Notes under the pieces: generated by a model | Seen by the model: the letters and a program-made list of their open reading frames with translations, nothing else | Told to the model about the DNA's origin: nothing | Database searches by the model: none | NCBI GenBank assembly: GCA_043803405.1 | Contig: JAZDKB010000036.1 | Span: 32,001-96,000, forward strand | Direction of reading: 5' to 3' | From: Spirochaetota bacterium | GTDB taxonomy: Bacteria; Spirochaetota; UBA4802; JAFGDQ01 | Length of the DNA stretch: 64,000 bases | Position numbers and translations under genes: made by a program | Part shown: piece after piece, positions 1 through 64,000 of the stretch | Layout of the letters: each line of letters begins with the position of its first letter | How positions within the stretch are numbered: the stretch's first letter is position 1

Positions 1-1862
1 TCCTGAACAGACTTTGAAAGCTTAATAAATTTTCTGGTTAAAAGCTCTATAACATTGTCGGTTGCTTCAGTACGGTTAATTGCTTCAATATCCCATCGCC
101 ATCCGGATCCCATGTCAAAAGTCAGCAAATTATCATTAAATAATATCTTCACTAATTCAATGACAAAAAACGGATTACCCTGGGTCTTTTTATATATAAC
201 AGATGCCAGCGGAAAAATGTTTTCCTGGTTGCCTATAAGGCTTGAAACAAGATCATTCACGATATTTTCATTCAGCGGCTGCAGATTAACTGTTTTAGGT
301 TTTATACCGTCAGATTCAATTTCATTCAGTGTCTTTACTAATTTATGTGATTCTGTAACTTCATTATCCCGATATGCTCCTATAATCAGCAAATACTTCG
401 TTTCAATATCGGTTATTAAAACTTTAATTAAATTGAGGCTGGCAGAGTCTGCCCACTGAAGGTCGTCAAGGAAAAGAACCAGGGGATGTTTTTCGCCTGC
501 AAAAACTCTTACAAACTTCTGAAAGTAAAGATTATACCTGTTCTGCGCTTCGGAAGGCCCGACTTCAGGAACCGGTTCCTGCGGCCCTATTATTAGTTCA
601 AGTTCCGGAATAACATCAGTTAAAAGCCTCGCGTTTGGTGAAAGTGCATCCAGAATCAGCTTTTTCCACCTGGTAATTTCTTCTTCCTGTTTCGCAAGCA
701 ATTGCCTTATTAATGACTTAAATGCCTGAATTATTGCACTAAAAGGTATTTCTCTAATCAGTTGTTCAAATTTGCTCGAAATAAAATAGCCGTTCTTTTT
801 TACAACAGGAATATGGAGTTCATTAACTAATACGGTTTTGCCTGTGCCGGCAAATCCGGAAACCAGCAGCAATTCCGACTTTCCCAGATATACGCTGTTA
901 ACTATATCCGTCAGTATCTCCATCTCAGCAGATCTTCCGTAAAGTCGTCCCGGCATCCGGATTTTATTAATAATATCTTTCTTTGCAAGTGTAAATGGAA
1001 TAATAACACCTGTTATTTCAAATTGGTCAAGGCATATCTCCAGATCGGCTTTAAGTCCAAGCGCGTTCTGATATCTCTCTTCCGGATCTTTGGAAATCAA
1101 TTTCATAATAATGTCGGATATGACCGCCGGGATATTGCTGTTTATTTTTGCAGGTTCCTCCGCCTCTTTGGCTAAATGATAGTGAAGAAGTTCCATTGCA
1201 TCTTCCGATTTAAACGGCATCCGGCCGGTAATCATTTCATAAAACGTAATGCCAAGAGAATAAAAGTCTGTCCTGTGATCCAGTCTGCGTTCCGTTCTGC
1301 CTGTCTGTTCCGGCGAAACATATTCAAGCGAAATATCCAGCATATTTGGCATTAATGCATTCGCAGACTCATCAAATTTATTAAAAGACGCACCGGCTCC
1401 GATTAGTTTGGCAGATAATCCGTTATTGTCTGGCGGATCTCCGTTAAGAAACGGTGATATAATTATTACATCGGGTTTGATATTGCAATGTATAATATCC
1501 TGAGCGTGCATCTGGTGAAGTATTTCGGAGAGCTTGATGGCTATTTGCAAAAAAACATTAACGGATAGTCCTGAACCGATAATTTCCCTTAAAAATTTTC
1601 CCTTACAATGTTCATAAACAAGAGCATAACTATTATCATACTCAACAAGATCATGTATCTTTAAAATACCGTTGGTCTTGTTTAATTTATTAGTAATTAT
1701 AAAAATATCTTTTAATTTATTTATATCTTCAATATTCCGGTTGCTGTCCTGCAAAGTCTCGATTAAAACGGGCTCCTTATCCCTGTTAAGTCCTTCATAA
1801 AAAATAATTTTCGAATCTTCATATACTTTATTCGAAATATTATATCTGGGGATTTCAATCAT
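1..1862 (-). CDS. Ser/Thr-kinase-like domain + AAA/STAND ATPase signalling protein (N-terminal part; runs off the window); kinase motifs degenerate
   Basis: Not in the ORF track; translated by hand from ATG at 1862 (MIEIPRYNIS...). Contains YVSPEQTGR..DHRTDFYSLGITFYEMITGRMPF, Walker A GFAGTGKT and Walker B VLFLDDLQWAD. Confidence 0.88.
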   Translation of the reverse strand, partial: MIEIPRYNISNKVYEDSKIIFYEGLNRDKEPVLIETLQDSNRNIEDINKLKDIFIITNKLNKTNGILKIHDLVEYDNSYALVYEHCKGKFLREIIGSGLSVNVFLQIAIKLSEILHQMHAQDIIHCNIKPDVIIISPFLNGDPPDNNGLSAKLIGAGASFNKFDESANALMPNMLDISLEYVSPEQTGRTERRLDHRTDFYSLGITFYEMITGRMPFKSEDAMELLHYHLAKEAEEPAKINSNIPAVISDIIMKLISKDPEERYQNALGLKADLEICLDQFEITGVIIPFTLAKKDIINKIRMPGRLYGRSAEMEILTDIVNSVYLGKSELLLVSGFAGTGKTVLVNELHIPVVKKNGYFISSKFEQLIREIPFSAIIQAFKSLIRQLLAKQEEEITRWKKLILDALSPNARLLTDVIPELELIIGPQEPVPEVGPSEAQNRYNLYFQKFVRVFAGEKHPLVLFLDDLQWADSASLNLIKVLITDIETKYLLIIGAYRDNEVTESHKLVKTLNEIESDGIKPKTVNLQPLNENIVNDLVSSLIGNQENIFPLASVIYKKTQGNPFFVIELVKILFNDNLLTFDMGSGWRWDIEAINRTEATDNVIELLTRKFIKLSKSVQ

Positions 1863-1964
1863 TTTGATTAAATTGTCCTTTTATTATTATTTCAAAGAAA
1901 TATTAAATGCTGTCTATTTCAATCAAAATATATTTTTAATAAAATTAAAAAGATCAATTTTTAT

Positions 1965-2022
1965 AAAAATAGCATTCATTACATTAAAAATAGCGTTCAT
2001 TCAGCAAAAAGTAGCGTTCATT
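1965..2022 (+). repeat. Three direct repeats AAAARTAGCRTTCATT with 21-bp period
   Basis: Copies at 1965-1980, 1986-2001 and 2007-2022. Confidence 0.9.
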
Positions 2023-2031
2023 ACATATATA

Positions 2032-2060
2032 TTGACAATAAAATATTTTTAAGTTATAAT
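2032..2060 (+). promoter_or_regulatory. Consensus sigma70 promoter
   Basis: TTGACA (2032-2037), 17-bp spacer, TATAAT (2055-2060). Confidence 0.8.
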
Positions 2061-2163
2061 TTATTTATACATTTCAGAACAATTCAATTAAATTTTTTAT
2101 CAAGGCATAGAAATGATGATTAGCAATTTATCGTATTGGACGGCAAAGCGGCTGGAGGATTTT

Positions 2164-2478
2164 ATGGAGTGGAATTATAACATGACTGATTATAATGTAT
2201 TTTTCCAGAAATTTAATCATAAAACACAAAAATTGGAGTATGAAAAAAAAATATTCAATTCGGAAGCCAAAGCGAAAAAATTCGGAGCTGAAATTCTTAA
2301 AGAATACCCTCACAATGAAGTAATAATAAAAAGCAAAGAATATAAAATAATATATGAAAACGATAAACCTGTAAAAAAATATATAGGCAAAGAAAATTTC
2401 ATTGTAAGATCGACGCCCGAATCACATAACAAGCTGCTGCAGGAAGTATTTCCGGTACGCAAGTCAGTGGAAGCTTAA
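2164..2478 (+). CDS. Hypothetical protein
   Basis: ORF 2113..2478; GGAGGA Shine-Dalgarno precedes ATG 2164; perfect promoter upstream; no recognisable family. Confidence 0.6.
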   Translation: MEWNYNMTDYNVFFQKFNHKTQKLEYEKKIFNSEAKAKKFGAEILKEYPHNEVIIKSKEYKIIYENDKPVKKYIGKENFIVRSTPESHNKLLQEVFPVRKSVEA

Positions 2479-2480
2479 AC

Positions 2481-3407
2481 TTATAATCTGATCCCGGCAA
2501 AGCATGCAATTCTTAAAGTCCTGAAATCCCGGACTAAATAGTTAATATTATAATAATCCGTATAAACTTCAAAAAATACACGCTGGAAAATTCTGTACTC
2601 GATTGACGCCCCTGCTTTATAATAATAAGCTGAGGTTTTTGTAGTGCCTTTATTCGTCGGATTTCCGAAATTATCATATCTTTGATATTCCAGCGCGGAA
2701 TAAGCATATCCCCCGCCGCCGCGTATCGCGAAATTTAAAGGAAAGTTAAAATTCGTTGAAAAAAAAATATTTCCGCCGTAAATTATATCCGTCAGATTGC
2801 TTTCGACCCTGTTAAAAGCTTTTTCACCTTTAAATTTCACATAAGTGCACTCAGCATCTACTCCAGCATATCTTAAAAATCCGGGGAAATTTAATTTTCT
2901 AAAGCTATAGGAAATATCAGCGGAAAATGCAGTATATGAATTTTTATAATATTCAGCCCAGTCCGGCAGAATATAAAAATATGACCAGCCAAGCCCTATT
3001 TTTAAACCCGAATAGGATAATTTGGCGTCTTCTTCTTTTTTTTCATCAAGAGGCTTTTGCACAAGTGCCGGAGCCTCTATTGAAAAATCAGCCCAGTCGG
3101 ACCAGCTCCCGATTTTGCCGAATTTATTAATTGCACCGATTCTGATTTTATAGCTGCCTGCAGGAGCTTCGATTATAATATTATTTACGTTGATCTGCTT
3201 ATCCGCAACTAAATTCCCCTTTGCATTCATAATCAGAATTTTATAACTTATTGCTCCTTCGACTTCTTCCCAGCTAAGCTTTATCTTCCTTTCTGCAGAA
3301 GACGTTACTTCGGATTGCGCTATTTGCGCCGATACATAATTCATCGGCAGCAAGGCAAATAAAATAAAAAAACCGGAGAACGCAGCATGTCTTATATATT
3401 CTTTCAT
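2481..3407 (-). CDS. Exported protein: FN3-like domain + C-terminal outer-membrane beta-barrel
   Basis: Signal peptide; LSWEEVEGAISYKI...GSYKIRIGAINKFG..GSWSDW (FN3-like); alternating aromatic strands ending FAGIRL. Confidence 0.65.
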   Translation of the reverse strand: MKEYIRHAAFSGFFILFALLPMNYVSAQIAQSEVTSSAERKIKLSWEEVEGAISYKILIMNAKGNLVADKQINVNNIIIEAPAGSYKIRIGAINKFGKIGSWSDWADFSIEAPALVQKPLDEKKEEDAKLSYSGLKIGLGWSYFYILPDWAEYYKNSYTAFSADISYSFRKLNFPGFLRYAGVDAECTYVKFKGEKAFNRVESNLTDIIYGGNIFFSTNFNFPLNFAIRGGGGYAYSALEYQRYDNFGNPTNKGTTKTSAYYYKAGASIEYRIFQRVFFEVYTDYYNINYLVRDFRTLRIACFAGIRL

Positions 3408-3449
3408 ATTATTACATTATTTAAGAAACAGTAATTCAAATGAACTGCC

Positions 3450-5606
3450 TTACAGATTCTCAATTTTCAGGGAATTAACATTTACTTTTTCAACGGGTTT
3501 TCCGAGAGTAATTTTAAAATTGCTTTTTACTAACGGGCTGTTTCTGACGATTTCTTTCTTTTTATTATCCATCTCAAATGCCTGCAATTTCCATAAAAAT
3601 TTGCTTTCATCGAGCTTGCGCAAATCATTAATCTTCCAGCTTGTTCCCTTTTCCTCGGACTCTGCAATTAAATACTCTTTCCCATGAATTATTTTATACA
3701 GGCTTATCCGGTAAAGATTAGCTCCCGCAACCTTATTCCAGTTTAAAGATAAATTATCTCTGGCGCTCATATTAATAACATATCCGTCTTTCGGAGAAAC
3801 CACAACAGGGGTATTGAGCAAATTTTTTACAATAAAAAATTGCGGCCTTGAATCTGCTGCTGCTGAACCATCGTCATTTAAAAGAATAACTTTCCAGTAG
3901 TACCGGCCTGCTTCAATTTGCAGTACTGAATCAGTTCCGGTATAATTAATAATTTTCTCTTTATATAAAGATGTAAATTTTTCGTTTACGGATATCTGCA
4001 GTTTATATTTTCCTTTGATATCATTTCCTTTCCACACAAATCGAATTGAAGCTGTCTTCTCATTTTCATCTGTCGATAAAGCGGCATCTTTCTCCGGCAA
4101 GACCAGTTTAATTTCTTCTGTATCTGTTATACTGAAAATTCTTGTTAGCGAAGGATCGGTGAACTCTTTTTCCCCCAACCTGCCGGTAACACGCCAGTAA
4201 TATGTGCCTTTAGGTAAATTCTTTTCCAACTGAACAAAATTCACCTTGCTTACGCCGGAAAAAACGATATCCTTAAACTTTTCATCCTTCGCAGTATAGA
4301 AATTATATTCGCTGATCTCCTGGCTACCCTTCCATGTAAAGGTTATATTCTGCTTTTCGAGCAGCGTTTTACTGAACTGTTTAGCATTATTCGGGTACAG
4401 CAGCTCGGGCGGGGCAGTAATCTCCCTTTCCTTAATATTCAGCTCAAAAATGCCGCTGGCTGCAGGTTTTGGGATATCTTTTAGCCCCGGCAGTTTTTCT
4501 ATTCTCCAGAAGTAAACGCCTTTCCCCGCTGAATCCAGCATAACGCTGTTTTGCGTACTATCCTGGGTCTTAATTATTTTACTCATTGAACGGTCGCCTG
4601 CAAGCACAAGACGGTAAGCCGATGCGATCTCGCTTTTTGTCCATTTAAAATTTATTATCGGAGGAACGCCCTTGTAAGTTACCGTCTCCTTGTTTTCAGG
4701 CGCAATCAACAGCACAGGCTCATCAAATAAAACCGAAAACCTTCTTGTTTCGCTGGATTCCTCTTTCTTTGTTATTTTGTGAACAGCCCTGACCCTCCAG
4801 TAATAAATTCCTTTAGTAAGATCAACTGCGAAAGCGTTTCCCTTAACTTCATTTTTTTGTATGATATTCGCAAAGAGATCGTCTTTTGCCAGTTCAAAAA
4901 AAACATTATGTTCCCCGGCTACATTTTGCCATGAGAAATCGATCCTCATTTTTTCAGCTGTTGTCAGATAATAAGCGCCCGCAACCGGGCTCACGAGCTT
5001 AATGGCCAGATCGAACTTCATTACTTCGCCGGAACCCTTGGCGACTACAAGTGCCTGGTCTGCGCCCAGCTTTGCAGCGCCTTTGCCGGTATTGACATCC
5101 GCAATACCCTTCACCACTGAAAGATTCAGATCGCCGGCTTTGCTCTGCGATAATTTAACGTCGCTTTTATCAATTGAAATACTGGTTGAGCCGGACTTAA
5201 TATTTAACTTCCTGACATCTCCCTCCGCGCCGCCCCTGTTCGCAAGAATGGACCCTTTATTAAACTCAATATCGATCTGATTTTTAGTCATTGCCAAAAG
5301 TATCATGCTGTTTTCATTGAGTTTAATCTCGGTTCCGTCTTTTAAATGCAGCGAGGCCTCAGACTGGTCGGATGTCCTGATGGAATCATAATTATAAACA
5401 GGGATATTATTTTCTATATCTTCCCATATAACTTGTCCGGCATATTTTCTTTCGACACTCTTTCTTTTATAGGATACTGTCCCTACCTGTTCATTGGTTC
5501 CTGCCTGCACCTTTGTCGTAATATCCTTATAGTACAGGAACGAGAATACCGTAATGACAGCCGTGCCTACGCCGACTACTAATAGATCATTGAGCGAGAA
5601 TCTCAT
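3450..5606 (-). CDS. Membrane-anchored FecR-domain protein with multiple FN3-like repeats
   Basis: N-terminal TM; DSIRTSDQSEASLHLKDGTEIKLNENS FecR-like motif; about five repeats with F.W...G.YYWRV. Confidence 0.8.
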   Translation of the reverse strand: MRFSLNDLLVVGVGTAVITVFSFLYYKDITTKVQAGTNEQVGTVSYKRKSVERKYAGQVIWEDIENNIPVYNYDSIRTSDQSEASLHLKDGTEIKLNENSMILLAMTKNQIDIEFNKGSILANRGGAEGDVRKLNIKSGSTSISIDKSDVKLSQSKAGDLNLSVVKGIADVNTGKGAAKLGADQALVVAKGSGEVMKFDLAIKLVSPVAGAYYLTTAEKMRIDFSWQNVAGEHNVFFELAKDDLFANIIQKNEVKGNAFAVDLTKGIYYWRVRAVHKITKKEESSETRRFSVLFDEPVLLIAPENKETVTYKGVPPIINFKWTKSEIASAYRLVLAGDRSMSKIIKTQDSTQNSVMLDSAGKGVYFWRIEKLPGLKDIPKPAASGIFELNIKEREITAPPELLYPNNAKQFSKTLLEKQNITFTWKGSQEISEYNFYTAKDEKFKDIVFSGVSKVNFVQLEKNLPKGTYYWRVTGRLGEKEFTDPSLTRIFSITDTEEIKLVLPEKDAALSTDENEKTASIRFVWKGNDIKGKYKLQISVNEKFTSLYKEKIINYTGTDSVLQIEAGRYYWKVILLNDDGSAAADSRPQFFIVKNLLNTPVVVSPKDGYVINMSARDNLSLNWNKVAGANLYRISLYKIIHGKEYLIAESEEKGTSWKINDLRKLDESKFLWKLQAFEMDNKKKEIVRNSPLVKSNFKITLGKPVEKVNVNSLKIENL

Positions 5607-8298
5607 ATTTCACTTCTTCATTAATAACGTTTTTATCTTCGGATTCATTTTTACCCTGCGCCAGATCTTCCTTCCTGCGTTGGAATGGCATTTCTTTTGT
5701 GCCCAGAAAATCCCGGAGTTCCTGCAATGTCTTAATTCTGCCGGGATCATCCAGCCTTCCCAGAACAGCATAAATCAGCTGAGGCTCATCTTTCCCTTTA
5801 ACCATAATCGGAGACATTTTTTCAGCCGCAATAATATCCTTAACAATGTTATAAGAATCTTCGCTTATAATTATATCAGTACCGAATGGTTTATTAAGTG
5901 ATTCGATCCTGCTGGCCAGGTTGACCGCATCTCCAATAACCGTTATCTCCATCCTGTCCTCCGAGCCGATCTGGCCGGAGAGTACAGGCCCGGTATTTAT
6001 GCCGCAGCCCATTTTTATTACAGGCTTATTATTCTTTTTTCTATCAACATTATACTCAATTAGAGCTTTTCTCATCATCAGGGCGCTATTGACGGCATTT
6101 TCCGTATGATTGCCGCTCGAAACAATTATGCCCCATTCGGCCATTATCGCATCGCCGATGAATTTATCGACAATCCCTCCGGTCAGGTCAATGCACTCAA
6201 CCATTTTGGTTAAATAAGCATTCAGAAACTCAACAACTTCTTCCGGTTCAAGATCTTCCGATATTGAGGTAAAATCGCGGATATCCGTAAACATTATAGC
6301 AGCTGTCTTTCTCTCTCCCCCGAGTTTTAGCTCTTCGCTTTTTGTAAGCCTTTCAACTATCTCCGGATTTACGAATTTTCCGAACGTCGTTTTTATCTTT
6401 TCGCGCTCTTCAAGCCCCTTGCCCATTTCAACAAAGGCATTCGTAAGCTCTCCAATCTCATCACGCGACTCGGGCCGTATCCTTACATTATAATCCCCGT
6501 TTTTAATTCTTACCGTAGCTCCGAGAAGACGCATAATAGGCCTGGTAATCTTTTTCCCGAAAAAATATATAATAATAATTACAGCGCTCAGGACGACTAT
6601 TGTTAAATAAATATCCCTTCTCTGCTGATTGGCAACCTCTTTATACGCTACATCCTCCTCTACCGTAGCTATAACACCGCATCCGCCAATGCCGATTTTG
6701 TTAAATGAACCGAGATTATATACTCCTTTCTCATCCTTATATCTTTGCTGGGAATTCATCTGGCTGCTCGTTATCATCTGTTTAACAATAGGAATGTTGA
6801 TGTAATTGCCGCCGCCCAGCACAATCCTGCTGTCCGAGTGGGCAAGTATATCTCCTTTATCATTAACCATGAATGTCTTAGTCCCGCTGCTGCTCTGGAA
6901 TGCTTCCATAAATCTGTCCAGTTTTACATAGCAAACAAGAATCGACTGAATGTTTCCCTTAATATCCTTATGGAAAGGAAGGCTTAACCCGACAGCCGGT
7001 ATCCGCAAGCCCTGGGATACATTGTGAATTACGATTTCATCGTTATAAGATCCGTTAAAAACAGCGGAATTTGCAATATTCGCAGATTCAATATCACCCG
7101 GCTTAATCTGGCTTTCGGTCATTAAAGTATTATTATAAACGCTTTTAATAAAATTCAGCTTAGCTTTATCCTTTGGTAGTGTTGCCATGCCGAAAAACAG
7201 GAAATCCCTGTCATTATTAAAGATAAGTCTGGAATAATAATCTATCCCCTGCCCGCCGATGTTTTGCATCAGCACGTTTGCTATCAGTTTGGATTTATCT
7301 ATTATTGTCTGGAAATCGGATTTTACCTTTAGAGCTACTACCTGGGAAATATACAGGTTGTTTTCCTGCACTCTTACGGTGTTATCTTTTTTAAAAAAAT
7401 ACGTTGCTAAAAAGATCATCCCTGAAAGGGAAATAATTATTATTAAAGATGTTATGCCGATTAATTTGAACCTGATGGATAAATAAAATTTGGATACGCC
7501 CTTTAATTGAACACTTTTTTCGTCTTCCAGTCTTCTGTTTTCTTCTCTTCCTTCCTTCATGTCTAATACAGATATTTTCTTTCCCTGTTCTGCCGGGTGC
7601 AGATCGGCTGCCCTTTCCTTAATCTTTTTAATTTTCTCTGATTTTTTACTGCTGCTTTCCTCTTCAGCCTGTCGGCCTGTTTTCATGACATTTTGTTTTA
7701 CCTGCACCAGAGTATCATCGGATTTATTTCTGTCCGATAATGCTTCTTCAAGATCCGGCTCTTCCATTGGCTCCGGTGAAATATATTTTTCCAGATCGAA
7801 ACCGTCATCCCCGGTTTCTTCTGTATCTATTCCAATATATTTCTGAAATCCGCGGGCAAATTCCAGTTCTTCTCTGGTCTGCATCAGTCTGTCGTTTATA
7901 ACTCTGACTTTCTCAAGTGCATCCTTCAGCATTCTGCCTGAATAAATATAAAAACACGTAAGAACCGCTCCTGCGACGCTTTTACCGAACGAGATAAGCA
8001 GGCAGCCGCCCTTTCTGAAGCTCGCGTTAATTTCTCCCACAGCATTTTTGATAAAGAACAAATGCTCATTATCCAGCGCTTCTATATTGATGCTTTTTAC
8101 GATAAAACCGTTATCTTCATAACGCTTCACTAAATCCAGATACGGTTCTAGTAAAACCTCTTCGGAAGTCATTATGAATACTGTTTTAACGTCATTTTCC
8201 CTGAGTCTTTCAATTTTTCTTAAAAAAGCTTCATCATCGGCAGGTCGAATTAATTCGCCGCGATAATACTCGAACAATATTTTTCTCTTTTTAGCCAT
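5587..8298 (-). CDS. Membrane class III adenylate cyclase (PTP-like N-terminal domain, TM-Cache-TM, HAMP, cyclase)
   Basis: FTDIRDFTSISE, VDKFIGDAIM, GINTG, TVIGDAVNLASRIE; HAMP SRDEIGEL; Lys and Thr at the specificity positions suggest ATP substrate. Confidence 0.92.
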   Translation of the reverse strand: MAKKRKILFEYYRGELIRPADDEAFLRKIERLRENDVKTVFIMTSEEVLLEPYLDLVKRYEDNGFIVKSINIEALDNEHLFFIKNAVGEINASFRKGGCLLISFGKSVAGAVLTCFYIYSGRMLKDALEKVRVINDRLMQTREELEFARGFQKYIGIDTEETGDDGFDLEKYISPEPMEEPDLEEALSDRNKSDDTLVQVKQNVMKTGRQAEEESSSKKSEKIKKIKERAADLHPAEQGKKISVLDMKEGREENRRLEDEKSVQLKGVSKFYLSIRFKLIGITSLIIIISLSGMIFLATYFFKKDNTVRVQENNLYISQVVALKVKSDFQTIIDKSKLIANVLMQNIGGQGIDYYSRLIFNNDRDFLFFGMATLPKDKAKLNFIKSVYNNTLMTESQIKPGDIESANIANSAVFNGSYNDEIVIHNVSQGLRIPAVGLSLPFHKDIKGNIQSILVCYVKLDRFMEAFQSSSGTKTFMVNDKGDILAHSDSRIVLGGGNYINIPIVKQMITSSQMNSQQRYKDEKGVYNLGSFNKIGIGGCGVIATVEEDVAYKEVANQQRRDIYLTIVVLSAVIIIIYFFGKKITRPIMRLLGATVRIKNGDYNVRIRPESRDEIGELTNAFVEMGKGLEEREKIKTTFGKFVNPEIVERLTKSEELKLGGERKTAAIMFTDIRDFTSISEDLEPEEVVEFLNAYLTKMVECIDLTGGIVDKFIGDAIMAEWGIIVSSGNHTENAVNSALMMRKALIEYNVDRKKNNKPVIKMGCGINTGPVLSGQIGSEDRMEITVIGDAVNLASRIESLNKPFGTDIIISEDSYNIVKDIIAAEKMSPIMVKGKDEPQLIYAVLGRLDDPGRIKTLQELRDFLGTKEMPFQRRKEDLAQGKNESEDKNVINEEVKYEILAQ

Positions 8299-8419
8299 AG
8301 TGTTTAGTTGATATATTTTATGCGGAATTATATTTCTCTGATATTATAATCGATAAAAACAAAGGTTTACATTACATTATAAATATATTATATTTTCTTT
8401 TGATAGCAAGAAATATAGC

Positions 8420-8452
8420 AAAAATGCCCTGATTGTGCTTCAGGGCATTTTT
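8420..8452. terminator. Intrinsic terminator after the 8493..9473 gene
   Basis: AAAAATGCCCTGA-ttgtgct-TCAGGGCATTTTT. Confidence 0.8.
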
Positions 8453-8492
8453 ATTACTTTTACGATTTTCCTGATAAATATAATTCTCAATA

Positions 8493-9473
8493 TTAAGGAA
8501 TAGTAGAACCGGTTGAAAAAGGAATTGTATTAGGAGTGCCTATAATATTAGCTGTCGAGTCCATAACACCAGTTACTGTTAAAGTATAACTTGTTAGGAC
8601 TTGAAATGGAGCAGGGCTGGCAATAGACAATGTAACATGATTTAAATTGCTTATATCTTGAGAAGCACCAATAATTGTTATTGTAGAACCGCCGGTTATG
8701 ACATAATTTGTTGATGTTTCAGCAGAACCTTGTTCCATATCTTCTGAAAAATAAACTTCCATCTGTGTCGCTGATGTTAATGCATAAGTTGTTAGATAGG
8801 GCTTAGCATCTCCATTAAATGGATAAGTATCCGTAGCTACTGCGTAGTTCCCATTCGAATCATAGAAACCATCAATGCTGATATAATAAGCAGAATTGCT
8901 CTGGCTAGGCGTTAAAAAAGTCGCACTTATAGCAGAATTAAAATTTAAATTATATGAATATATTTCCAGCATAGATGAATTATATATTCGATAATACCCT
9001 GAACCGAATAAAGGTTCTGTAAAAACAACCTGTATCTGTGTATTATTATTGACAGCTACAGTATCAATAGCCGGCAGGGCGTCACCAGTAAAAGACGCTG
9101 TATTCGAAGTGCCGATTAGGTTTTCAAATTTATCTTTAACATTTGCGACTGCAATAGTATAGGTCGTGTTTAACTGAGAAGAAGTCGTAAGAATAACTCT
9201 TGTAAAATCGGCGCTGTTTCTTACAGCACCGGTTACCGTAAAACCTGTAATTCCTGTTATAGTATAATTTCCCGAAATCTCTGCTGATTGCTGGTCCAAT
9301 TCTTCGCTAAAAACCAGTTCTATCTGTGTATTATTTGTCGCTGTTGCAGAAATAAGCGACGGCGCAGTATCGTCTTTTTTATCAGTAGTCTTGTTCCAAA
9401 TATCCGATTGATAGCATGAATAAAATTGGAAACTTAACAAAATAATTAAAATGACTTCTACTAAGCGTTTCAT
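8493..9473 (-). CDS. Ig-like (SbsA/Big_5-type) repeat lipoprotein
   Basis: Lipobox-like FQFYSC; three repeats of NNTQI.L.FSE...SAE...NY.I...Y.I.V..V.D..GN. Confidence 0.75.
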   Translation of the reverse strand: MKRLVEVILIILLSFQFYSCYQSDIWNKTTDKKDDTAPSLISATATNNTQIELVFSEELDQQSAEISGNYTITGITGFTVTGAVRNSADFTRVILTTSSQLNTTYTIAVANVKDKFENLIGTSNTASFTGDALPAIDTVAVNNNTQIQVVFTEPLFGSGYYRIYNSSMLEIYSYNLNFNSAISATFLTPSQSNSAYYISIDGFYDSNGNYAVATDTYPFNGDAKPYLTTYALTSATQMEVYFSEDMEQGSAETSTNYVITGGSTITIIGASQDISNLNHVTLSIASPAPFQVLTSYTLTVTGVMDSTANIIGTPNTIPFSTGSTIP

Positions 9474-9584
9474 TTTTCAATCCCCTACGGGTAAAATAAA
9501 AAACATCTAATAAAACCTCATTAATATACTAAGATTTCCATTTATAATCAAGTTTAAGTTAAAAAAAAGTGTTAGTTTATTTTC

Positions 9585-9620
9585 AAAAAAAAAGGCCGTT
9601 CATGGCAAGAACGGCCTTTT
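9585..9620 (-). terminator. Intrinsic terminator after the 9645..10946 gene
   Basis: AAAAGGCCGTTC-atggcaa-GAACGGCCTTTT with a long U tract on the minus strand. Confidence 0.8.
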
Positions 9621-9644
9621 AAGTATTCGGATTATCTGTGTACC

Positions 9645-10946
9645 CTAAGGCACAATAAAATCTATTGATACAGGAGGTTTCAATGAATTACCTGATAGGT
9701 CTTGCACATTTGAATTAATAATAAGCCTGTAATTTCCATCAGGCAAATTCGGAGAAAGTTCAATGGTAACTGCGTCCGGAGAGCTGAACCAAATATTAGG
9801 AAAATCTGATATATGATAAGTTTTATCTATGTTTGAAGGTGAAGTAAGTAATAATAATGAATAATTTAAGTAATTATTGGCTCCAAATCCGGCTCCATCA
9901 TTCAACATTGCTTCCGAAAATATTACCCGAATATACTCATGAGGATTAAAAACTACAATGCTTACTACGATCGGGCTCGCATTGCCTGCAAACGTTGCCG
10001 TATCATTATCAGGATCAATCGCATTTCCGGTTATATCGGTAACACCGTTAACTGCAATAGTATATGAAATATCAGCTTGATAATCTGTAGTTAAATGAAC
10101 TATATATGTATATGTAGTGTCTCTTTCCGCATTCGTAACAGCCAAACCGCTGCTAATTGAATAATTAGTTGCAGTTTCGGCAGTAGTTTCGTTAACTGGC
10201 TCCGAAAATTCCAGGTCAACAATTCTGTTCGGTTTCCATGTGGCGCTTACTAATTTAGGATACACTATATATCCAAATGTCCCTGAATTCCGCAGGGGAT
10301 CAATTGTATTGCCGTTAGCATCCAGAACAGAGCTGGTTACAATAATCTTGTACGTAATATCCTCAACCTGCGTGCCTGTTCCGAGTGTAACAGTATTTCC
10401 CGATACGCTTGCGCTTGTCACATTAAGAGAATTATCTATTGTATAATTGGACAGGATTCCGCCGGATACTGCGTCTACGGTTTTAGAAAATTGAATGGTA
10501 ATTGATATGCCGGAATTGCGGGTTACTCCTTCAACGTAAAACTGCCCATCGCCGATAAATTTATCCGGATCATTCGTTGTGTTTATTGTTTTAGCTGTTG
10601 CATTGCCACCGGGTATTGTCTTAACACCGTTAACAACAAGTGTATACTCAACATTTTCCTGTTTCGAAGTTACGAGCCTAACTATTGTATTGTCGCTCGC
10701 ATCTCTTTCCGCGCTGCTGACTGCAAGAATTGTACCGCCGGTTTTAATTGAATAATTAGCTGCTGTTTCAGCACTCGATTCTTCAACGTTTGTACTGAAG
10801 ACAACCTCGACTTGAGTATTATTCACTGCACTGGCAGACGAAACATCCCCGGAGTCATTTTCGTTCTCCCATGGATTTGTCGGATTGCAGTAAATTGATT
10901 GAGCCGAAAAAAACACAAATAGAAGAAACACAAAAAGCTTTTTCAT
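9645..10946 (-). CDS. Ig-like (SbsA/Big_5-type) repeat surface protein, probable lipoprotein; paralog of its neighbour
   Basis: Signal peptide ending QSIYC; four Ig-like repeats (FS..V...SAETA.NYSI). Confidence 0.75.
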   Translation of the reverse strand: MKKLFVFLLFVFFSAQSIYCNPTNPWENENDSGDVSSASAVNNTQVEVVFSTNVEESSAETAANYSIKTGGTILAVSSAERDASDNTIVRLVTSKQENVEYTLVVNGVKTIPGGNATAKTINTTNDPDKFIGDGQFYVEGVTRNSGISITIQFSKTVDAVSGGILSNYTIDNSLNVTSASVSGNTVTLGTGTQVEDITYKIIVTSSVLDANGNTIDPLRNSGTFGYIVYPKLVSATWKPNRIVDLEFSEPVNETTAETATNYSISSGLAVTNAERDTTYTYIVHLTTDYQADISYTIAVNGVTDITGNAIDPDNDTATFAGNASPIVVSIVVFNPHEYIRVIFSEAMLNDGAGFGANNYLNYSLLLLTSPSNIDKTYHISDFPNIWFSSPDAVTIELSPNLPDGNYRLIINSNVQDLSGNSLKPPVSIDFIVP

Positions 10947-11284
10947 AAACTCCCTCCATGGGTTAATGTTTTATTTTGAGAGGAACATCCTTAAAAATGA
11001 GTTATTGTTCCCCTGCGGGTTAATTAAAAATTATAATTATAAAGCCTTTTTTCGGTTCGAGATTTTTCTTAGATAAATCATTAGAACATATAAAAAAAAA
11101 TTGGAATCGTCAAATTTTTTTGAATAAAACCGAGTCTTTTTAATTTTTTTTTCGAAAATATTTTTCAAACATAATGAGGCATAATCAAATAATTGACGGG
11201 ATTTTTAAGCTTAAAATGTAAGTTTATATTGCATTAATGTCTATAACGGGGAACGGAACAAAAGAGATATATGCAGTCTTTTTG

Positions 11285-11656
11285 TTAAAAGAATAATAAA
11301 TGAAAAATTATGCCTGTAAATGACAAAATTCCGAATATAATAAAAGATTTTTTGTATTTATCGGTTTTCCGGTGATGGCGGAATGTATTCAGCACAAAAC
11401 CTGCTATGCTTACTATAAGAATAAGAATAAAAAAATATATCGCATACCCGGTTATAACCTTATCGATGTTTGCAGGCATCTGGAATTGGTAATCCGCAAT
11501 CTTTGCAGCATAAGATATAATAAAAATTGAGCCTAACAGAATCCATAGAAAAATAAGCACCGAAACTATAAATACTTTTGAAAAAATATCAATCGATCCC
11601 ATTAATCTGAGGATATTGTCAGGGCCACTTCTGCGGTTCATTGTTTTTTCTTCCAT
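11285..11656 (-). CDS. Small membrane protein (about 3 TM), unknown function
   Basis: Hydrophobic segments; GAGGG SD before ATG 11656. Confidence 0.55.
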   Translation of the reverse strand: MEEKTMNRRSGPDNILRLMGSIDIFSKVFIVSVLIFLWILLGSIFIISYAAKIADYQFQMPANIDKVITGYAIYFFILILIVSIAGFVLNTFRHHRKTDKYKKSFIIFGILSFTGIIFHLLFF

Positions 11657-11930
11657 GGTTATCCCTCTTAAAAAAATTCTTAAAGGGTACAGAGAAGACA
11701 TAATGCAGAACTGCTTTTATCTTCATTGGAAGATATTAAAATATATTTAAAACGTCAAATAAAAATGCTTAAAAATTTATTGACACTCGTAAAACCGGCT
11801 TCTTAATGACATTGTCATAATTTATTGCCTTAGCAAAAAATGTTCTCTAAGAGCCTGTTCCCATATATCTAAATACTGAAATATCTTTTTTTTTAAGTCT
11901 TTTAACAAATAGTTTTTAAGGAAAAAAATC

Positions 11931-14582
11931 ATGGAATTGCCCTCTTCTTACGAACCCAAGGAAGTTGAAAAAAAGTGGTACTCTATATGGGAAAAAGAAA
12001 ATCTCTTTCATGCTGCTGAAAACGACGGGAAAGAGGCCTATTCCATCGTAATTCCTCCGCCCAATGTTACAGGCATTCTTCATATCGGACATGCGCTGAA
12101 TAATACTTTGCAGGATATTCTTGTAAGATGGCAGAGGATGAACGGCAAGTCCGCGCTATGGATGCCGGGAACGGATCATGCAGGCATTGCCACGCAAAAC
12201 GTAGTTGAAAGACTGCTGGCATCCGAAGGAAAGACTAAACACGATCTGGGACGCGAAGCATTTGTAAAAAGAGTATGGGAATGGAAGGAGCATTCAGGCG
12301 GGCAGATTGTATCCCAGCTGAAACGGCTCGGCGCTTCGTGCGACTGGGAGCGCGAAAGGTTTACGCTTGACGAAGGTCTTTCGAGGGCAGTGAGAAAGGT
12401 TTTTGTGACGCTTTACAGCGAGGGGCTGATTTATCAGGGTGAGCGGATAATAAACTGGTGCCCGCGATGCGAAACTGCGCTGTCGGACATTGAAACGGAA
12501 TACCAGGATCTGAAAGGCCACTTATATTACATTAAGTATCCGGTGGCCGGTTCGGATGAAAGTATAACTGTAGCGACTACCAGGCCTGAGACGATGCTCG
12601 GGGATACGGGCGTTGCCGTGAACCCGGATGACGACAGGTACAGGCATCTTGTGGGCAAAAGCGTTATCCTGCCTTTAATGAACAGAAAGATCCCGGTATT
12701 CGCGGACAATTTTGTCGCAAAGGAATTCGGTACAGGCCTGGTAAAAGTAACGCCGGCGCATGATCCGAATGACTTCGAGATGGGAAAGCGCCACAACCTT
12801 GAGGAGATAAACATACTTGATAAGAACGGCAATATAAACGAAAAGGGCGGCGCATACAAGGGGCTCAACAGATTCGACGCGCGGAAAAAAATACTGGAGG
12901 ACCTAGACAAGCTCGGCTTGCTTGTTAAGATAGAAGATCATGATCACTCGGTCGGACACTGTTATAGATGCAATACCATCATTGAACCGTATCTTTCCAA
13001 ACAATGGTTTGTTAAAATTAAGCCACTCGCTGATGCAGCTATCAAAGCTGTTGAAGAAAAGAGGATCACATTTGTGCCGCAGAACTGGGAGAAGACTTAT
13101 TACGAGTGGATGTACAATATCCGTGACTGGTGCATCTCGCGCCAGCTATGGTGGGGACACAGGATACCGGCGTTCTACTGCAAATCGTGCGGCCACATAA
13201 CAGTTACGATGGAAGATCCAAGCGAATGCGGCAAATGCGGATCGAAAGACATCCGCCAGGACGAGGACGTTCTCGACACATGGTTCTCGTCCGCGCTATG
13301 GCCGTTTTCAACAATGGGATGGCCGGACAGCACAGACGCAGTTAAAAAATATTATCCTACAAATGTTTTAGTTACAAGCTTTGACATTATTTTCTTCTGG
13401 GTAGCCCGCATGATCATGATGGGCCTTAAGTTCATGAAGGATATCCCGTTCAAAGACGTGTACATCCACGCACTTGTGCGCGATGAGCACGGGCAGAAGA
13501 TGAGCAAGTCAAAGGGCAATGTAATTGACCCGATCATCATGATGGATAATTACGGCACTGACGCGTTCAGGTTCACCCTGGCGATCTTTGCCGCGCAGGG
13601 ACGCGATATAATCATGTCCGAAAAACGCATTGAAGGCTACAGGGCTTTCTGCAACAAGATATGGAACGCTACAAGATTTATTCTTATGAACCTGGGTGAA
13701 GACTTCGCGGCACGCGATATTAAGCCGGATGAACTTAACAACTTTGACAAATGGATACTGCACAGGCTGAACAAGGCAACTGCAGGTATAACCAAAGCAC
13801 TTGAGGAATACAAATTTAACGAAGCCGCCCACCAGATATATGAGTTCTGGTGGCACGAGTTCTGCGACTGGTATCTGGAACTTACGAAACCAAGGATTTA
13901 CACAAAGGATGCAGAAACAAAAGATAAAGACTCTGCAGAAACCGCGCGCCAGGTTTTATATCACGTTCTTAAAACCGGCCTCCAGCTTCTGCATCCGTTT
14001 ATGCCGTTTATTACGGAAGAAATATGGAGCAGGATAAATCCCTCAGGTGGCAGAATAATTATCGCGAGGTGGCCCGCAGTAAATAATGATTTTAATTTCC
14101 CGGACGAATCTGAAGACGCGGATATATTTAAGGAAATAGTTTACAGAATAAGAAATATCCGCGCAGAGATGAATATTCCGCCTAGCAAAAACGCGAATGT
14201 TATTTTTAAAACAGCTGATAAGAAAATTATTTCGCTTATTGACAGGGAGCTCATTAATATTAAATCGCTGGCAAAGCTCGACTCCGTAAAGATTGACGGC
14301 AATTACAAGCCGGAAAATACCGACGCGTCCGCAATTCTGAAAGATGCCGAGATATACATGCCGCTTAAGGGGCTTATCGATGTTGAGAAAGAGAGATTAA
14401 GGATACAAAAAGAAATCGATAAAGCAAACCTTGACATTGACAGGGTTGACAGGAAATTAACCAACGAGAACTTCCTGAAAAAAGCCCCGGAAGATATTAT
14501 AGTAAAAGAAAAGAGCAAGCGGGACGAGGCCAAAGAACTACTCAAAAAACTTGAAGAAAGCTTATTAAAATTGGCCGGATAG
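11931..14582 (+). CDS. valS: Valine--tRNA ligase
   Basis: PPPNVTG.LHIGH, WCISRQLWWGH, KMSKS, C-terminal coiled coil. Confidence 0.98.
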   Translation: MELPSSYEPKEVEKKWYSIWEKENLFHAAENDGKEAYSIVIPPPNVTGILHIGHALNNTLQDILVRWQRMNGKSALWMPGTDHAGIATQNVVERLLASEGKTKHDLGREAFVKRVWEWKEHSGGQIVSQLKRLGASCDWERERFTLDEGLSRAVRKVFVTLYSEGLIYQGERIINWCPRCETALSDIETEYQDLKGHLYYIKYPVAGSDESITVATTRPETMLGDTGVAVNPDDDRYRHLVGKSVILPLMNRKIPVFADNFVAKEFGTGLVKVTPAHDPNDFEMGKRHNLEEINILDKNGNINEKGGAYKGLNRFDARKKILEDLDKLGLLVKIEDHDHSVGHCYRCNTIIEPYLSKQWFVKIKPLADAAIKAVEEKRITFVPQNWEKTYYEWMYNIRDWCISRQLWWGHRIPAFYCKSCGHITVTMEDPSECGKCGSKDIRQDEDVLDTWFSSALWPFSTMGWPDSTDAVKKYYPTNVLVTSFDIIFFWVARMIMMGLKFMKDIPFKDVYIHALVRDEHGQKMSKSKGNVIDPIIMMDNYGTDAFRFTLAIFAAQGRDIIMSEKRIEGYRAFCNKIWNATRFILMNLGEDFAARDIKPDELNNFDKWILHRLNKATAGITKALEEYKFNEAAHQIYEFWWHEFCDWYLELTKPRIYTKDAETKDKDSAETARQVLYHVLKTGLQLLHPFMPFITEEIWSRINPSGGRIIIARWPAVNNDFNFPDESEDADIFKEIVYRIRNIRAEMNIPPSKNANVIFKTADKKIISLIDRELINIKSLAKLDSVKIDGNYKPENTDASAILKDAEIYMPLKGLIDVEKERLRIQKEIDKANLDIDRVDRKLTNENFLKKAPEDIIVKEKSKRDEAKELLKKLEESLLKLAG

Positions 14583-14605
14583 ACCGGATAGAGAAGACAA
14601 ACAAG

Positions 14606-15109
14606 ATGATTTCGTTCGATCTGGAATGCGCAAACAAACACCGTTTCGAAGGCAGCTTTAAGGACTACCGGGCTTTCGATGAGCAACTGACAAAAGAAAT
14701 GATCGAGTGCCCTGTATGCGGTGACGTTAAAATCAAACGGCTGTTTACCGGATGCTCGATACAGCCGGGCGGAGCGACCGCGCCCGCGGAGACGCAAGGT
14801 TGTGCGTCTCATGACCAAGTATCCGGCGCTCATTTGTCTTACACTAATAAAGACGCATTGCCATGCGTCTCTACAGCCGATAAAAATATGCCGAAAATGT
14901 CCGAAATGATCCGCATAGTCAGGGATTATGTAATACATAACTTCGAAAACGTAGGAAAAGACTTCGCATATACTGCAAAAGCTATGTATTATGGCGTTGA
15001 AGAAGAAAGAAACATATACGGCGAATCGACACCGCAGGAAATAAAGGAACTCGCAGATGAAGGCATAGACGTGCTGCCGATTCCGTCAATAGAAAAGATA
15101 GAGAATTAA
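14606..15109 (+). CDS. DUF1178 family protein
   Basis: MI.FDL.C...HRFEG.F, CPVCG, ENVG..FA..A..M.YG..E.R.IYGE.T. Confidence 0.85.
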   Translation: MISFDLECANKHRFEGSFKDYRAFDEQLTKEMIECPVCGDVKIKRLFTGCSIQPGGATAPAETQGCASHDQVSGAHLSYTNKDALPCVSTADKNMPKMSEMIRIVRDYVIHNFENVGKDFAYTAKAMYYGVEEERNIYGESTPQEIKELADEGIDVLPIPSIEKIEN

Positions 15110-15112
15110 ACC

Positions 15113-15228
15113 GTAGGGGCGAACCCATGTGTTCGCCCTTTAATCTATATCCCTATGTTCGCCGTTGTACCTTTATGCTCCCCTTGGGGCCATTGCAAAA
15201 AAGGGCAGACACTTGGGTCTGCCCCTAC
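15113..15228. repeat. REPIN-like pair of inverted GTAG-type REP palindromes
   Basis: GTAGGGGCGAACCCATGTGTTCGCCC (15113-15138) and an inverted GTAGGGGCAGACCCAAGTGTCTGCCC (15203-15228). Confidence 0.75.
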
Positions 15229-15268
15229 TTAACAAATATGATTATGTTTTTATTAACTTTATCTTTTA

Positions 15269-15760
15269 TTATTCTTTATATACAAAATAAGCCAATAATG
15301 CCGCGGAAATAAAAATAACCGGCACTGCAATATTCAGATAAAATCCGAAGCTTATTTCATAAGGACGCGCTTTAGTCAGAGTTCCGGTAAAATATATAAA
15401 AAGAACCCAGAATAAATAATAAGCATTCAATAATGATCTTACAAGCAGCCTCTTTAATTCGTGCAAATATGAGCTGGCAAACATTATTATAATAATAACA
15501 ATAAGATGTATGGCCAGAGGATTATTTACTTCGAAATTATTCCCAAAAATATGAAACCTTGCAACCGGCAGGATAATTGCAAAAAAAGCCGGAATGATAT
15601 TCAGATAAATAATTTTTTCAGAAATGCTTGCATCCAGAAATTTTTGCCGGATTTTTTCCGCCAGTGAAGCCAGCATTCTTCCCAGAAAGCGAATGATTTC
15701 GAACGCTAGGTATTTAACTGTTTTCCAAAGATTATAAAAATTATGCATAATGTTTTCCAT
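15269..15760 (-). CDS. Hypothetical membrane protein
   Basis: About 4 TM segments; start moved to ATG 15760 just after the OmpA gene stop. Confidence 0.6.
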   Translation of the reverse strand: MENIMHNFYNLWKTVKYLAFEIIRFLGRMLASLAEKIRQKFLDASISEKIIYLNIIPAFFAIILPVARFHIFGNNFEVNNPLAIHLIVIIIIMFASSYLHELKRLLVRSLLNAYYLFWVLFIYFTGTLTKARPYEISFGFYLNIAVPVIFISAALLAYFVYKE

Positions 15761-15770
15761 AGTAAAATAC

Positions 15771-18425
15771 TTATTTGGCAAAAGGTTCTTTAATAAGCAG
15801 GAACTCGACTCTCCTGTTCCTTCTCCTGTTTTCGCTGTCAGTATTCGGCAGGAATGGCATTGTTTCACCCATGCCTCTAAACATCAACCTTTTTTCATCA
15901 ATTCCTTTCGCAACCAGATAATCCATTACATTCTTTGCCCTTGCTTCCGAGAGCTTTAAGTTATATTCTTCCTCGCCTACATCATCCGTATGTCCTTCAA
16001 TGGATACGTTGTATTTGCCGTATTTATTCAGTATTTCTTTGACCCTGTCAAGTATTGGAAAAGCTTTTCCTGAAAGCACAGCTTTATCAAAAGCAAATTC
16101 GATATTGCTTATCCGTATTTTAAGCCCGCGCTCGGTTACTGTAACAAGAACATCGATCGGGAGCTTTATCCGCTCTGTCCGGGCAGTATTGCCTGCTAAA
16201 TCCTTTGCGCTGAGTACAAAAAAATAATCCGCAGCAGATTCCACAAGATCTTTATCCCTGCCGATGCCGTCCCATTTAATTGTCTCCGGAGCATTGAGTT
16301 TCCCGCTGAACGATTTAAACACTTTTCCCGAAGGAGCAAATATATCAAGAGTCCAGTTATTTATCCCGGTATTATCTTTTGCTTCAGGGTAAATTGTAAG
16401 CATGTCATTTTCGCCGTCATCGTCCGGAGAAAACAAATTCGGAGAATAACTGACCGATACTTTCGGAGGTGTGCTGTCTATAATTATTTCCTTTGCAAAC
16501 GAAGCAGGCGCATTACCGCTGTCAAAGACTGTGCTTAATTTATAATAATACCTGCCGTCGTCCAGTTTTTTATCCTGCAAATCAAGAGCGTTCCAGACTA
16601 TAGATTTCGAAATATCTTTAGCGCCTTTAATTTCCTTAATAATTCGTCTGTCGTCATCTGCCAGGGAAATTGTCCAGCTCTCCAGCCCTTTTGTATCCGA
16701 AACAACGGGGTAAAAAATAATATTATTATTTTCTTTATATGAGTAATAATCACAGGAACAAGTTAAGTCTGTTGATTGATATTTCCTTGTAAGAGTAATC
16801 TGTTTTCTCTCGGCTCTGACACTGTTGCCTGCTTTATCCTGAGATGACACAAAGAAACTGTAAAGCCCCTCGCGAGCATCTATGTTGTTGTCATCTTTTC
16901 CGTCCCAGATCAGCTTTTTTGGTGCCGAGTTGCCGCTCCATGAATAAGACTTTATTACTTTATTTTCGGAATTTACAATGCCTGCTTTCCAGATATCTTC
17001 CCGTGATGTTACCATACTGAGTTTTATTTCAAGGGTATCTTTCTTACCGTCTTTATTAGGTGAAAAAAGGCTTTCTGACTCAACTGCTGCTTCAGGGAAA
17101 GTATTGTCGACAATCACTGTTCCGCTTTTTACGGACGAAATATTATCCCGTTCATCCCATACTGTAAAAGCGTATGTATATTTTCCGTCCGGAACAATTT
17201 TTTTCATATAATCTGTGCCATCCCAGAGAATGCTGTCCGGCACTATCATCGATTCTTTTTTTTGCCAGATTTTCGTAAAAAATCCTTTTAATGAAAGTCC
17301 TTCATCAATATCTCTTTCTGACATCCTGTATTCTTTAACAATGTCATTGCCTGGATTCAATATCTGAAGCTTCCAGCCTTTTATAGTGCTCCTGTCATAA
17401 ACCTCTGTTTTAAAAACAAGAAAATCCTGTTTACCGTCATAATTAGGGGAAATATATTCATCGCTGGAATTAATTTTTGTGTCGGGCGGCTCCCTGTCCA
17501 GTTTGCCGTATCTCATATTGAGACCCGCATAATGCACAAAACTCCATTTACTGTAATGAACAAGAGAATAATTTATATCGCCGTCGAAATCCCGCGTTTT
17601 AAACTGGTACCCGGCGCCTAGTGTGAAGTCGCCATACTCATAAGACTGCGGAGCTGTAAATCCTGCCCTTGCAATATATTTACCTTTTATTAATGATTCG
17701 AAACCTAATTTTGCGGGATAGTCATCGTAGGCATTTATTGCAGAATAATCATTGTAAAATTTTAAGTTAAAGTCGCTGTGTTTATAAAAAATAAAATTAT
17801 ACCCGATTGTAGATTGATTAAAGTTTGCGAATTTTTTATTTTCACCAAATGGCAGCCCCGCATTTATTGAAGCTCCTATTGCAGGTTCAAAAATTCCAAA
17901 CCCGTTTTTTATTTTCGCATTAAAATCAATTTTATATAATGAACCGACTGTAAGCCCGGTATAAGCCAGATTATTTTCCTTATCCGCACCGGTAAACAAA
18001 TTAAATGAAGCACCTATCATAAGCCTTTCGGTAAAATTTTTTGCTCCGCCTAAATTAAAAAGATACCCGGTCTTAATATCGTTTGTATCCGAAGCCGGGA
18101 TGCTTATCATCCTGAATCCGCCGCCCAGCACTCCATACGAAGTAGGCAGCGCAAAAGCAATGTCCGGATTGCTGAAACGAAAGCCGAGTGTCCCGTACTG
18201 AAGCCCGAACTCGAGCCTTTCCGAAGAAGCAATGGAAGCCGGGTTAATGTAGAACAAATCTGCGCCCAATCCGGAAACTCCCGTGCCGCCCCTGCCTAGC
18301 GATGATGCGGAATCGCCGAATAAAATAAGATTTTTTCCGCTGTCGTTCTTTGCGTATAACGCGGATACATCCGAAATAAAAATAACAAGTACAAATAAAT
18401 TAAATACTAATTGTTTTTTAAACAT
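15771..18425 (-). CDS. OmpA-family protein with N-terminal beta-barrel (PorV/FadL-like start) and FlgD-Ig-like repeats
   Basis: SASSLGRGG...FYINPASIA; repeated SPN.DG..D and WDG.D...DG.Y; C-terminal IEGHTD...NLKLSEARA...NRRVE. Confidence 0.85.
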   Translation of the reverse strand: MFKKQLVFNLFVLVIFISDVSALYAKNDSGKNLILFGDSASSLGRGGTGVSGLGADLFYINPASIASSERLEFGLQYGTLGFRFSNPDIAFALPTSYGVLGGGFRMISIPASDTNDIKTGYLFNLGGAKNFTERLMIGASFNLFTGADKENNLAYTGLTVGSLYKIDFNAKIKNGFGIFEPAIGASINAGLPFGENKKFANFNQSTIGYNFIFYKHSDFNLKFYNDYSAINAYDDYPAKLGFESLIKGKYIARAGFTAPQSYEYGDFTLGAGYQFKTRDFDGDINYSLVHYSKWSFVHYAGLNMRYGKLDREPPDTKINSSDEYISPNYDGKQDFLVFKTEVYDRSTIKGWKLQILNPGNDIVKEYRMSERDIDEGLSLKGFFTKIWQKKESMIVPDSILWDGTDYMKKIVPDGKYTYAFTVWDERDNISSVKSGTVIVDNTFPEAAVESESLFSPNKDGKKDTLEIKLSMVTSREDIWKAGIVNSENKVIKSYSWSGNSAPKKLIWDGKDDNNIDAREGLYSFFVSSQDKAGNSVRAERKQITLTRKYQSTDLTCSCDYYSYKENNNIIFYPVVSDTKGLESWTISLADDDRRIIKEIKGAKDISKSIVWNALDLQDKKLDDGRYYYKLSTVFDSGNAPASFAKEIIIDSTPPKVSVSYSPNLFSPDDDGENDMLTIYPEAKDNTGINNWTLDIFAPSGKVFKSFSGKLNAPETIKWDGIGRDKDLVESAADYFFVLSAKDLAGNTARTERIKLPIDVLVTVTERGLKIRISNIEFAFDKAVLSGKAFPILDRVKEILNKYGKYNVSIEGHTDDVGEEEYNLKLSEARAKNVMDYLVAKGIDEKRLMFRGMGETMPFLPNTDSENRRRNRRVEFLLIKEPFAK

Positions 18426-18590
18426 GGATTATCTCCGGAAATTGCAAGGTAAAATGAAATGATATTTTAGGCCGGAACTGCAGGATTAAATATCCGCGTA
18501 ATCTGGTTTAACTTAAAAAAAATGTCAAATAATTTTTATGCTCTCTGTTAAGAGCCTGTCTCGCCAGATAAGGCATGAATCTTTTTTTTC

Positions 18591-18638
18591 TTGACGTGTG
18601 ACATCTCTTGCAATATTATCTAACTAAATAGTTAGTTA
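18591..18638 (+). promoter_or_regulatory. sigma70-like promoter with adjacent TetR-type operator
   Basis: TTGACG-17bp-TATTAT (18591-18619), then dyad TAACTAA-atag-TTAGTTA (18621-18638). Confidence 0.6.
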
Positions 18639-18668
18639 AACAATACAAGACGGGATATTGTAAATTAA

Positions 18669-19286
18669 ATGACGACAGTTGAAGAAAAAATCAAGCAGGC
18701 GGCGATCAAAGAATTTTCCAGATACGGATTCGCTGGAGCCAGGGTTGACAGAATTGCTAAAACTGCGAAGATCAACAAAGCGATGATTTATTATCATTTT
18801 AGAAGTAAAGAAAAATTGTATGAGGACATATTATCGATTTTGGCAGATGGAATAAATAATTCTTTAAAAAACATAATAAGCGACGGGAACCTGGATAAAA
18901 ATAAATTATATTCAATAGTTTCCGTATATATTGACTTTATTTGTACCCTTGATCCTGATTTTGTTAAAGTAATGCTCCGTGAGCTTTCAAGCGGAGGCAA
19001 ATATTTCAGAAAGATTGTATTTATAAAAACATTGCAGCCGCTTTCATTTTTACTGGCTCAGAATATTACAAAAGAAATAAATAATAAGGTCTTCCGGCAA
19101 TTAAATCCATTTTATTTAATAATACAAACCATAGGCAGTATCGTATTTTTCAATATGCTAAAAATAAATCTCCATGGGACTGACCTGTATAATATTATTT
19201 TCAAGGAAAATAATATTGAAGAATTCAAACAAAACCTGCTGGCAGTCATGCAAAACGGTATTGAGTTTAAGGAGGGAACTGAGTGA
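18669..19286 (+). CDS. TetR/AcrR family regulator
   Basis: AA..EFS..GFAGARVDRIA..A.INKAMIYYHF.SKE.LY. Confidence 0.95.
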   Translation: MTTVEEKIKQAAIKEFSRYGFAGARVDRIAKTAKINKAMIYYHFRSKEKLYEDILSILADGINNSLKNIISDGNLDKNKLYSIVSVYIDFICTLDPDFVKVMLRELSSGGKYFRKIVFIKTLQPLSFLLAQNITKEINNKVFRQLNPFYLIIQTIGSIVFFNMLKINLHGTDLYNIIFKENNIEEFKQNLLAVMQNGIEFKEGTE

Positions 19287-20692
19287 AACGAAAATATATT
19301 TTTTATCATATATTTCTAATATTAATATGCCTGCTTAATATTAATATTTTAAATGCTGAATCTTCTTCTCAAAAATTACTGTCTCTTGAGAAACTGACGC
19401 TGGATAGAGCGATAGAAACTGCCTTGCAGAACAACCAGGACTATAAAATAGCCCTTTTAAAAGAAAAAGAAGCAAACGAAAAAGTCAATGCTGCGTGGGG
19501 TCAGCTCTGGCCTGTGCTCGAGTCGGAAGCGTCGGCTATGCGGCAATATGCTGAAAGCGGGGTCATGAGCCTGTCGGACGGGCAAAACGATATTAAATTT
19601 ATACAACTAAAGTTCGGGATCAACCCGGGTATATTCTATAATTCGTTATTGGCTGCGCGTGATGCTTCGAAAACAGCTCGTGAGGATGTCCGCAGGATCA
19701 GGTCTTCGATCGAATGTTCGCTGATAAAAAGCTATTTTGATGTTTTGCTCGCAAATGAAATAATCAAGCTGCGGAAGGAGTCTATTGCAGTATTGAAAAA
19801 TAATCTGCAGGATGTACAGAACATGTTCAGGACAGGAGCAATACCTAAATTTGAACTGCTTCAGGCCGAGGTTGAGCTTCATAAGCTGGAGCCTCTGCTT
19901 ATTGATGCCCGGACAAATCATAAAGTCGCACTGGATATATTTAATTATTATCTGGGAAACGATAAAATAATATTTACTCCAGACGAAGAAATACTTAAGA
20001 GTGAATCCATGAAAGCCCCTGCTGACGACGACCGCAAGACCGAATATCTCACCTTACTCGCTCTTAAGAACCGGCCGGAGCTTATACAACTGGAAGCTAA
20101 GCGCAGCCTGGCCGAGCACACGAAAAACATCAACAGCTCATATTATCTTTGGCCGACATTTTCAGTCGGAGGATATTACGGTAAAACACAGTATCTTCCG
20201 AATACAATTGACTCCCCTATCCCAGGCATGGATTTTTCAAATATAACAGGCACGGACGAATGGCAGAAAACATGGCAGGTTCGCGTAGCTGCCACATACA
20301 GATGGGGAACGCTTATTCCTGCGGACTCAATCAGAGCAGCCGAGCGCGAGGAAAAGCTGAAAATCAAAGAAGAAGAAGAAGAGCTGCTAAAGCTGAAAAG
20401 ACTTATTGGAATTTCGATAAGGTCAAATTATTCGAAACTGCTGAGTTCGTATTTAACAATAAAGCCGCAGAAAGAAAATGTCGGCACCGCAGAAGAGGGT
20501 TTAAGGATTGCAAGGGAAAGCTACACCGCGGGTGTTATAAAAAATTCCGAACTGCTTTCAGCCGAGCTTTCTTTAACAAACGCGCGCACTTCTTATATAA
20601 ATGCAGTTTACGGGTACTATGTGTCCCTGGCTGAATTAAAAAAGGAAATCGGTATAAGCGATGAGAATATCATTATGGAGGATGTTAAATGA
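19283..20692 (+). CDS. TolC family outer-membrane efflux protein
   Basis: LTLDRAIETALQNN, NRPEL, two OEP-like halves; context. Confidence 0.9.
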   Translation: MKRKYIFYHIFLILICLLNINILNAESSSQKLLSLEKLTLDRAIETALQNNQDYKIALLKEKEANEKVNAAWGQLWPVLESEASAMRQYAESGVMSLSDGQNDIKFIQLKFGINPGIFYNSLLAARDASKTAREDVRRIRSSIECSLIKSYFDVLLANEIIKLRKESIAVLKNNLQDVQNMFRTGAIPKFELLQAEVELHKLEPLLIDARTNHKVALDIFNYYLGNDKIIFTPDEEILKSESMKAPADDDRKTEYLTLLALKNRPELIQLEAKRSLAEHTKNINSSYYLWPTFSVGGYYGKTQYLPNTIDSPIPGMDFSNITGTDEWQKTWQVRVAATYRWGTLIPADSIRAAEREEKLKIKEEEEELLKLKRLIGISIRSNYSKLLSSYLTIKPQKENVGTAEEGLRIARESYTAGVIKNSELLSAELSLTNARTSYINAVYGYYVSLAELKKEIGISDENIIMEDVK

Positions 20693-21483
20693 ACAGGAAA
20701 AAATTTATACCACTTGGTATAGTTGTTTTACTGATTATAGCCGCAACACTCTATTTTGAGGTTTTCCGGCATATTGAATTTAACACGAATGCAATAGACG
20801 GATCCGGGACAATAGAAGTCACTGAAATAGAAATAGGATCAAAGATTGCAGGCAGAATTGAAGAACTGCCTAAGCCAGAGGGCGTTGCCGTGCGTAAAGG
20901 CGAACTTGTTGTAAAATTGGAATATGAAGAGTTGAGCGCGCAAAGGCTGTCGGCTCAGGCAAATCTGGCGAATACAGAAAAAAATTTTAAGAGAATAAAA
21001 AATCTCTACGAGACAGGGTCTGTTTCCAAAAGAGATTACGATAATGCAGACGCAGCTTACCGGATCGCAAAAGGTTCATATGATCAAATTGCCGCTACTA
21101 TTATGAACGCGGTTATTGTATCTCCGATAAACGGCGTAGTACTGGAAAAAAATCTTGAGGTAGGGGAGATTGCATTTCCGGGTACAGCTATTCTGACTGT
21201 AGCGGATATAACAAAGCCGTGGATTTATATTTATGTAAATGAAAGGAAACTCGGATTTATCAAACTCGGACAAAAGGCAGCTATAAAGGTTGATTCGTTC
21301 CCTGATAAGAAATTCAGCGGAAGGGTGGTTTCAATATCCAACAAAGCGGAATTTACCCCCAAGACAATACAGACTAAAGAAGAAAGAGTTAAGCTTGTTT
21401 TCGCGGTTAAGATTGCGATTGAAAATCCGGACATGAGCTTAAAGCCGGGGATGCCTGCGGATGCGGAGATCATTATTAAATAA
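20689..21483 (+). CDS. HlyD/YbhG-like periplasmic adaptor
   Basis: SGTIEVTE..IGSKIAGRI, AEFTPKTIQTKEER, LKPGMPAD. Confidence 0.93.
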   Translation: MNRKKFIPLGIVVLLIIAATLYFEVFRHIEFNTNAIDGSGTIEVTEIEIGSKIAGRIEELPKPEGVAVRKGELVVKLEYEELSAQRLSAQANLANTEKNFKRIKNLYETGSVSKRDYDNADAAYRIAKGSYDQIAATIMNAVIVSPINGVVLEKNLEVGEIAFPGTAILTVADITKPWIYIYVNERKLGFIKLGQKAAIKVDSFPDKKFSGRVVSISNKAEFTPKTIQTKEERVKLVFAVKIAIENPDMSLKPGMPADAEIIIK

Positions 21484-21590
21484 GCGGGGTGGAGCGGCTT
21501 TTAAATTCAACTTAGTCATTAAAGTAATAATAATTGGCAATTAATATCAGTACACTGTCTCATTCGTTTTTAGTGTTTAATTGTGCCAAA

Positions 21591-21678
21591 ATAGAAATAC
21601 ATAACATAAATTTTCTGCGGAACTCGGACAACCCTTGGAAAAACTCAAACAGTCCTCGAAAATTTTTGTTAATTCTAT
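21591..21678. repeat. Intergenic bulged-hairpin element (same family as 46388-46513)
   Basis: Minus strand AAATTTTCGAGGAC...GAGTTCCGCAGAAAATTT inside an extended AT-rich stem. Confidence 0.55.
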
Positions 21679-21784
21679 CAACTTTTAATATCGCATTTAT
21701 TTTTTAATATTTATGAGATGAGCTGTATTTGTAAAATTTAAACAAACAAATGACTCTGCGAAGACAAAACGTCACAAAAAAAAT

Positions 21785-22711
21785 ATGGACATACTTGTAA
21801 TAAACAATCTCAGCAAACGCTTCAAAGAAATAGCTGCTGTCTCATCGTTAAGTTTCAGTGTGCATAAAGGTGAGATATTCGGCATAGTCGGCCCGGACGG
21901 CGCAGGCAAAAGTACTTTGATGCGTCTTATCGCCGGAATCCTTAGTCCAGGCGAAGGAAGCGTTATTATCAAAGATCTAAATGTGCACGAAAACGCTTTC
22001 CTGATAAAAGAAAACCTTGCATACATGCCTCAGCGTTTCGGACTTTATGAAGACTTGACAGTAGAGGAAAATATATTTTTTTTTGGAAAATTGTTCGGAG
22101 TGCCGCGCAGGGAAATACAAGAGCGGATAAAACGCCTCTATATGTTCAGCAGGCTGGAGCCTTTTAAGGACAGACTTGCAGGAAAGCTTTCGGGCGGCAT
22201 GAAGCAGAAGCTCGGGCTTGCATGCAGCCTGGTGCACAGACCGGATCTGATCCTGCTCGATGAGCCGACAAACGGAGTTGATCCGGTATCCAGGAGAGAG
22301 TTCTGGAAAATACTGTACGATCTGCTGAGCGATGGAGTGACCATTGTCGTAAGCACAGCTTATCTTGATGAAGCCGAACGCTGCACAAGAGTAGCTCTGA
22401 TGTATAACGGGAGCTTCCTGACGCTGGGGACACCTGATGAAATCAAGAAAAGCATAAAAAATACTCTTCTGGAAATTATTTCATCCGATATCTGGGAAGC
22501 GGAAAAAATTCTAAGGGGAAGCGACAGCTACAGCCATGTTATAAGGGAAGGAAACGCTTTGCGTATTTTTATTAAAAATGCTGAAAAAGATAAAAAAAAT
22601 ATAAGTCAAATGCTTTATCAAAAAGGAATTAAAGTGCAATCGATTGCAAAGAAAGTTCCTACTCTGGAAAATTGCTTTGTGGAGATAATATCAGAGGGAG
22701 AATACAGGTGA
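21785..22711 (+). CDS. ABC transporter ATP-binding protein (YbhF-like)
   Basis: GPDGAGKST, LSGGMKQK, LLDEPT. Confidence 0.95.
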   Translation: MDILVINNLSKRFKEIAAVSSLSFSVHKGEIFGIVGPDGAGKSTLMRLIAGILSPGEGSVIIKDLNVHENAFLIKENLAYMPQRFGLYEDLTVEENIFFFGKLFGVPRREIQERIKRLYMFSRLEPFKDRLAGKLSGGMKQKLGLACSLVHRPDLILLDEPTNGVDPVSRREFWKILYDLLSDGVTIVVSTAYLDEAERCTRVALMYNGSFLTLGTPDEIKKSIKNTLLEIISSDIWEAEKILRGSDSYSHVIREGNALRIFIKNAEKDKKNISQMLYQKGIKVQSIAKKVPTLENCFVEIISEGEYR

Positions 22712-23859
22712 GGCTTGTAAAATCATTATCAAGAATTATTACAATTGCAGACAAAGAATGGACTCAGATACGCAGGGATAAACGTAGCCTTTACCTGGCG
22801 ATCATTGCGCCTGTATTATTCGTATTTCTCTTCGGATACGCGCTTACTGTTGATGTTAAAAATGTCAGCACTGCAATATTTGACCAGGATAAGACCGCTG
22901 CCTCGAGACAGTTCATTGAAGAATTCAGCCATACCGAATACCTCAAGATATACGGTTACGTATCGAACTATAACGAGATAGATAATCTGATAAATTCGGA
23001 AGATATTAAACTGGCGCTTGTTATCCCCCGCAATTTTGAGAAACGTTTTAAATCCGGCAAAAAAACAGATGTGCAGCTTCTGGCTGACGGCTCGGACTCA
23101 ACGACTGCATCCGTAGCCATAGGCTATGTAAAAGCAATAGTCGCGAATTACAACATCGATATTAAAATGGCAGAGCTGAAAAGAATAGGAATTTCCGATA
23201 CGCAATTGCCGATAGAAGCAAGGACACGAATATGGTACAATCCGGAACTTGAAAGCAAGAATTTTATTATACCAGGGCTTATTATTATGATCATGGCGAT
23301 CATTTCTGCCCTGATAGCCTCCCTTACGATCTCACGGGAATGGGAGCGCGGGACAATGGAAACCCTGATAACCACTCCAGTCCGCGGTTTTGAGCTGGTA
23401 TTCGGCAAGCTGATCCCTTTCATCTTTATCGGGATTCTGGATATCATTGTAATGATATCAGTAGGATATTTCATATTTAAAGTGCCGATCAAAGGCAGTT
23501 TTGTGGAGTTATTTCTTCTGGATCTGTTGTTTCTGATAGGCACTTCGAGCATGGGAATACTGATTTCTGCTTCAACACGCGTGCAGGTATTATCCGTGCA
23601 GATGGCTATGAACCTAACATATCTTCCTACTATTATTTTATCCGGATTTATTTTCCCGATTCAGAACATGCCACTGTTTATTCAGGGAGTCACTTATCTT
23701 ATACCGGCCAGGTATGCCATAATGCTTGTTAAAGCCGTTGCGCTTAAGGGGATTCCGGCACTTTTCCTGTGGACACAAATAGCTTTTCTTTTCTGTTTTG
23801 CAGTAATAATAATTACTCTAAGTATAAAAAAAATGAGCCTTCGTTTGCCTGAAGGCTAG
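22708..23859 (+). CDS. ABC-2 permease (YbhS-like)
   Basis: GTGA overlap start; WYNPEL, REWERGTMETL. Confidence 0.92.
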   Translation: MRLVKSLSRIITIADKEWTQIRRDKRSLYLAIIAPVLFVFLFGYALTVDVKNVSTAIFDQDKTAASRQFIEEFSHTEYLKIYGYVSNYNEIDNLINSEDIKLALVIPRNFEKRFKSGKKTDVQLLADGSDSTTASVAIGYVKAIVANYNIDIKMAELKRIGISDTQLPIEARTRIWYNPELESKNFIIPGLIIMIMAIISALIASLTISREWERGTMETLITTPVRGFELVFGKLIPFIFIGILDIIVMISVGYFIFKVPIKGSFVELFLLDLLFLIGTSSMGILISASTRVQVLSVQMAMNLTYLPTIILSGFIFPIQNMPLFIQGVTYLIPARYAIMLVKAVALKGIPALFLWTQIAFLFCFAVIIITLSIKKMSLRLPEG

Positions 23860-23912
23860 TCGGAAATATATAAAAGATAAATTCAAGTGACCATTGCCCA
23901 TATAATATTTTT

Positions 23913-25073
23913 ATGAAAATATCCATTAGAAAGAATATACTAAAAAGTCTTCTTGTTAAAGAATTCAAAGAGATATTCAGAAACAAGCTGATGGTGAGCC
24001 AGCTTTTTATGGTTCCGTTTATCCTGCTTTTTGTATTGGGTTATGCAGCAAACACGGATGTAAAAAAAATAAAAATGTCCGTGCTTGACGAAGACCGCAC
24101 ACAGGAAAGCAGGAAATTTATCCAGGTATTTTCTTCAAGTCCGTACTTCATTTATTATTCGTATTTAAACTCTGAAAAAGAAACAGCGGAACTCCTGGAT
24201 AAAGGAAAAGCTGAAATGTTTTTGCATGTTCTCCGCGGTTTTTCCAAAAATGCCAAATCGGGGAAACATTCAGATATACAGCTAATACTCGACGGAACTG
24301 ATTCCGGCAGGGCGGCTTTAATAATGTCCTATGTAAACCAGATCACAAATGATTTTTCATTAGATTTTTTTAAAGACAGAATAAAGATGCTTGTGCTGAG
24401 CAGAGGCGCCGGCGGAATGAAAATGAAAGAAACCATAGGTATCCAGGAAAGGGCCCTCTTTAACCCTGAACTTGCCAGCAGAAACTTTTTTTTACCCGGT
24501 GTGCTTGCCATGCTAATATCCATTATTACAATCATGCTCACGTCAATGGCCATTGTAAAGGAAAAAGAAGCAGGTACAATTGAACAGATCATTGTGTCTC
24601 CCTTAAAGCCTGTGGAATACATTGCAGGCAAAACACTGCCCTTTGCGGTTATTGGCTTTATAAACATATTCATCGGAGCCATTGCCGTGATTGCATGGTT
24701 CAATGTCCCGTTCAACGGCAGTTTCATTTTTCTGCTTTTTTCGGGACTGATATATATTGTATCCGCGCTTGCAGTAGGACTGTTCATATCGACAATATCA
24801 AAGACACAGCAGGAAGCAATGCTTTCGACCTTTTTGTATTTTATGCCTGCAATGCTTCTTTCGGGCTTTGTTTTCCCGATATACGCAATGCCGGCAAGTA
24901 TTCAGACTCTGACTTATTTAAATCCGATACGGTATTTTATTATCATCCTTAGGGGAATATTTCTTAAGGGCATTGGAATATCCGATCTATGGCCCGAATT
25001 ACTTGTACTCGTGTTTATGGCAATAGCGCTGTTAACTCTCAGTGTAAAAAGGTTTGCCAGGAGAATGGAATAA
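23913..25073 (+). CDS. ABC-2 permease (YbhR-like)
   Basis: FNPEL.SR, IVKEKEAGTIEQ, LSGFVFPI. Confidence 0.92.
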   Translation: MKISIRKNILKSLLVKEFKEIFRNKLMVSQLFMVPFILLFVLGYAANTDVKKIKMSVLDEDRTQESRKFIQVFSSSPYFIYYSYLNSEKETAELLDKGKAEMFLHVLRGFSKNAKSGKHSDIQLILDGTDSGRAALIMSYVNQITNDFSLDFFKDRIKMLVLSRGAGGMKMKETIGIQERALFNPELASRNFFLPGVLAMLISIITIMLTSMAIVKEKEAGTIEQIIVSPLKPVEYIAGKTLPFAVIGFINIFIGAIAVIAWFNVPFNGSFIFLLFSGLIYIVSALAVGLFISTISKTQQEAMLSTFLYFMPAMLLSGFVFPIYAMPASIQTLTYLNPIRYFIIILRGIFLKGIGISDLWPELLVLVFMAIALLTLSVKRFARRME

Positions 25074-25999
25074 TGGAATATTCCGTAGAAGTTCAAAATC
25101 TTACAAAGCGGTTCGACCAGTTTACGGCTGTCGATGACATAACTTTTTCCGTCAACAAAGGTGAAATATTCGGATTTTTAGGCCCCAATGGAGCCGGAAA
25201 AAGCACAACTATAAAAATGCTATGCGGAATTCTTCTACCTACGGACGGCAAAGGCACTGTAATGCAGCATGATATAATGTCCGAGCAGGATAAAATCAGA
25301 AACGTTATAGGGTACATGTCTCAGAAATTCTCTCTTTATGACGACCTCACGGTAATTGAGAATCTGGAATTTTTCGGCAGCATATACGGCCTTGAAGGAA
25401 AAAAGCTGAAAAAGAGAACGGATTACGTTATTGAAATGGCAGAAATAAAAGACAGAAAAAACTCCATTGTAAAAACGCTCCCGGGCGGGATTAAACAGAG
25501 ACTGGCTATTGGTGCGGCAATACTTCACGACCCGCCTATCCTGTTTTTAGATGAGCCGACTTCCGGGGTAGATCCTATTATGCGAAGAAATTTCTGGGAG
25601 CTTATATATGAATTTGCCAAGCTTGGAAAAACTATTTTTGTAACGACCCACTACATGGATGAGGCGGAGCACTGCGACCGCATGGCTCTCATTATCGCCG
25701 GAAAAATTATAGCAATGGATTCGCCTGCAAACCTTAAGTCCCAACTGCCATACGGAGTTTATTCTCTGAAAGCGCCTGACTTTATAAAAGTATTTGATTA
25801 TATTTCAAGGCTGGAATACATTGAGGAAGCGGCAATTTTCGGGAGTATGATTCATATACTCTGTGAAGAAAAATTTCCTTTAAAAAAAGAACTCAGCAAA
25901 GATCTGAAAGCCAGAGGAATTACAGGCTGCCATATTGATAAAATTTCGCCAACACTTGAAGACGTATTTGTAACATACGCAAGGAAACTGGGAGTATAA
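25073..25999 (+). CDS. ABC transporter ATP-binding protein
   Basis: TAATG coupling; GPNGAGKST, FLDEPTSGVDP, VTTHYMDEAE. Confidence 0.95.
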   Translation: MEYSVEVQNLTKRFDQFTAVDDITFSVNKGEIFGFLGPNGAGKSTTIKMLCGILLPTDGKGTVMQHDIMSEQDKIRNVIGYMSQKFSLYDDLTVIENLEFFGSIYGLEGKKLKKRTDYVIEMAEIKDRKNSIVKTLPGGIKQRLAIGAAILHDPPILFLDEPTSGVDPIMRRNFWELIYEFAKLGKTIFVTTHYMDEAEHCDRMALIIAGKIIAMDSPANLKSQLPYGVYSLKAPDFIKVFDYISRLEYIEEAAIFGSMIHILCEEKFPLKKELSKDLKARGITGCHIDKISPTLEDVFVTYARKLGV

Positions 26000-26171
26000 T
26001 CCTTCATTTTGCCTTAAAATAAAAATCACATACGTATTAACAAGCTAGGTACAATATTTATAGAAAGTCGCACCACGCACTAAATTTATTTTTCCTCCGA
26101 TTTCTTTATAATAATTCCTGAAAAAACACCGAATATAATAAAGCAGTAACAATTAATAACAGGGATATAAA

Positions 26172-26576
26172 ATGCAATCTTTAACTCATGATATTGAAAA
26201 ATCGGTAAGAACCATATTCAGGCTTTTTTTTAACACAAACGTTCAATTAAAGAACAACAATGTATATAAATATTCGCCCTGGGGGGTTGATATTATAATG
26301 GATTGCGGCGGAGTAAAGAAGCTGAGCCTTTTTATGGACGAAAGCACGCTTAAATCAGTAATGAAACAATTAACAGGCGAAGACAACATACAAAACAGCG
26401 CCCTGGCCTACAATGTTATCGGTGAAATAGCGCGTTTTATCGCCGGTAATGCCGCAGGAGAAAAGCACGAAAATTTTACTATCTACAAACCTGTTCCTTC
26501 GCAGGGGATAAGGCATTCGGAACATTCGCAGATATTTTCTTCCGGCCTGGGAGAATTCGCAATTTCCCTGGAGTAG
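26172..26576 (+). CDS. CheX-like protein with altered ExxN motif
   Basis: Size and the segment YNVIGEIARFIAGNA resemble CheX GElaNmiaGn. Confidence 0.55.
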   Translation: MQSLTHDIEKSVRTIFRLFFNTNVQLKNNNVYKYSPWGVDIIMDCGGVKKLSLFMDESTLKSVMKQLTGEDNIQNSALAYNVIGEIARFIAGNAAGEKHENFTIYKPVPSQGIRHSEHSQIFSSGLGEFAISLE

Positions 26577-26735
26577 CAATTCACATCATTTTACCAGCCA
26601 GTCTGGATTATTCAAGGTTTATAAAATAGCAACATAAAATATTTGACATAATTAATTGAAAATACAATAATACCCGCAGCTTAAACGGATTTGATTATTA
26701 ATTATAAATTACAATATCTATTAAGAGGTAAAAAA

Positions 26736-27380
26736 ATGAAAAAAATTCTATTTATAATCGCTGTGCTGTTTACAGCTTCAGCATTAGTGAATGCACAGGA
26801 AAGTCAAAAGTCCGAACCCGCTAAAGAGAATACAGTAAAAACGGTTGAGCCTGCAACACCTGCCGCTACAGTCGAAGAAAAAGCAAAAGAAGCTGCTATT
26901 GAAAAAAAAGTCGAAGAACCTAAAAAAGAAGCCGTAGTAAAAGAAGCAGCCAAAGAAGTTGAGAAAAAAGCAGAAGCAAAACCTGCTGTAAAAGCAAGCA
27001 AAGAAAGTTACATGGCCGACCTGTCCGGCAATGATGAAAAAAAAATTATTGCAGCAGCAGACTGGCTTGGTGAAAAAGAAGAGAAGTCCGCTGTGCCGCA
27101 GCTTGTTAATCTTTTAAAGAACGATAAAAGAACAAAAGTCAGATTATTTGCCACAGTCGCCCTGGGACAGATAGGGGATGAAAGCTGCATACCGGCTCTC
27201 AACGAAGCGCTTCTTAACGACGGCAATGCAGACGTGAGGTATTCAGTTCTTCTTGCAATACACAGGATAAATCCTGCAAAATCACTTGACGCCCTTAAAA
27301 AAGCAAAAGAGACAGATTCCGATCCTTACATTAAAGATTATATCGAAAAAATGGAAGCAAAATGGAACGAAAAAAAATAA
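26736..27380 (+). CDS. Exported HEAT-repeat protein with Lys/Glu/Ala-rich linker
   Basis: Signal peptide; AVPQLVNLL..D....VR..A..ALG.IG repeats; GAGG SD before ATG 26736. Confidence 0.8.
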   Translation: MKKILFIIAVLFTASALVNAQESQKSEPAKENTVKTVEPATPAATVEEKAKEAAIEKKVEEPKKEAVVKEAAKEVEKKAEAKPAVKASKESYMADLSGNDEKKIIAAADWLGEKEEKSAVPQLVNLLKNDKRTKVRLFATVALGQIGDESCIPALNEALLNDGNADVRYSVLLAIHRINPAKSLDALKKAKETDSDPYIKDYIEKMEAKWNEKK

Positions 27381-27420
27381 ATTATAAAGTTTATTAAATA
27401 ACAATAATTAGTTAATTTAT

Positions 27421-27453
27421 AAAAAGCATGCTGAATCTGTAGCATGCTTTTTT
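27421..27453 (+). terminator. Intrinsic terminator
   Basis: AAAAAGCATGCT-loop-AGCATGCTTTTTT. Confidence 0.8.
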
Positions 27454-27508
27454 AATTTTTTATTGGCTATTATCCCTAAGGGAATAACTAACAAACAGGT
27501 ATTACATA

Positions 27509-28315
27509 ATGATAAACGAAGAAATAAAATATTTAGTATTCGATATTGAATCTGTTCCGGACGGCAAACTAATTAAAAAAGTTAAATACGCGGGCATGGA
27601 GATCACTGAAAAAGAAGCGATTGCTAAATACCAGGAAGAGATACTGACAAACTCCGACGGCCAGACGTTTTTTATACCTGTGACATTCCAGTACCCGGTT
27701 TCTGTTTGCGTTGCATTCATAAAAGAAGATTTTTCCTTATCGGACATTAAGCTTCTGGATGAACCTGAATACAGGACCGCTGTTATAGTTAAGTCTTTCT
27801 GGGATATGGCTGAATTCTCGCATAAGGAAGCTTCGCTGGTCACGTTTAACGGACGCGGCTTTGATATTCCCTTAATGGAACTGATGGCTTTCAGATACGG
27901 CTATACCATTAAAAGGCACATGAAAGACAAGTTCGGTTCAAGATACAGATTCGGCACAAAGCATATTGATTTACATGACTGGCTATCGAACTTTAATGCT
28001 ATACGCATGAACGGCGGGCTGAACCTGCTTGCAAAGACTCTCGGGAAACCCGGCAAGATGGAAGCAAAGGGCGACGAAGTGTACGACATGTTCACTGCAG
28101 GCAAACTGAAGGAAATCAACGATTACTGTACGCACGATGTGCTCGATACGTACTTTGTGTTTCTGCGCACGCGCGTTTTGCTCGGGGAGCTCTCAATCGA
28201 CCGGGAGCAGAAACTGGTCAAAAGCACGCTCGAATTTTTAAAAGCGAATGCGGAGAAAAGACCCGCGTTCGGGATTTATCTGAAATGTTGCGGGGAATGT
28301 AATCCGTGGCCGTAA
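27509..28315 (+). CDS. PolB-like DEDDy 3'-5' exonuclease
   Basis: VFDIES, TFNGRGFDIP, HIDL.D, YC.HDV. Confidence 0.88.
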   Translation: MINEEIKYLVFDIESVPDGKLIKKVKYAGMEITEKEAIAKYQEEILTNSDGQTFFIPVTFQYPVSVCVAFIKEDFSLSDIKLLDEPEYRTAVIVKSFWDMAEFSHKEASLVTFNGRGFDIPLMELMAFRYGYTIKRHMKDKFGSRYRFGTKHIDLHDWLSNFNAIRMNGGLNLLAKTLGKPGKMEAKGDEVYDMFTAGKLKEINDYCTHDVLDTYFVFLRTRVLLGELSIDREQKLVKSTLEFLKANAEKRPAFGIYLKCCGECNPWP

Positions 28316-28324
28316 ACTTAACTA

Positions 28325-29227
28325 TCAATATAATAATTCCTTTGCCTTGATAAGGTTATAAACCGCATCATTATAAGGCGTTGGAATCGAATTCAATTTA
28401 CCGAGCTTAATTATAATGCCATTGATGCTGTCTATTTCCGTTCTTCTGTTCGCCTTAACGTCCTGCAGCATTGAGCAAATATTCTGAGATGTATTTTTAC
28501 AAACATTTCTTGTTTGCTCAATCATCTGATCAGCATCCAGTTTCAAACCAATCTTTGCGGCAACATTAACAGCCTCCCTTATTATATTTTCCTGAAGATT
28601 TCTGCCGTATTCGCTCTCAATAATTTTTCCGTTCGGCACACCCAGAAGCGCTCCAAGCGGATTTATCCCTGCATTGATAATTGCTTTCTTCCATACAACT
28701 TCCTCAGGATTCACAGAAACGTTTACCTTAAGACCGGCCTTTTTCAATACGCTGCCTGCAATTGCAACCGCCTCTTTATCCGCGCCGCCTATAACAACAT
28801 CGCCCATGCCGCCCAGCCTCACAGTATTCCCGTTTACTCTTGTTGCCCCAATGGAAGTTGAACCGTATACTATTCTGTCTTCGTGAATATACTTTGCAAT
28901 AATATCTTTACTGCCTATTCCGTTTTGAAGGCTTACTATAATGCTTGTTTTATCTATCTCCGGTGCAATTTCTTTAACAGCATCTTCGGTATCGTATGTC
29001 TTTACGAAAATAATTATTATCTGACACCCTTTCAGGATTAATGGATTATTACCGATATCGATTTTAATATTTACCGTATCATCGCCGAGAATTACATTTA
29101 ATCCTGAACCGATATTTTTTATAATATCATTATTTTTTTCAAAAAACGTCAGGTTAATATCCGCTTTGTGAAAAAAATAAGCAAAGATGGAGCCCATTGC
29201 GCCTGCTCCGACTATACCGATTTTCAT
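28325..29227 (-). CDS. panE: 2-dehydropantoate 2-reductase
   Basis: GAGAMG, VK, LQNG, WKKAIINAGINPL, SMLQD..RRTEID.ING. Confidence 0.92.
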   Translation of the reverse strand: MKIGIVGAGAMGSIFAYFFHKADINLTFFEKNNDIIKNIGSGLNVILGDDTVNIKIDIGNNPLILKGCQIIIIFVKTYDTEDAVKEIAPEIDKTSIIVSLQNGIGSKDIIAKYIHEDRIVYGSTSIGATRVNGNTVRLGGMGDVVIGGADKEAVAIAGSVLKKAGLKVNVSVNPEEVVWKKAIINAGINPLGALLGVPNGKIIESEYGRNLQENIIREAVNVAAKIGLKLDADQMIEQTRNVCKNTSQNICSMLQDVKANRRTEIDSINGIIIKLGKLNSIPTPYNDAVYNLIKAKELLY

Positions 29228-29373
29228 AATGATGCCTCTTTTTCAATATAAACTTTTATTTAAAAAAGATTTGCCGAATAATAAAATATCTTGATTTCGA
29301 ATTCATATATCAATAAGTTTACAGTATAATTTATCTTTAATATAAACATACTGAGATGTAAAGCGAATTATAA

Positions 29374-30420
29374 ATGAAAATACTAATAACAGGCACGGCA
29401 GGCTTCATCGGTTTTCACCTGGCGCAAAAAATGATTGAAAGAGGCGACGAGATTATCGGCCTGGATAATATTAATGACTATTATGATCCAAAATTAAAAT
29501 ACGCCAGATTAAACGAATCGGGGATATCGGAAAAACAAACTGCTTACAATAAGCTAGTTAAAAGCAAAAAATATAAAAATTACAGATTTATTCAACTGAA
29601 TCTTGAAGATAAAGAAAACATCGATAAATTTTTTAAAAAAGAAAAGTTTGATAAAGTCTGTCATCTTGCTGCACAGGCAGGCGTCCGCTACAGCATAACA
29701 AATCCGCACGCATACATTGACTCAAACGTACAGGGCTTTATGAATATTCTCGAGGGCGCGAGACATAACAGCATCGGGCATCTTGTTTATGCGTCGAGTT
29801 CCAGCGTTTACGGAATGAACGAGAAGCAGCCATTCAGCACGAGCGACAACGTAGATCATCCGATCTCGCTATACGCTGCTACAAAAAAAGCGAACGAGCT
29901 TATGGCTTATACATACAGCCATCTTTTCGGGATACCGACTGTTGGGCTGCGTTTCTTTACAGTGTACGGCCCGTGGGGGCGGCCGGACATGGCGTATTTT
30001 CTTTTTACTAAGTCCATCACGGAAAACAAATCGATAGATATTTTCAATAGCGGGAACCTTGAAAGAGATTTCACTTATATTGATGATATTATCGAAGGAG
30101 TTATACGTGTAATTGACAGCCCGTTAAAAGCGAACTTGCAAAATCCTGAACATGCAGCGGGCAAAGCTCCCTACAGGCTTTACAATATCGGCAACAACTC
30201 TCCTGTGAAGCTCATGGATTTTATTCAGACTATCGAAAAGCATCTGGGTAAAGCAGCCAAGAAAAATTTTCTGCCAATGCAGCAGGGAGACGTACTTTCG
30301 ACTTATGCCGATATAGGCGATCTGGAAAGGGATTACGGCTTTAAACCACATACCACAATCGATGAAGGAATAAACAAATTCGTTGAATGGTATAAGGAAT
30401 TTTATCGTATTTCTTTGTAA
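29374..30420 (+). CDS. NAD-dependent epimerase (UDP-glucuronate 4-epimerase-like)
   Basis: GTAGFIG, HLAAQAGVRYS, YAATKKANE, FTVYGPWGRPDMA. Confidence 0.93.
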   Translation: MKILITGTAGFIGFHLAQKMIERGDEIIGLDNINDYYDPKLKYARLNESGISEKQTAYNKLVKSKKYKNYRFIQLNLEDKENIDKFFKKEKFDKVCHLAAQAGVRYSITNPHAYIDSNVQGFMNILEGARHNSIGHLVYASSSSVYGMNEKQPFSTSDNVDHPISLYAATKKANELMAYTYSHLFGIPTVGLRFFTVYGPWGRPDMAYFLFTKSITENKSIDIFNSGNLERDFTYIDDIIEGVIRVIDSPLKANLQNPEHAAGKAPYRLYNIGNNSPVKLMDFIQTIEKHLGKAAKKNFLPMQQGDVLSTYADIGDLERDYGFKPHTTIDEGINKFVEWYKEFYRISL

Positions 30421-30440
30421 ATGGTTCCGGATATTTCCGG

Positions 30441-30468
30441 ATAAGCAGGGATTTAAATCCCTGCTTAT
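30441..30468. terminator. 28-bp perfect palindrome between convergent genes (bidirectional terminator or REP-like)
   Basis: ATAAGCAGGGATTTAAATCCCTGCTTAT. Confidence 0.6.
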
Positions 30469-31613
30469 TTCTTGTATTTTTGCAAAAGTTCCAGCACGTT
30501 TTCAATTACGTACCCGATCTCTTTATCAGTCATGGCCGGATATATCGGCAATGAAAACGTCCTTGTGAATACCCATTCGCTTTCAGGATAATCCTTTGCA
30601 TTGTATCCCAAGGCTTTATAATAGCTGAACCTGTAGATCGGAATAAAATGCACGCTGCACGAAATTCCCCTCTGCTTCATTTCAAATACGAATTTATTTC
30701 TGTCTATTGAAAGATAATCGGGATTAAGCTTAAGCGGATAAAGATGCCATGCCGTTTTATTATAATTCCTTATTTTGTATAATATAAGACCGTCATGGCT
30801 ACTGAATGCTTCATTATATTTCAGCGCGATCTTAGCGCGCATCCCGTTCAGTTTATCCGCTTTCTTTAGCTGCTCAATTCCCATTGCGGAATTAATATCT
30901 GTCGTATTGTATTTGTATCCTGCTTCGACAACATCGTATTCCCAGAAGTTCTCATCGTTCTCCCTTTCCCATGCATCGCGCGTTACCCCGTGAAGCCGCA
31001 GCAGGCGTGTTCTGGTTGCCCACTCGCTGTTCTCAGTAGTTAGCATGCCGCCCTCGCCTGTAGCAATAGTCTTGGTTGCGTAAAAGCTAAAGCATGTGGC
31101 GTGGCCTATTGTACCGACAAAGCGGTTTTTATACAAGGCCGGGAAAGAATGCGCTGCGTCTTCGATAACATAGAGATTATGTTTCTTTGCAATTTCCATA
31201 ATTGCATCCATATCTGCAGGCTGGCCGCCATAATGCACAGGCATTATCACTTTTGTATTCTTAGTGATAAGAGATTCGATCTTTGACGCATCCATCAGAT
31301 GCGTATCGCGCTCAATGTCCGCAAACACTGGCTTTGCTCCAAAGTAGATCGCTACTTCCGCGCTCGCAGCATGTGTGAACGTAGGCACTATCACCTCGCC
31401 CCCCTGCTTCAGACCGGCGCATTTAAGCGCTAGATGCAGCGCTGCAGTGCATGAGTTGACAGCAACAGCTTCCTTTGCTCCGACATACTGAGCGAACTTT
31501 TTTTCGAACTCGTACGTTTTCGCTCCCATTGTGAGCCAGCCGCTTTTGATGGAATCAGCTACAGAATTGATCTCATTTTCATCAGTGAAAGGTTTATGAA
31601 ATGGTACAAGCAT
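30465..31613 (-). CDS. DegT/DnrJ/EryC1/StrS sugar aminotransferase
   Basis: NSCTAALHLAL, IEDAAH, FSFYATK...GEGG; start at MLVPFH. Confidence 0.93.
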   Translation of the reverse strand: MLVPFHKPFTDENEINSVADSIKSGWLTMGAKTYEFEKKFAQYVGAKEAVAVNSCTAALHLALKCAGLKQGGEVIVPTFTHAASAEVAIYFGAKPVFADIERDTHLMDASKIESLITKNTKVIMPVHYGGQPADMDAIMEIAKKHNLYVIEDAAHSFPALYKNRFVGTIGHATCFSFYATKTIATGEGGMLTTENSEWATRTRLLRLHGVTRDAWERENDENFWEYDVVEAGYKYNTTDINSAMGIEQLKKADKLNGMRAKIALKYNEAFSSHDGLILYKIRNYNKTAWHLYPLKLNPDYLSIDRNKFVFEMKQRGISCSVHFIPIYRFSYYKALGYNAKDYPESEWVFTRTFSLPIYPAMTDKEIGYVIENVLELLQKYKK

Positions 31614-31630
31614 AATGATTTTCCTTTTGC

Positions 31631-31726
31631 ACCTCACCCTCCACTTTTTTTTAAACCCCTTCTGCCGCCTCACGGCATCTCCCCCTTATTAAGGGGGAGA
31701 CAAAGAGGGGGTTAAAAAAGTGAGGT
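31631..31726. repeat. Nested palindromic REP-like element
   Basis: Core TCTCCCCCTT-att-AAGGGGGAGA; outer ACCTCAC/GTGAGGT arms. Confidence 0.6.
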
Positions 31727-31752
31727 CCCAATCATATTAATTTTACACTATT

Positions 31753-33027
31753 CTAACTTTCATTCGCTTGTTTCTCTATCTTCGCAACAGCAGCCGATAA
31801 TCCGATTACGAACCAGAACATAACAAGGTTTTCATCATCAGTATAATAGCACTGGAAAAACGAAGCTGTAATAAATACGCAATACGCGCCGAAAAGCCCA
31901 AGGTAAAAGCTTTTTAAAAGCTTATCATTCACAGATTTTAAATTAACTGTCATATATTTAAATATTCCGAACAGCATATAAACAAACGCCAGAAGCCCTA
32001 TCACTCCCTTGCGCGCAAGCTGATTCAGATAATCGTTGTGAGCGTGAGTGATCATGCCAGCGTCTAATTCCGGATGTTCAGAAAGCATCTGCTTAAACTC
32101 ATCCAGATAATTTCCTCCGCCTGTCCCGATAACCGGATGATTAAGCCATACGTAAAACGCTGTCTTCCAGATTTTTATCCTCTGATCCGTTGATTCTGTA
32201 TTAATAGCATTCCCTTTTGTATGTGAAGATATCTGATCCTGGCCGCGATAGGTTAATAAAGCGCCTGCAAGTAATATTAAAACAAGGAAAAAAAGCAGAA
32301 AGATTATACGCAGTTTTTTGCTCACAAAGAAAATGGGAACCAGCGCAAACGGCAATGCAATGATTATAGATCTTGATCTGATCTCGAGCAAAGCAATGAC
32401 CGCTAAAACAGCAGCAAGTATCATTACCCACCGGATGCCTGCATTCACATTCTTTACTGCGCCTGCAGAAACAAATAAAACAGGGATTGCGATAAGCATT
32501 AGATAGCAGCTGAACACAAGGTGCATCCCCAGAAGCCCGCCCCTTACCCGCAGCGAATCATCAGGGGAACCGTAGTGAAAGATGCCGATCTTATGAGCCT
32601 CGTTAATAAAGCTTATATTAAACGATACCTGCACAAGAGCTATGATTGACTGGAACAGGACTATAAATGTTATCAGATAAAAAGTCTTTAAAATATCTTC
32701 CCTGGAATTGTGCAGATAATATGCAAGAATAAACGCGAATATGAGCCAGAAGTCCCTGATGTAGTTCAGGTTCTTTAGAACCTGCGGTGACGCAAAACAC
32801 AGGACGAACGAAACAGCAACGAACGGGAGAATGTATCTCTCAAGGCCGGTTGTGCTGATTGACTTTCTGTTCTTTATGATATCTGCTAAAAGCAGCAGCG
32901 AAGCGGTTCCGAGAGAGATCTGGGATGCTGAAATAGAAATGCCGGACGCGACCAGGAAGAGCGCTAAAAAAAAATACGATGCCTTTGCCAGGCTTATCTT
33001 CCCAGGATATTTCATTATAATGCTCAA
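31753..33027 (-). CDS. O-antigen ligase / O-oligosaccharyltransferase family (Wzy_C) protein
   Basis: Multi-TM; R..IW..A......HP..G.G.GN and HAHN.YL..LA..G..G. Confidence 0.85.
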   Translation of the reverse strand: MSIIMKYPGKISLAKASYFFLALFLVASGISISASQISLGTASLLLLADIIKNRKSISTTGLERYILPFVAVSFVLCFASPQVLKNLNYIRDFWLIFAFILAYYLHNSREDILKTFYLITFIVLFQSIIALVQVSFNISFINEAHKIGIFHYGSPDDSLRVRGGLLGMHLVFSCYLMLIAIPVLFVSAGAVKNVNAGIRWVMILAAVLAVIALLEIRSRSIIIALPFALVPIFFVSKKLRIIFLLFFLVLILLAGALLTYRGQDQISSHTKGNAINTESTDQRIKIWKTAFYVWLNHPVIGTGGGNYLDEFKQMLSEHPELDAGMITHAHNDYLNQLARKGVIGLLAFVYMLFGIFKYMTVNLKSVNDKLLKSFYLGLFGAYCVFITASFFQCYYTDDENLVMFWFVIGLSAAVAKIEKQANES

Positions 33028-34505
33028 TTTACAAACCTGTCGGACGTATCTTTCGTATCATTAAAGCTGCTGTGATCGTACTCGCGAATAATCCCGGATA
33101 ATAGTTCGCGTATCATTTTAGGACCGAGCCCGTGAAGACCGCTTAGCCTGTTTTCAATAAAGGATTCTATTTTGTTTATCTCCGGCATTCCCGCGTCTAT
33201 AACAAATATTTTATTGTTCCCGGTTTTGACAACATTTTCGCCTGCATAGGACAGCTCTTCGTAAAGCTTCTCGCCGGGCCGCAGGCCTGTAAACACAACT
33301 TTAATGTCTCTGTCAGGTTCGTAGCCGTATAGCCTTATTAAATTGTTAGCAATATCCAGTATTTTATGCTGCCTGCCCATGTCGAGAACAAAGCATTCGC
33401 CGCCTCGCGAATACGCGGCAGCATTTATCACAAGAAGCGAAGCTTCCGGGATGCTCATAAAGTATCTGGTGATATCGGGATGGGTGATTGTCACAGGCCC
33501 GCCCTTCTCGATCTGGTCCCTGAAAAGCGGGATGACCGACCCCCTGCTCCCGATAACATTCCCGAACCGTACAATGGATGTCTTAACGCACATCTTCCTG
33601 TTGAAGTAGTCGGTTACAATTTCAGCAAGCCGCTTTGTGGCGCCCATAATGTTTACCGGACGCACAGCCTTGTCGCTCGATATTAAAACGAAATTCTTTA
33701 CGCAGTATTTCACGCACAGATCAAGGACATTGAGCGTGCCGCCCACATTGTTCTGAATCGCTTCAGCCTCGTTGTATTCCATCAGCGGCACGTGCTTGTG
33801 CGCAGCAGCATGAAAAACAATGTCCGGCCTGTATTTTGCAAATGCCTGTCCAAGCAGCTTTTTATCTTTAATGTCTATTATCTTATATATTATTTCCGGC
33901 TTTCTCTCAATAAATTCAAGATACTCGCCCAGGGATTTTATCAGGTTATAGATCGAGTTCTCGCCCCTGCCTATGCATATCAACTTTTTAACATCGAACC
34001 TGAAAAGCTGCCTGCATATCTCGGACCCAATGCTTCCGCCTGCGCCTGTTATGAGCACAGTCTTATCCCTGAACTTTTCCTGTATTGCGTCAATGTCGAG
34101 CTCAACTTCCTTGCGGTCAACAACATCGGTAAGGCACACGTCCTCCAGCTCTTTGCTTAGTTGCGAGTTAAAGTACCTTGTGATTTTCGGAAGTATCTGG
34201 ATGGATATGCCAGGGTCAGCGGCAATGACAGCCGAAACTGTACGGCTTATAATCTCGACCTGTACGGAAGGAAGGGCAATGATAACCTGACTGATGCGCT
34301 GCGCAGCAATGATGTCCTTCAGCCTGTCACAGCCCGCCAGCACAGGAATTCCGTCAATCGTCTTCCCTGCTTTATCAGCATCATCGTCAATAAAGCCCGC
34401 AATCTCGTCCATGCGGTTCTTGCGGACATATTCCGAAAGGATTATCCTGCCGGCCTCGCCTGCACCTATAATAAGTATTTTATTTTTTTTGATTCCCTTG
34501 TTCAT
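33024..34505 (-). CDS. Nucleotide-sugar 4,6-dehydratase (CapD/PglF-like, without N-terminal TMs)
   Basis: GAGGSIGSE, HAAAHKHVP, SDKAV.P..MGATK, RFGNV.GSRGSV, LRPGEKLYEEL. Confidence 0.92.
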   Translation of the reverse strand: MNKGIKKNKILIIGAGEAGRIILSEYVRKNRMDEIAGFIDDDADKAGKTIDGIPVLAGCDRLKDIIAAQRISQVIIALPSVQVEIISRTVSAVIAADPGISIQILPKITRYFNSQLSKELEDVCLTDVVDRKEVELDIDAIQEKFRDKTVLITGAGGSIGSEICRQLFRFDVKKLICIGRGENSIYNLIKSLGEYLEFIERKPEIIYKIIDIKDKKLLGQAFAKYRPDIVFHAAAHKHVPLMEYNEAEAIQNNVGGTLNVLDLCVKYCVKNFVLISSDKAVRPVNIMGATKRLAEIVTDYFNRKMCVKTSIVRFGNVIGSRGSVIPLFRDQIEKGGPVTITHPDITRYFMSIPEASLLVINAAAYSRGGECFVLDMGRQHKILDIANNLIRLYGYEPDRDIKVVFTGLRPGEKLYEELSYAGENVVKTGNNKIFVIDAGMPEINKIESFIENRLSGLHGLGPKMIRELLSGIIREYDHSSFNDTKDTSDRFVN

Positions 34506-34602
34506 TATTATTTAAAAAGGCTTTTATTTAGAAATATCGGACAAACAGGCCGGAATCTGATTCATTAAATTCAGGAAGATAACAGAAAGGATATAAGATT
34601 GT

Positions 34603-35535
34603 CTATTCAGCTTCAGTCGCCACAGGCGTCGTTGCTTCTATGTAATCAAAAGCAGCACTTACATCATCCGCGTTCTTTGCCTGTGTAGGGATCACGTCTG
34701 CAAACTTGACCAGATCGGCATCGCGGAGCAAAGGCATAAGCTTCCTGTCGCTATCATCCTTTATTTTGCGCGCTATTTCCTCTGTGGTCAGCTCAACCGC
34801 AGGGAAGCCCCTCAGCTTTTCAATGTACTGCCGCAGTATTTCCGAGTATCTGAAATAAAATTCCTTATACTGTCCTTTGGTTATATGGTTCATGGAAATC
34901 AGTCTTTCAAGTTCTTCCTTTGCAGTGACGTGCGGCGGCTTGATTTCCTTCAATGCTTCCATATCCCTGCGCTTTCTTTTTCTGAAAAAATAAATGCCTG
35001 CCCCTATTGCTCCCAGAATTATAATTCCGATCAGCCACGGAAGCAGTCTTAAAATAAAAGGATAAGTAGGCATAATATCCATTATAGGCTTAAGCTGCGC
35101 TTCTGCAGGCTTATCGCCAAGGTTGGATTGCACCTCAATTTTTATTGCCTCAGTCTTGACTATATTCAGCACGCCTTTGCCGTCTTTAAAAGAAAGGCTT
35201 ACAGGTTTTATCTCAAACGGCTCCGGCTTATCAATTATGATACTTAATATAATGCTGTTTTTTATTGACTTCTTCCCTACAATTGCAAGGCCTTCTATCC
35301 CAGTTATATCGGATTCTGATACTGTAACGCCTGCAGGCACACTGTAGCTCAATGTAAGATTTATAATATCTCCGACGCGAACTTTGTCGAGGTCAACCGA
35401 AGCAGTTATTTTAGGATAATTACCGGGCGCATTTTTGTTTTCAGTGTTCTTTGGCACGTCCTCGGTTTTTTTGCCGCATGCAATAAAGAGCAGAACAGCA
35501 ATTACCGCAAAGGCAGCAAGCATACGCTTTGTCAT
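34603..35535 (-). CDS. MoxR-operon membrane protein (BatD/DUF4381-like)
   Basis: Lipobox-like LFIAC, Ig-like part, TM, ELTT.E..DLVKFA. Confidence 0.7.
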   Translation of the reverse strand: MTKRMLAAFAVIAVLLFIACGKKTEDVPKNTENKNAPGNYPKITASVDLDKVRVGDIINLTLSYSVPAGVTVSESDITGIEGLAIVGKKSIKNSIILSIIIDKPEPFEIKPVSLSFKDGKGVLNIVKTEAIKIEVQSNLGDKPAEAQLKPIMDIMPTYPFILRLLPWLIGIIILGAIGAGIYFFRKRKRRDMEALKEIKPPHVTAKEELERLISMNHITKGQYKEFYFRYSEILRQYIEKLRGFPAVELTTEEIARKIKDDSDRKLMPLLRDADLVKFADVIPTQAKNADDVSAAFDYIEATTPVATEAE

Positions 35536-36407
35536 TGCCTTCTCCCTTTTATCTCGAAAAGTTTCATCAGCGGCTTTACCACGTCTTTGTCGGTATAAAT
35601 ATCTACAAGGTCAACGCCTGCCCTGTTAAGCGTCTCGGAGAGCTTTCTCCTTTCCCTGTAAACATGCTCCATCCACAGCTGCCTCACAGCTTTTTGCGAA
35701 GTATTAATCACTATGTTTTCGCCGGTCTCGGGATCGCAAAAGCTTACAAGCCCCGCATCAGGCAACGCCGTCTCGGCTGGGTCAGTAAGCCGGATAACGG
35801 TAAGCTGGTGCTTCTTCGCAGCCATGCGAAGCGGCTTTTCAAATCCTTCGTCAAGGCAATCGGACAGAAGAAAAACAATAGAGTGACGTTTTGCCGCGGT
35901 GTTCAGAAATGTCAAAGCCTCGTTAATATCCGTTCCTTTCCCCTGAGGCTCGTACGTAAATATCTCTTTAATCAGCCTCCATACATGCGAGGTGCCTTTC
36001 TTGGGCGGAATATATTTCTCCACTTTAGAGCTGAAAAGTATTGCGCCTACTTTATCGTTCGTCCTTATTGCCAGGAACGCCAGCATGCCCGCAGTTTCCG
36101 CTAGCAGTTCGCGCTTAAGACGCGACCGGGTGCCGAACGCGTGCGATCCGGAAACATCGAGCACAAGCATTACCGTGAGCTCGCGCTCCTCATGAAATAC
36201 CTTTACGAACGGGTGGCCGTAACGCGCGCTTACGTTCCAGTCGATCGTGCGGATGTCATCGCCCGGATAGTACTCCCTTACCTCCGCGAACTCCATGCCG
36301 CGTCCCTTAAAGGCGCTCACATAGCGGCCTGCAAACAGGTCGCTCGCCATGCGCTTTGTCTTAAAGTGCAAAGTCTGTATTTTTTTCAGGACTTCCTGTG
36401 AAAGCAT
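35532..36407 (-). CDS. DUF58 family protein
   Basis: FKGRGMEFAEVREY.PGDD.R.IDWNV.AR, EEREL, LDVSGS. Confidence 0.93.
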   Translation of the reverse strand: MLSQEVLKKIQTLHFKTKRMASDLFAGRYVSAFKGRGMEFAEVREYYPGDDIRTIDWNVSARYGHPFVKVFHEERELTVMLVLDVSGSHAFGTRSRLKRELLAETAGMLAFLAIRTNDKVGAILFSSKVEKYIPPKKGTSHVWRLIKEIFTYEPQGKGTDINEALTFLNTAAKRHSIVFLLSDCLDEGFEKPLRMAAKKHQLTVIRLTDPAETALPDAGLVSFCDPETGENIVINTSQKAVRQLWMEHVYRERRKLSETLNRAGVDLVDIYTDKDVVKPLMKLFEIKGRRQ

Positions 36408-36572
36408 AATATCTTCCGGTTTTCAATGATTCGTTTTTGTAAAACAAATTATCTGTTTATTGGAGCGAACAGCAGTTCGCCCATGCAGGCTTTCCGGTAA
36501 TGGTTGTTCCCCGCGCAAAACCTCAATTTGAAACCTGCTCATCTTCCTTTAAGTACATGTTGTTCCCCCTGT

Positions 36573-36777
36573 TAAGGCAGGACTGCCTCATGCTAATTAT
36601 AACTCCTGAAATTCCTGCTCTGGATTTAATCCTCCGGCTCGCTACGCTCGCCACCTCCTTTATTAAAGGAGGTTTGAAAGATTTTTACCCCCTTTTTTTA
36701 AAGGGGGTTAGGGGGATTTCCATCCCAAATCCCTAAATTCAATCGGCTTCACCTTAGCGTGAGGCAGCCCTGCCTTA
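36573..36777. mobile_element. MITE-like element with 24-bp terminal inverted repeats and internal palindromes
   Basis: TAAGGCAGGACTGCCTCATGCTAA versus inverted TAAGGCAGGGCTGCCTCACGCTAA (22/24 match); internal CCTCCTTT-att-AAAGGAGG. Confidence 0.6.
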
Positions 36778-36813
36778 GAAAGGAGAATGCCGGCCACAGG
36801 CCTGAAGGGGTTT

Positions 36814-37794
36814 CTACGGCACCTCAATCCGCTCCAGGAACATCGCAATAAGCTCATCTGCTGTTTTGCCATCTGCCTCTGCTTCATAGCTGAGTATGAT
36901 ACGGTGCCGCAGAATGTCGGGCGCCATGCTTTTCACGTCCTGAGGCGTAACGTATCCGCGCCCGCTCATAAACGCATGCGCGCGCGCAGCCTCTCCCAGC
37001 CATATCGACGCCCTCGGAGAAGCACCGTAGTGTATCATGGAACCGATGCCCAGGCCGAAATCTTCCGGTTTGCGTGTTGCCCTCGAAATATTCACTATGT
37101 AGTCAACAATCTTTTCTTCCATATGTACGGACTTTACAGTCTCCCTTACAGACTCAAGCTCGGGGATAGTAACGGCAGCCGAAATATTGGCTGTAGAAAT
37201 ATTGTTTACTCTCTGCATAATTTCTTTTTCTTCATCAGCAGCCGGGTAATCGACTTTGATCTTCATCATAAAGCGGTCGATCTGTGCTTCTGGCAGTGGA
37301 TACGTCCCCTCCTGCTCAATCGGATTCTGGGTCGCCAGCACCAGGAACGGCCTCGCGAGCTGAAACGTCGTTTCCCCGATAGTTACCTGCTTCTCCTGCA
37401 TAGCTTCAAGAAGCGCGCTCTGCACTTTTGCAGGGGCGCGGTTGATCTCGTCAGCCAGAATAATATTATGGAAAATGGGGCCCTTGCGTATTTCGAATGT
37501 CCCGCTGTCGGGTCTGTACACCTGCGTACCAAGGATGTCTGCCGGAAGAAGGTCGGGCGTGAACTGTATCCTCTGGAAGGATGTATTTACCGCAGCAGCA
37601 AGGGCGCGCACAGCAGTCGTCTTTGCGAGTCCCGGCAGCCCTTCGAGCAGAATGTGGCCGTCGCATATAAGCCCTATAAGCATCTTCTCAAGAAGATTTC
37701 TCTGTCCCACTATTACCTTCTCAATCTCTGCAAGGACCTTGCGGATAATTACGCTTTCTTTTTCGACCCTGGTTGTAACAGCCTGTATATCCAT
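36814..37794 (-). CDS. moxR: MoxR family AAA+ ATPase
   Basis: GLPGLAKT, RIQFTPDLLPADI, LADEINRAP, TQNPIEQEGTYPLPEAQ.DRF. Confidence 0.95.
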   Translation of the reverse strand: MDIQAVTTRVEKESVIIRKVLAEIEKVIVGQRNLLEKMLIGLICDGHILLEGLPGLAKTTAVRALAAAVNTSFQRIQFTPDLLPADILGTQVYRPDSGTFEIRKGPIFHNIILADEINRAPAKVQSALLEAMQEKQVTIGETTFQLARPFLVLATQNPIEQEGTYPLPEAQIDRFMMKIKVDYPAADEEKEIMQRVNNISTANISAAVTIPELESVRETVKSVHMEEKIVDYIVNISRATRKPEDFGLGIGSMIHYGASPRASIWLGEAARAHAFMSGRGYVTPQDVKSMAPDILRHRIILSYEAEADGKTADELIAMFLERIEVP

Positions 37795-38043
37795 TGCTTA
37801 TATGCCTCCTGATCTTATGTATGCAAATTATTGATTCAATGTTATTTGATTTATAAAAAGTATTTTTTCCTGACAACAAAATTATTTTACAATTGAATAA
37901 ATAATAGACTTGTAATAAAATTTTGGTAAACGATTTCTCCCCGGTCTTCGGCTGAGGAGATGGACTAAAGTCTTATTTAAAATACAGTTGACTAATAAAA
38001 TTTTTATGCTTATGTTGCAGAAAATTCATGGATAATTATTTTA

Positions 38044-38361
38044 ATGAAAAAACAAGACTTTTTAATTGCGGATAAATTAAAAAAAGAATTAAGCTCTAAT
38101 ATTAACCTGCTGGATTTAAGAGTTTTCGGTTCAAGGGCCATTGAAACAAACGATGAATATTCAGATATGGATGTATACATCCAGGTTGAAACTGTCACTA
38201 AAGAGATTAAAGAAAAAATATCAGATATAGCATGGAAAATCGGCTACGACAATAATATAGTTATTTCAACATTGATATACACCAGAGAAGAAGTAGTTAA
38301 TTCACCAATCAGATCATCTCCGATTATTAAAAATATTTATCAATATGGCATTGTAATATGA
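38044..38361 (+). CDS. Minimal nucleotidyltransferase (MNT)
   Basis: FGSRA......SDMDV (GSx10DxD), 105 aa. Confidence 0.88.
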   Translation: MKKQDFLIADKLKKELSSNINLLDLRVFGSRAIETNDEYSDMDVYIQVETVTKEIKEKISDIAWKIGYDNNIVISTLIYTREEVVNSPIRSSPIIKNIYQYGIVI

Positions 38362-38750
38362 GTGATATTGAAATTCTTTTTCAATACAGGCTTCAACAGG
38401 CATCTGAAACTCTAAATGATCCTGAAAGGATGCTTTCTGATAATTATTCTCCACGTTCTATTGTTAATAGAGCATATTATGTTGTGTATTATTCATTGCT
38501 TGCTTTATACATAAAAACAAATATTAACGTTCGAACATCTAAACATGCAGGAATAATTTCAATATTCGATAAGGAATTTGTACACAAAGGAATTTTCAAT
38601 CAAAAATATTCTAAGATAGTTCATTATTTATTTGAGCTAAGACAGGAATTTGATTATAAAGAACTTATTGAAGTATCACATAAAGACGCAAGTGATTGTG
38701 TTAATAAAGCAAAAGATTTTTTTGCTGCGATAAGTGAATCAATAGCATAA
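38358..38750 (+). CDS. HEPN domain protein
   Basis: NRAYY, SKH.G.I..F...FV, LRQEFDY; ATGA-coupled to the MNT gene. Confidence 0.88.
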   Translation: MSDIEILFQYRLQQASETLNDPERMLSDNYSPRSIVNRAYYVVYYSLLALYIKTNINVRTSKHAGIISIFDKEFVHKGIFNQKYSKIVHYLFELRQEFDYKELIEVSHKDASDCVNKAKDFFAAISESIA

Positions 38751-38757
38751 ATTCGCT

Positions 38758-39690
38758 CTACGGCGGGCATTTAGCACAAACCGATTTAAAAAGAGCAGTG
38801 GACAAATAGCGATCGCCGCGGTCGGGCAGAAGCGTTACAACAGTACCGCTCTTAATTTTTTTCGCGTACTTTAAAGCTCCGGCAACGGCAGCTCCGCTGG
38901 ACATACCGCAAAAAAGGCCTTCCTTAAGCGCGAGCATCCTGCACATCTCAAATGCTTCGTCATCCGTAATCGTAAGTTTTTCATCATGCATTTTCGGATC
39001 ATATATAGCAGGCACAATCGATTCCCGCATGTTCTTAAGCCCCTGAATGCTGTGCCCCATTACAGGCTCCACAGCGACAATCTGAATATTCTTATTATAT
39101 TCGCGCAGGCGTCTTGAAACGCCCATCAGGGTTCCTGTTGTTCCGAGAGCTGCAACAAATACGGCAACATCTCCGTCTGTCTGGCTGATTATTTCCGGCG
39201 CCGTAGTTTCGTAATGTGACTGAATATTAAAAGGATTGGAGAACTGATCCGGCATATAGTACATGTCCGGATTTTCCCTCAGCATTTCCCTTGCTTTTAT
39301 GATGGACCCGTCCGTGCCTTTTGAGCCGTCGGTTAAAATAAGTTCGCTCCCGAAAGCTTCGAGAATCGCTTTTCGCTCAAATGAGACGCATTCGGGCATA
39401 CAAAGTTTTACAGTGTATCCCAGCGCCGTACCTACCATCGCAAGCCCTATGCCCGTGTTCCCGCTTGTCGGCTCAAGAATGGTTTTATCATGCGTTAGCA
39501 GGCCGCTCTCGATCGCGTTTTTAATCATGTAATACGCCGGCCTGTCCTTAACCGAGCCGCCGGGATTAGACCCTTCCAGCTTGGCCATTATCCTTACATT
39601 ATTATTGGAATTAAGATATTTTAACTCTACAAGCGGAGTATTTCCGATTGCCGTAATTACTCCGTGTTTTTCAATAGCTGTAGTTAACAT
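38758..39690 (-). CDS. PLP-dependent cysteine synthase (CysM/CysK family)
   Basis: IGNTPLV, KLEGSNPGGSVKDR, EPTSGNTG, DRGDRYLS. Confidence 0.93.
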   Translation of the reverse strand: MLTTAIEKHGVITAIGNTPLVELKYLNSNNNVRIMAKLEGSNPGGSVKDRPAYYMIKNAIESGLLTHDKTILEPTSGNTGIGLAMVGTALGYTVKLCMPECVSFERKAILEAFGSELILTDGSKGTDGSIIKAREMLRENPDMYYMPDQFSNPFNIQSHYETTAPEIISQTDGDVAVFVAALGTTGTLMGVSRRLREYNKNIQIVAVEPVMGHSIQGLKNMRESIVPAIYDPKMHDEKLTITDDEAFEMCRMLALKEGLFCGMSSGAAVAGALKYAKKIKSGTVVTLLPDRGDRYLSTALFKSVCAKCPP

Positions 39691-39782
39691 AGATATTTAC
39701 CGTTCAGGTTTACATAATTGTTTGATGATGAAAATTCGGAAAATATCAATTTTTGTCAAATGTATTTTTCAAGATCAGGCAT

Positions 39783-41708
39783 TTAATCATTCTTAAGCAG
39801 TTCCCCGACTTCTTTATTTAATCCTATAGTCGCTCCCGCCATTTCTTCAGTAGCAGAAGTAACTTCCGATGTAAGCTGGACAATTTCTTCAAACTGCTTG
39901 AGTACGCTGTTGGTTGATTCGTCAATTTTTACAAATGTCTGGAAAAGCTTGTTGGCAAAAGGAATAATTTTCCCGGCTTCGACCTGGGTTTTTTCCGAAA
40001 GTTTTTTTACTTCCTTGGCAACAACCGCGAATCCGCTTCCAAGTGTTCCAGCGCGCGCTGCTTCAATAGCCGCGTTCAACGCAAGCAGGTTAGTTTGATC
40101 CGCGATATCGTTAATTGATTCGACTACAGGTTTGAATTGCCCGGAAATTTCCTTTGCATCCTTGACCTTTTTGTTAAGGTTGCGCAGCGTCTCCTCCTGG
40201 TTAAGCGAAAGCCGGCTGAGGCGCATGGTCATGTCCGCGACTGCCTGGTTATTCGCTTCCAGTTCGTTCGATGTGCTGGATACGGTCTCGGCAAGCTGCT
40301 GGCGTATATTATTGATCTGGGTCTGCTTCTGTAGATTATCGTACGTAACCTGGAGTTCGGTCAGCGTTTTCATTGAAGCCGCCTGTTCTTCCTGAACATG
40401 TATCTTTTCCTGTTCCAGCAGATAATTTCTGTAATGATGGCAGTTGTCCGACTTGTTCAGCCCGTTGAAAATCGCCAGGGCCATGTCTTCGCAGCTTCCA
40501 TAACCGCATGAGGAGCAGTTATAAAAATCCTTTTTTTCAAACTTTTTCATGGATTCATATATTTCCGTCTGTTCTTTTTCAGTCGGTTTTTTCAGCTTCG
40601 TGTTTTCGTTGCGGTCAGTATATGTCCGTTTGTACAGTCCCGGTTTCCAGTATTTAGACAATATCGCATTAATCTGTCCGGACGTTTTTTTAAGATTACG
40701 TTTTTTATATTTTTTCTGCATCTGAATATTGCGCTGGTTGACGTGGTATTCGATCTCATCCGGGGATTTTTTCAGATTGAGCGTCCCCGGCCCGCCGTTG
40801 CATCCCATTTCGCAGTTAAGGCAATCTACAAGCACAGGATTCTTTCCCTGCTTCACGATCTCCGGCAGAGTGTGCAAATACTTGTAGATGATGCTCTGGC
40901 CTTCGATTTTTCGCGTTACGGATTCAATGCCCGGGAAATCGCGCATTGCAGTCTGGAGAAGCCCTCCGGGCGTGGAGAAAAGCACGGCGCGTTCTGCCTG
41001 CGGATTATCAAAGTCCGCTTCTGAATAATTTTTCAGGTCGATATTGTTTTCAGTAAAATATTTATCAAGAGAATTATATGTTACATTATATGCCTCATCC
41101 CCGAATCCGGTATCGATGAACTCCCGCTTTTTAGCATAGCATGGAGAGATTACAACGATTTTTGAAGATGCATACTGAGGGTAAAATTCGCGAATCATTT
41201 TGACCGTATGCAGCATGGGGCTGTCTACCGGGGCGAGATATTGAATTAGTTCAGGCTGATAAAGCTCTATGTAGCCGACAATCGCAGGGCACGGTTGCGC
41301 GATTATCATAGCAGGCGATTCTGTTTTAAGGTACTCCAGGTACGATTTGACGGTAAGTTCGGCTCCGAAACTGACGTCAAATATACCTGTGACGCCCAGG
41401 CTTTTCAGGAAGCCGTTCAGGCGAAGATAATCGCCCGGAAAATTCGCCGCAACGGCAGGAGCAACAATAGCAATGAACGAATTATTTTTAACCTCATTCA
41501 TGAACGAAACGAAGTCGTCGATACCGACGCGAGCATTGTGAGTACATGCGTGAATGCAGTTCCCGCATCCCAGGCAGAGATTCTCGTTTACTCTTACGTA
41601 ATCCGCGCTTCCGTCATTGCAGAATTTGACAGGGCAGGCCGTAATGCATGCATGGCAGTTAACGCATTTGGTGCTGTCTACATCGATAACCTTCAGAATA
41701 TTTTTCAT
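39783..41708 (-). CDS. Sensory [FeFe]-hydrogenase-like domain fused to a methyl-accepting chemotaxis domain
   Basis: Two CxxCxxCxxxC clusters; [61 protein letters not shown]. Confidence 0.88.
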
Positions 41709-42155
41709 AATCGTGTTCCTTATACTGGTATACCTTTAAAGTTATAAAATAATACTCAAGGCTTAGTTAAATACTGTTTCTATTAATAATAACCTGTTTT
41801 TTTTGCAAGAGTTTAATTTTGAAGTTACCGATTGAACGGTTTGGAATGGCCATAGCAGTATCAGTTGGTGATAAATGCGATTGAGAGATAACATAAGTAA
41901 TTTTCTCGATAAGCGTATGCCGCACGTTGATCTAATTTCAGTCCGAGAATGTAAATCAATTCCACGATTGGAAACAATTGATACTATAAATTCGGTTAAA
42001 TTATATTATTAAATAATATAAAAATTAGATTTTTTTTATTGCAATTATTACTTTTGACTCAGAATTATTTATTATATTGATTTTAGGATATATTCTGAAT
42101 AATAAACGATGACAGCTAATCATGTGAAGCAAACAATTCAAATGGAAATTAAACA

Positions 42156-43865
42156 ATGCTGACATTAAAAAATTTTGGGCAAGTTATAGATAAAACAATA
42201 CTTCAACGCGGCGAAGATTACTACCAATACGGATTCGTTACAGAACTCGAAGAAACAACAGCCGATTACTGGACTGCGACAGTACAGGGCACCGAGGATT
42301 ACACGGTAAAAGTAAGGATTAAGGAAGGCGAAATTGTTGAATCCTTATGCAACTGCCCATACGATATGGGCCCCGTATGCAAACACGAGGTGGCTGTATA
42401 TTACGCAATTAATGCGGCTAATGAAAATAACGTGATCGAATTTCCTGCTAAGAAAGCGGAACCAGATAGAAAAAGCAAATCTCTAAAGAAAAAGACGCCT
42501 ACGGTTTCAGAAAAAATTGACAGCGCTCTGAACAAAATACAGCCCGATGAGCTTAAAGCCTTTGTAAAAGAATACGCACTCGATGATAAATTTTTCAGGA
42601 ACGCGCTTTTCGTGCGTATGCCTGCGGACGATTCCGGAGTTTCGCTAAAAATGTACAAGGACATAATTAGATCGGCACTTAATTCGGGCAAAGACCGGCA
42701 CGGCTTCATTGATTATCGTCACGCGCCCGGAGCTACGAGGCCTGTTTATGATCTCATGACAAAAGCTGACAAATTTTTTGCGGACGGAAAATTTAGCCAG
42801 GTTATGGAGATATCAATAACCATTATACAGGAGATGGTAAAGGCTATACAGTTTATGGATGATTCGGACGGCATGGTGACCGAACTTGTAAACGGTTCCC
42901 TGGAATTACTGGAAAATTGTGCCACAGCTATTGCAGGCACGGACACAGGGAAAGAATTTTTCAATCTTTGTCTTAAAGAAGCGCGGAATAAAATTTATGA
43001 CGGCTGGGAATTCAAGTGGGACTTCGCACATATAGCCTCATTACTTATAAACAGTGAAAATGATATTGATGCGGTCTTTCAATTGCTGGATGAGCTTACA
43101 AAAAAAGAAAAAGTTTCCAATTATGATCTGGAATCAACTGCCTATATAAAGCTTGATATTATAAAAAAATGGTACCCTGGAGAAAGACTCGAACAATATA
43201 TTAATGACAACATGCAATACACAGAAATAAGAAAAGCTTCTATTGAACGGGCTATTAAAACCGCAAATTACAGCCTTGCTAAAAAACTTGCTTGCGAGGG
43301 AATAGAAAAAGATGAAGCCAAAGCCCCAGGGCTTGTAAAAATCTGGAAAAGATATCTTTTGACTGTCGCTGAAAAACTTAGCGATAAAAAGGATATTATT
43401 GAGAAAGCAACGGAGCTTTTTTATGATACAGGCGATTTCACATATTATAATATTTTAAAGGATCAGTATGCTCAAAAGGAATGGGAAAATGCTTTCCCGA
43501 TTCTTATTGATGATATAAAAAAGAATGCCCGTTATAGAGATACCATTTTTCCTTCAATATATATTCAGGAAGAGAAATGGAAAGATTTGCTTGAACATGT
43601 TGCACAAAACCAGAATAAATACATTCTGGAGTCCTGCCATAAATACCTTGCGAAGCTGTATCCTAAAGAGCTTTCACAATTTTACGAGAAGGCTGTACTT
43701 GAAGAATTGAAATTTACTGGCCGCAATCATTACCAGGAAGCTTGTAAAATGCTCAGGAAAATGAAAAAACTTGGAGCTTCGGCAAGGGTTGAAGAGCTCA
43801 AGCGTAATTTAAAAGAAGAATACAAAAACCGTCCGGCTTTGCTTGAAGAGCTTGCAGATATATAA
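42156..43865 (+). CDS. SWIM zinc-finger protein with helical C-terminus
   Basis: RGEDYY, VQGTEDY.V, CNCPY....CKH. Confidence 0.85.
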   Translation: MLTLKNFGQVIDKTILQRGEDYYQYGFVTELEETTADYWTATVQGTEDYTVKVRIKEGEIVESLCNCPYDMGPVCKHEVAVYYAINAANENNVIEFPAKKAEPDRKSKSLKKKTPTVSEKIDSALNKIQPDELKAFVKEYALDDKFFRNALFVRMPADDSGVSLKMYKDIIRSALNSGKDRHGFIDYRHAPGATRPVYDLMTKADKFFADGKFSQVMEISITIIQEMVKAIQFMDDSDGMVTELVNGSLELLENCATAIAGTDTGKEFFNLCLKEARNKIYDGWEFKWDFAHIASLLINSENDIDAVFQLLDELTKKEKVSNYDLESTAYIKLDIIKKWYPGERLEQYINDNMQYTEIRKASIERAIKTANYSLAKKLACEGIEKDEAKAPGLVKIWKRYLLTVAEKLSDKKDIIEKATELFYDTGDFTYYNILKDQYAQKEWENAFPILIDDIKKNARYRDTIFPSIYIQEEKWKDLLEHVAQNQNKYILESCHKYLAKLYPKELSQFYEKAVLEELKFTGRNHYQEACKMLRKMKKLGASARVEELKRNLKEEYKNRPALLEELADI

Positions 43866-43982
43866 TTATTAGTGCGTCTTAAAACATATAATCAGCTATG
43901 TTGTTTATCGAGACAATAGGTTCTATGATGCATTCTGAATCATAATTATTGTTACTTTGCTTTTAATAAAGGAAAAAGTATA

Positions 43983-44870
43983 ATGAAAAGAAAAACAAAT
44001 CCGCCTGAAGTAAATAATAAACTTTGTAATGGCTGCGGGTTGTGCATTGAGCAATGTCCGTCCTTTGTTCTTGAAATGAAGGCAAAGAAAGCATTTATCG
44101 AAAGAGGCGAATGGTGCATAGAATGCGGCCATTGCGCGGCAGTATGTCCCACAGGAGCAATGCTCTATAACGGGAAGGCTTTGCCTTTTCATCCTAAGAA
44201 AGGAAAGACTCCCGCGGTCAGCCCGGGTGCGCTGAATCTTTTACTGCGGGAAAGGCGCTCAGTAAGAAACTACAGCAGCAAGCCGGTAAGCGAAAAAGCG
44301 CTTCAAAATATTCTGGATGCAGGCAGGTGCGCTCCCACAGGCACAAACAGCCGCAATGTAAAATATATTATAATTGCGAATCCCGAACATATATCCGGGC
44401 TTCAGAAGATGGTGCTGGATTTTTACTCTAAAATATTTTCAAAAGCAAGGTCGCGGATAGGCAGGCTCTTCCTTATGGCTATTGTGGGCCGCAGGATCAC
44501 GGAGTACATCTGCGATTCGCTACCGAAAATGGAATACGCGAACAAAAGAATCGAAGAAGGAAAGGACCCGCTGTTCTACAATGCTCCGGCAATATTAATT
44601 GCACACGCTGAGTCGTGGGACACATGCTCTGCCTTTAACTGCTCCGTTGCAATGTACAACTGCTCGCTCATGGCGCATGCTATGGGGATCGGTTGCTGCT
44701 TCAACGGGTTTCTTGTCGCAGCAGCAAACAAGTCGGATGAAATCAGAAAGCGGCTCGGCATACCGGACAATCATCAGTGCTTTTCAGCAATGACGCTCGG
44801 GTACTCGAACCTTAAATACGTGCGCCTCATTGACCGCAAACCGGACGAATCCGATTTGCGGATTGTATAA
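43983..44870 (+). CDS. Nitroreductase with N-terminal 2x[4Fe-4S] domain
   Basis: CNGCGLC..QCP, CIECGHC..VCP, RRSVRNY, APTGTN. Confidence 0.9.
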   Translation: MKRKTNPPEVNNKLCNGCGLCIEQCPSFVLEMKAKKAFIERGEWCIECGHCAAVCPTGAMLYNGKALPFHPKKGKTPAVSPGALNLLLRERRSVRNYSSKPVSEKALQNILDAGRCAPTGTNSRNVKYIIIANPEHISGLQKMVLDFYSKIFSKARSRIGRLFLMAIVGRRITEYICDSLPKMEYANKRIEEGKDPLFYNAPAILIAHAESWDTCSAFNCSVAMYNCSLMAHAMGIGCCFNGFLVAAANKSDEIRKRLGIPDNHQCFSAMTLGYSNLKYVRLIDRKPDESDLRIV

Positions 44871-44913
44871 GAGTAGTGTGTTTGAATTTATTCGGCAAAT
44901 AAATTATACTTTT

Positions 44914-46218
44914 TTACCATATATCATAACCGGGTGAACAAACAGCTCCGCCGTTATTGTTATATGTGTCAAGATCAACTCTGTCAGTATCTTCCCAGTA
45001 ACAAGGTATTGCTTTTCCGTTGCTCATATAACATCCTGAAGTGTAGACTTTACCTCCGGAAACAATGATAGAGCTGGCGTATGCATTTTCGGTAGCGCTT
45101 CCGCCGCCTGTTAAATTAGTTCGCGATGTGCCTGCCCAGTAACAGGGTACGTCCTTAGTGCCATTGTTATAATAACCTGCGGTATAAACCGTCCCGTTAT
45201 ATACTGTAATTGCCATTGCGTCTCCCGGGCGACCTCCGGTAGGGAGAGGGGTTTGCGTTGAACCTGTCCAGTAGCAGGGTGTTGAAAAGTCTACATTGCC
45301 TGCGGTATAAACAGTGTCCTCATAAACAGTCAAACCATAGACAAAACCATCTAGATATTCGCTTATGTTTAAATCCATGCGCTGGCTATTTTCCCAGTAG
45401 CAAGGGATATAACATGAGGCGGAAGAATCTACGTAGAATCCGCCAACATAGATTTTCTGACTTACAAAAATACCGGTTACCGCAATTGAGGTTGCGTATG
45501 CGTTGTGGCCTGCAACACCGGTCAGGTCAGTACGCGATGTATCTGTCCAGTAGCATGGTACAAAAACACCACCGCTATCATAATAACCGGAGGTATATAC
45601 TACTGAAGGGAATGGGGGTATATTAGCATAAGCAACTGCGGTAGCATAGGCTGTGCTTGAAGCGCCTGCTGAAAGGTTTATGCGTTGCGTGCCTTTCCAG
45701 TAGCATGGCTTCTCGTCAGTGCCGTCCATATAGTAACCCGCGTAATACGCTGTCGTGCCTGAAACAATTACCGGAGAATATGCACACCCTTTGACGCTAT
45801 CCAGGGTTAAAAGTGCAGCTCCTCCCCAGAACCCCGGGTGCTCATCTGAACCGTCGCTGAAATCTCCGGCATTGTACAGAAAGGTTGTTACAACGCATGA
45901 ATCGCTGAACCCGCCGTCCTCGCTTGCGGCAGTAACAATAGTTGTCCCTGCAGTTACCGCGTACACCTTTCCGTTCGCGTCTACAGTGGCAATATCAGTA
46001 CTTTGTGAGTGCCATGTGACGTTCTGGTTTGCGCCCGCGGGCGTAACAGTCGCGGTAAGCTGGTCAAAACCGCCAAGCGGGATTGAGCACGCAGTCTCGC
46101 TCAGTGATACACTCTGTGCCGGCACACTGCCGGCGGAACTGTCGCTGCTGTCTTTGCTGCAGTTCAACAGAAATAACATATTAAAAACACACAAATAAAA
46201 CAACAAATACCGTTTCAT
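44914..46218 (-). CDS. Lipoprotein with Big_2 Ig domain and 7-repeat beta-propeller
   Basis: LLNC lipobox; LTATVTP..ANQNVTW.S...IATVD.NG.V; six PCYW repeats plus one PGFW. Confidence 0.75.
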   Translation of the reverse strand: MKRYLLFYLCVFNMLFLLNCSKDSSDSSAGSVPAQSVSLSETACSIPLGGFDQLTATVTPAGANQNVTWHSQSTDIATVDANGKVYAVTAGTTIVTAASEDGGFSDSCVVTTFLYNAGDFSDGSDEHPGFWGGAALLTLDSVKGCAYSPVIVSGTTAYYAGYYMDGTDEKPCYWKGTQRINLSAGASSTAYATAVAYANIPPFPSVVYTSGYYDSGGVFVPCYWTDTSRTDLTGVAGHNAYATSIAVTGIFVSQKIYVGGFYVDSSASCYIPCYWENSQRMDLNISEYLDGFVYGLTVYEDTVYTAGNVDFSTPCYWTGSTQTPLPTGGRPGDAMAITVYNGTVYTAGYYNNGTKDVPCYWAGTSRTNLTGGGSATENAYASSIIVSGGKVYTSGCYMSNGKAIPCYWEDTDRVDLDTYNNNGGAVCSPGYDIW

Positions 46219-46387
46219 GGGATTTCCTCCGAATATATCATTATTTTTACATCATTTGAAAATAGCTTTAATTGGATGCGCTGACATCGGGGTAAATACT
46301 TGGATTTGAATTTTTTTAAGTAATAGTAAAAATGAAGATTTAATGGTACTTATCTTAAAAATAAAATTTCAAATGTATAGCTGATTA

Positions 46388-46513
46388 TAAATTAAAATAG
46401 ATTGCAAAATTTTTGAGGACGCCTTTCAGGCCTGAGGGAACTGCCCAAAAAAACGTAAAAACTAACACCGAAGGCCTGATTCCGCAAAAAATTTTGCAAT
46501 CTATTTTAATTTA
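46388..46513. repeat. Long inverted repeat with perfect 27-bp arms
   Basis: TAAATTAAAATAGATTGCAAAATTTTT (46388-46414) with its exact complement at 46487-46513; inner TCAGGCCT/AGGCCTGA. Confidence 0.85.
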
Positions 46514-46544
46514 ATAAATATAAAGCATAATTTCAGGACGCGCC

Positions 46545-47792
46545 CTAAATCAGATTATATTCGCGGGCTTTGTTAAGCAGCTCTATTTTATTGTTTATGT
46601 TGAGTTTATGATAAATATTATACAAATGGGTCTCAATAGTGCGCTCTGCAAGATTTAATTTCTTTCCGATTTCAATGTTGGATAAGCCGGTTAAGGACAG
46701 GGTGATTATGTCAAACTGCTTATGCGTAAGTTTATATTTTTTCCGGAATTCTTTTATCCCTTTATTTTCCCTGGATATAACCAGAATGCCGGTAAGGTCT
46801 CCGAAATTATCTGTTATTCCTGTAAAATACGAATCTGTAAATATGTTATCAGGCTTTGCCATATATTCAATTTTGCAATCAAAGCTCTTTATTTGCTTTT
46901 CAGCAAGGTTATGAAGCTCTATGTTTAAATAATTGTTTTCTGATACAATTTCAGAATAATTTTTATTCTTAAGAGCCTCTTTAGAGAGATTATTATCCAT
47001 TAACTCAATAAATTTATTGTTAGCTTCTATTATTCTGAAGTCCGGGCTCAGAAGGATCACAATCTCCTGTATATTAGAAATGATTTTATCTGCTGCCATG
47101 GACGGCTGGAACACAAGGAATTTGTATTTTACCATTGAATACCACAGGCCGGTAATATAAAAAAGCAGAATAGTCGGCCCTGAATTGGGCGGATCGTAAT
47201 ATTTTAACGCAGGGAAAACTATATCCAGCAGGCAGGCAACAGACATGGTTATGAAGTAAAAGATAAGGATCAATCCTGCCTGCTTTTTTATTTTCTGAAG
47301 TCTGGTGTTTTTTCTCCAGCTGGCCAGTAAATAGATTACAGTTCCGGCATTAATATTGATAATTATTATATAAAAGATAAATCCGAATGTATCAGGAGTT
47401 ATAATGAACTCCCATCTTCCTTCGTACAGGAAACAATCCGAATAAAGTGTTGAAGATGTTATTGTGATTATTGTAAGTATGACAGCCTGTAAATATATAA
47501 CAGGAATAAAACATTTGTTTAATTTCTTCCCTGTAAGCTCAAAAGTAAAATGCGTGTTCACGCTGAGAAACAGAAATACAAATGGTATCGATGCCTTGTA
47601 CCAGAAAAAAACATTATCCTTGTCATTGGAGGAATATGCAAAACTGGCAAACAAAGCCCAGATTGAAAATGTGAGACACAAAAGAAAGAACAGCCTGTGG
47701 GTTATGCTTTTATAATTGAATCTTAGAATATAAATTCCGAAATAAACGAAGCTTATAAATATAATGATATTTAAAAGTGAAAGTATATTCAT
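46545..47792 (-). CDS. Membrane-bound one-component regulator: 7TM sensor + PAS-like + LuxR HTH
   Basis: Seven hydrophobic segments; LT.KQ.DII.L...GLSN.EIG.KL.LAERTIETHL.NIY.KL. Confidence 0.85.
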   Translation of the reverse strand: MNILSLLNIIIFISFVYFGIYILRFNYKSITHRLFFLLCLTFSIWALFASFAYSSNDKDNVFFWYKASIPFVFLFLSVNTHFTFELTGKKLNKCFIPVIYLQAVILTIITITSSTLYSDCFLYEGRWEFIITPDTFGFIFYIIIININAGTVIYLLASWRKNTRLQKIKKQAGLILIFYFITMSVACLLDIVFPALKYYDPPNSGPTILLFYITGLWYSMVKYKFLVFQPSMAADKIISNIQEIVILLSPDFRIIEANNKFIELMDNNLSKEALKNKNYSEIVSENNYLNIELHNLAEKQIKSFDCKIEYMAKPDNIFTDSYFTGITDNFGDLTGILVISRENKGIKEFRKKYKLTHKQFDIITLSLTGLSNIEIGKKLNLAERTIETHLYNIYHKLNINNKIELLNKAREYNLI

Positions 47793-47946
47793 TTTCTTTT
47801 TGATAATGAAATATGGAGTTTTTCAATTATTATCATTTTGTATTACATAAAATATTCAGATTTTTAGCCTTATTATTAAAAGTGCTGTTCAGAAAAAGGA
47901 TTTTCTATACAAAATACTAATTTTATGCAGATCCAGTATGGTTTTG

Positions 47947-48078
47947 CTGCTGCTTCACGGTCATTCTACCTTTGTCTCACGATCATAGTGATGCTATGAC
48001 CGTGAGGTAGAGTTGCTGCCTCACGGTCACTCTAATGCTACCTCAGTGAGGTAGTAATGCTTTCTCACTGAGGTTTTA
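47947..48078. repeat. Tandem array of six 22-bp dyad units in mixed orientation
   Basis: Units start at 47947, 47969, 47991, 48013, 48035 and 48057; cores CTCACGGTCA, TGACCGTGAG or CTCASTGAG. Confidence 0.85.
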
Positions 48079-48204
48079 TCCTTATATCCGTTATATTTAC
48101 TTGTTTTTATTCAGAATTCAGCCTTTTTTAGGTTGTATTTATTTAAAATATATTCATTTAAGATACTTAAATATATTAGTCAATGTAAATTCAGTTGTTA
48201 ATTA

Positions 48205-49677
48205 ATGAACGAATACAAAGAAAATAATGTCCTGATCATAGGCTCCGGCATTGGCGGGCTCTCGTGCGGTATAATTCTTTTAAAGCTCGGTTATAATGTA
48301 ACTGTAATCGAAAAAAACAAAGAGCCCGGCGGCATGATGCGCAGCTACAGGCGCCTCGGTATTGAATGCCCGGTCGGCGTGCACTACTTGGGATCGCTGG
48401 ATAACAACCAGGTTCTCCGCCGGATATTCGATTATCTTGGCGTTACATCAAAGATTCAACTGGAACGAATGGGCGTTAATGCGCCAATAGACAAATACAT
48501 TTTCGACGACTTTGCATTTGATCTGCCTTCAGGAATAGACGAGTACGAAAATGCTCTGCTGGAAAAGTTTCCTGATGACAGGAAAGCGATTATAGAAATA
48601 ATGAGCGGCGTAAGAAAGATCGCGTCCATAATGCAAACCCTCGAGTTTATTTCAGGAAGCAGCAATGAGTCTTCAATATTTACATCGTTCGAGTTTTTCG
48701 ATTCAATGGGCGATCTTGTTTCAAAACTAAACTGCTCCAGGAACCTGTGCAGCGTGCTCGAAGTCCCTTGCACATGGATAGGCCTTTCATTAAAAGAGTG
48801 CCCTGTGTTTTATCATTATAATGTTCTTTCGTCTTACCTGTTTTCAGCATGGAGACTTAAATGCAGCGGAGCTGATATGGCAAATGCGTTCGCCGGCAGG
48901 TTTAAAGAGCTTGGAGGAAAAATAATTCTCGGAGATATGGTCGAGAAGATTCTTACAAAGGACCGCGTTGCTGAAGGTATAAGGCTTAAATCCGGACTGG
49001 AGATGAAAAGCAGTATTATTATCGCAGCTGTGCATCCGAAAACAATGCTCGCAATTTTACAGGAGGGATCTGTCAAGCCTGCTTATTCGAAAAGAATAAG
49101 CCAGATTGAAGATACGGACGGAATGTTTTCGGTTCAGCTTGGAGTGGACTCGAAAGCCAGCGAAGAACTGCCTTATAATATCTTCAGGCTGAGAGCGAAT
49201 AAAGAGGGCTCATTATCAAAAGGAGCTTTTTTTCAGCTTAGGAAATCCGAAAAGCCGGATATGAATCTCTTAACTATTATTTCGACCAGTAAATATTCTG
49301 AATGGCAAAAATGGGAAACCACTATAAGCGGAAAAAGAGGGAATGACTATCTTGATAAAAAAGGAATAATAGCTGAAGAATTAATAAACATTGCATCCGG
49401 TTGCATCGGCCCGTTTAAGGGGCAGAAAATTCTGGATACTTACTCGCCGCTCACTATACGGGACTGGGCAGCAAGCCCGTGCGGTTCGGCGTACGGCGTT
49501 CTGCGCTCCAAGGAACAGCTTTTAAAAACAGCGCTTCTTAACAGGACTTCTGTTAAGGGGCTATATCTTGCAGGCCAAAGCGTTCTTGCTCCCGGCATTC
49601 TTGGAACAGCGCTCGGGTCACTGGTGACTGTAAAAGACATAGTAGGAAGCGAGGCATTTAAAGCAGTTATTTTATGA
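48205..49677 (+). CDS. Phytoene-desaturase/retinol-saturase-like FAD oxidoreductase
   Basis: IIGSGIGGL, EK...PGG, SPLT.RD, GSAYG, LYLAGQS...PGI.G. Confidence 0.88.
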   Translation: MNEYKENNVLIIGSGIGGLSCGIILLKLGYNVTVIEKNKEPGGMMRSYRRLGIECPVGVHYLGSLDNNQVLRRIFDYLGVTSKIQLERMGVNAPIDKYIFDDFAFDLPSGIDEYENALLEKFPDDRKAIIEIMSGVRKIASIMQTLEFISGSSNESSIFTSFEFFDSMGDLVSKLNCSRNLCSVLEVPCTWIGLSLKECPVFYHYNVLSSYLFSAWRLKCSGADMANAFAGRFKELGGKIILGDMVEKILTKDRVAEGIRLKSGLEMKSSIIIAAVHPKTMLAILQEGSVKPAYSKRISQIEDTDGMFSVQLGVDSKASEELPYNIFRLRANKEGSLSKGAFFQLRKSEKPDMNLLTIISTSKYSEWQKWETTISGKRGNDYLDKKGIIAEELINIASGCIGPFKGQKILDTYSPLTIRDWAASPCGSAYGVLRSKEQLLKTALLNRTSVKGLYLAGQSVLAPGILGTALGSLVTVKDIVGSEAFKAVIL

Positions 49678-51023
49678 AAATCCTTCTTATATCCGCAAAT
49701 AAACTAAAAAGCCCGTACCCTGTTTATCCGCTCGGACTAGACTATGTCTCTGGTTCTGTTTCGCAAAAACATATTGTAAAAATAATAGACCTTAATGAAT
49801 TTGAGGATATTAATTCAGCCGGCATTACAGTTAAAGACTTTCCTGCTGACATTATAGGAATATCCTTAAGGAACGTGGATAATACTGATACAGGTGACCT
49901 CAAATATTTTCTTGATCAATACAGGAATCTAATCAGCAGTATAAGAAAGAATTCAAAAGCATTGATTGTGCTTGGCGGCAGCGCGTTCACTATTTTTCCT
50001 TCGGAGTTTATGCAGGCTCTGGATGCGGACTATGGAATTATCGGAGAGGGTGAACGGTTCGGCTTTCTGGCAGATGCGCTGGAAGAAAAAAAAGATCCGC
50101 TTGAAATTCACGGCGTAATTGCAAAGAATTCGGTAGCGAAGATACCGCAGCCGTGGCCCGAATCAATAATAAGAAAATTTAATACGAATAATTCATATAT
50201 CAATTATTATCTTAACAAGGGCGGGATGCTCAATCTCCAGACAAAGAGAGGCTGCTCTTTTAAATGCATATACTGCACGTATCCGCATATTGAGGGGAGC
50301 AGCCTGAGGCTGTTCCCGCCAGGCGAGATCGCAAAGACTGCTCTGGAACTCGAAAAAGCAGGTGCTAAATACTTATTCATTACTGACTCTGCGTTTAACT
50401 GCAGCTATGCTCACAGCACGGAAGTGGCCAACGCATTTATAAAGGCAGGATTGTCCATTCCATGGGGCGCGTTCTTTGCCCCTACGCGCCCGCCTGCCGG
50501 TTATTATACCACGCTGGCAAAGGCAGGGCTTACGCACACGGAATTCGGCACTGAATCCATGTCGGATACCATGCTGCGAAGTTACAGGAAGCCTTTTAAT
50601 ACTGCGGACGTATTTCACGCTCACAAGCTTGCGCTCGATGCAGGGCTCCATGTTGCGCACTACTTTTTATTCGGAGGCCCGGGCGAGAACAGCGCGACCC
50701 TTGATGAGTCCCTAGCCAACATTGAAAGATTATCAAAGGCAGTGTTCTTCATGTTCTGCGGCATGAGGATTTATCCGCATACGGAGCTTTATGAGATCGC
50801 AAAAAAAGAAGGACAGTTAACAGAATCAATGTCATTGCTTGAACCGGTATTTTATAAATCAAATGCAATCTCTTCTGAAGATATAATAAAAGCAATAGAG
50901 GCCAGGGCAGGCGGCAGGCAGAACTGGGTAACAGGTTCGGGCAGCAAAAAAACATCCAGATTGATGAGCCGCATGTATAAGCACGGGCACACAGGCCCTT
51001 TATGGGAGCATTTGATACAATGA
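49674..51023 (+). CDS. B12-binding radical SAM protein (lipid-biosynthesis-cluster type)
   Basis: PYPVYPLGLDY, ISLRNVD, QTKRGCSFKCIYCTYP. Confidence 0.9.
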   Translation: MKILLISANKLKSPYPVYPLGLDYVSGSVSQKHIVKIIDLNEFEDINSAGITVKDFPADIIGISLRNVDNTDTGDLKYFLDQYRNLISSIRKNSKALIVLGGSAFTIFPSEFMQALDADYGIIGEGERFGFLADALEEKKDPLEIHGVIAKNSVAKIPQPWPESIIRKFNTNNSYINYYLNKGGMLNLQTKRGCSFKCIYCTYPHIEGSSLRLFPPGEIAKTALELEKAGAKYLFITDSAFNCSYAHSTEVANAFIKAGLSIPWGAFFAPTRPPAGYYTTLAKAGLTHTEFGTESMSDTMLRSYRKPFNTADVFHAHKLALDAGLHVAHYFLFGGPGENSATLDESLANIERLSKAVFFMFCGMRIYPHTELYEIAKKEGQLTESMSLLEPVFYKSNAISSEDIIKAIEARAGGRQNWVTGSGSKKTSRLMSRMYKHGHTGPLWEHLIQ

Positions 51024-51817
51024 AGAAGCGGGATAACTTTACGTTTACTCCTTTTCACATTACAGGCATAATCGCAATACTACTCTCGGTCGTTCTTTTA
51101 TTTAAGAGCGCTATGCTTGCGCTTGCTCCCCTGGCTGTTTTCGCTCTGATCTGCGCAGTGGCGCCGTTCATGACAGGTTTCGGCTTTTTTCTGCCTGTGA
51201 TAAGCCGCGGGCTAGCCGGCAAAAACGCTGTTGCTCTCACATTTGACGACGGGCCTTCGGACGACGTTACACCTGCTGTGCTGAAGCTGCTATCGAAATA
51301 TTCTGCCAAAGCGACCTTCTTCGTAACAGGCGAAAACGCGTCCCGGCATCCGGAAATAATCAGAAAAATTCTTAAACAGGGACATTTAATCGGCAATCAT
51401 TCGTTTAAGCACGATCCGCTGCTTATGCTTCGGACAAGAAAGACGCTCTTTAACGAAATAAGCGAATGCCAGAATATCTTACAAAAATTTAAAATAACGC
51501 CCTGTGCATTCAGACCGCCCGCGGGGATAACGAATCCGAGGCTGCGCGGTGTCCTGGCAGAACTCGGTTTATTCTGCGTAAACTGGAGCTGCAGGGGATT
51601 CGATGCAGGGAACAGAAACGTAAAAGGCCTTTCGGATAAGATCCTCAAAAAGGTTAAGCCGGGCGACATTATTCTGCTTCACGACGTCAATCCGGGCAGC
51701 AGTGACAGCGAAAAAAAAATACTTGCCGAGTTTGAAAAATTGCTGAAAGGCCTTAGAAATTCAGGGCTTAATATTGTTCCGCTGCCGGAACTTATCGAAA
51801 AAGATGTGATGAAATAG
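51020..51817 (+). CDS. Membrane-anchored polysaccharide deacetylase (NodB/CE4)
   Basis: ALTFDDGP, GNHSFKH, FRPP.G, ILLHD; ATGA-coupled. Confidence 0.9.
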   Translation: MKKRDNFTFTPFHITGIIAILLSVVLLFKSAMLALAPLAVFALICAVAPFMTGFGFFLPVISRGLAGKNAVALTFDDGPSDDVTPAVLKLLSKYSAKATFFVTGENASRHPEIIRKILKQGHLIGNHSFKHDPLLMLRTRKTLFNEISECQNILQKFKITPCAFRPPAGITNPRLRGVLAELGLFCVNWSCRGFDAGNRNVKGLSDKILKKVKPGDIILLHDVNPGSSDSEKKILAEFEKLLKGLRNSGLNIVPLPELIEKDVMK

Positions 51818-51860
51818 GCTCTTGCATATAAAAGCAGGTATAGACTTGTCTTTTTTTTAC

Positions 51861-51890
51861 TTGACATTATTTGTTATGCGGAAATATTGT
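51861..51890 (+). promoter_or_regulatory. Possible internal sigma70 promoter
   Basis: TTGACA-18bp-TATTGT upstream of the dehydratase. Confidence 0.4.
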
Positions 51891-51956
51891 TAAGTTTACT
51901 TTTTATTGAACAAATTAAAAAATAATGTCATTTAATAGCCGGTTTAACAGTAAAGT

Positions 51957-52328
51957 ATGAATGACTGGTATTCGCTTTCAAATTTGCAATTAGACTCTGG
52001 GAAAAATATTTCAGCAAATGCCGTAGTGCCTGCAGATTCGCCATGGTTTTCCGGGCATTTTCCCGGACAGCCTATATTGCCGGGTATTGCAGAATTGTCG
52101 ATTGTTTTCGATTTACTAAAAAAAAATCATAATATTACTGGAAATAAGAATAATTTAATTATATTATCTTTAAAGAAGGTCAGGTTTAAAGTTCTCGTTA
52201 AACCGGAAGAATTGCTTAATATTAAAGTTATTCAGGTTGAGAATTCAGCAAATACCTATTCATTTAAAATAACTGCTGCTAATAAATTAACCTGTTCAGG
52301 CACTATCGCAGTAACAGAAACCAGCTAA
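51957..52328 (+). CDS. FabZ/ApeI-like 3-hydroxyacyl-ACP dehydratase
   Basis: SPWFSGHFPGQPILPGI, VRF...VKP. Confidence 0.85.
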   Translation: MNDWYSLSNLQLDSGKNISANAVVPADSPWFSGHFPGQPILPGIAELSIVFDLLKKNHNITGNKNNLIILSLKKVRFKVLVKPEELLNIKVIQVENSANTYSFKITAANKLTCSGTIAVTETS

Positions 52329-52373
52329 AACATTTAAATGGCAGACCGATTTGTCCGAAATGGAGGAAAATTA

Positions 52374-52643
52374 ATGGCAAAAACTATTGAAGCAAAAGAT
52401 ATTATTTTAAAGACAGCAGAAATAATTATCAATGAATTGAAACTGGAAGATATTACAGCCGAGACATTTGACCCGGATCTTGACCTTGTTGATGAACTCG
52501 GAATTGACAGCATGGATCTTACTACTGTTGCGCTTGTGCTTCAGGATGAGTATAATATTACCATTGATGAAGACGACTATCCGACTTTAAAGACAGTACG
52601 GTTAATATCAGATTATATTCAGAAAGAACTTAAGAGTAAATAA
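52374..52643 (+). CDS. Acyl carrier protein
   Basis: Acidic; ELGIDSMD with the Ppant serine; GGAGG SD before ATG 52374. Confidence 0.92.
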   Translation: MAKTIEAKDIILKTAEIIINELKLEDITAETFDPDLDLVDELGIDSMDLTTVALVLQDEYNITIDEDDYPTLKTVRLISDYIQKELKSK

Positions 52644-52650
52644 TTTATAT

Positions 52651-53769
52651 ATGATTCAAGCAGGCAAAAAAATAGACGCCCTTGATTTATCAGCCCTGAT
52701 AAATAAAGGCTGCGCTCTTAAAAAAAACAAATGGAAATTCTCCGATCTTATAGCTGATCCGACTATTCGCGATAGATGGGAAAAAGTAAAAAAATATTTC
52801 TTTCTCCGCGAAACCACTTACGATATGAGCAACCGCTGTAATCTGAAATGCGACGGATGCTATTACTATGAGGGCGACAAGCAGTTCACTGAAGAGAACA
52901 GGGACCCGGAAGCATGGCGCGCCCTTATGCGCGAAGAAAAAGCCCGCGGAATAACATACGTGGTACTTGCGGGCGCTGAGCCGTCGCTTTCGCCTGAGCT
53001 TTTAAAAGTGTGCTATGAAGAAATACCGCTCGGGAGCATAGCGACGAACGGCTTTAAGCGCATTCCCGAAGAAGTCGATTACATGATACATATATCAGTA
53101 TGGGGAAATGACAAAACAACGGCAAGGATACGCGGCGCCGAAAACCTGTTAAAAAAGCAAATCCAGAATTACAAAGGCGATCCAAGGGCTGTATTTGTTT
53201 ATACTTTCACAAAAGAGAACATAAACGAAGTCTATGAAGTAATAAATATAATATCGGAAAATAACTGCAAAATAACATTTAACATGTTTTCATCTCCTGT
53301 AGGCTATATGGGTGGCCTTCGTCATACAAAAGAGTCCCTGCTAAGAACAAGAAATGCAATGATAGACCTGTTAAAGAAGTATCCCGATAACGTGCTGTTC
53401 TCACCGTACAGCGCTGTTTCGCATACGCACGAAAAATCCCTGCATGATTTATTTAAATGTTCATATCCGAGAGTAAATTCGTCCACTGATATAGGACTGG
53501 GACGTTCGTTCAGGCAGTACAGGACAAATCTTTCGTGGGACAGAAGCGCGGCGTGCTGCGTGCCCGACACTGACTGCGACGACTGCAGGCATTACGCGTC
53601 CGGGAGCGCTGTAGTAACCGCAAGGCTTTACAGGCACGCGGTAAATCCGGAATCTTTTAAGTCATGGCTGGATTATGTTGACACTTATCTGTCGATCTGG
53701 GTCAGAGGCTACGAAAAAAGCAAAAATCTTTGCGATGTTCCTTACTCACCGCCTGGATTCGAATTATAA
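52651..53769 (+). CDS. Radical SAM protein with C-terminal Cys cluster
   Basis: CNLKCDGC, GAEP, CCVPDTDCDDC. Confidence 0.88.
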   Translation: MIQAGKKIDALDLSALINKGCALKKNKWKFSDLIADPTIRDRWEKVKKYFFLRETTYDMSNRCNLKCDGCYYYEGDKQFTEENRDPEAWRALMREEKARGITYVVLAGAEPSLSPELLKVCYEEIPLGSIATNGFKRIPEEVDYMIHISVWGNDKTTARIRGAENLLKKQIQNYKGDPRAVFVYTFTKENINEVYEVINIISENNCKITFNMFSSPVGYMGGLRHTKESLLRTRNAMIDLLKKYPDNVLFSPYSAVSHTHEKSLHDLFKCSYPRVNSSTDIGLGRSFRQYRTNLSWDRSAACCVPDTDCDDCRHYASGSAVVTARLYRHAVNPESFKSWLDYVDTYLSIWVRGYEKSKNLCDVPYSPPGFEL

Positions 53770-53804
53770 CACACAATCATTTATTTTTATTTTAGGAAAG
53801 GTTA

Positions 53805-54803
53805 ATGGAAACAGTCAGCTCACTATTGGATAAGGAATGGCTGCAAAGATATAAGAATATATCGAAACTCAATATACGCAGTTCCATTTATGATGTTACA
53901 AACCAGTGCAATCTGCGATGCAAGGGCTGTTTCTTTTTTTCATCTGATGAGCACAAGAGGGGTCAGGAAGAAAAAGATTTAAATAAATGGGAACAGTTCA
54001 TTGATAATGAGATAAAACGCGGAGTTAATCTCGCGATTCTGATAGGCGGAGAGCCGACGCTGTACCTTGACAGGGTCGAAGCATTTTACAAAAGGGTGCC
54101 TACATACTGCGCTACAAACGGCATTATTAAAGTTCCGCGCGACCGCTTTCCCGACATGATGATCGGGATATCCCTGTGGGGCGATGAAGAAGACGAAAAA
54201 GTCCTGAGGGGCAAAAACGCTTTTGCTATCTCCAGGAAAAATTATGAAGGCGATCCTCATACATACTATTTGTATACCATCACTCCAAAACAGGTTGGGC
54301 ATACAGAGCGCGTAATAAAGAAAATAAAAGATGCCGGATTAAAAGTACATCTGCAGCTTTTATCCAATGATGAAGATGTTGACGGATTCCACTGGACTGA
54401 GGATCAGCTAAAGGATATATGCATTGAAATGGACGCAATGCTTGACAAATATCCTGAAACAATCATTTCCAGCAAGTATTATCATAAAATCATAACAACA
54501 GGAATAATGATGGGACGTCCTTTCGGCTGGAAAGAATGCCCTTCAGTGACAGAACCGCTCGACAAACGCAATCCCAGACCAAAAAGGCTTATCCATTTCA
54601 TACGCTGGGCATCGGATCTGAAAACCATGCACAGATGCTGCACGTCCGAAACAAGGGATTGCACAACATGCAAAGACGGGGCAGCGCACATGAGCTGGGT
54701 AATGGTCAACAAAAGAGAACACATTAAAACAAAAGAAGATCTCCAGAACTGGATTGAAGTTTACGAGATGTTCGCGAAATTATACCAGTTCATTCCCTGG
54801 TGA
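53805..54803 (+). CDS. Radical SAM protein with C-terminal Cys cluster (paralog)
   Basis: CNLRCKGC, GGEP, CCTSETRDCTTC. Confidence 0.88.
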   Translation: METVSSLLDKEWLQRYKNISKLNIRSSIYDVTNQCNLRCKGCFFFSSDEHKRGQEEKDLNKWEQFIDNEIKRGVNLAILIGGEPTLYLDRVEAFYKRVPTYCATNGIIKVPRDRFPDMMIGISLWGDEEDEKVLRGKNAFAISRKNYEGDPHTYYLYTITPKQVGHTERVIKKIKDAGLKVHLQLLSNDEDVDGFHWTEDQLKDICIEMDAMLDKYPETIISSKYYHKIITTGIMMGRPFGWKECPSVTEPLDKRNPRPKRLIHFIRWASDLKTMHRCCTSETRDCTTCKDGAAHMSWVMVNKREHIKTKEDLQNWIEVYEMFAKLYQFIPW

Positions 54804-54809
54804 CCTCAT

Positions 54810-54959
54810 GAGACTGTCTCATAATAAAAAATTTGCCACAGAGGCACAAAGGATATTTACTTAAATAAAGCTGTTTTATTAATATTTTAAACAATTCATT
54901 AAAATAATTGTTAAACTCTGTGCCTCAGTGTCTCAGTGGCATTCTTTTGAGACAATCCC
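54810..54959. mobile_element. MITE-like intergenic element
   Basis: GAGACTGTCTCATAA versus inverted GGGATTGTCTCAAAA; inner GCCACAGAGGCACA / TGTGCCTCAGTG stem around an AT-rich core. Confidence 0.5.
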
Positions 54960-55002
54960 CAGGGAGTGAGGTTCAAAACATACTTTTAGTATTAAATAAA
55001 AA

Positions 55003-56262
55003 TTGGCAAAAGAACGAAACAAACAGGCAGTAATACTGGGATACGATACTGTATCGCCTCTCGGAACAGATTTCCAAATCCAATGGAAGCGCGCTGTTAA
55101 CGGAGAATGCGGTATAAAGGAACTTACTCGCTTTCCGCTACGTGAAGGTTTCCCGGTTAAAATTGCCGGACAGGTTGATGAAATTGACTGCACGCCTTAT
55201 CCGTTTTTAAGCCCCCGGGAGCTGGCCAACTGGACTTCTCCGATATTCAAATATGCAATGCTGGTTGTGCACAGAGCGCTTGTAAAAAGCGGAATAGAAA
55301 TAACACCTGAATTATCCCCGAGAATCGGCATTACCTTCAGCTCTGCTGTAGGCGGCCTTGATGCAGTTATTAATGCTGACAGATTATTAAACGCGAAAAA
55401 CAAACTGCCTCATCCGTTTACAAATCCGAATTCATGCATAAATATGGTAGGCGGAAAAGTATCTATATTAACAAAAGCCACAGGTCCGATTGTCTCAACC
55501 GTTACCGCGTGCGCTACAGGATGCACATCCATGATTATAGGCTCAATGATGATTGAGCAGGGAATGGCGGATGCTGTTATATGCGGAGCTGTAGATTTCT
55601 CGCTGGTTGAACCTATTGTCGGGGGCTTTGCTTCGATGAACGGCACATACAGCCCCAAAAAAGGCCAGCCTCATGAAGCGCCGGAAAAGACAAGCCGTCC
55701 ATTTTCAATTAACAGAAGGGGATTCGTAATAAGCGAAGGAGCGGGGTCGGTAATAATTGCGTCCAGGGAATTTGCAGAATCGCACGGTCTTAAATATAAT
55801 ATTGCAATATCCGGTTACAGCATGACATCTGATGCGCATCATTTTGTGGCGCCTAATTATGAAACAGTTAAAAGATGCATTGCCCAGTCTATAGAAAATG
55901 CCGGACTTAAACCGCAGGATATTTCTGCCGTAAACGCGCATGCAACATCTACCAAAATAGGCGATACGGTTGAAGTTAAAGCTTTAACCGATGTTTTTAG
56001 CGGCAAAATACCGCCGGCTTCAGGAAACAAATCGCAGATAGGGCATTGCATGGGTGCTTCAAGCGCAATCGAGGCTATTTTTGCCATGGAAGGTATGATG
56101 CGCTATACATTGCTTCCTACAATAAACTATACGCCCGATCCTGAACTTGTTATCGACTGCGTACCGGAGGGCGCGAGGCACGCTGAACAGGAATTTGTGC
56201 TAAAAAACGCGTTCGGGTTCGGCGGATGCAATTCATGCCTTGTTTTTCAAAGAGAAAATTAA
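55003..56262 (+). CDS. Beta-ketoacyl-ACP synthase (FabF/FabB-like) 1
   Basis: TACATG, NAHATST, KSQIGHCMGA, NAFGFGG.N; TTG start. Confidence 0.93.
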   Translation: MAKERNKQAVILGYDTVSPLGTDFQIQWKRAVNGECGIKELTRFPLREGFPVKIAGQVDEIDCTPYPFLSPRELANWTSPIFKYAMLVVHRALVKSGIEITPELSPRIGITFSSAVGGLDAVINADRLLNAKNKLPHPFTNPNSCINMVGGKVSILTKATGPIVSTVTACATGCTSMIIGSMMIEQGMADAVICGAVDFSLVEPIVGGFASMNGTYSPKKGQPHEAPEKTSRPFSINRRGFVISEGAGSVIIASREFAESHGLKYNIAISGYSMTSDAHHFVAPNYETVKRCIAQSIENAGLKPQDISAVNAHATSTKIGDTVEVKALTDVFSGKIPPASGNKSQIGHCMGASSAIEAIFAMEGMMRYTLLPTINYTPDPELVIDCVPEGARHAEQEFVLKNAFGFGGCNSCLVFQREN

Positions 56263-56265
56263 TTT

Positions 56266-56464
56266 ACCACAGATGGACACAGATTAAACAAGTTATTAAA
56301 AATTTTGATAAAAGGATATTTTTTAGTTTTAAAAAAATTATTTTCCTTTACTTACTTTATTTCTTTTATTTTTATATCTTCAAATGTGTATAATATTATA
56401 CTTTTCGAATAATTTTTTTTAAAATTTGAGACATAATTATAATTTTTCTGTGTAAATCTGTGGT
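56266..56464. repeat. Inverted-repeat-bounded AT-rich element
   Basis: ACCACAGATGGACACAGA versus inverted ACCACAGATTTACACAGA (16/18 match). Confidence 0.65.
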
Positions 56465-56473
56465 TAAACAATT

Positions 56474-57739
56474 ATGAAGGCACCAAAGAACAGACGCGTA
56501 TTCGTTATCGGATACGAAGTCATAACTCCGCTCGGAAAAACTTTTAAAGAGACCTGGAACAGGGCTGTAAAATCGGAAGCCGGTTTCAGGAAGCTTACCA
56601 AGTTTAATGTGCAGTCGGATTGCAACGTGGTCGGGGAAATACCGGATTGGAATCCTGCAGAATTTAATTTTGTAGATGAAAAAGAAATATATAACTGGAA
56701 CGCTGCTTTTATTATTTTAACAATGGCAGTATGCAAGGCAGCGCTCGAAAATTCCGGGCTTGAGATTAATAAGATAACGAGTCCGAGAACCGCCTGTTTA
56801 ATATCATCCTGTATTAATGGACATGATGCATACCGTATTGCAATGGACAGCCTTCTTAACAAAGGGCCATTAAAAGTGAGTCCTTATTTGCTTCCGAACA
56901 TGTGCGGAAATCTGCCGGGTGGAAAATCAAGCATGCTTCTGGGCTTTACGGGTCCCATATTTTCACCGCAGGGCGCATGCGCTTCGGGCAACCATTCAAT
57001 CGGACTCGGAGCCCGTATGATAAGGGATGGAGACTGCGACTTTGCAATAGTGGGCGGAGCTGACACTCCTATCCTTCCGGAAATAATTCACGGATTCGAC
57101 AACATGAATGCCACCTTAAAGGTGCGGCCAAAAGACCGCGCTTACGATGATCCGGCTCAGGCCTCCAGGCCGTTCAGCGGTGACAGAAAGGGCTTTATAC
57201 TGTCCGAGGGCGCAGGGGCGCTTGTACTTGCTGCCGAGGAGATGCTCACGACTTATGGTTTAAAACCGAAAGCTGAAGTGCTCGGCATAGGCTGGACATC
57301 GGACGCGTATCATTTTACAACGCCGAATAAAGACAGCATTGTCCGCTGCATAAACGAAGCAATTGATGACGCGGCTTTAAAACCTGAGGACATCCAGTAT
57401 GTAAATGCCCACGGCACGTCAACGCAGACGGGAGACAGAAGCGAGGTCGAATGCCTTCAAAGAGTGTTCGGTAAACACCTTGCTCACATGCCGGTATCCT
57501 CAAACAAATCCCAGCTTGGCCATACGCTTGCGGGTTGCGCTGCAATAGAAGCTGCGCTTACAATAGAAGGAATGCAAAAAGGAATAATCCTGCCGACCAT
57601 TAATCATATACCTGACCCTAAGATAGAGAACATTGACGTGGTTCCCAACACACCGCGCAAACAAAATTTTGAGCTTGCGCTTTCCAATGCATTCGGCTTT
57701 GGCGGCACCAACTGCTGCGTCATATTCAGGGGAGTTTAG
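56474..57739 (+). CDS. Beta-ketoacyl-ACP synthase (FabF-like) 2
   Basis: GACASG, NAHGTST, KSQLGHTL, NAFGFGGTN. Confidence 0.93.
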   Translation: MKAPKNRRVFVIGYEVITPLGKTFKETWNRAVKSEAGFRKLTKFNVQSDCNVVGEIPDWNPAEFNFVDEKEIYNWNAAFIILTMAVCKAALENSGLEINKITSPRTACLISSCINGHDAYRIAMDSLLNKGPLKVSPYLLPNMCGNLPGGKSSMLLGFTGPIFSPQGACASGNHSIGLGARMIRDGDCDFAIVGGADTPILPEIIHGFDNMNATLKVRPKDRAYDDPAQASRPFSGDRKGFILSEGAGALVLAAEEMLTTYGLKPKAEVLGIGWTSDAYHFTTPNKDSIVRCINEAIDDAALKPEDIQYVNAHGTSTQTGDRSEVECLQRVFGKHLAHMPVSSNKSQLGHTLAGCAAIEAALTIEGMQKGIILPTINHIPDPKIENIDVVPNTPRKQNFELALSNAFGFGGTNCCVIFRGV

Positions 57740-57740
57740 A

Positions 57741-58229
57741 ATGAAGCCGAAGCCTTTTATTGCAAAGATATATAATAATGACGAACGTTATGTGAAAGAA
57801 GAGTCAACCGGCCTCATCTGGCACAGATGCAGCCACCGCACGCTGTACGCTGATACTGACCGGTCGTCCGTGGTTTATCATTCCAATTATCTGCGCTATT
57901 TCGAGCAGGGACGCGCTACCCTTATGCGCGATAACGTGTACCCGTATTATGAAATAGAAGAAAGCGGGTACGTATATCCGATCATTGAAACTGGGATCAA
58001 ATACTTCAGGCCTCTTCGTTATGATGACCTGATGTGGATTCATACAAGGCCGGATATGATAGAACGCGTTAAGCTGCAGTTCGAATATTTAATAACTCAT
58101 ACCGAAACCGGCGAAATCGTCTGCACCGGTTTCACCCGTCATTGCGCTTCCAATAAATCCGGCAAACCTGTCGCAATAGATCCCAAAACGGTTGAGCTAT
58201 GGAAAAACTTCCCAATAATCCGGAAATGA
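57741..58229 (+). CDS. YbgC/FadM-type hotdog thioesterase
   Basis: YADTD...VVYHSNYLRYFEQGR, Y.RPLRYDD; GGGAG SD before ATG 57741. Confidence 0.88.
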   Translation: MKPKPFIAKIYNNDERYVKEESTGLIWHRCSHRTLYADTDRSSVVYHSNYLRYFEQGRATLMRDNVYPYYEIEESGYVYPIIETGIKYFRPLRYDDLMWIHTRPDMIERVKLQFEYLITHTETGEIVCTGFTRHCASNKSGKPVAIDPKTVELWKNFPIIRK

Positions 58230-59710
58230 CCGGGAAACAAAGTATTCAAATCGAAATACCAATCTATCCGTTCATGAAAGATCACAGATTTTCCGGCAGA
58301 ATTGTTATCCCTGCTGTGGAATTATGCCAGGTACTTGCTCTGGAAATAAAAAAGCATATACCGGATATAAATAATCAAATAATATATAATGCTTCATTCG
58401 ATAAATTTATTGATATCAATGGTGATGAGAAAATAACTGCACTTAACGAAATTAAATCTTATGAGGACGGCACGTTTGTATCAAAACTATTAACAAAGAC
58501 AAAAACAAGATCCGGCATAATCCGCACCAATGAACATGTATCAATGGACTTCAGAAAGGACGCTCTGCCATTTAAAGAATTAACTTACGATGTCGCTTCT
58601 GCGCTTGACGGCTTGTGTTTGCGGGTGCAGCCACAGGAAATCTACAGCGAGCTTGTGCCGTTCGGCCCGGCTTATCATAATGTCACAGGCGACCTGTATG
58701 TGGCGGACAGCGGAGCTGCTGCCTGCATAGTTGCACCGGCGGAGATGAGCCCCGGCCCGCTCGGGTCGCCTTTTGTTTTCGATGCTGCTTTGCACGCTGC
58801 CAGCGTATGGGCGCAGCGTTATCATAATACAACTGCTTTTCCGGTCGCGTTTTCCAAGCGGATCATACTAAAGCCGGCAGAGGCAGGCAAAAAATATTTT
58901 ACAAGGATTATTCCGGTACAGTCCGAAGCAAAAATATTTAAATTTGATATCTGGATTTACGATTACGAAGGCGTTCTTCGCGAGGCGGGGTTCGGCGTCT
59001 CATTCAGGGATGTAACCGGAGGCACATTACAGACTCCGGAATGGATAACTAAAAATAAAAATAATTTATTGTATGATATTTTATCGAAATGTGATGCGTT
59101 TTCGGTTGTTGAGCTGGATCAGATACCGGAGTTCGCCTCCAAAGCTCTCTCAATCGATGAACTTCGCAGGCTGGAACCCATGAGAGAGAAACGCAGAAAA
59201 AGTTACACAGGCGCAAGACTGGCATGTAAATTTCTTTCCAGGAAACTCTCCAAAGAAAGCTTTGATCTGCCCGCAGATAAAATCACAACTATCATAAATA
59301 ACATTTACCCTGCATGCCCGCTTCCGGACGGCAGCATGCCATACAAATGTACGGTTTCTCACGACAGCCGTTTCGCTGTTGCAGCAGCATCACGAAAGCG
59401 CATAGGCATTGATGTTGAAGAGATATCTGAGCGTGTTATAGAGCTAAGAAAATATTATATGAGCGAGGAAGAACAAAATCTTGTTGATTCTTCAGGTCTG
59501 GAAAAAAAGGCAGCATGCCTCAGGATCTGGTCAATTAAGGAAGCAGTAACAAAAGCTCTCGACATAGATCTAACCGGATCATGGAAAAGCGTGCAGGTAA
59601 TGGATATCGGTGAAAATATCACCAAATTTTTAATTAATAATATTGAAAATAATGCATACCACTGTACTATAGATAATCATATCTTTACGCTGGTTCAGTT
59701 CGGGGAATAA
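58226..59710 (+). CDS. PKS-type double-hotdog dehydratase fused to an Sfp-type 4'-phosphopantetheinyl transferase
   Basis: DHRFSGRIVIPA, FGPAY, FDAALH; then VSHD, IGIDVE, WSIKEA..KA; ATGA-coupled. Confidence 0.82.
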   Translation: MTGKQSIQIEIPIYPFMKDHRFSGRIVIPAVELCQVLALEIKKHIPDINNQIIYNASFDKFIDINGDEKITALNEIKSYEDGTFVSKLLTKTKTRSGIIRTNEHVSMDFRKDALPFKELTYDVASALDGLCLRVQPQEIYSELVPFGPAYHNVTGDLYVADSGAAACIVAPAEMSPGPLGSPFVFDAALHAASVWAQRYHNTTAFPVAFSKRIILKPAEAGKKYFTRIIPVQSEAKIFKFDIWIYDYEGVLREAGFGVSFRDVTGGTLQTPEWITKNKNNLLYDILSKCDAFSVVELDQIPEFASKALSIDELRRLEPMREKRRKSYTGARLACKFLSRKLSKESFDLPADKITTIINNIYPACPLPDGSMPYKCTVSHDSRFAVAAASRKRIGIDVEEISERVIELRKYYMSEEEQNLVDSSGLEKKAACLRIWSIKEAVTKALDIDLTGSWKSVQVMDIGENITKFLINNIENNAYHCTIDNHIFTLVQFGE

Positions 59711-60300
59711 TGTTGCAGGTTATCATTCTATTTATAGCTGCGTATCTGGCTGGTTCTGTTAATATAGCTATTCTGCTTTTTAAAATTATCGGCAAGGAAG
59801 ATCCGCGCAGCAAATTCAGCGGCAATGCTGGAACAGTAAACATTTACCGCCAGGCAGGGCTTTTCTGGGCAGCGGTTGTATTTATACTGGATTTCAGCAA
59901 AGCAATCGGGTTATCCGCGCTTTCTTTGCATCTGTTGGAACCGGAGTTCGCGCCGCTGATCTGCTTAGGGTTGCTTCTGGGAAACAGGTTCCCGTGCTTT
60001 CATGGTTTCCGCGGAGGAAAAGGAGTAGCGAACTTTCTCGGATTTACCGCAGTTATTACGCCGATATGGGCAGGGGCAGCTGCAGCTGTGTGGGTAATTG
60101 TTTACCTGATTGTGAAGACGCCTTTTATTGCATCGCTTTCAATGACGATTCTGTTGGCTATCGGGATTATAATAGCAAATCAATATAATCAGTTCTCTGC
60201 GGTAATCAGTATCCTGATAGTATTATTTATTATTTATAATCATAAAATAAATATTACTGAATTTAAAAAGAATTTTAAAAATCAGTCCAAATCTCCATAA
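59710..60300 (+). CDS. plsY: Glycerol-3-phosphate acyltransferase PlsY family
   Basis: AYLAGS, DPR...SGNAG..N..R, LD..K, FP.F..FRGGKGVA, H..NI. Confidence 0.85.
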   Translation: MLQVIILFIAAYLAGSVNIAILLFKIIGKEDPRSKFSGNAGTVNIYRQAGLFWAAVVFILDFSKAIGLSALSLHLLEPEFAPLICLGLLLGNRFPCFHGFRGGKGVANFLGFTAVITPIWAGAAAAVWVIVYLIVKTPFIASLSMTILLAIGIIIANQYNQFSAVISILIVLFIIYNHKINITEFKKNFKNQSKSP

Positions 60301-60387
60301 CCGCAATAAGTCGGGATAATAATTATCCTGATTTATTCGCTAAGATAAGAGGTTTTGGAATGCAATAATGTTAAAGAAGAATGAGTT

Positions 60388-61779
60388 ATGAATAACAAAT
60401 TATTTATTATAATATTGATTTGTATCTTATCATTAATAACCAGCTTTGCGTATTTAGAAGAAAACACAAATGCTGAAAAACTGCCGAAAAACGCAAAATA
60501 CCTGCAGGAACCGGTGTTTAACAGTAAAATATATTTTTATGAATCAGACAACGAATTCAAAATAAATGTTATACTGGTACACGGCGTAGGCGATGACGCT
60601 TCGGATATATGGAAAGGCCTGGTCCCGGTGCTTGAAAAACAGTTTCATGTGATTTATTTTGATCTTCCGGGATTCGGAAGATCGGGAAAAGAAGATGCCC
60701 TTTATTCGCCGCAAAACTACGCAGCATTAATTAAATGGATCCGTGACCGGAACCCGGATAAACCGATGTACTTAATCGGGCACTCAATGGGCGGGGCTAT
60801 TTCGCTTTGTTATGCAGGCACATATCCACAAAGCTTACAGCGCCTCATACTTGTTGACGCAGCAGGCATTTTGCACAGAACGGCTTTTACAAAAAACCTC
60901 GCGGAAGCTAAAGTATCGGAACTGAGCAGAAATAAAATTTTCAGCGATGAACTGGATATATTAAGCCGCTTTATTGAGACCAGCTTATTAATGAACGAAA
61001 TGCAGCAGATACTTCCAAAGGATTTATCGCCTGTTCTTGAAAATTCTTTTTTAAGGCGAAAGCTTCTCAGCAGTCCGCAAAAAATAGCATCCGTATCTAT
61101 GATTTACAGTGATTTCAGCAAGCAGATTGAAAATATTAATGTTCCGTGTTTTATTATATGGGGCGGTAAAGATCCGATAGCGCCGCTAAGAACAGGCAAA
61201 ATGCTTGCCTCGAATATTCAGAACTCAAGTCTTTTTATAATGCCCGGGCTTGGCCATAACCCGATGATCGAACGTCCTGCCGAATTTAATAATCTTATCT
61301 TAAAAAGTCTAACTGCCGAATCCGTGCCAAATCAGGAAAAAAAATCACAATCTTTAAATATTAAATCCATCACACTCGACAACAGAGAAAACGTGATCAT
61401 TGAGGGTGATTATAAAGAAATTAAGATAAATAATTGCCGGAATATTTTAATAAAAAATACAAATGCCAGTGCAGTTAAAATAAAAAATTCGTGGGTTGAT
61501 ATGGAAAATATTTCTGTAAATTCCTCCGAAGTCGGCATGATTCTGGAAGAATCAATCATTGAAATTACCGGCGGTGTTATTTCCGGGGATACTGGGATTT
61601 CGGTTTCCGACAGCAAAGTCGATATCGCAGGAGTAAAAATAGAAGGGAAAAAGGCTGCAGTTTCATCAAGTTCAAAAAGCAATTCCACTATTGTTTTTTC
61701 AGTATGCAGAATCAGAAGCCCTTACAACAATAAAAATATTCATGATATTATTGAGATCACAAAGGAAAACTCATTATAA
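60388..61779 (+). CDS. Exported alpha/beta hydrolase with C-terminal beta-helix-like domain
   Basis: VHG, DLPGFG.S, GHSMGG, WG.KD, GH.P; Ile/Asn/Ser-rich repetitive tail. Confidence 0.82.
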   Translation: MNNKLFIIILICILSLITSFAYLEENTNAEKLPKNAKYLQEPVFNSKIYFYESDNEFKINVILVHGVGDDASDIWKGLVPVLEKQFHVIYFDLPGFGRSGKEDALYSPQNYAALIKWIRDRNPDKPMYLIGHSMGGAISLCYAGTYPQSLQRLILVDAAGILHRTAFTKNLAEAKVSELSRNKIFSDELDILSRFIETSLLMNEMQQILPKDLSPVLENSFLRRKLLSSPQKIASVSMIYSDFSKQIENINVPCFIIWGGKDPIAPLRTGKMLASNIQNSSLFIMPGLGHNPMIERPAEFNNLILKSLTAESVPNQEKKSQSLNIKSITLDNRENVIIEGDYKEIKINNCRNILIKNTNASAVKIKNSWVDMENISVNSSEVGMILEESIIEITGGVISGDTGISVSDSKVDIAGVKIEGKKAAVSSSSKSNSTIVFSVCRIRSPYNNKNIHDIIEITKENSL

Positions 61780-62017
61780 TAACTTTTTAGAGGATTTGTA
61801 AAAGAAAATCAGGATAGCAGGTATAATATTCAAACCTCCAAATAATATTGCTTTATGTGACAATAAAGCCCGCCTCACCATATAACACTTCCAGCTCTTT
61901 TCCTTGACAAAAAACAGTCCGGGAATACTATTGAATTACCGGCGGATTTATTGCTGATTTCATGTCCCAGATTACGTATAATGAGCAAAGCCGGCAAAAC
62001 CCTCCCGGAGAAAAACT

Positions 62018-63673
62018 ATGCTTTTAGGTATTGACGTAGGCGGAACACATACCGATGCGGTTCTTGTCGACAGCTCCGGCATTGTGTCATCCTTTAAGAC
62101 AAAGACAGAGCACGATAATCTTCTCAGATCAATTACCACTGCGCTTGAAAAAGTATCAGCCGGTATCGACAGAAAAAAGATAACCAACATAAATCTCAGT
62201 ACTACCCTGTCCACCAATGCGATAGTTGAACAGAAGCTCGAAAAGACTGGAGTATTCATATCCTCGGGACCTGGACTAAATCCTGAAAATATAATCATGG
62301 GGGATTTTACCTTTATAATACCAGGCTCTATTGATCACCGCGGAAGAGTTGTTCAGGAACTGGACAATGAAAAGCTACAGAAAGGATATGAAGCATGCCG
62401 CAAGCAGGATGTAAAAGTGTTTGCATCAGTGACGAAATTTTCAACGCGAAATGATTCACAGGAAAAAGAAATATCCGGGATGATTAAACCCGTATCGGAC
62501 TTTACAACAGAAGGGCACAGTCTTTCAAGCCAGCTAAGCTTTCCAAGAAGAGTAGCGACTGCATATTACAACTCAGCAGTCTGGAGGATATACAATAATT
62601 TTGCAGACGCGATACTGAAGAGTGTGAAAAATCTGGGGATTGATGCCCCGGTCAACATCCTCAAGGCTGACGGGGGGACCCTTCCGGTATCCATGTCCAG
62701 GGAATTCCCCGTTGAATCCATTCTGTCAGGTCCGGCAGCGAGCATAATGGGAATAATAGCGCTTTGCAATATTACGGAAGATTCGGTCATCCTCGACATC
62801 GGCGGAACAACAACCGATATCGCCGTATTTGTCTTCGGCGCCCCGCTTATAGAGAGAGACGGGATCAGCCTCGGCGGATACCCCACGCTGATAAGATCGC
62901 TTAAAAACAGATCCATCGGGATAGGCGGCGACTCTGCCATTACTGTGAAGGACGGAAAAGTCTGCGTAGGACCACACAGGTATGGGCCATGCATGGCTGA
63001 CGGCGGCAAAAGGCCTTCTTTAATCGATGCCATGAATGTCCGTGGAATTACAGAATATGGAGACAGCAAAAAATCCAGTGAAGGAATAAATAAACTCTCG
63101 GAAACCGCAGGACTTCCGGTAAAAAAGCTGGCGGAAGAAGCCGTAAATTATGCTGTTCAAAGAATCAAAGATGAAATACGGAGCATGCTCGACGAGATCA
63201 ACCAGAAACCTGTGTATACGATTCACGAAATGATAGAAGGGATAACCGTGAAGCCGAGCAGGACATATATCATCGGAGGGCCGGCGATGGCTCTTGCAAA
63301 GCTTCTCAATCACGGTACAGAGGTCACAGTGCCGGAAAATTACGAAGTTGCAAATGCCGTCGGCGCGGCTCTCGCGCGGCCGACATTTGAAGCAGAGCTT
63401 TTTGCGGATACAGGATCCGGAAAAATGATAATACCCAACATCGGTATTGAAAAAAATGTGGACATAAAATACAGCACAAAGGATGCGAAGGAAGACGCAA
63501 TACGCTATCTTATAGAATACCTGAAAAAGAAAGGACTCCGTACAGAAAGCAAAGACATCGATATAATAGAATCATCATGTTTCAGGATGATCAGTGATTT
63601 TCATTCTTCGGGCAATGACATCAGAATAAAATGCCAGATAAAGCCCGAAGTCGCTATGAAGTTACATGCATAA
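62018..63673 (+). CDS. Hydantoinase/oxoprolinase family protein
   Basis: GIDVGGTHTD, STTL.TN, SILSGPAAS, DIGGTTTD, ANAVGAA. Confidence 0.92.
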   Translation: MLLGIDVGGTHTDAVLVDSSGIVSSFKTKTEHDNLLRSITTALEKVSAGIDRKKITNINLSTTLSTNAIVEQKLEKTGVFISSGPGLNPENIIMGDFTFIIPGSIDHRGRVVQELDNEKLQKGYEACRKQDVKVFASVTKFSTRNDSQEKEISGMIKPVSDFTTEGHSLSSQLSFPRRVATAYYNSAVWRIYNNFADAILKSVKNLGIDAPVNILKADGGTLPVSMSREFPVESILSGPAASIMGIIALCNITEDSVILDIGGTTTDIAVFVFGAPLIERDGISLGGYPTLIRSLKNRSIGIGGDSAITVKDGKVCVGPHRYGPCMADGGKRPSLIDAMNVRGITEYGDSKKSSEGINKLSETAGLPVKKLAEEAVNYAVQRIKDEIRSMLDEINQKPVYTIHEMIEGITVKPSRTYIIGGPAMALAKLLNHGTEVTVPENYEVANAVGAALARPTFEAELFADTGSGKMIIPNIGIEKNVDIKYSTKDAKEDAIRYLIEYLKKKGLRTESKDIDIIESSCFRMISDFHSSGNDIRIKCQIKPEVAMKLHA

Positions 63674-63688
63674 GCAGAGGTAGCAGAA

Positions 63689-64000
63689 ATGATAAAAGCA
63701 AAAAACCGGCTCGGACTTATTTTCTTCCCTGCCTATGACTGGGCGATATCACCCACACATCCCGAAAGAGAAGAAAGACTGCTCTACACGCAGGACCAGC
63801 TGAGGGAAGAGGGTATTTTCGATATAGAAGGGATAGTGGAGCTGAAGCCTGACATAGCAAATGAAGAAGACGTGATGAGAAGCCATTTCTGCTTTCCGGA
63901 TGTCAGGAAGGTTACAACAGAATCCCATATGATTTCCGCAGGTGGAGCGATCCGTGCAGCCAGGGCAGTCCTTAGCGGAGAAGTAGACAAAGCATTTGCG
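63689..64000 (+). CDS. Histone-deacetylase-family protein (truncated by the window end)
   Basis: Manual translation MIKAKNRLGLIFFPAYDWAISPTHPEREERLLYTQDQ... with the HPE...RL motif. Confidence 0.75.
   Translation, partial: MIKAKNRLGLIFFPAYDWAISPTHPEREERLLYTQDQLREEGIFDIEGIVELKPDIANEEDVMRSHFCFPDVRKVTTESHMISAGGAIRAARAVLSGEVDKAFA

Follow-up and report, generated by a model that had tools for sequence, protein, structure and literature searches.

The 64,000-nucleotide stretch analysed here (the window, contig C36) carries the best-conserved portion of a lipid-building pathway that occurs in hundreds of oxygen-avoiding bacterial species. Its genes are conserved together far beyond chance, the conserved core being an ACP, twin radical SAM enzymes, twin ketosynthases (KS), a thioesterase and a dehydratase, often with PlsY. 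The window does not contain the whole pathway, and we tentatively propose, at a probability of about 0.45, that it supplies one of three ACP/KS modules for a glycophospholipid that resembles the aryl polyene lipid and has three custom chains, the radical-tailored chain reaching sn-1 through thioesterase, kinase and PlsY. A new observation is that the host genome, in which PlsX was not detected, encodes a fatty-acid kinase of fused DAK2-DegV type, which co-occurs with one of the radical SAM enzymes, rSAM-b.

Gene content and boundaries of the cluster

The initial annotation had placed 13 genes on the + strand of the window, and we found all of them at those coordinates with correct labels and domains; eight of the 12 junctions are 35 bp or shorter, four of them overlapping. 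The upstream genes encode a phytoene-desaturase-like FAD oxidoreductase (g1, 48205..49677; PF01593/PF13450), which had no solved-structure match at E 1e-6, a B12-binding radical SAM enzyme that is the counterpart of the anammox cluster II B12-rSAM (g2, 49674..51023), and a membrane-anchored NodB-type deacetylase (g3, 51002..51817, likely start 51020; PF01522) that would be predicted to unmask an amino sugar and is fused to a methyltransferase in some relatives, as seen in locus L003. They are followed by a FabZ/ApeI-like single hot-dog dehydratase (g4, 51957..52328; PF07977, PF22818 weakly), a dedicated ACP (g5, 52338..52643, likely start 52374; PF00550, Ser58 within an invariant GxDSMDL), the twitch-like radical SAM enzyme rSAM-a (g6, 52651..53769) and its 332-aa paralogue rSAM-b (g7, 53805..54803). 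Two FabF-like ketosynthases, KS-a (g8, 55003..56262, under the FabF cut-off) and KS-b (g9, 56474..57739), precede a YbgC/FadM-family hot-dog thioesterase (g10, 57741..58229), a PKS-type double hot-dog dehydratase fused to a phosphopantetheinyl transferase (g11, 58199..59710; PF14765, PF01648), PlsY (g12, 59710..60300; PF02660) and a secreted-type alpha/beta hydrolase with a hydrophobic N-terminus (g13, 60388..61779). The curated NCBIfam cut-offs were exceeded by g10 (TIGR00051, 85.5 against 68.7) and g2 (TIGR04072), and by none of the other 11 proteins, g1, rSAM-a and rSAM-b included.

We assessed co-conservation in the best 80 of 578 confirmed rSAM-b loci from a one-genome-per-species collection, a set selected by rSAM-b and containing 38 full-length loci. 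Among these 38, from the best 80 of 578, the ACP was present in 38, g4 in 35, the thioesterase in 34, g3 in 26, g2 in 25 and PlsY, in the operon of the module, in 24, while g1 and g13 lay within 10 kb in 10 and one, respectively. The right-hand boundary is therefore better placed at the end of PlsY (60300); g13, which had been counted as a cluster member, is rejected as a pathway gene and is probably a neighbour, and g1 is accessory. The pairing of oxidoreductase and B12-rSAM had been taken as the mark of the cluster, and it proved to be its variable part, the invariant part being the twin non-B12 radical SAM/KS module.

The conserved core and its distribution

The expected co-conservation was borne out in the same set (best 80 of 578, picked by rSAM-b): the order ACP, rSAM-a, rSAM-b was kept in 66 of the 67 loci with room for it, and KS-a directly followed rSAM-b in 68 of 71. 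The two radical SAM enzymes share 26% identity, and rSAM-b is 75-93% identical across phyla. CxxxCxxC and C270, C302, C303, C309 and C312 of rSAM-a were kept in 79/79 loci and eight Cys of rSAM-b in 87/87; in each protein five of these are C-terminal, in a region with pLDDT below 50 and no SPASM Pfam match. In this set only locus L049 had both enzymes in one frame, and a sequence error may account for it.

Neither the pair nor 25 distant representatives could be placed in a curated family, and a solved-structure search with g7 gave nothing better than E 0.006. The predicted g7 model came closest to SPASM/twitch enzymes (CteB 5why, anSME 4k37, SkfB 6efn, SuiB, BlsE), with 15-19% identity and a TM of about 0.45-0.49 on a model of pLDDT 68; these enzymes and HpnH-type DUF3463 proteins likewise join a radical SAM barrel to a Cys-rich C-terminal domain. 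SPASM/twitch partners are peptides, whereas the partners of the window pair are an ACP and KS. Distant homologues either carry a fused thioesterase that has a TubC docking domain or lie next to ACP, hot-dog and oxygenase genes, and in aerobes they adjoin di-iron or 2-oxoglutarate oxygenase genes. A nucleoside phosphorylase was considered as an HpnG-like partner and rejected as too rare, being present in only four Desulfosarcina-type loci.

The GxDSMDL motif of the ACP was kept in 57/57 loci. KS-a and KS-b are 40% identical to each other and nearer to ordinary FabF than to other solved KS; the triad of KS-a (Cys170-His313-His348) was intact in 75/75 loci and that of KS-b (Cys169-His313-His350) in 64/64, and g9 was discarded as a chain-length factor (CLF). 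His29 and Asp195 of g11 were kept in 53/53 and 54/54 loci, its transferase half aligning in about half of the loci.

Carriers of rSAM-b are patchily distributed (10/61 relatives and 10/151 Desulfobacterota), and cultured ones include Desulfosarcina widdelii and D. variabilis. A quick rSAM-b tree, which is no proof of transfer, grouped the window protein with Spirochaetota rows with starred support; this agrees with the earlier call of a non-anammox host, which is probably a spirochaete. Literature searches, with most subscription journals outside their scope, found neither this module nor the kinase link, and a term search of PMC10139942 gave no match.

Pathway genes on other contigs

The initial annotation stated that aryl polyene hallmarks and FabG were absent; this holds for the window but not for the genome, in which three further contigs carry a KS-CLF fusion, FabG, LolA, MMPL, a glycosyltransferase, a ligase and two additional ACPs. 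Contig C10 carries ACP2 and the KS-CLF fusion, C27 an ACP, KS3 and PlsC, and C18 a lipid-A-type acyltransferase, GT2, MMPL-MT, LolA, FabG, ligase and a second B12 radical SAM enzyme, so that, counting the window, there are three ACP/KS sets and three types of acyltransferase in the genome. The best NCBIfam models for the ape-type KS, both under cut-off, were PRK09185 and PRK09116, which we take to correspond to ApeO and ApeR. The ape-type genes, split here over four contigs, form an unbroken or almost unbroken cluster in G006, G443, G452, G494 and G513, and aryl polyene kinship, previously set aside, is thereby reinstated. All the ape core genes as listed in 10.1101/2020.12.19.423268 (KS, CLF, ACP, DH, KR and MMPL transporter) are in the genome (C10, C18, C27, C36), an ApeP-like gene by homology only.

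The clusters for aryl polyene lipids (apeB-R, Xenorhabdus/E. coli; 10.1101/2020.12.19.423268) share with our pathway a KS and CLF (fused here), an ApeR-like KS with a PlsC-type acyltransferase, extra ACPs, FabG, ApeI/ApeP-like dehydratases, an AMP ligase, a thioesterase, GT2 and a lipid-A-type acyltransferase (split here), MMPL, LolA and, as a weak match, a DUF3261-like lipoprotein. [quoted passage not shown] In the aryl polyene lipid the sn-1 chain is an ordinary host C14/C16 fatty acid that needs no cluster enzyme (10.1101/2020.12.19.423268), whereas we propose a kinase-PlsY route to sn-1. The hosts here are mostly anaerobes, and the likeness of the genes does not imply a pigment or an aryl head group. 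A full KS-CLF fusion was found in only six of the ten Desulfobacterota carriers, and three chains are therefore not universal.

The kinase fusion and PlsY

PlsY uses acyl-phosphate as its substrate, not acyl-ACP. The initial annotation had PlsY load an ACP-bound chain onto glycerol-3-phosphate; the enzyme indeed appears to be intact (Pfam 118 against 24; TIGR00023 101, cut-off 137), with residues at what we take to be its catalytic motif positions kept in 34-36 of 36 loci, but the direct loading does not fit its substrate, and PlsX was not found in the host genome, in 5/5 same-family genomes or in 13/20 further cluster-related genomes. Seven of the ten Desulfobacterota carriers do have PlsX. 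The DAK2-DegV fusion (C18:145894-147624; Dak2, FakA_M and DegV domains) is predicted to fill the PlsX gap. Its Asp-Gly-Asp and Cys/His-x-His sites are invariant in 6/6, and we also judged it at presumed FakB acid-binding positions; it scored under cut-off for FakA (104 against 975 bits) and YloV (142 against 396), and its DegV domain passed (147 against 99.7).

Of 151 Desulfobacterota genomes, the ten that have the kinase are also the ten that have rSAM-b, with the two genes no more than about 18 kb apart in eight of them. Among 61 relatives, 13 genomes have the kinase and these same 13 have PlsY; every one of the ten with rSAM-b is among them. The genomes are kin rather than independent, and these counts overstate the co-occurrence. 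Three carriers in which PlsX and a housekeeping PlsY are present lack the cluster PlsY but retain the kinase, which we count in favour of the proposed route. Against it, G046 and G051 have separate FakA and DegV genes in place of the fusion. The kinase is coupled not to g10 but to a different thioesterase (TE2), often with an aromatic ammonia-lyase. Since a PlsB-like gene is present in the host genome and in both complete Desulfosarcina genomes, Fak-PlsY would be an extra route. One relative, G031 (96% complete), has the kinase, PlsY, KS-CLF and second B12-rSAM and lacks rSAM-b and KS-a/b; Fak-PlsY can therefore work without the module.

FakA/FakB and PlsY of Firmicutes (PMC10848957; PMC13245860) share the Dak2, FakA_M and DegV domains, the zinc-site Cys/His-x-His and the ATP-site residues. 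Our kinase differs in being one 576-aa polypeptide, found only in a biosynthetic cluster of Gram-negative anaerobes, and we infer that it loads a chain made by the cell itself and not a scavenged one. S. aureus offers a precedent for release by a thioesterase in a way that bypasses PlsX (PMC13245860).

Comparison with the anammox island

The suggested kinship with FAS II cluster II of anammox bacteria (kuste3335-3352) and with the syntenic island of Desulfotalea psychrophila (Rattray et al. 2009, PMC2649909; Javidpour et al. 2016, PMC4790861) was upheld. TIGR04072 (rSAM_ladder_B12) matched g2 over model positions 1-443 at 392 bits against 360, and g2 is 33-35% identical full-length to proteins of anammox-type genomes. 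The outer genes match the anammox-type island gene by gene in the same order at 25-46% identity (g1, 25%). Common to both are the TIGR04072 B12-rSAM, phytoene-desaturase-like oxidoreductase, deacetylase, ACP, FabG, MMPL, methyltransferase, GT2 and CoA ligase. A search of 14 anammox-type genomes did not recover the conserved core, and the module from ACP to thioesterase and dehydratase, the kinase fusion and the cluster PlsY were not found in a comparison that covered the anammox-type genomes and their island.

Discussion

The proposal of a three-chain glycophospholipid builds on observed gene content, intact catalytic motifs, co-occurrence and the failure to find PlsX, and we counted in its favour that the three ACP/KS sets and three acyltransferase types mirror the solved aryl polyene lipid. 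KS-a and KS-b, with FabG and the dehydratases, would extend a chain on the ACP g5, on which rSAM-a and rSAM-b would perform two H-abstraction steps, their C-terminal cluster accepting an electron. The oxygen-independent radical tailoring of a carrier-bound chain put forward earlier is retained as the likely, predicted chemistry; desaturation and C-C ring closure or cross-linking are equally plausible outcomes, each put forward tentatively, and some other chemistry is a little less so. Methyl groups would likely be added by the B12 enzymes (g2 and the second on C18). Thioesterase, kinase and PlsY would in turn yield lysophosphatidic acid, the ACP, KS3 and PlsC of C27 would provide the sn-2 chain, and GT2, the deacetylase and the lipid-A-type acyltransferase would add a sugar and a chain from the ACP2 and KS-CLF of C10, the lipid being exported by MMPL, LolA and the lipoprotein.

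The routing of the radical-tailored chain is weakened by G031, which keeps kinase and PlsY without the core. Possibly, though doubtfully, the same glycophospholipid is routed otherwise, the module making a starter or the sn-2 or sugar chain while the acid that TE2, kinase and PlsY place at sn-1 is an ordinary one or is made in another way. The TE2-kinase coupling, often with the ammonia-lyase or another KS beside it, is consistent with this, as is D. widdelii, which lacks a full KS-CLF fusion and keeps a sugar acyltransferase that the window module could feed. The place of PlsY in the module operon in 24 of the 38 full-length loci (best 80 of 578) argues otherwise, and so does the coincidence of kinase and rSAM-b in 10/10 Desulfobacterota, most of the 32 genomes above the TIGR04072 cut-off having neither. 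That the genes are the bulk fatty-acid and phospholipid route of the host, for anaerobic unsaturated or branched membrane fatty acids, is unlikely. FabH and type II KS beyond the four of the pathway were not found in the genome, g4 is the only FxGHFP (FabZ-motif) protein among its ORFs and g12 its only PlsY, all of which would suit a bulk route. Crude motif scans gave nothing convincing for FabI, FabK, FabV or a biotin carrier, and an enoyl reductase may still exist. However, two same-family genomes (90-96% complete) lack any type II KS or PlsY, the host has the PlsB-like gene as well as a large type I PKS, the distribution is patchy, and dedicated export and sugar genes accompany the cluster.

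It is more improbable still that the module releases a free small molecule, a signal or antibiotic, through g10 with no tie to a lipid anchor. The thioesterase does lie immediately behind the KS pair, and aerobic homologues occur in small operons without lipid-anchor genes, but the linkage to PlsY, kinase, GT2, acyltransferases and MMPL/LolA is steady across phyla. Least probable, and very much so, is a ladderane (fused cyclobutane) product outside anammox bacteria, for which the TIGR04072 membership of g2 and the matching outer genes speak. Against it, no full-length rSAM-b homologue was found in 14/14 genomes bearing hydrazine synthase (HzsA), profile matches reaching only about residues 11-164 with a best E of 4e-14, and DegV was not found in 5/5 anammox-type genomes. 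The anammox cluster I KS/CLF heterodimer has one dead triad (10.64898/2026.05.19.726425), whereas both window KS, closer to FabF, keep theirs; and D. psychrophila, which bears the shared island, had no ladderanes according to PMC2649909. The product is probably not a ladderane.

A broader reading, which we offer as speculation and hold rather unlikely in its entirety, is that acyl chains bound to a carrier are the substrates of an unnamed radical SAM family, which anaerobes have as a duplicated pair and aerobes as a single copy paired with a di-iron or 2-oxoglutarate oxygenase. The pair would forge rings or cross-links in the fatty chain without O2, and the fused kinase and PlsY would build that chain into a triply customised glycophospholipid of the outer membrane. 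Hundreds of sulfate reducers, syntrophs and spirochaetes, cultured Desulfosarcina among them, would make this lipid, whose class has yet to be isolated.

A 2026 review (PMC13459092) names just two fatty-acyl lipids for which modification by radical SAM enzymes has been proposed, ladderanes and the Jaw5 product. The pathway is a candidate third case, in non-pathogenic strains that, unlike anammox bacteria, are culturable (D. widdelii, D. variabilis). With g2 and the outer island common to the ladderane candidates, solving it would also reveal the role of anammox cluster II. The kinase-PlsY route would put the unusual chain at a testable position and give fatty acid kinase a new use, and the lipid could serve as a biomarker for anoxic sediments and digesters.

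Gene content of the window

The initial annotation had listed 13 co-oriented genes at 48205-61779, and ORF calls with Pfam/NCBIfam searches confirmed them, on the plus strand, with the domains as named; eight of the 12 gene junctions are 35 bp or shorter. The B12-radical SAM protein g2 passed TIGR04072 (rSAM_ladder_B12; 392 bits, cut-off 360) and the YbgC/FadM thioesterase g10 passed the TIGR00051 cut-off, while the other 11 window proteins reached no NCBIfam cut-off. The remaining radical SAM proteins, rSAM-a (g6) and rSAM-b (g7), are paralogues with 26% identity, and the ketosynthases KS-a (g8) and KS-b (g9) share 40%. We ruled out either ketosynthase as a chain-length factor because both retain the full Cys-His-His (75/75 loci for g8 and 64/64 for g9, a few re-fetched duplicates counted in). 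Over KS-a residues 141-147 (55423-55443) and KS-b residues 142-146 (56897-56911), in a helix that is largely hydrophobic in FabF, both enzymes have invariant Asn/Cys; this may point to an unusual substrate or to obligate heterodimer formation. Motif positions used for PlsY, NodB, PKS dehydratases and FakB are provisional.

The spacer between rSAM-b and KS-a (54804-55002) consists of a dispersed inverted-repeat element that is matched at 23 further places in the genome, including two within the pathway half on contig C18. Upstream of the oxidoreductase g1, 47930-48090 holds an imperfect 44-bp tandem repeat with a hairpin and three other genome matches. The divergent 7TM-PAS-LuxR regulator on the minus strand (46545-47792) is probably not the regulator of the cluster, since the genome holds at least three paralogues and the gene is absent from all 80 related loci.

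Distribution and conserved core

Searching a one-genome-per-species collection with rSAM-b matched at least 594 stretches, at least 578 of them confirmed. The best 80 of these loci are 75-93% identical, carry titles from Spirochaetota, Desulfobacterales, Syntrophales, SAR324 and others, and include Desulfosarcina widdelii and D. variabilis. The window protein grouped with the Spirochaetota in a quick tree. It is found sporadically, in 10 of 61 relatives and in 10 of the 151 Desulfobacterota sampled.

We counted genes in the 38 loci, drawn from the best 80 of at least 578, that had at least 9.5 kb on either side. The ACP and rSAM-a were present in 38/38, KS-a and KS-b in 36 each, the g4 dehydratase in 35, and the g10 thioesterase and double hot-dog DH-PPTase (g11) in 34 each; because of these counts, ACP-rSAMa-rSAMb-KSa-KSb-TE-DH is the invariant unit. 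Less constant were a second ACP (28), the deacetylase (26), g2 (25), PlsY (24), a KS-CLF fusion (20), FabG (19), LolA (18) and MMPL (10). The oxidoreductase is optional (10/38) and the g13 hydrolase is probably a neighbour (1/38). One of the 80 loci, and only one, carries rSAM-a and rSAM-b in a single 706-aa frame (L049:8879-10999). A membrane protein of about 130 aa (G000:C18:144389-144772 in our genome; L003:371-784), which has no name and matches no Pfam family, occurs in 18 of the 38 full loci.

Both rSAM-a and rSAM-b carry CxxxCxxC and five more invariant C-terminal cysteines, and neither the pair nor any of 25 distant representatives could be placed in a curated radical SAM family. The rSAM-b model (pLDDT 68) was closest to SPASM/twitch enzymes (TM 0.45-0.49, with the C-terminal domain below pLDDT 50), and an Atlas search returned HpnH-type DUF3463 proteins (TM 0.69). 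Homologues in 247 clusters at 50% identity reached E 1e-10 or better, many being fragments. In aerobes, 16 plasmids carry a single homologue at 31-33% identity. We examined the neighbourhoods in six loci, four from plasmid records and two from metagenomes. In five of the six, small operons of aerobes, the homologue adjoins a PaaA-like di-iron gene, and hot-dog, thiolase, AurF-like or Rieske genes lie close by (L116:14180-16535; L117:13299-17052; L119:9319-15960; L155; L159). The sixth, on a Methylomagnum plasmid (L118:13362-22154), has ACP and TauD on one side of it and, on the other, an NRPS that includes sulfotransferase and TPR domains. In one distant representative the radical SAM protein is joined to a thioesterase carrying a TubC docking domain. 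These neighbourhoods suggest oxidative chemistry on thioester-bound substrates, and anaerobes possibly use a second radical enzyme in place of the oxygenase. The Alteromonas copy, a three-gene operon of di-iron, rSAM and MaoC genes and the simplest of the family, is mobile and recurs unchanged in many marine metagenomes.

The rest of the pathway and the anammox islands

Aryl-polyene genes, which the initial annotation described as absent from the window, were found on further contigs of this genome. Contig C10 encodes a KS-CLF fusion (95243-97441) and ACP2 (97392-97658); C27 encodes PlsC (96148-96918), KS3 (96925-98166) and a third ACP (98183-98443); C36 encodes an AMP ligase and a malonyl transferase (104341-106574). 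C18 (142921-162736) encodes a FlxY/PaaK-like ligase, a second thioesterase (TE2), a Dak2-FakA_M-DegV fusion, GT2, an MMPL-methyltransferase, a lipid-A-type acyltransferase, a second B12-radical SAM protein, a lipoprotein, LolA, FabG and an ApeP-like dehydratase. Most of these genes are contiguous with the core in five other genomes (G006, G443, G452, G494 and G513). The second B12-radical SAM protein occurs in 11 of 61 relatives and in all 10 Desulfobacterota carriers of rSAM-b (71-74% in nine, 53% in one). About 10 Desulfobacterota genomes have a second island type (L129, L130), in which a sister of this protein accompanies a high-scoring TIGR04072 gene, with neither rSAM-b nor the kinase fusion found nearby. 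A 3132-aa type I PKS with a PPTase (C4, 115064-126220) may be the housekeeping fatty acid synthase; similar large PKSs occur in 4/4 same-family genomes tested, two of them lacking a type II KS.

Rattray et al. (PMC2649909) reported that Kuenenia and D. psychrophila have in common FAS II islands containing radical SAM and phytoene-desaturase-like genes, and detected no ladderanes in D. psychrophila. In E. coli, expression yielded no new lipid and solubility was poor (PMC4790861). HzsA had some match in 38 of 301 Planctomycetota; we excluded 24 with multi-copy or off-length hits and kept 14 with HzsA-length matches as anammox-type. Around the g2 homologue of one (G197), gene order is that published for cluster II, and the island matches g1, g2, ACP2, FabG, MMPL, the methyltransferase, GT2 and the ligase at 25-46%. 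The rSAM-b profile gave only short N-terminal matches in 14/14 HzsA-bearing genomes, and DegV was not found in the five anammox-type genomes searched. The outer island is thus already known, whereas the core module is added to it and was not found in these anammox-type genomes.

PlsY, PlsX and the kinase fusion

PlsY uses acyl-phosphate, supplied by PlsX or a fatty acid kinase. PlsX was not found in our genome or in four same-family genomes. Of 20 further cluster-related genomes, seven have it; in the other 13, both complete Desulfosarcina genomes among them, it was not found. The window PlsY (g12) is the only one found in our genome, as is the cluster PlsY in both complete Desulfosarcina genomes. 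The fusion on C18 (145894-147624) combines FakA-type and FakB-type domains, and its Asp-Gly-Asp loop and Cys212/His248/His250 site are kept in 6/6 aligned copies. The Cys212/His248/His250 site agrees with the zinc site of FakA (PMC10848957).

Among related, not independent, genomes, 10 of 151 Desulfobacterota have rSAM-b and those 10 alone also have the kinase; in eight of them the two genes share a contig and lie within about 18 kb of each other. TIGR04072 is passed by 32 of the 151. Kinase and PlsY occur in the same 13 of 61 relatives: the 10 carriers, G031, and a further two whose two-gene version is unrelated. Split FakA and DegV occur in two of these 10 carriers. Three genomes (G377, G452, G513) have PlsX and a housekeeping PlsY and keep the kinase, and their cluster as fetched contains no PlsY. 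Four of five genomes tested have a PlsB-like gene that scores below cut-off, so the bulk phospholipid route is probably separate.

Proposed lipid

In the solved aryl polyene lipid, sn-1 carries an ordinary C14/C16, ApeD places a conjugated chain on sn-2, and ApeJ places the aryl polyene, the third chain, on GalNAc (10.1101/2020.12.19.423268). Our genome has counterpart genes for chains two and three and, beyond that lipid, one more ACP/KS module and one more loading route, the third of each. Because chains two and three have counterparts elsewhere, we propose by elimination that the window module would make a custom sn-1 chain, which a hot-dog thioesterase would free and the DAK2-DegV kinase would activate. 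A FadM-dependent bypass of PlsX is described for S. aureus (PMC13245860). We hold this routing tentatively, at a probability of roughly 0.45. Several observations count against it: G031 has the kinase, PlsY, KS-CLF and the second B12-radical SAM protein without rSAM-b or KS-a/b; the kinase is coupled to TE2, often with an ammonia-lyase, and not to g10; and a full KS-CLF fusion was found in 6 of 10 carriers. We consider a different routing of the window-module chain into the same lipid somewhat less likely than the proposed one.

Our literature search found neither the core module nor the kinase link. The cluster is a previously undescribed relative of the aryl-polyene and anammox-island clusters; it has an enzyme family that lacks a name, a loading route first proposed here, and hosts that can be cultured.
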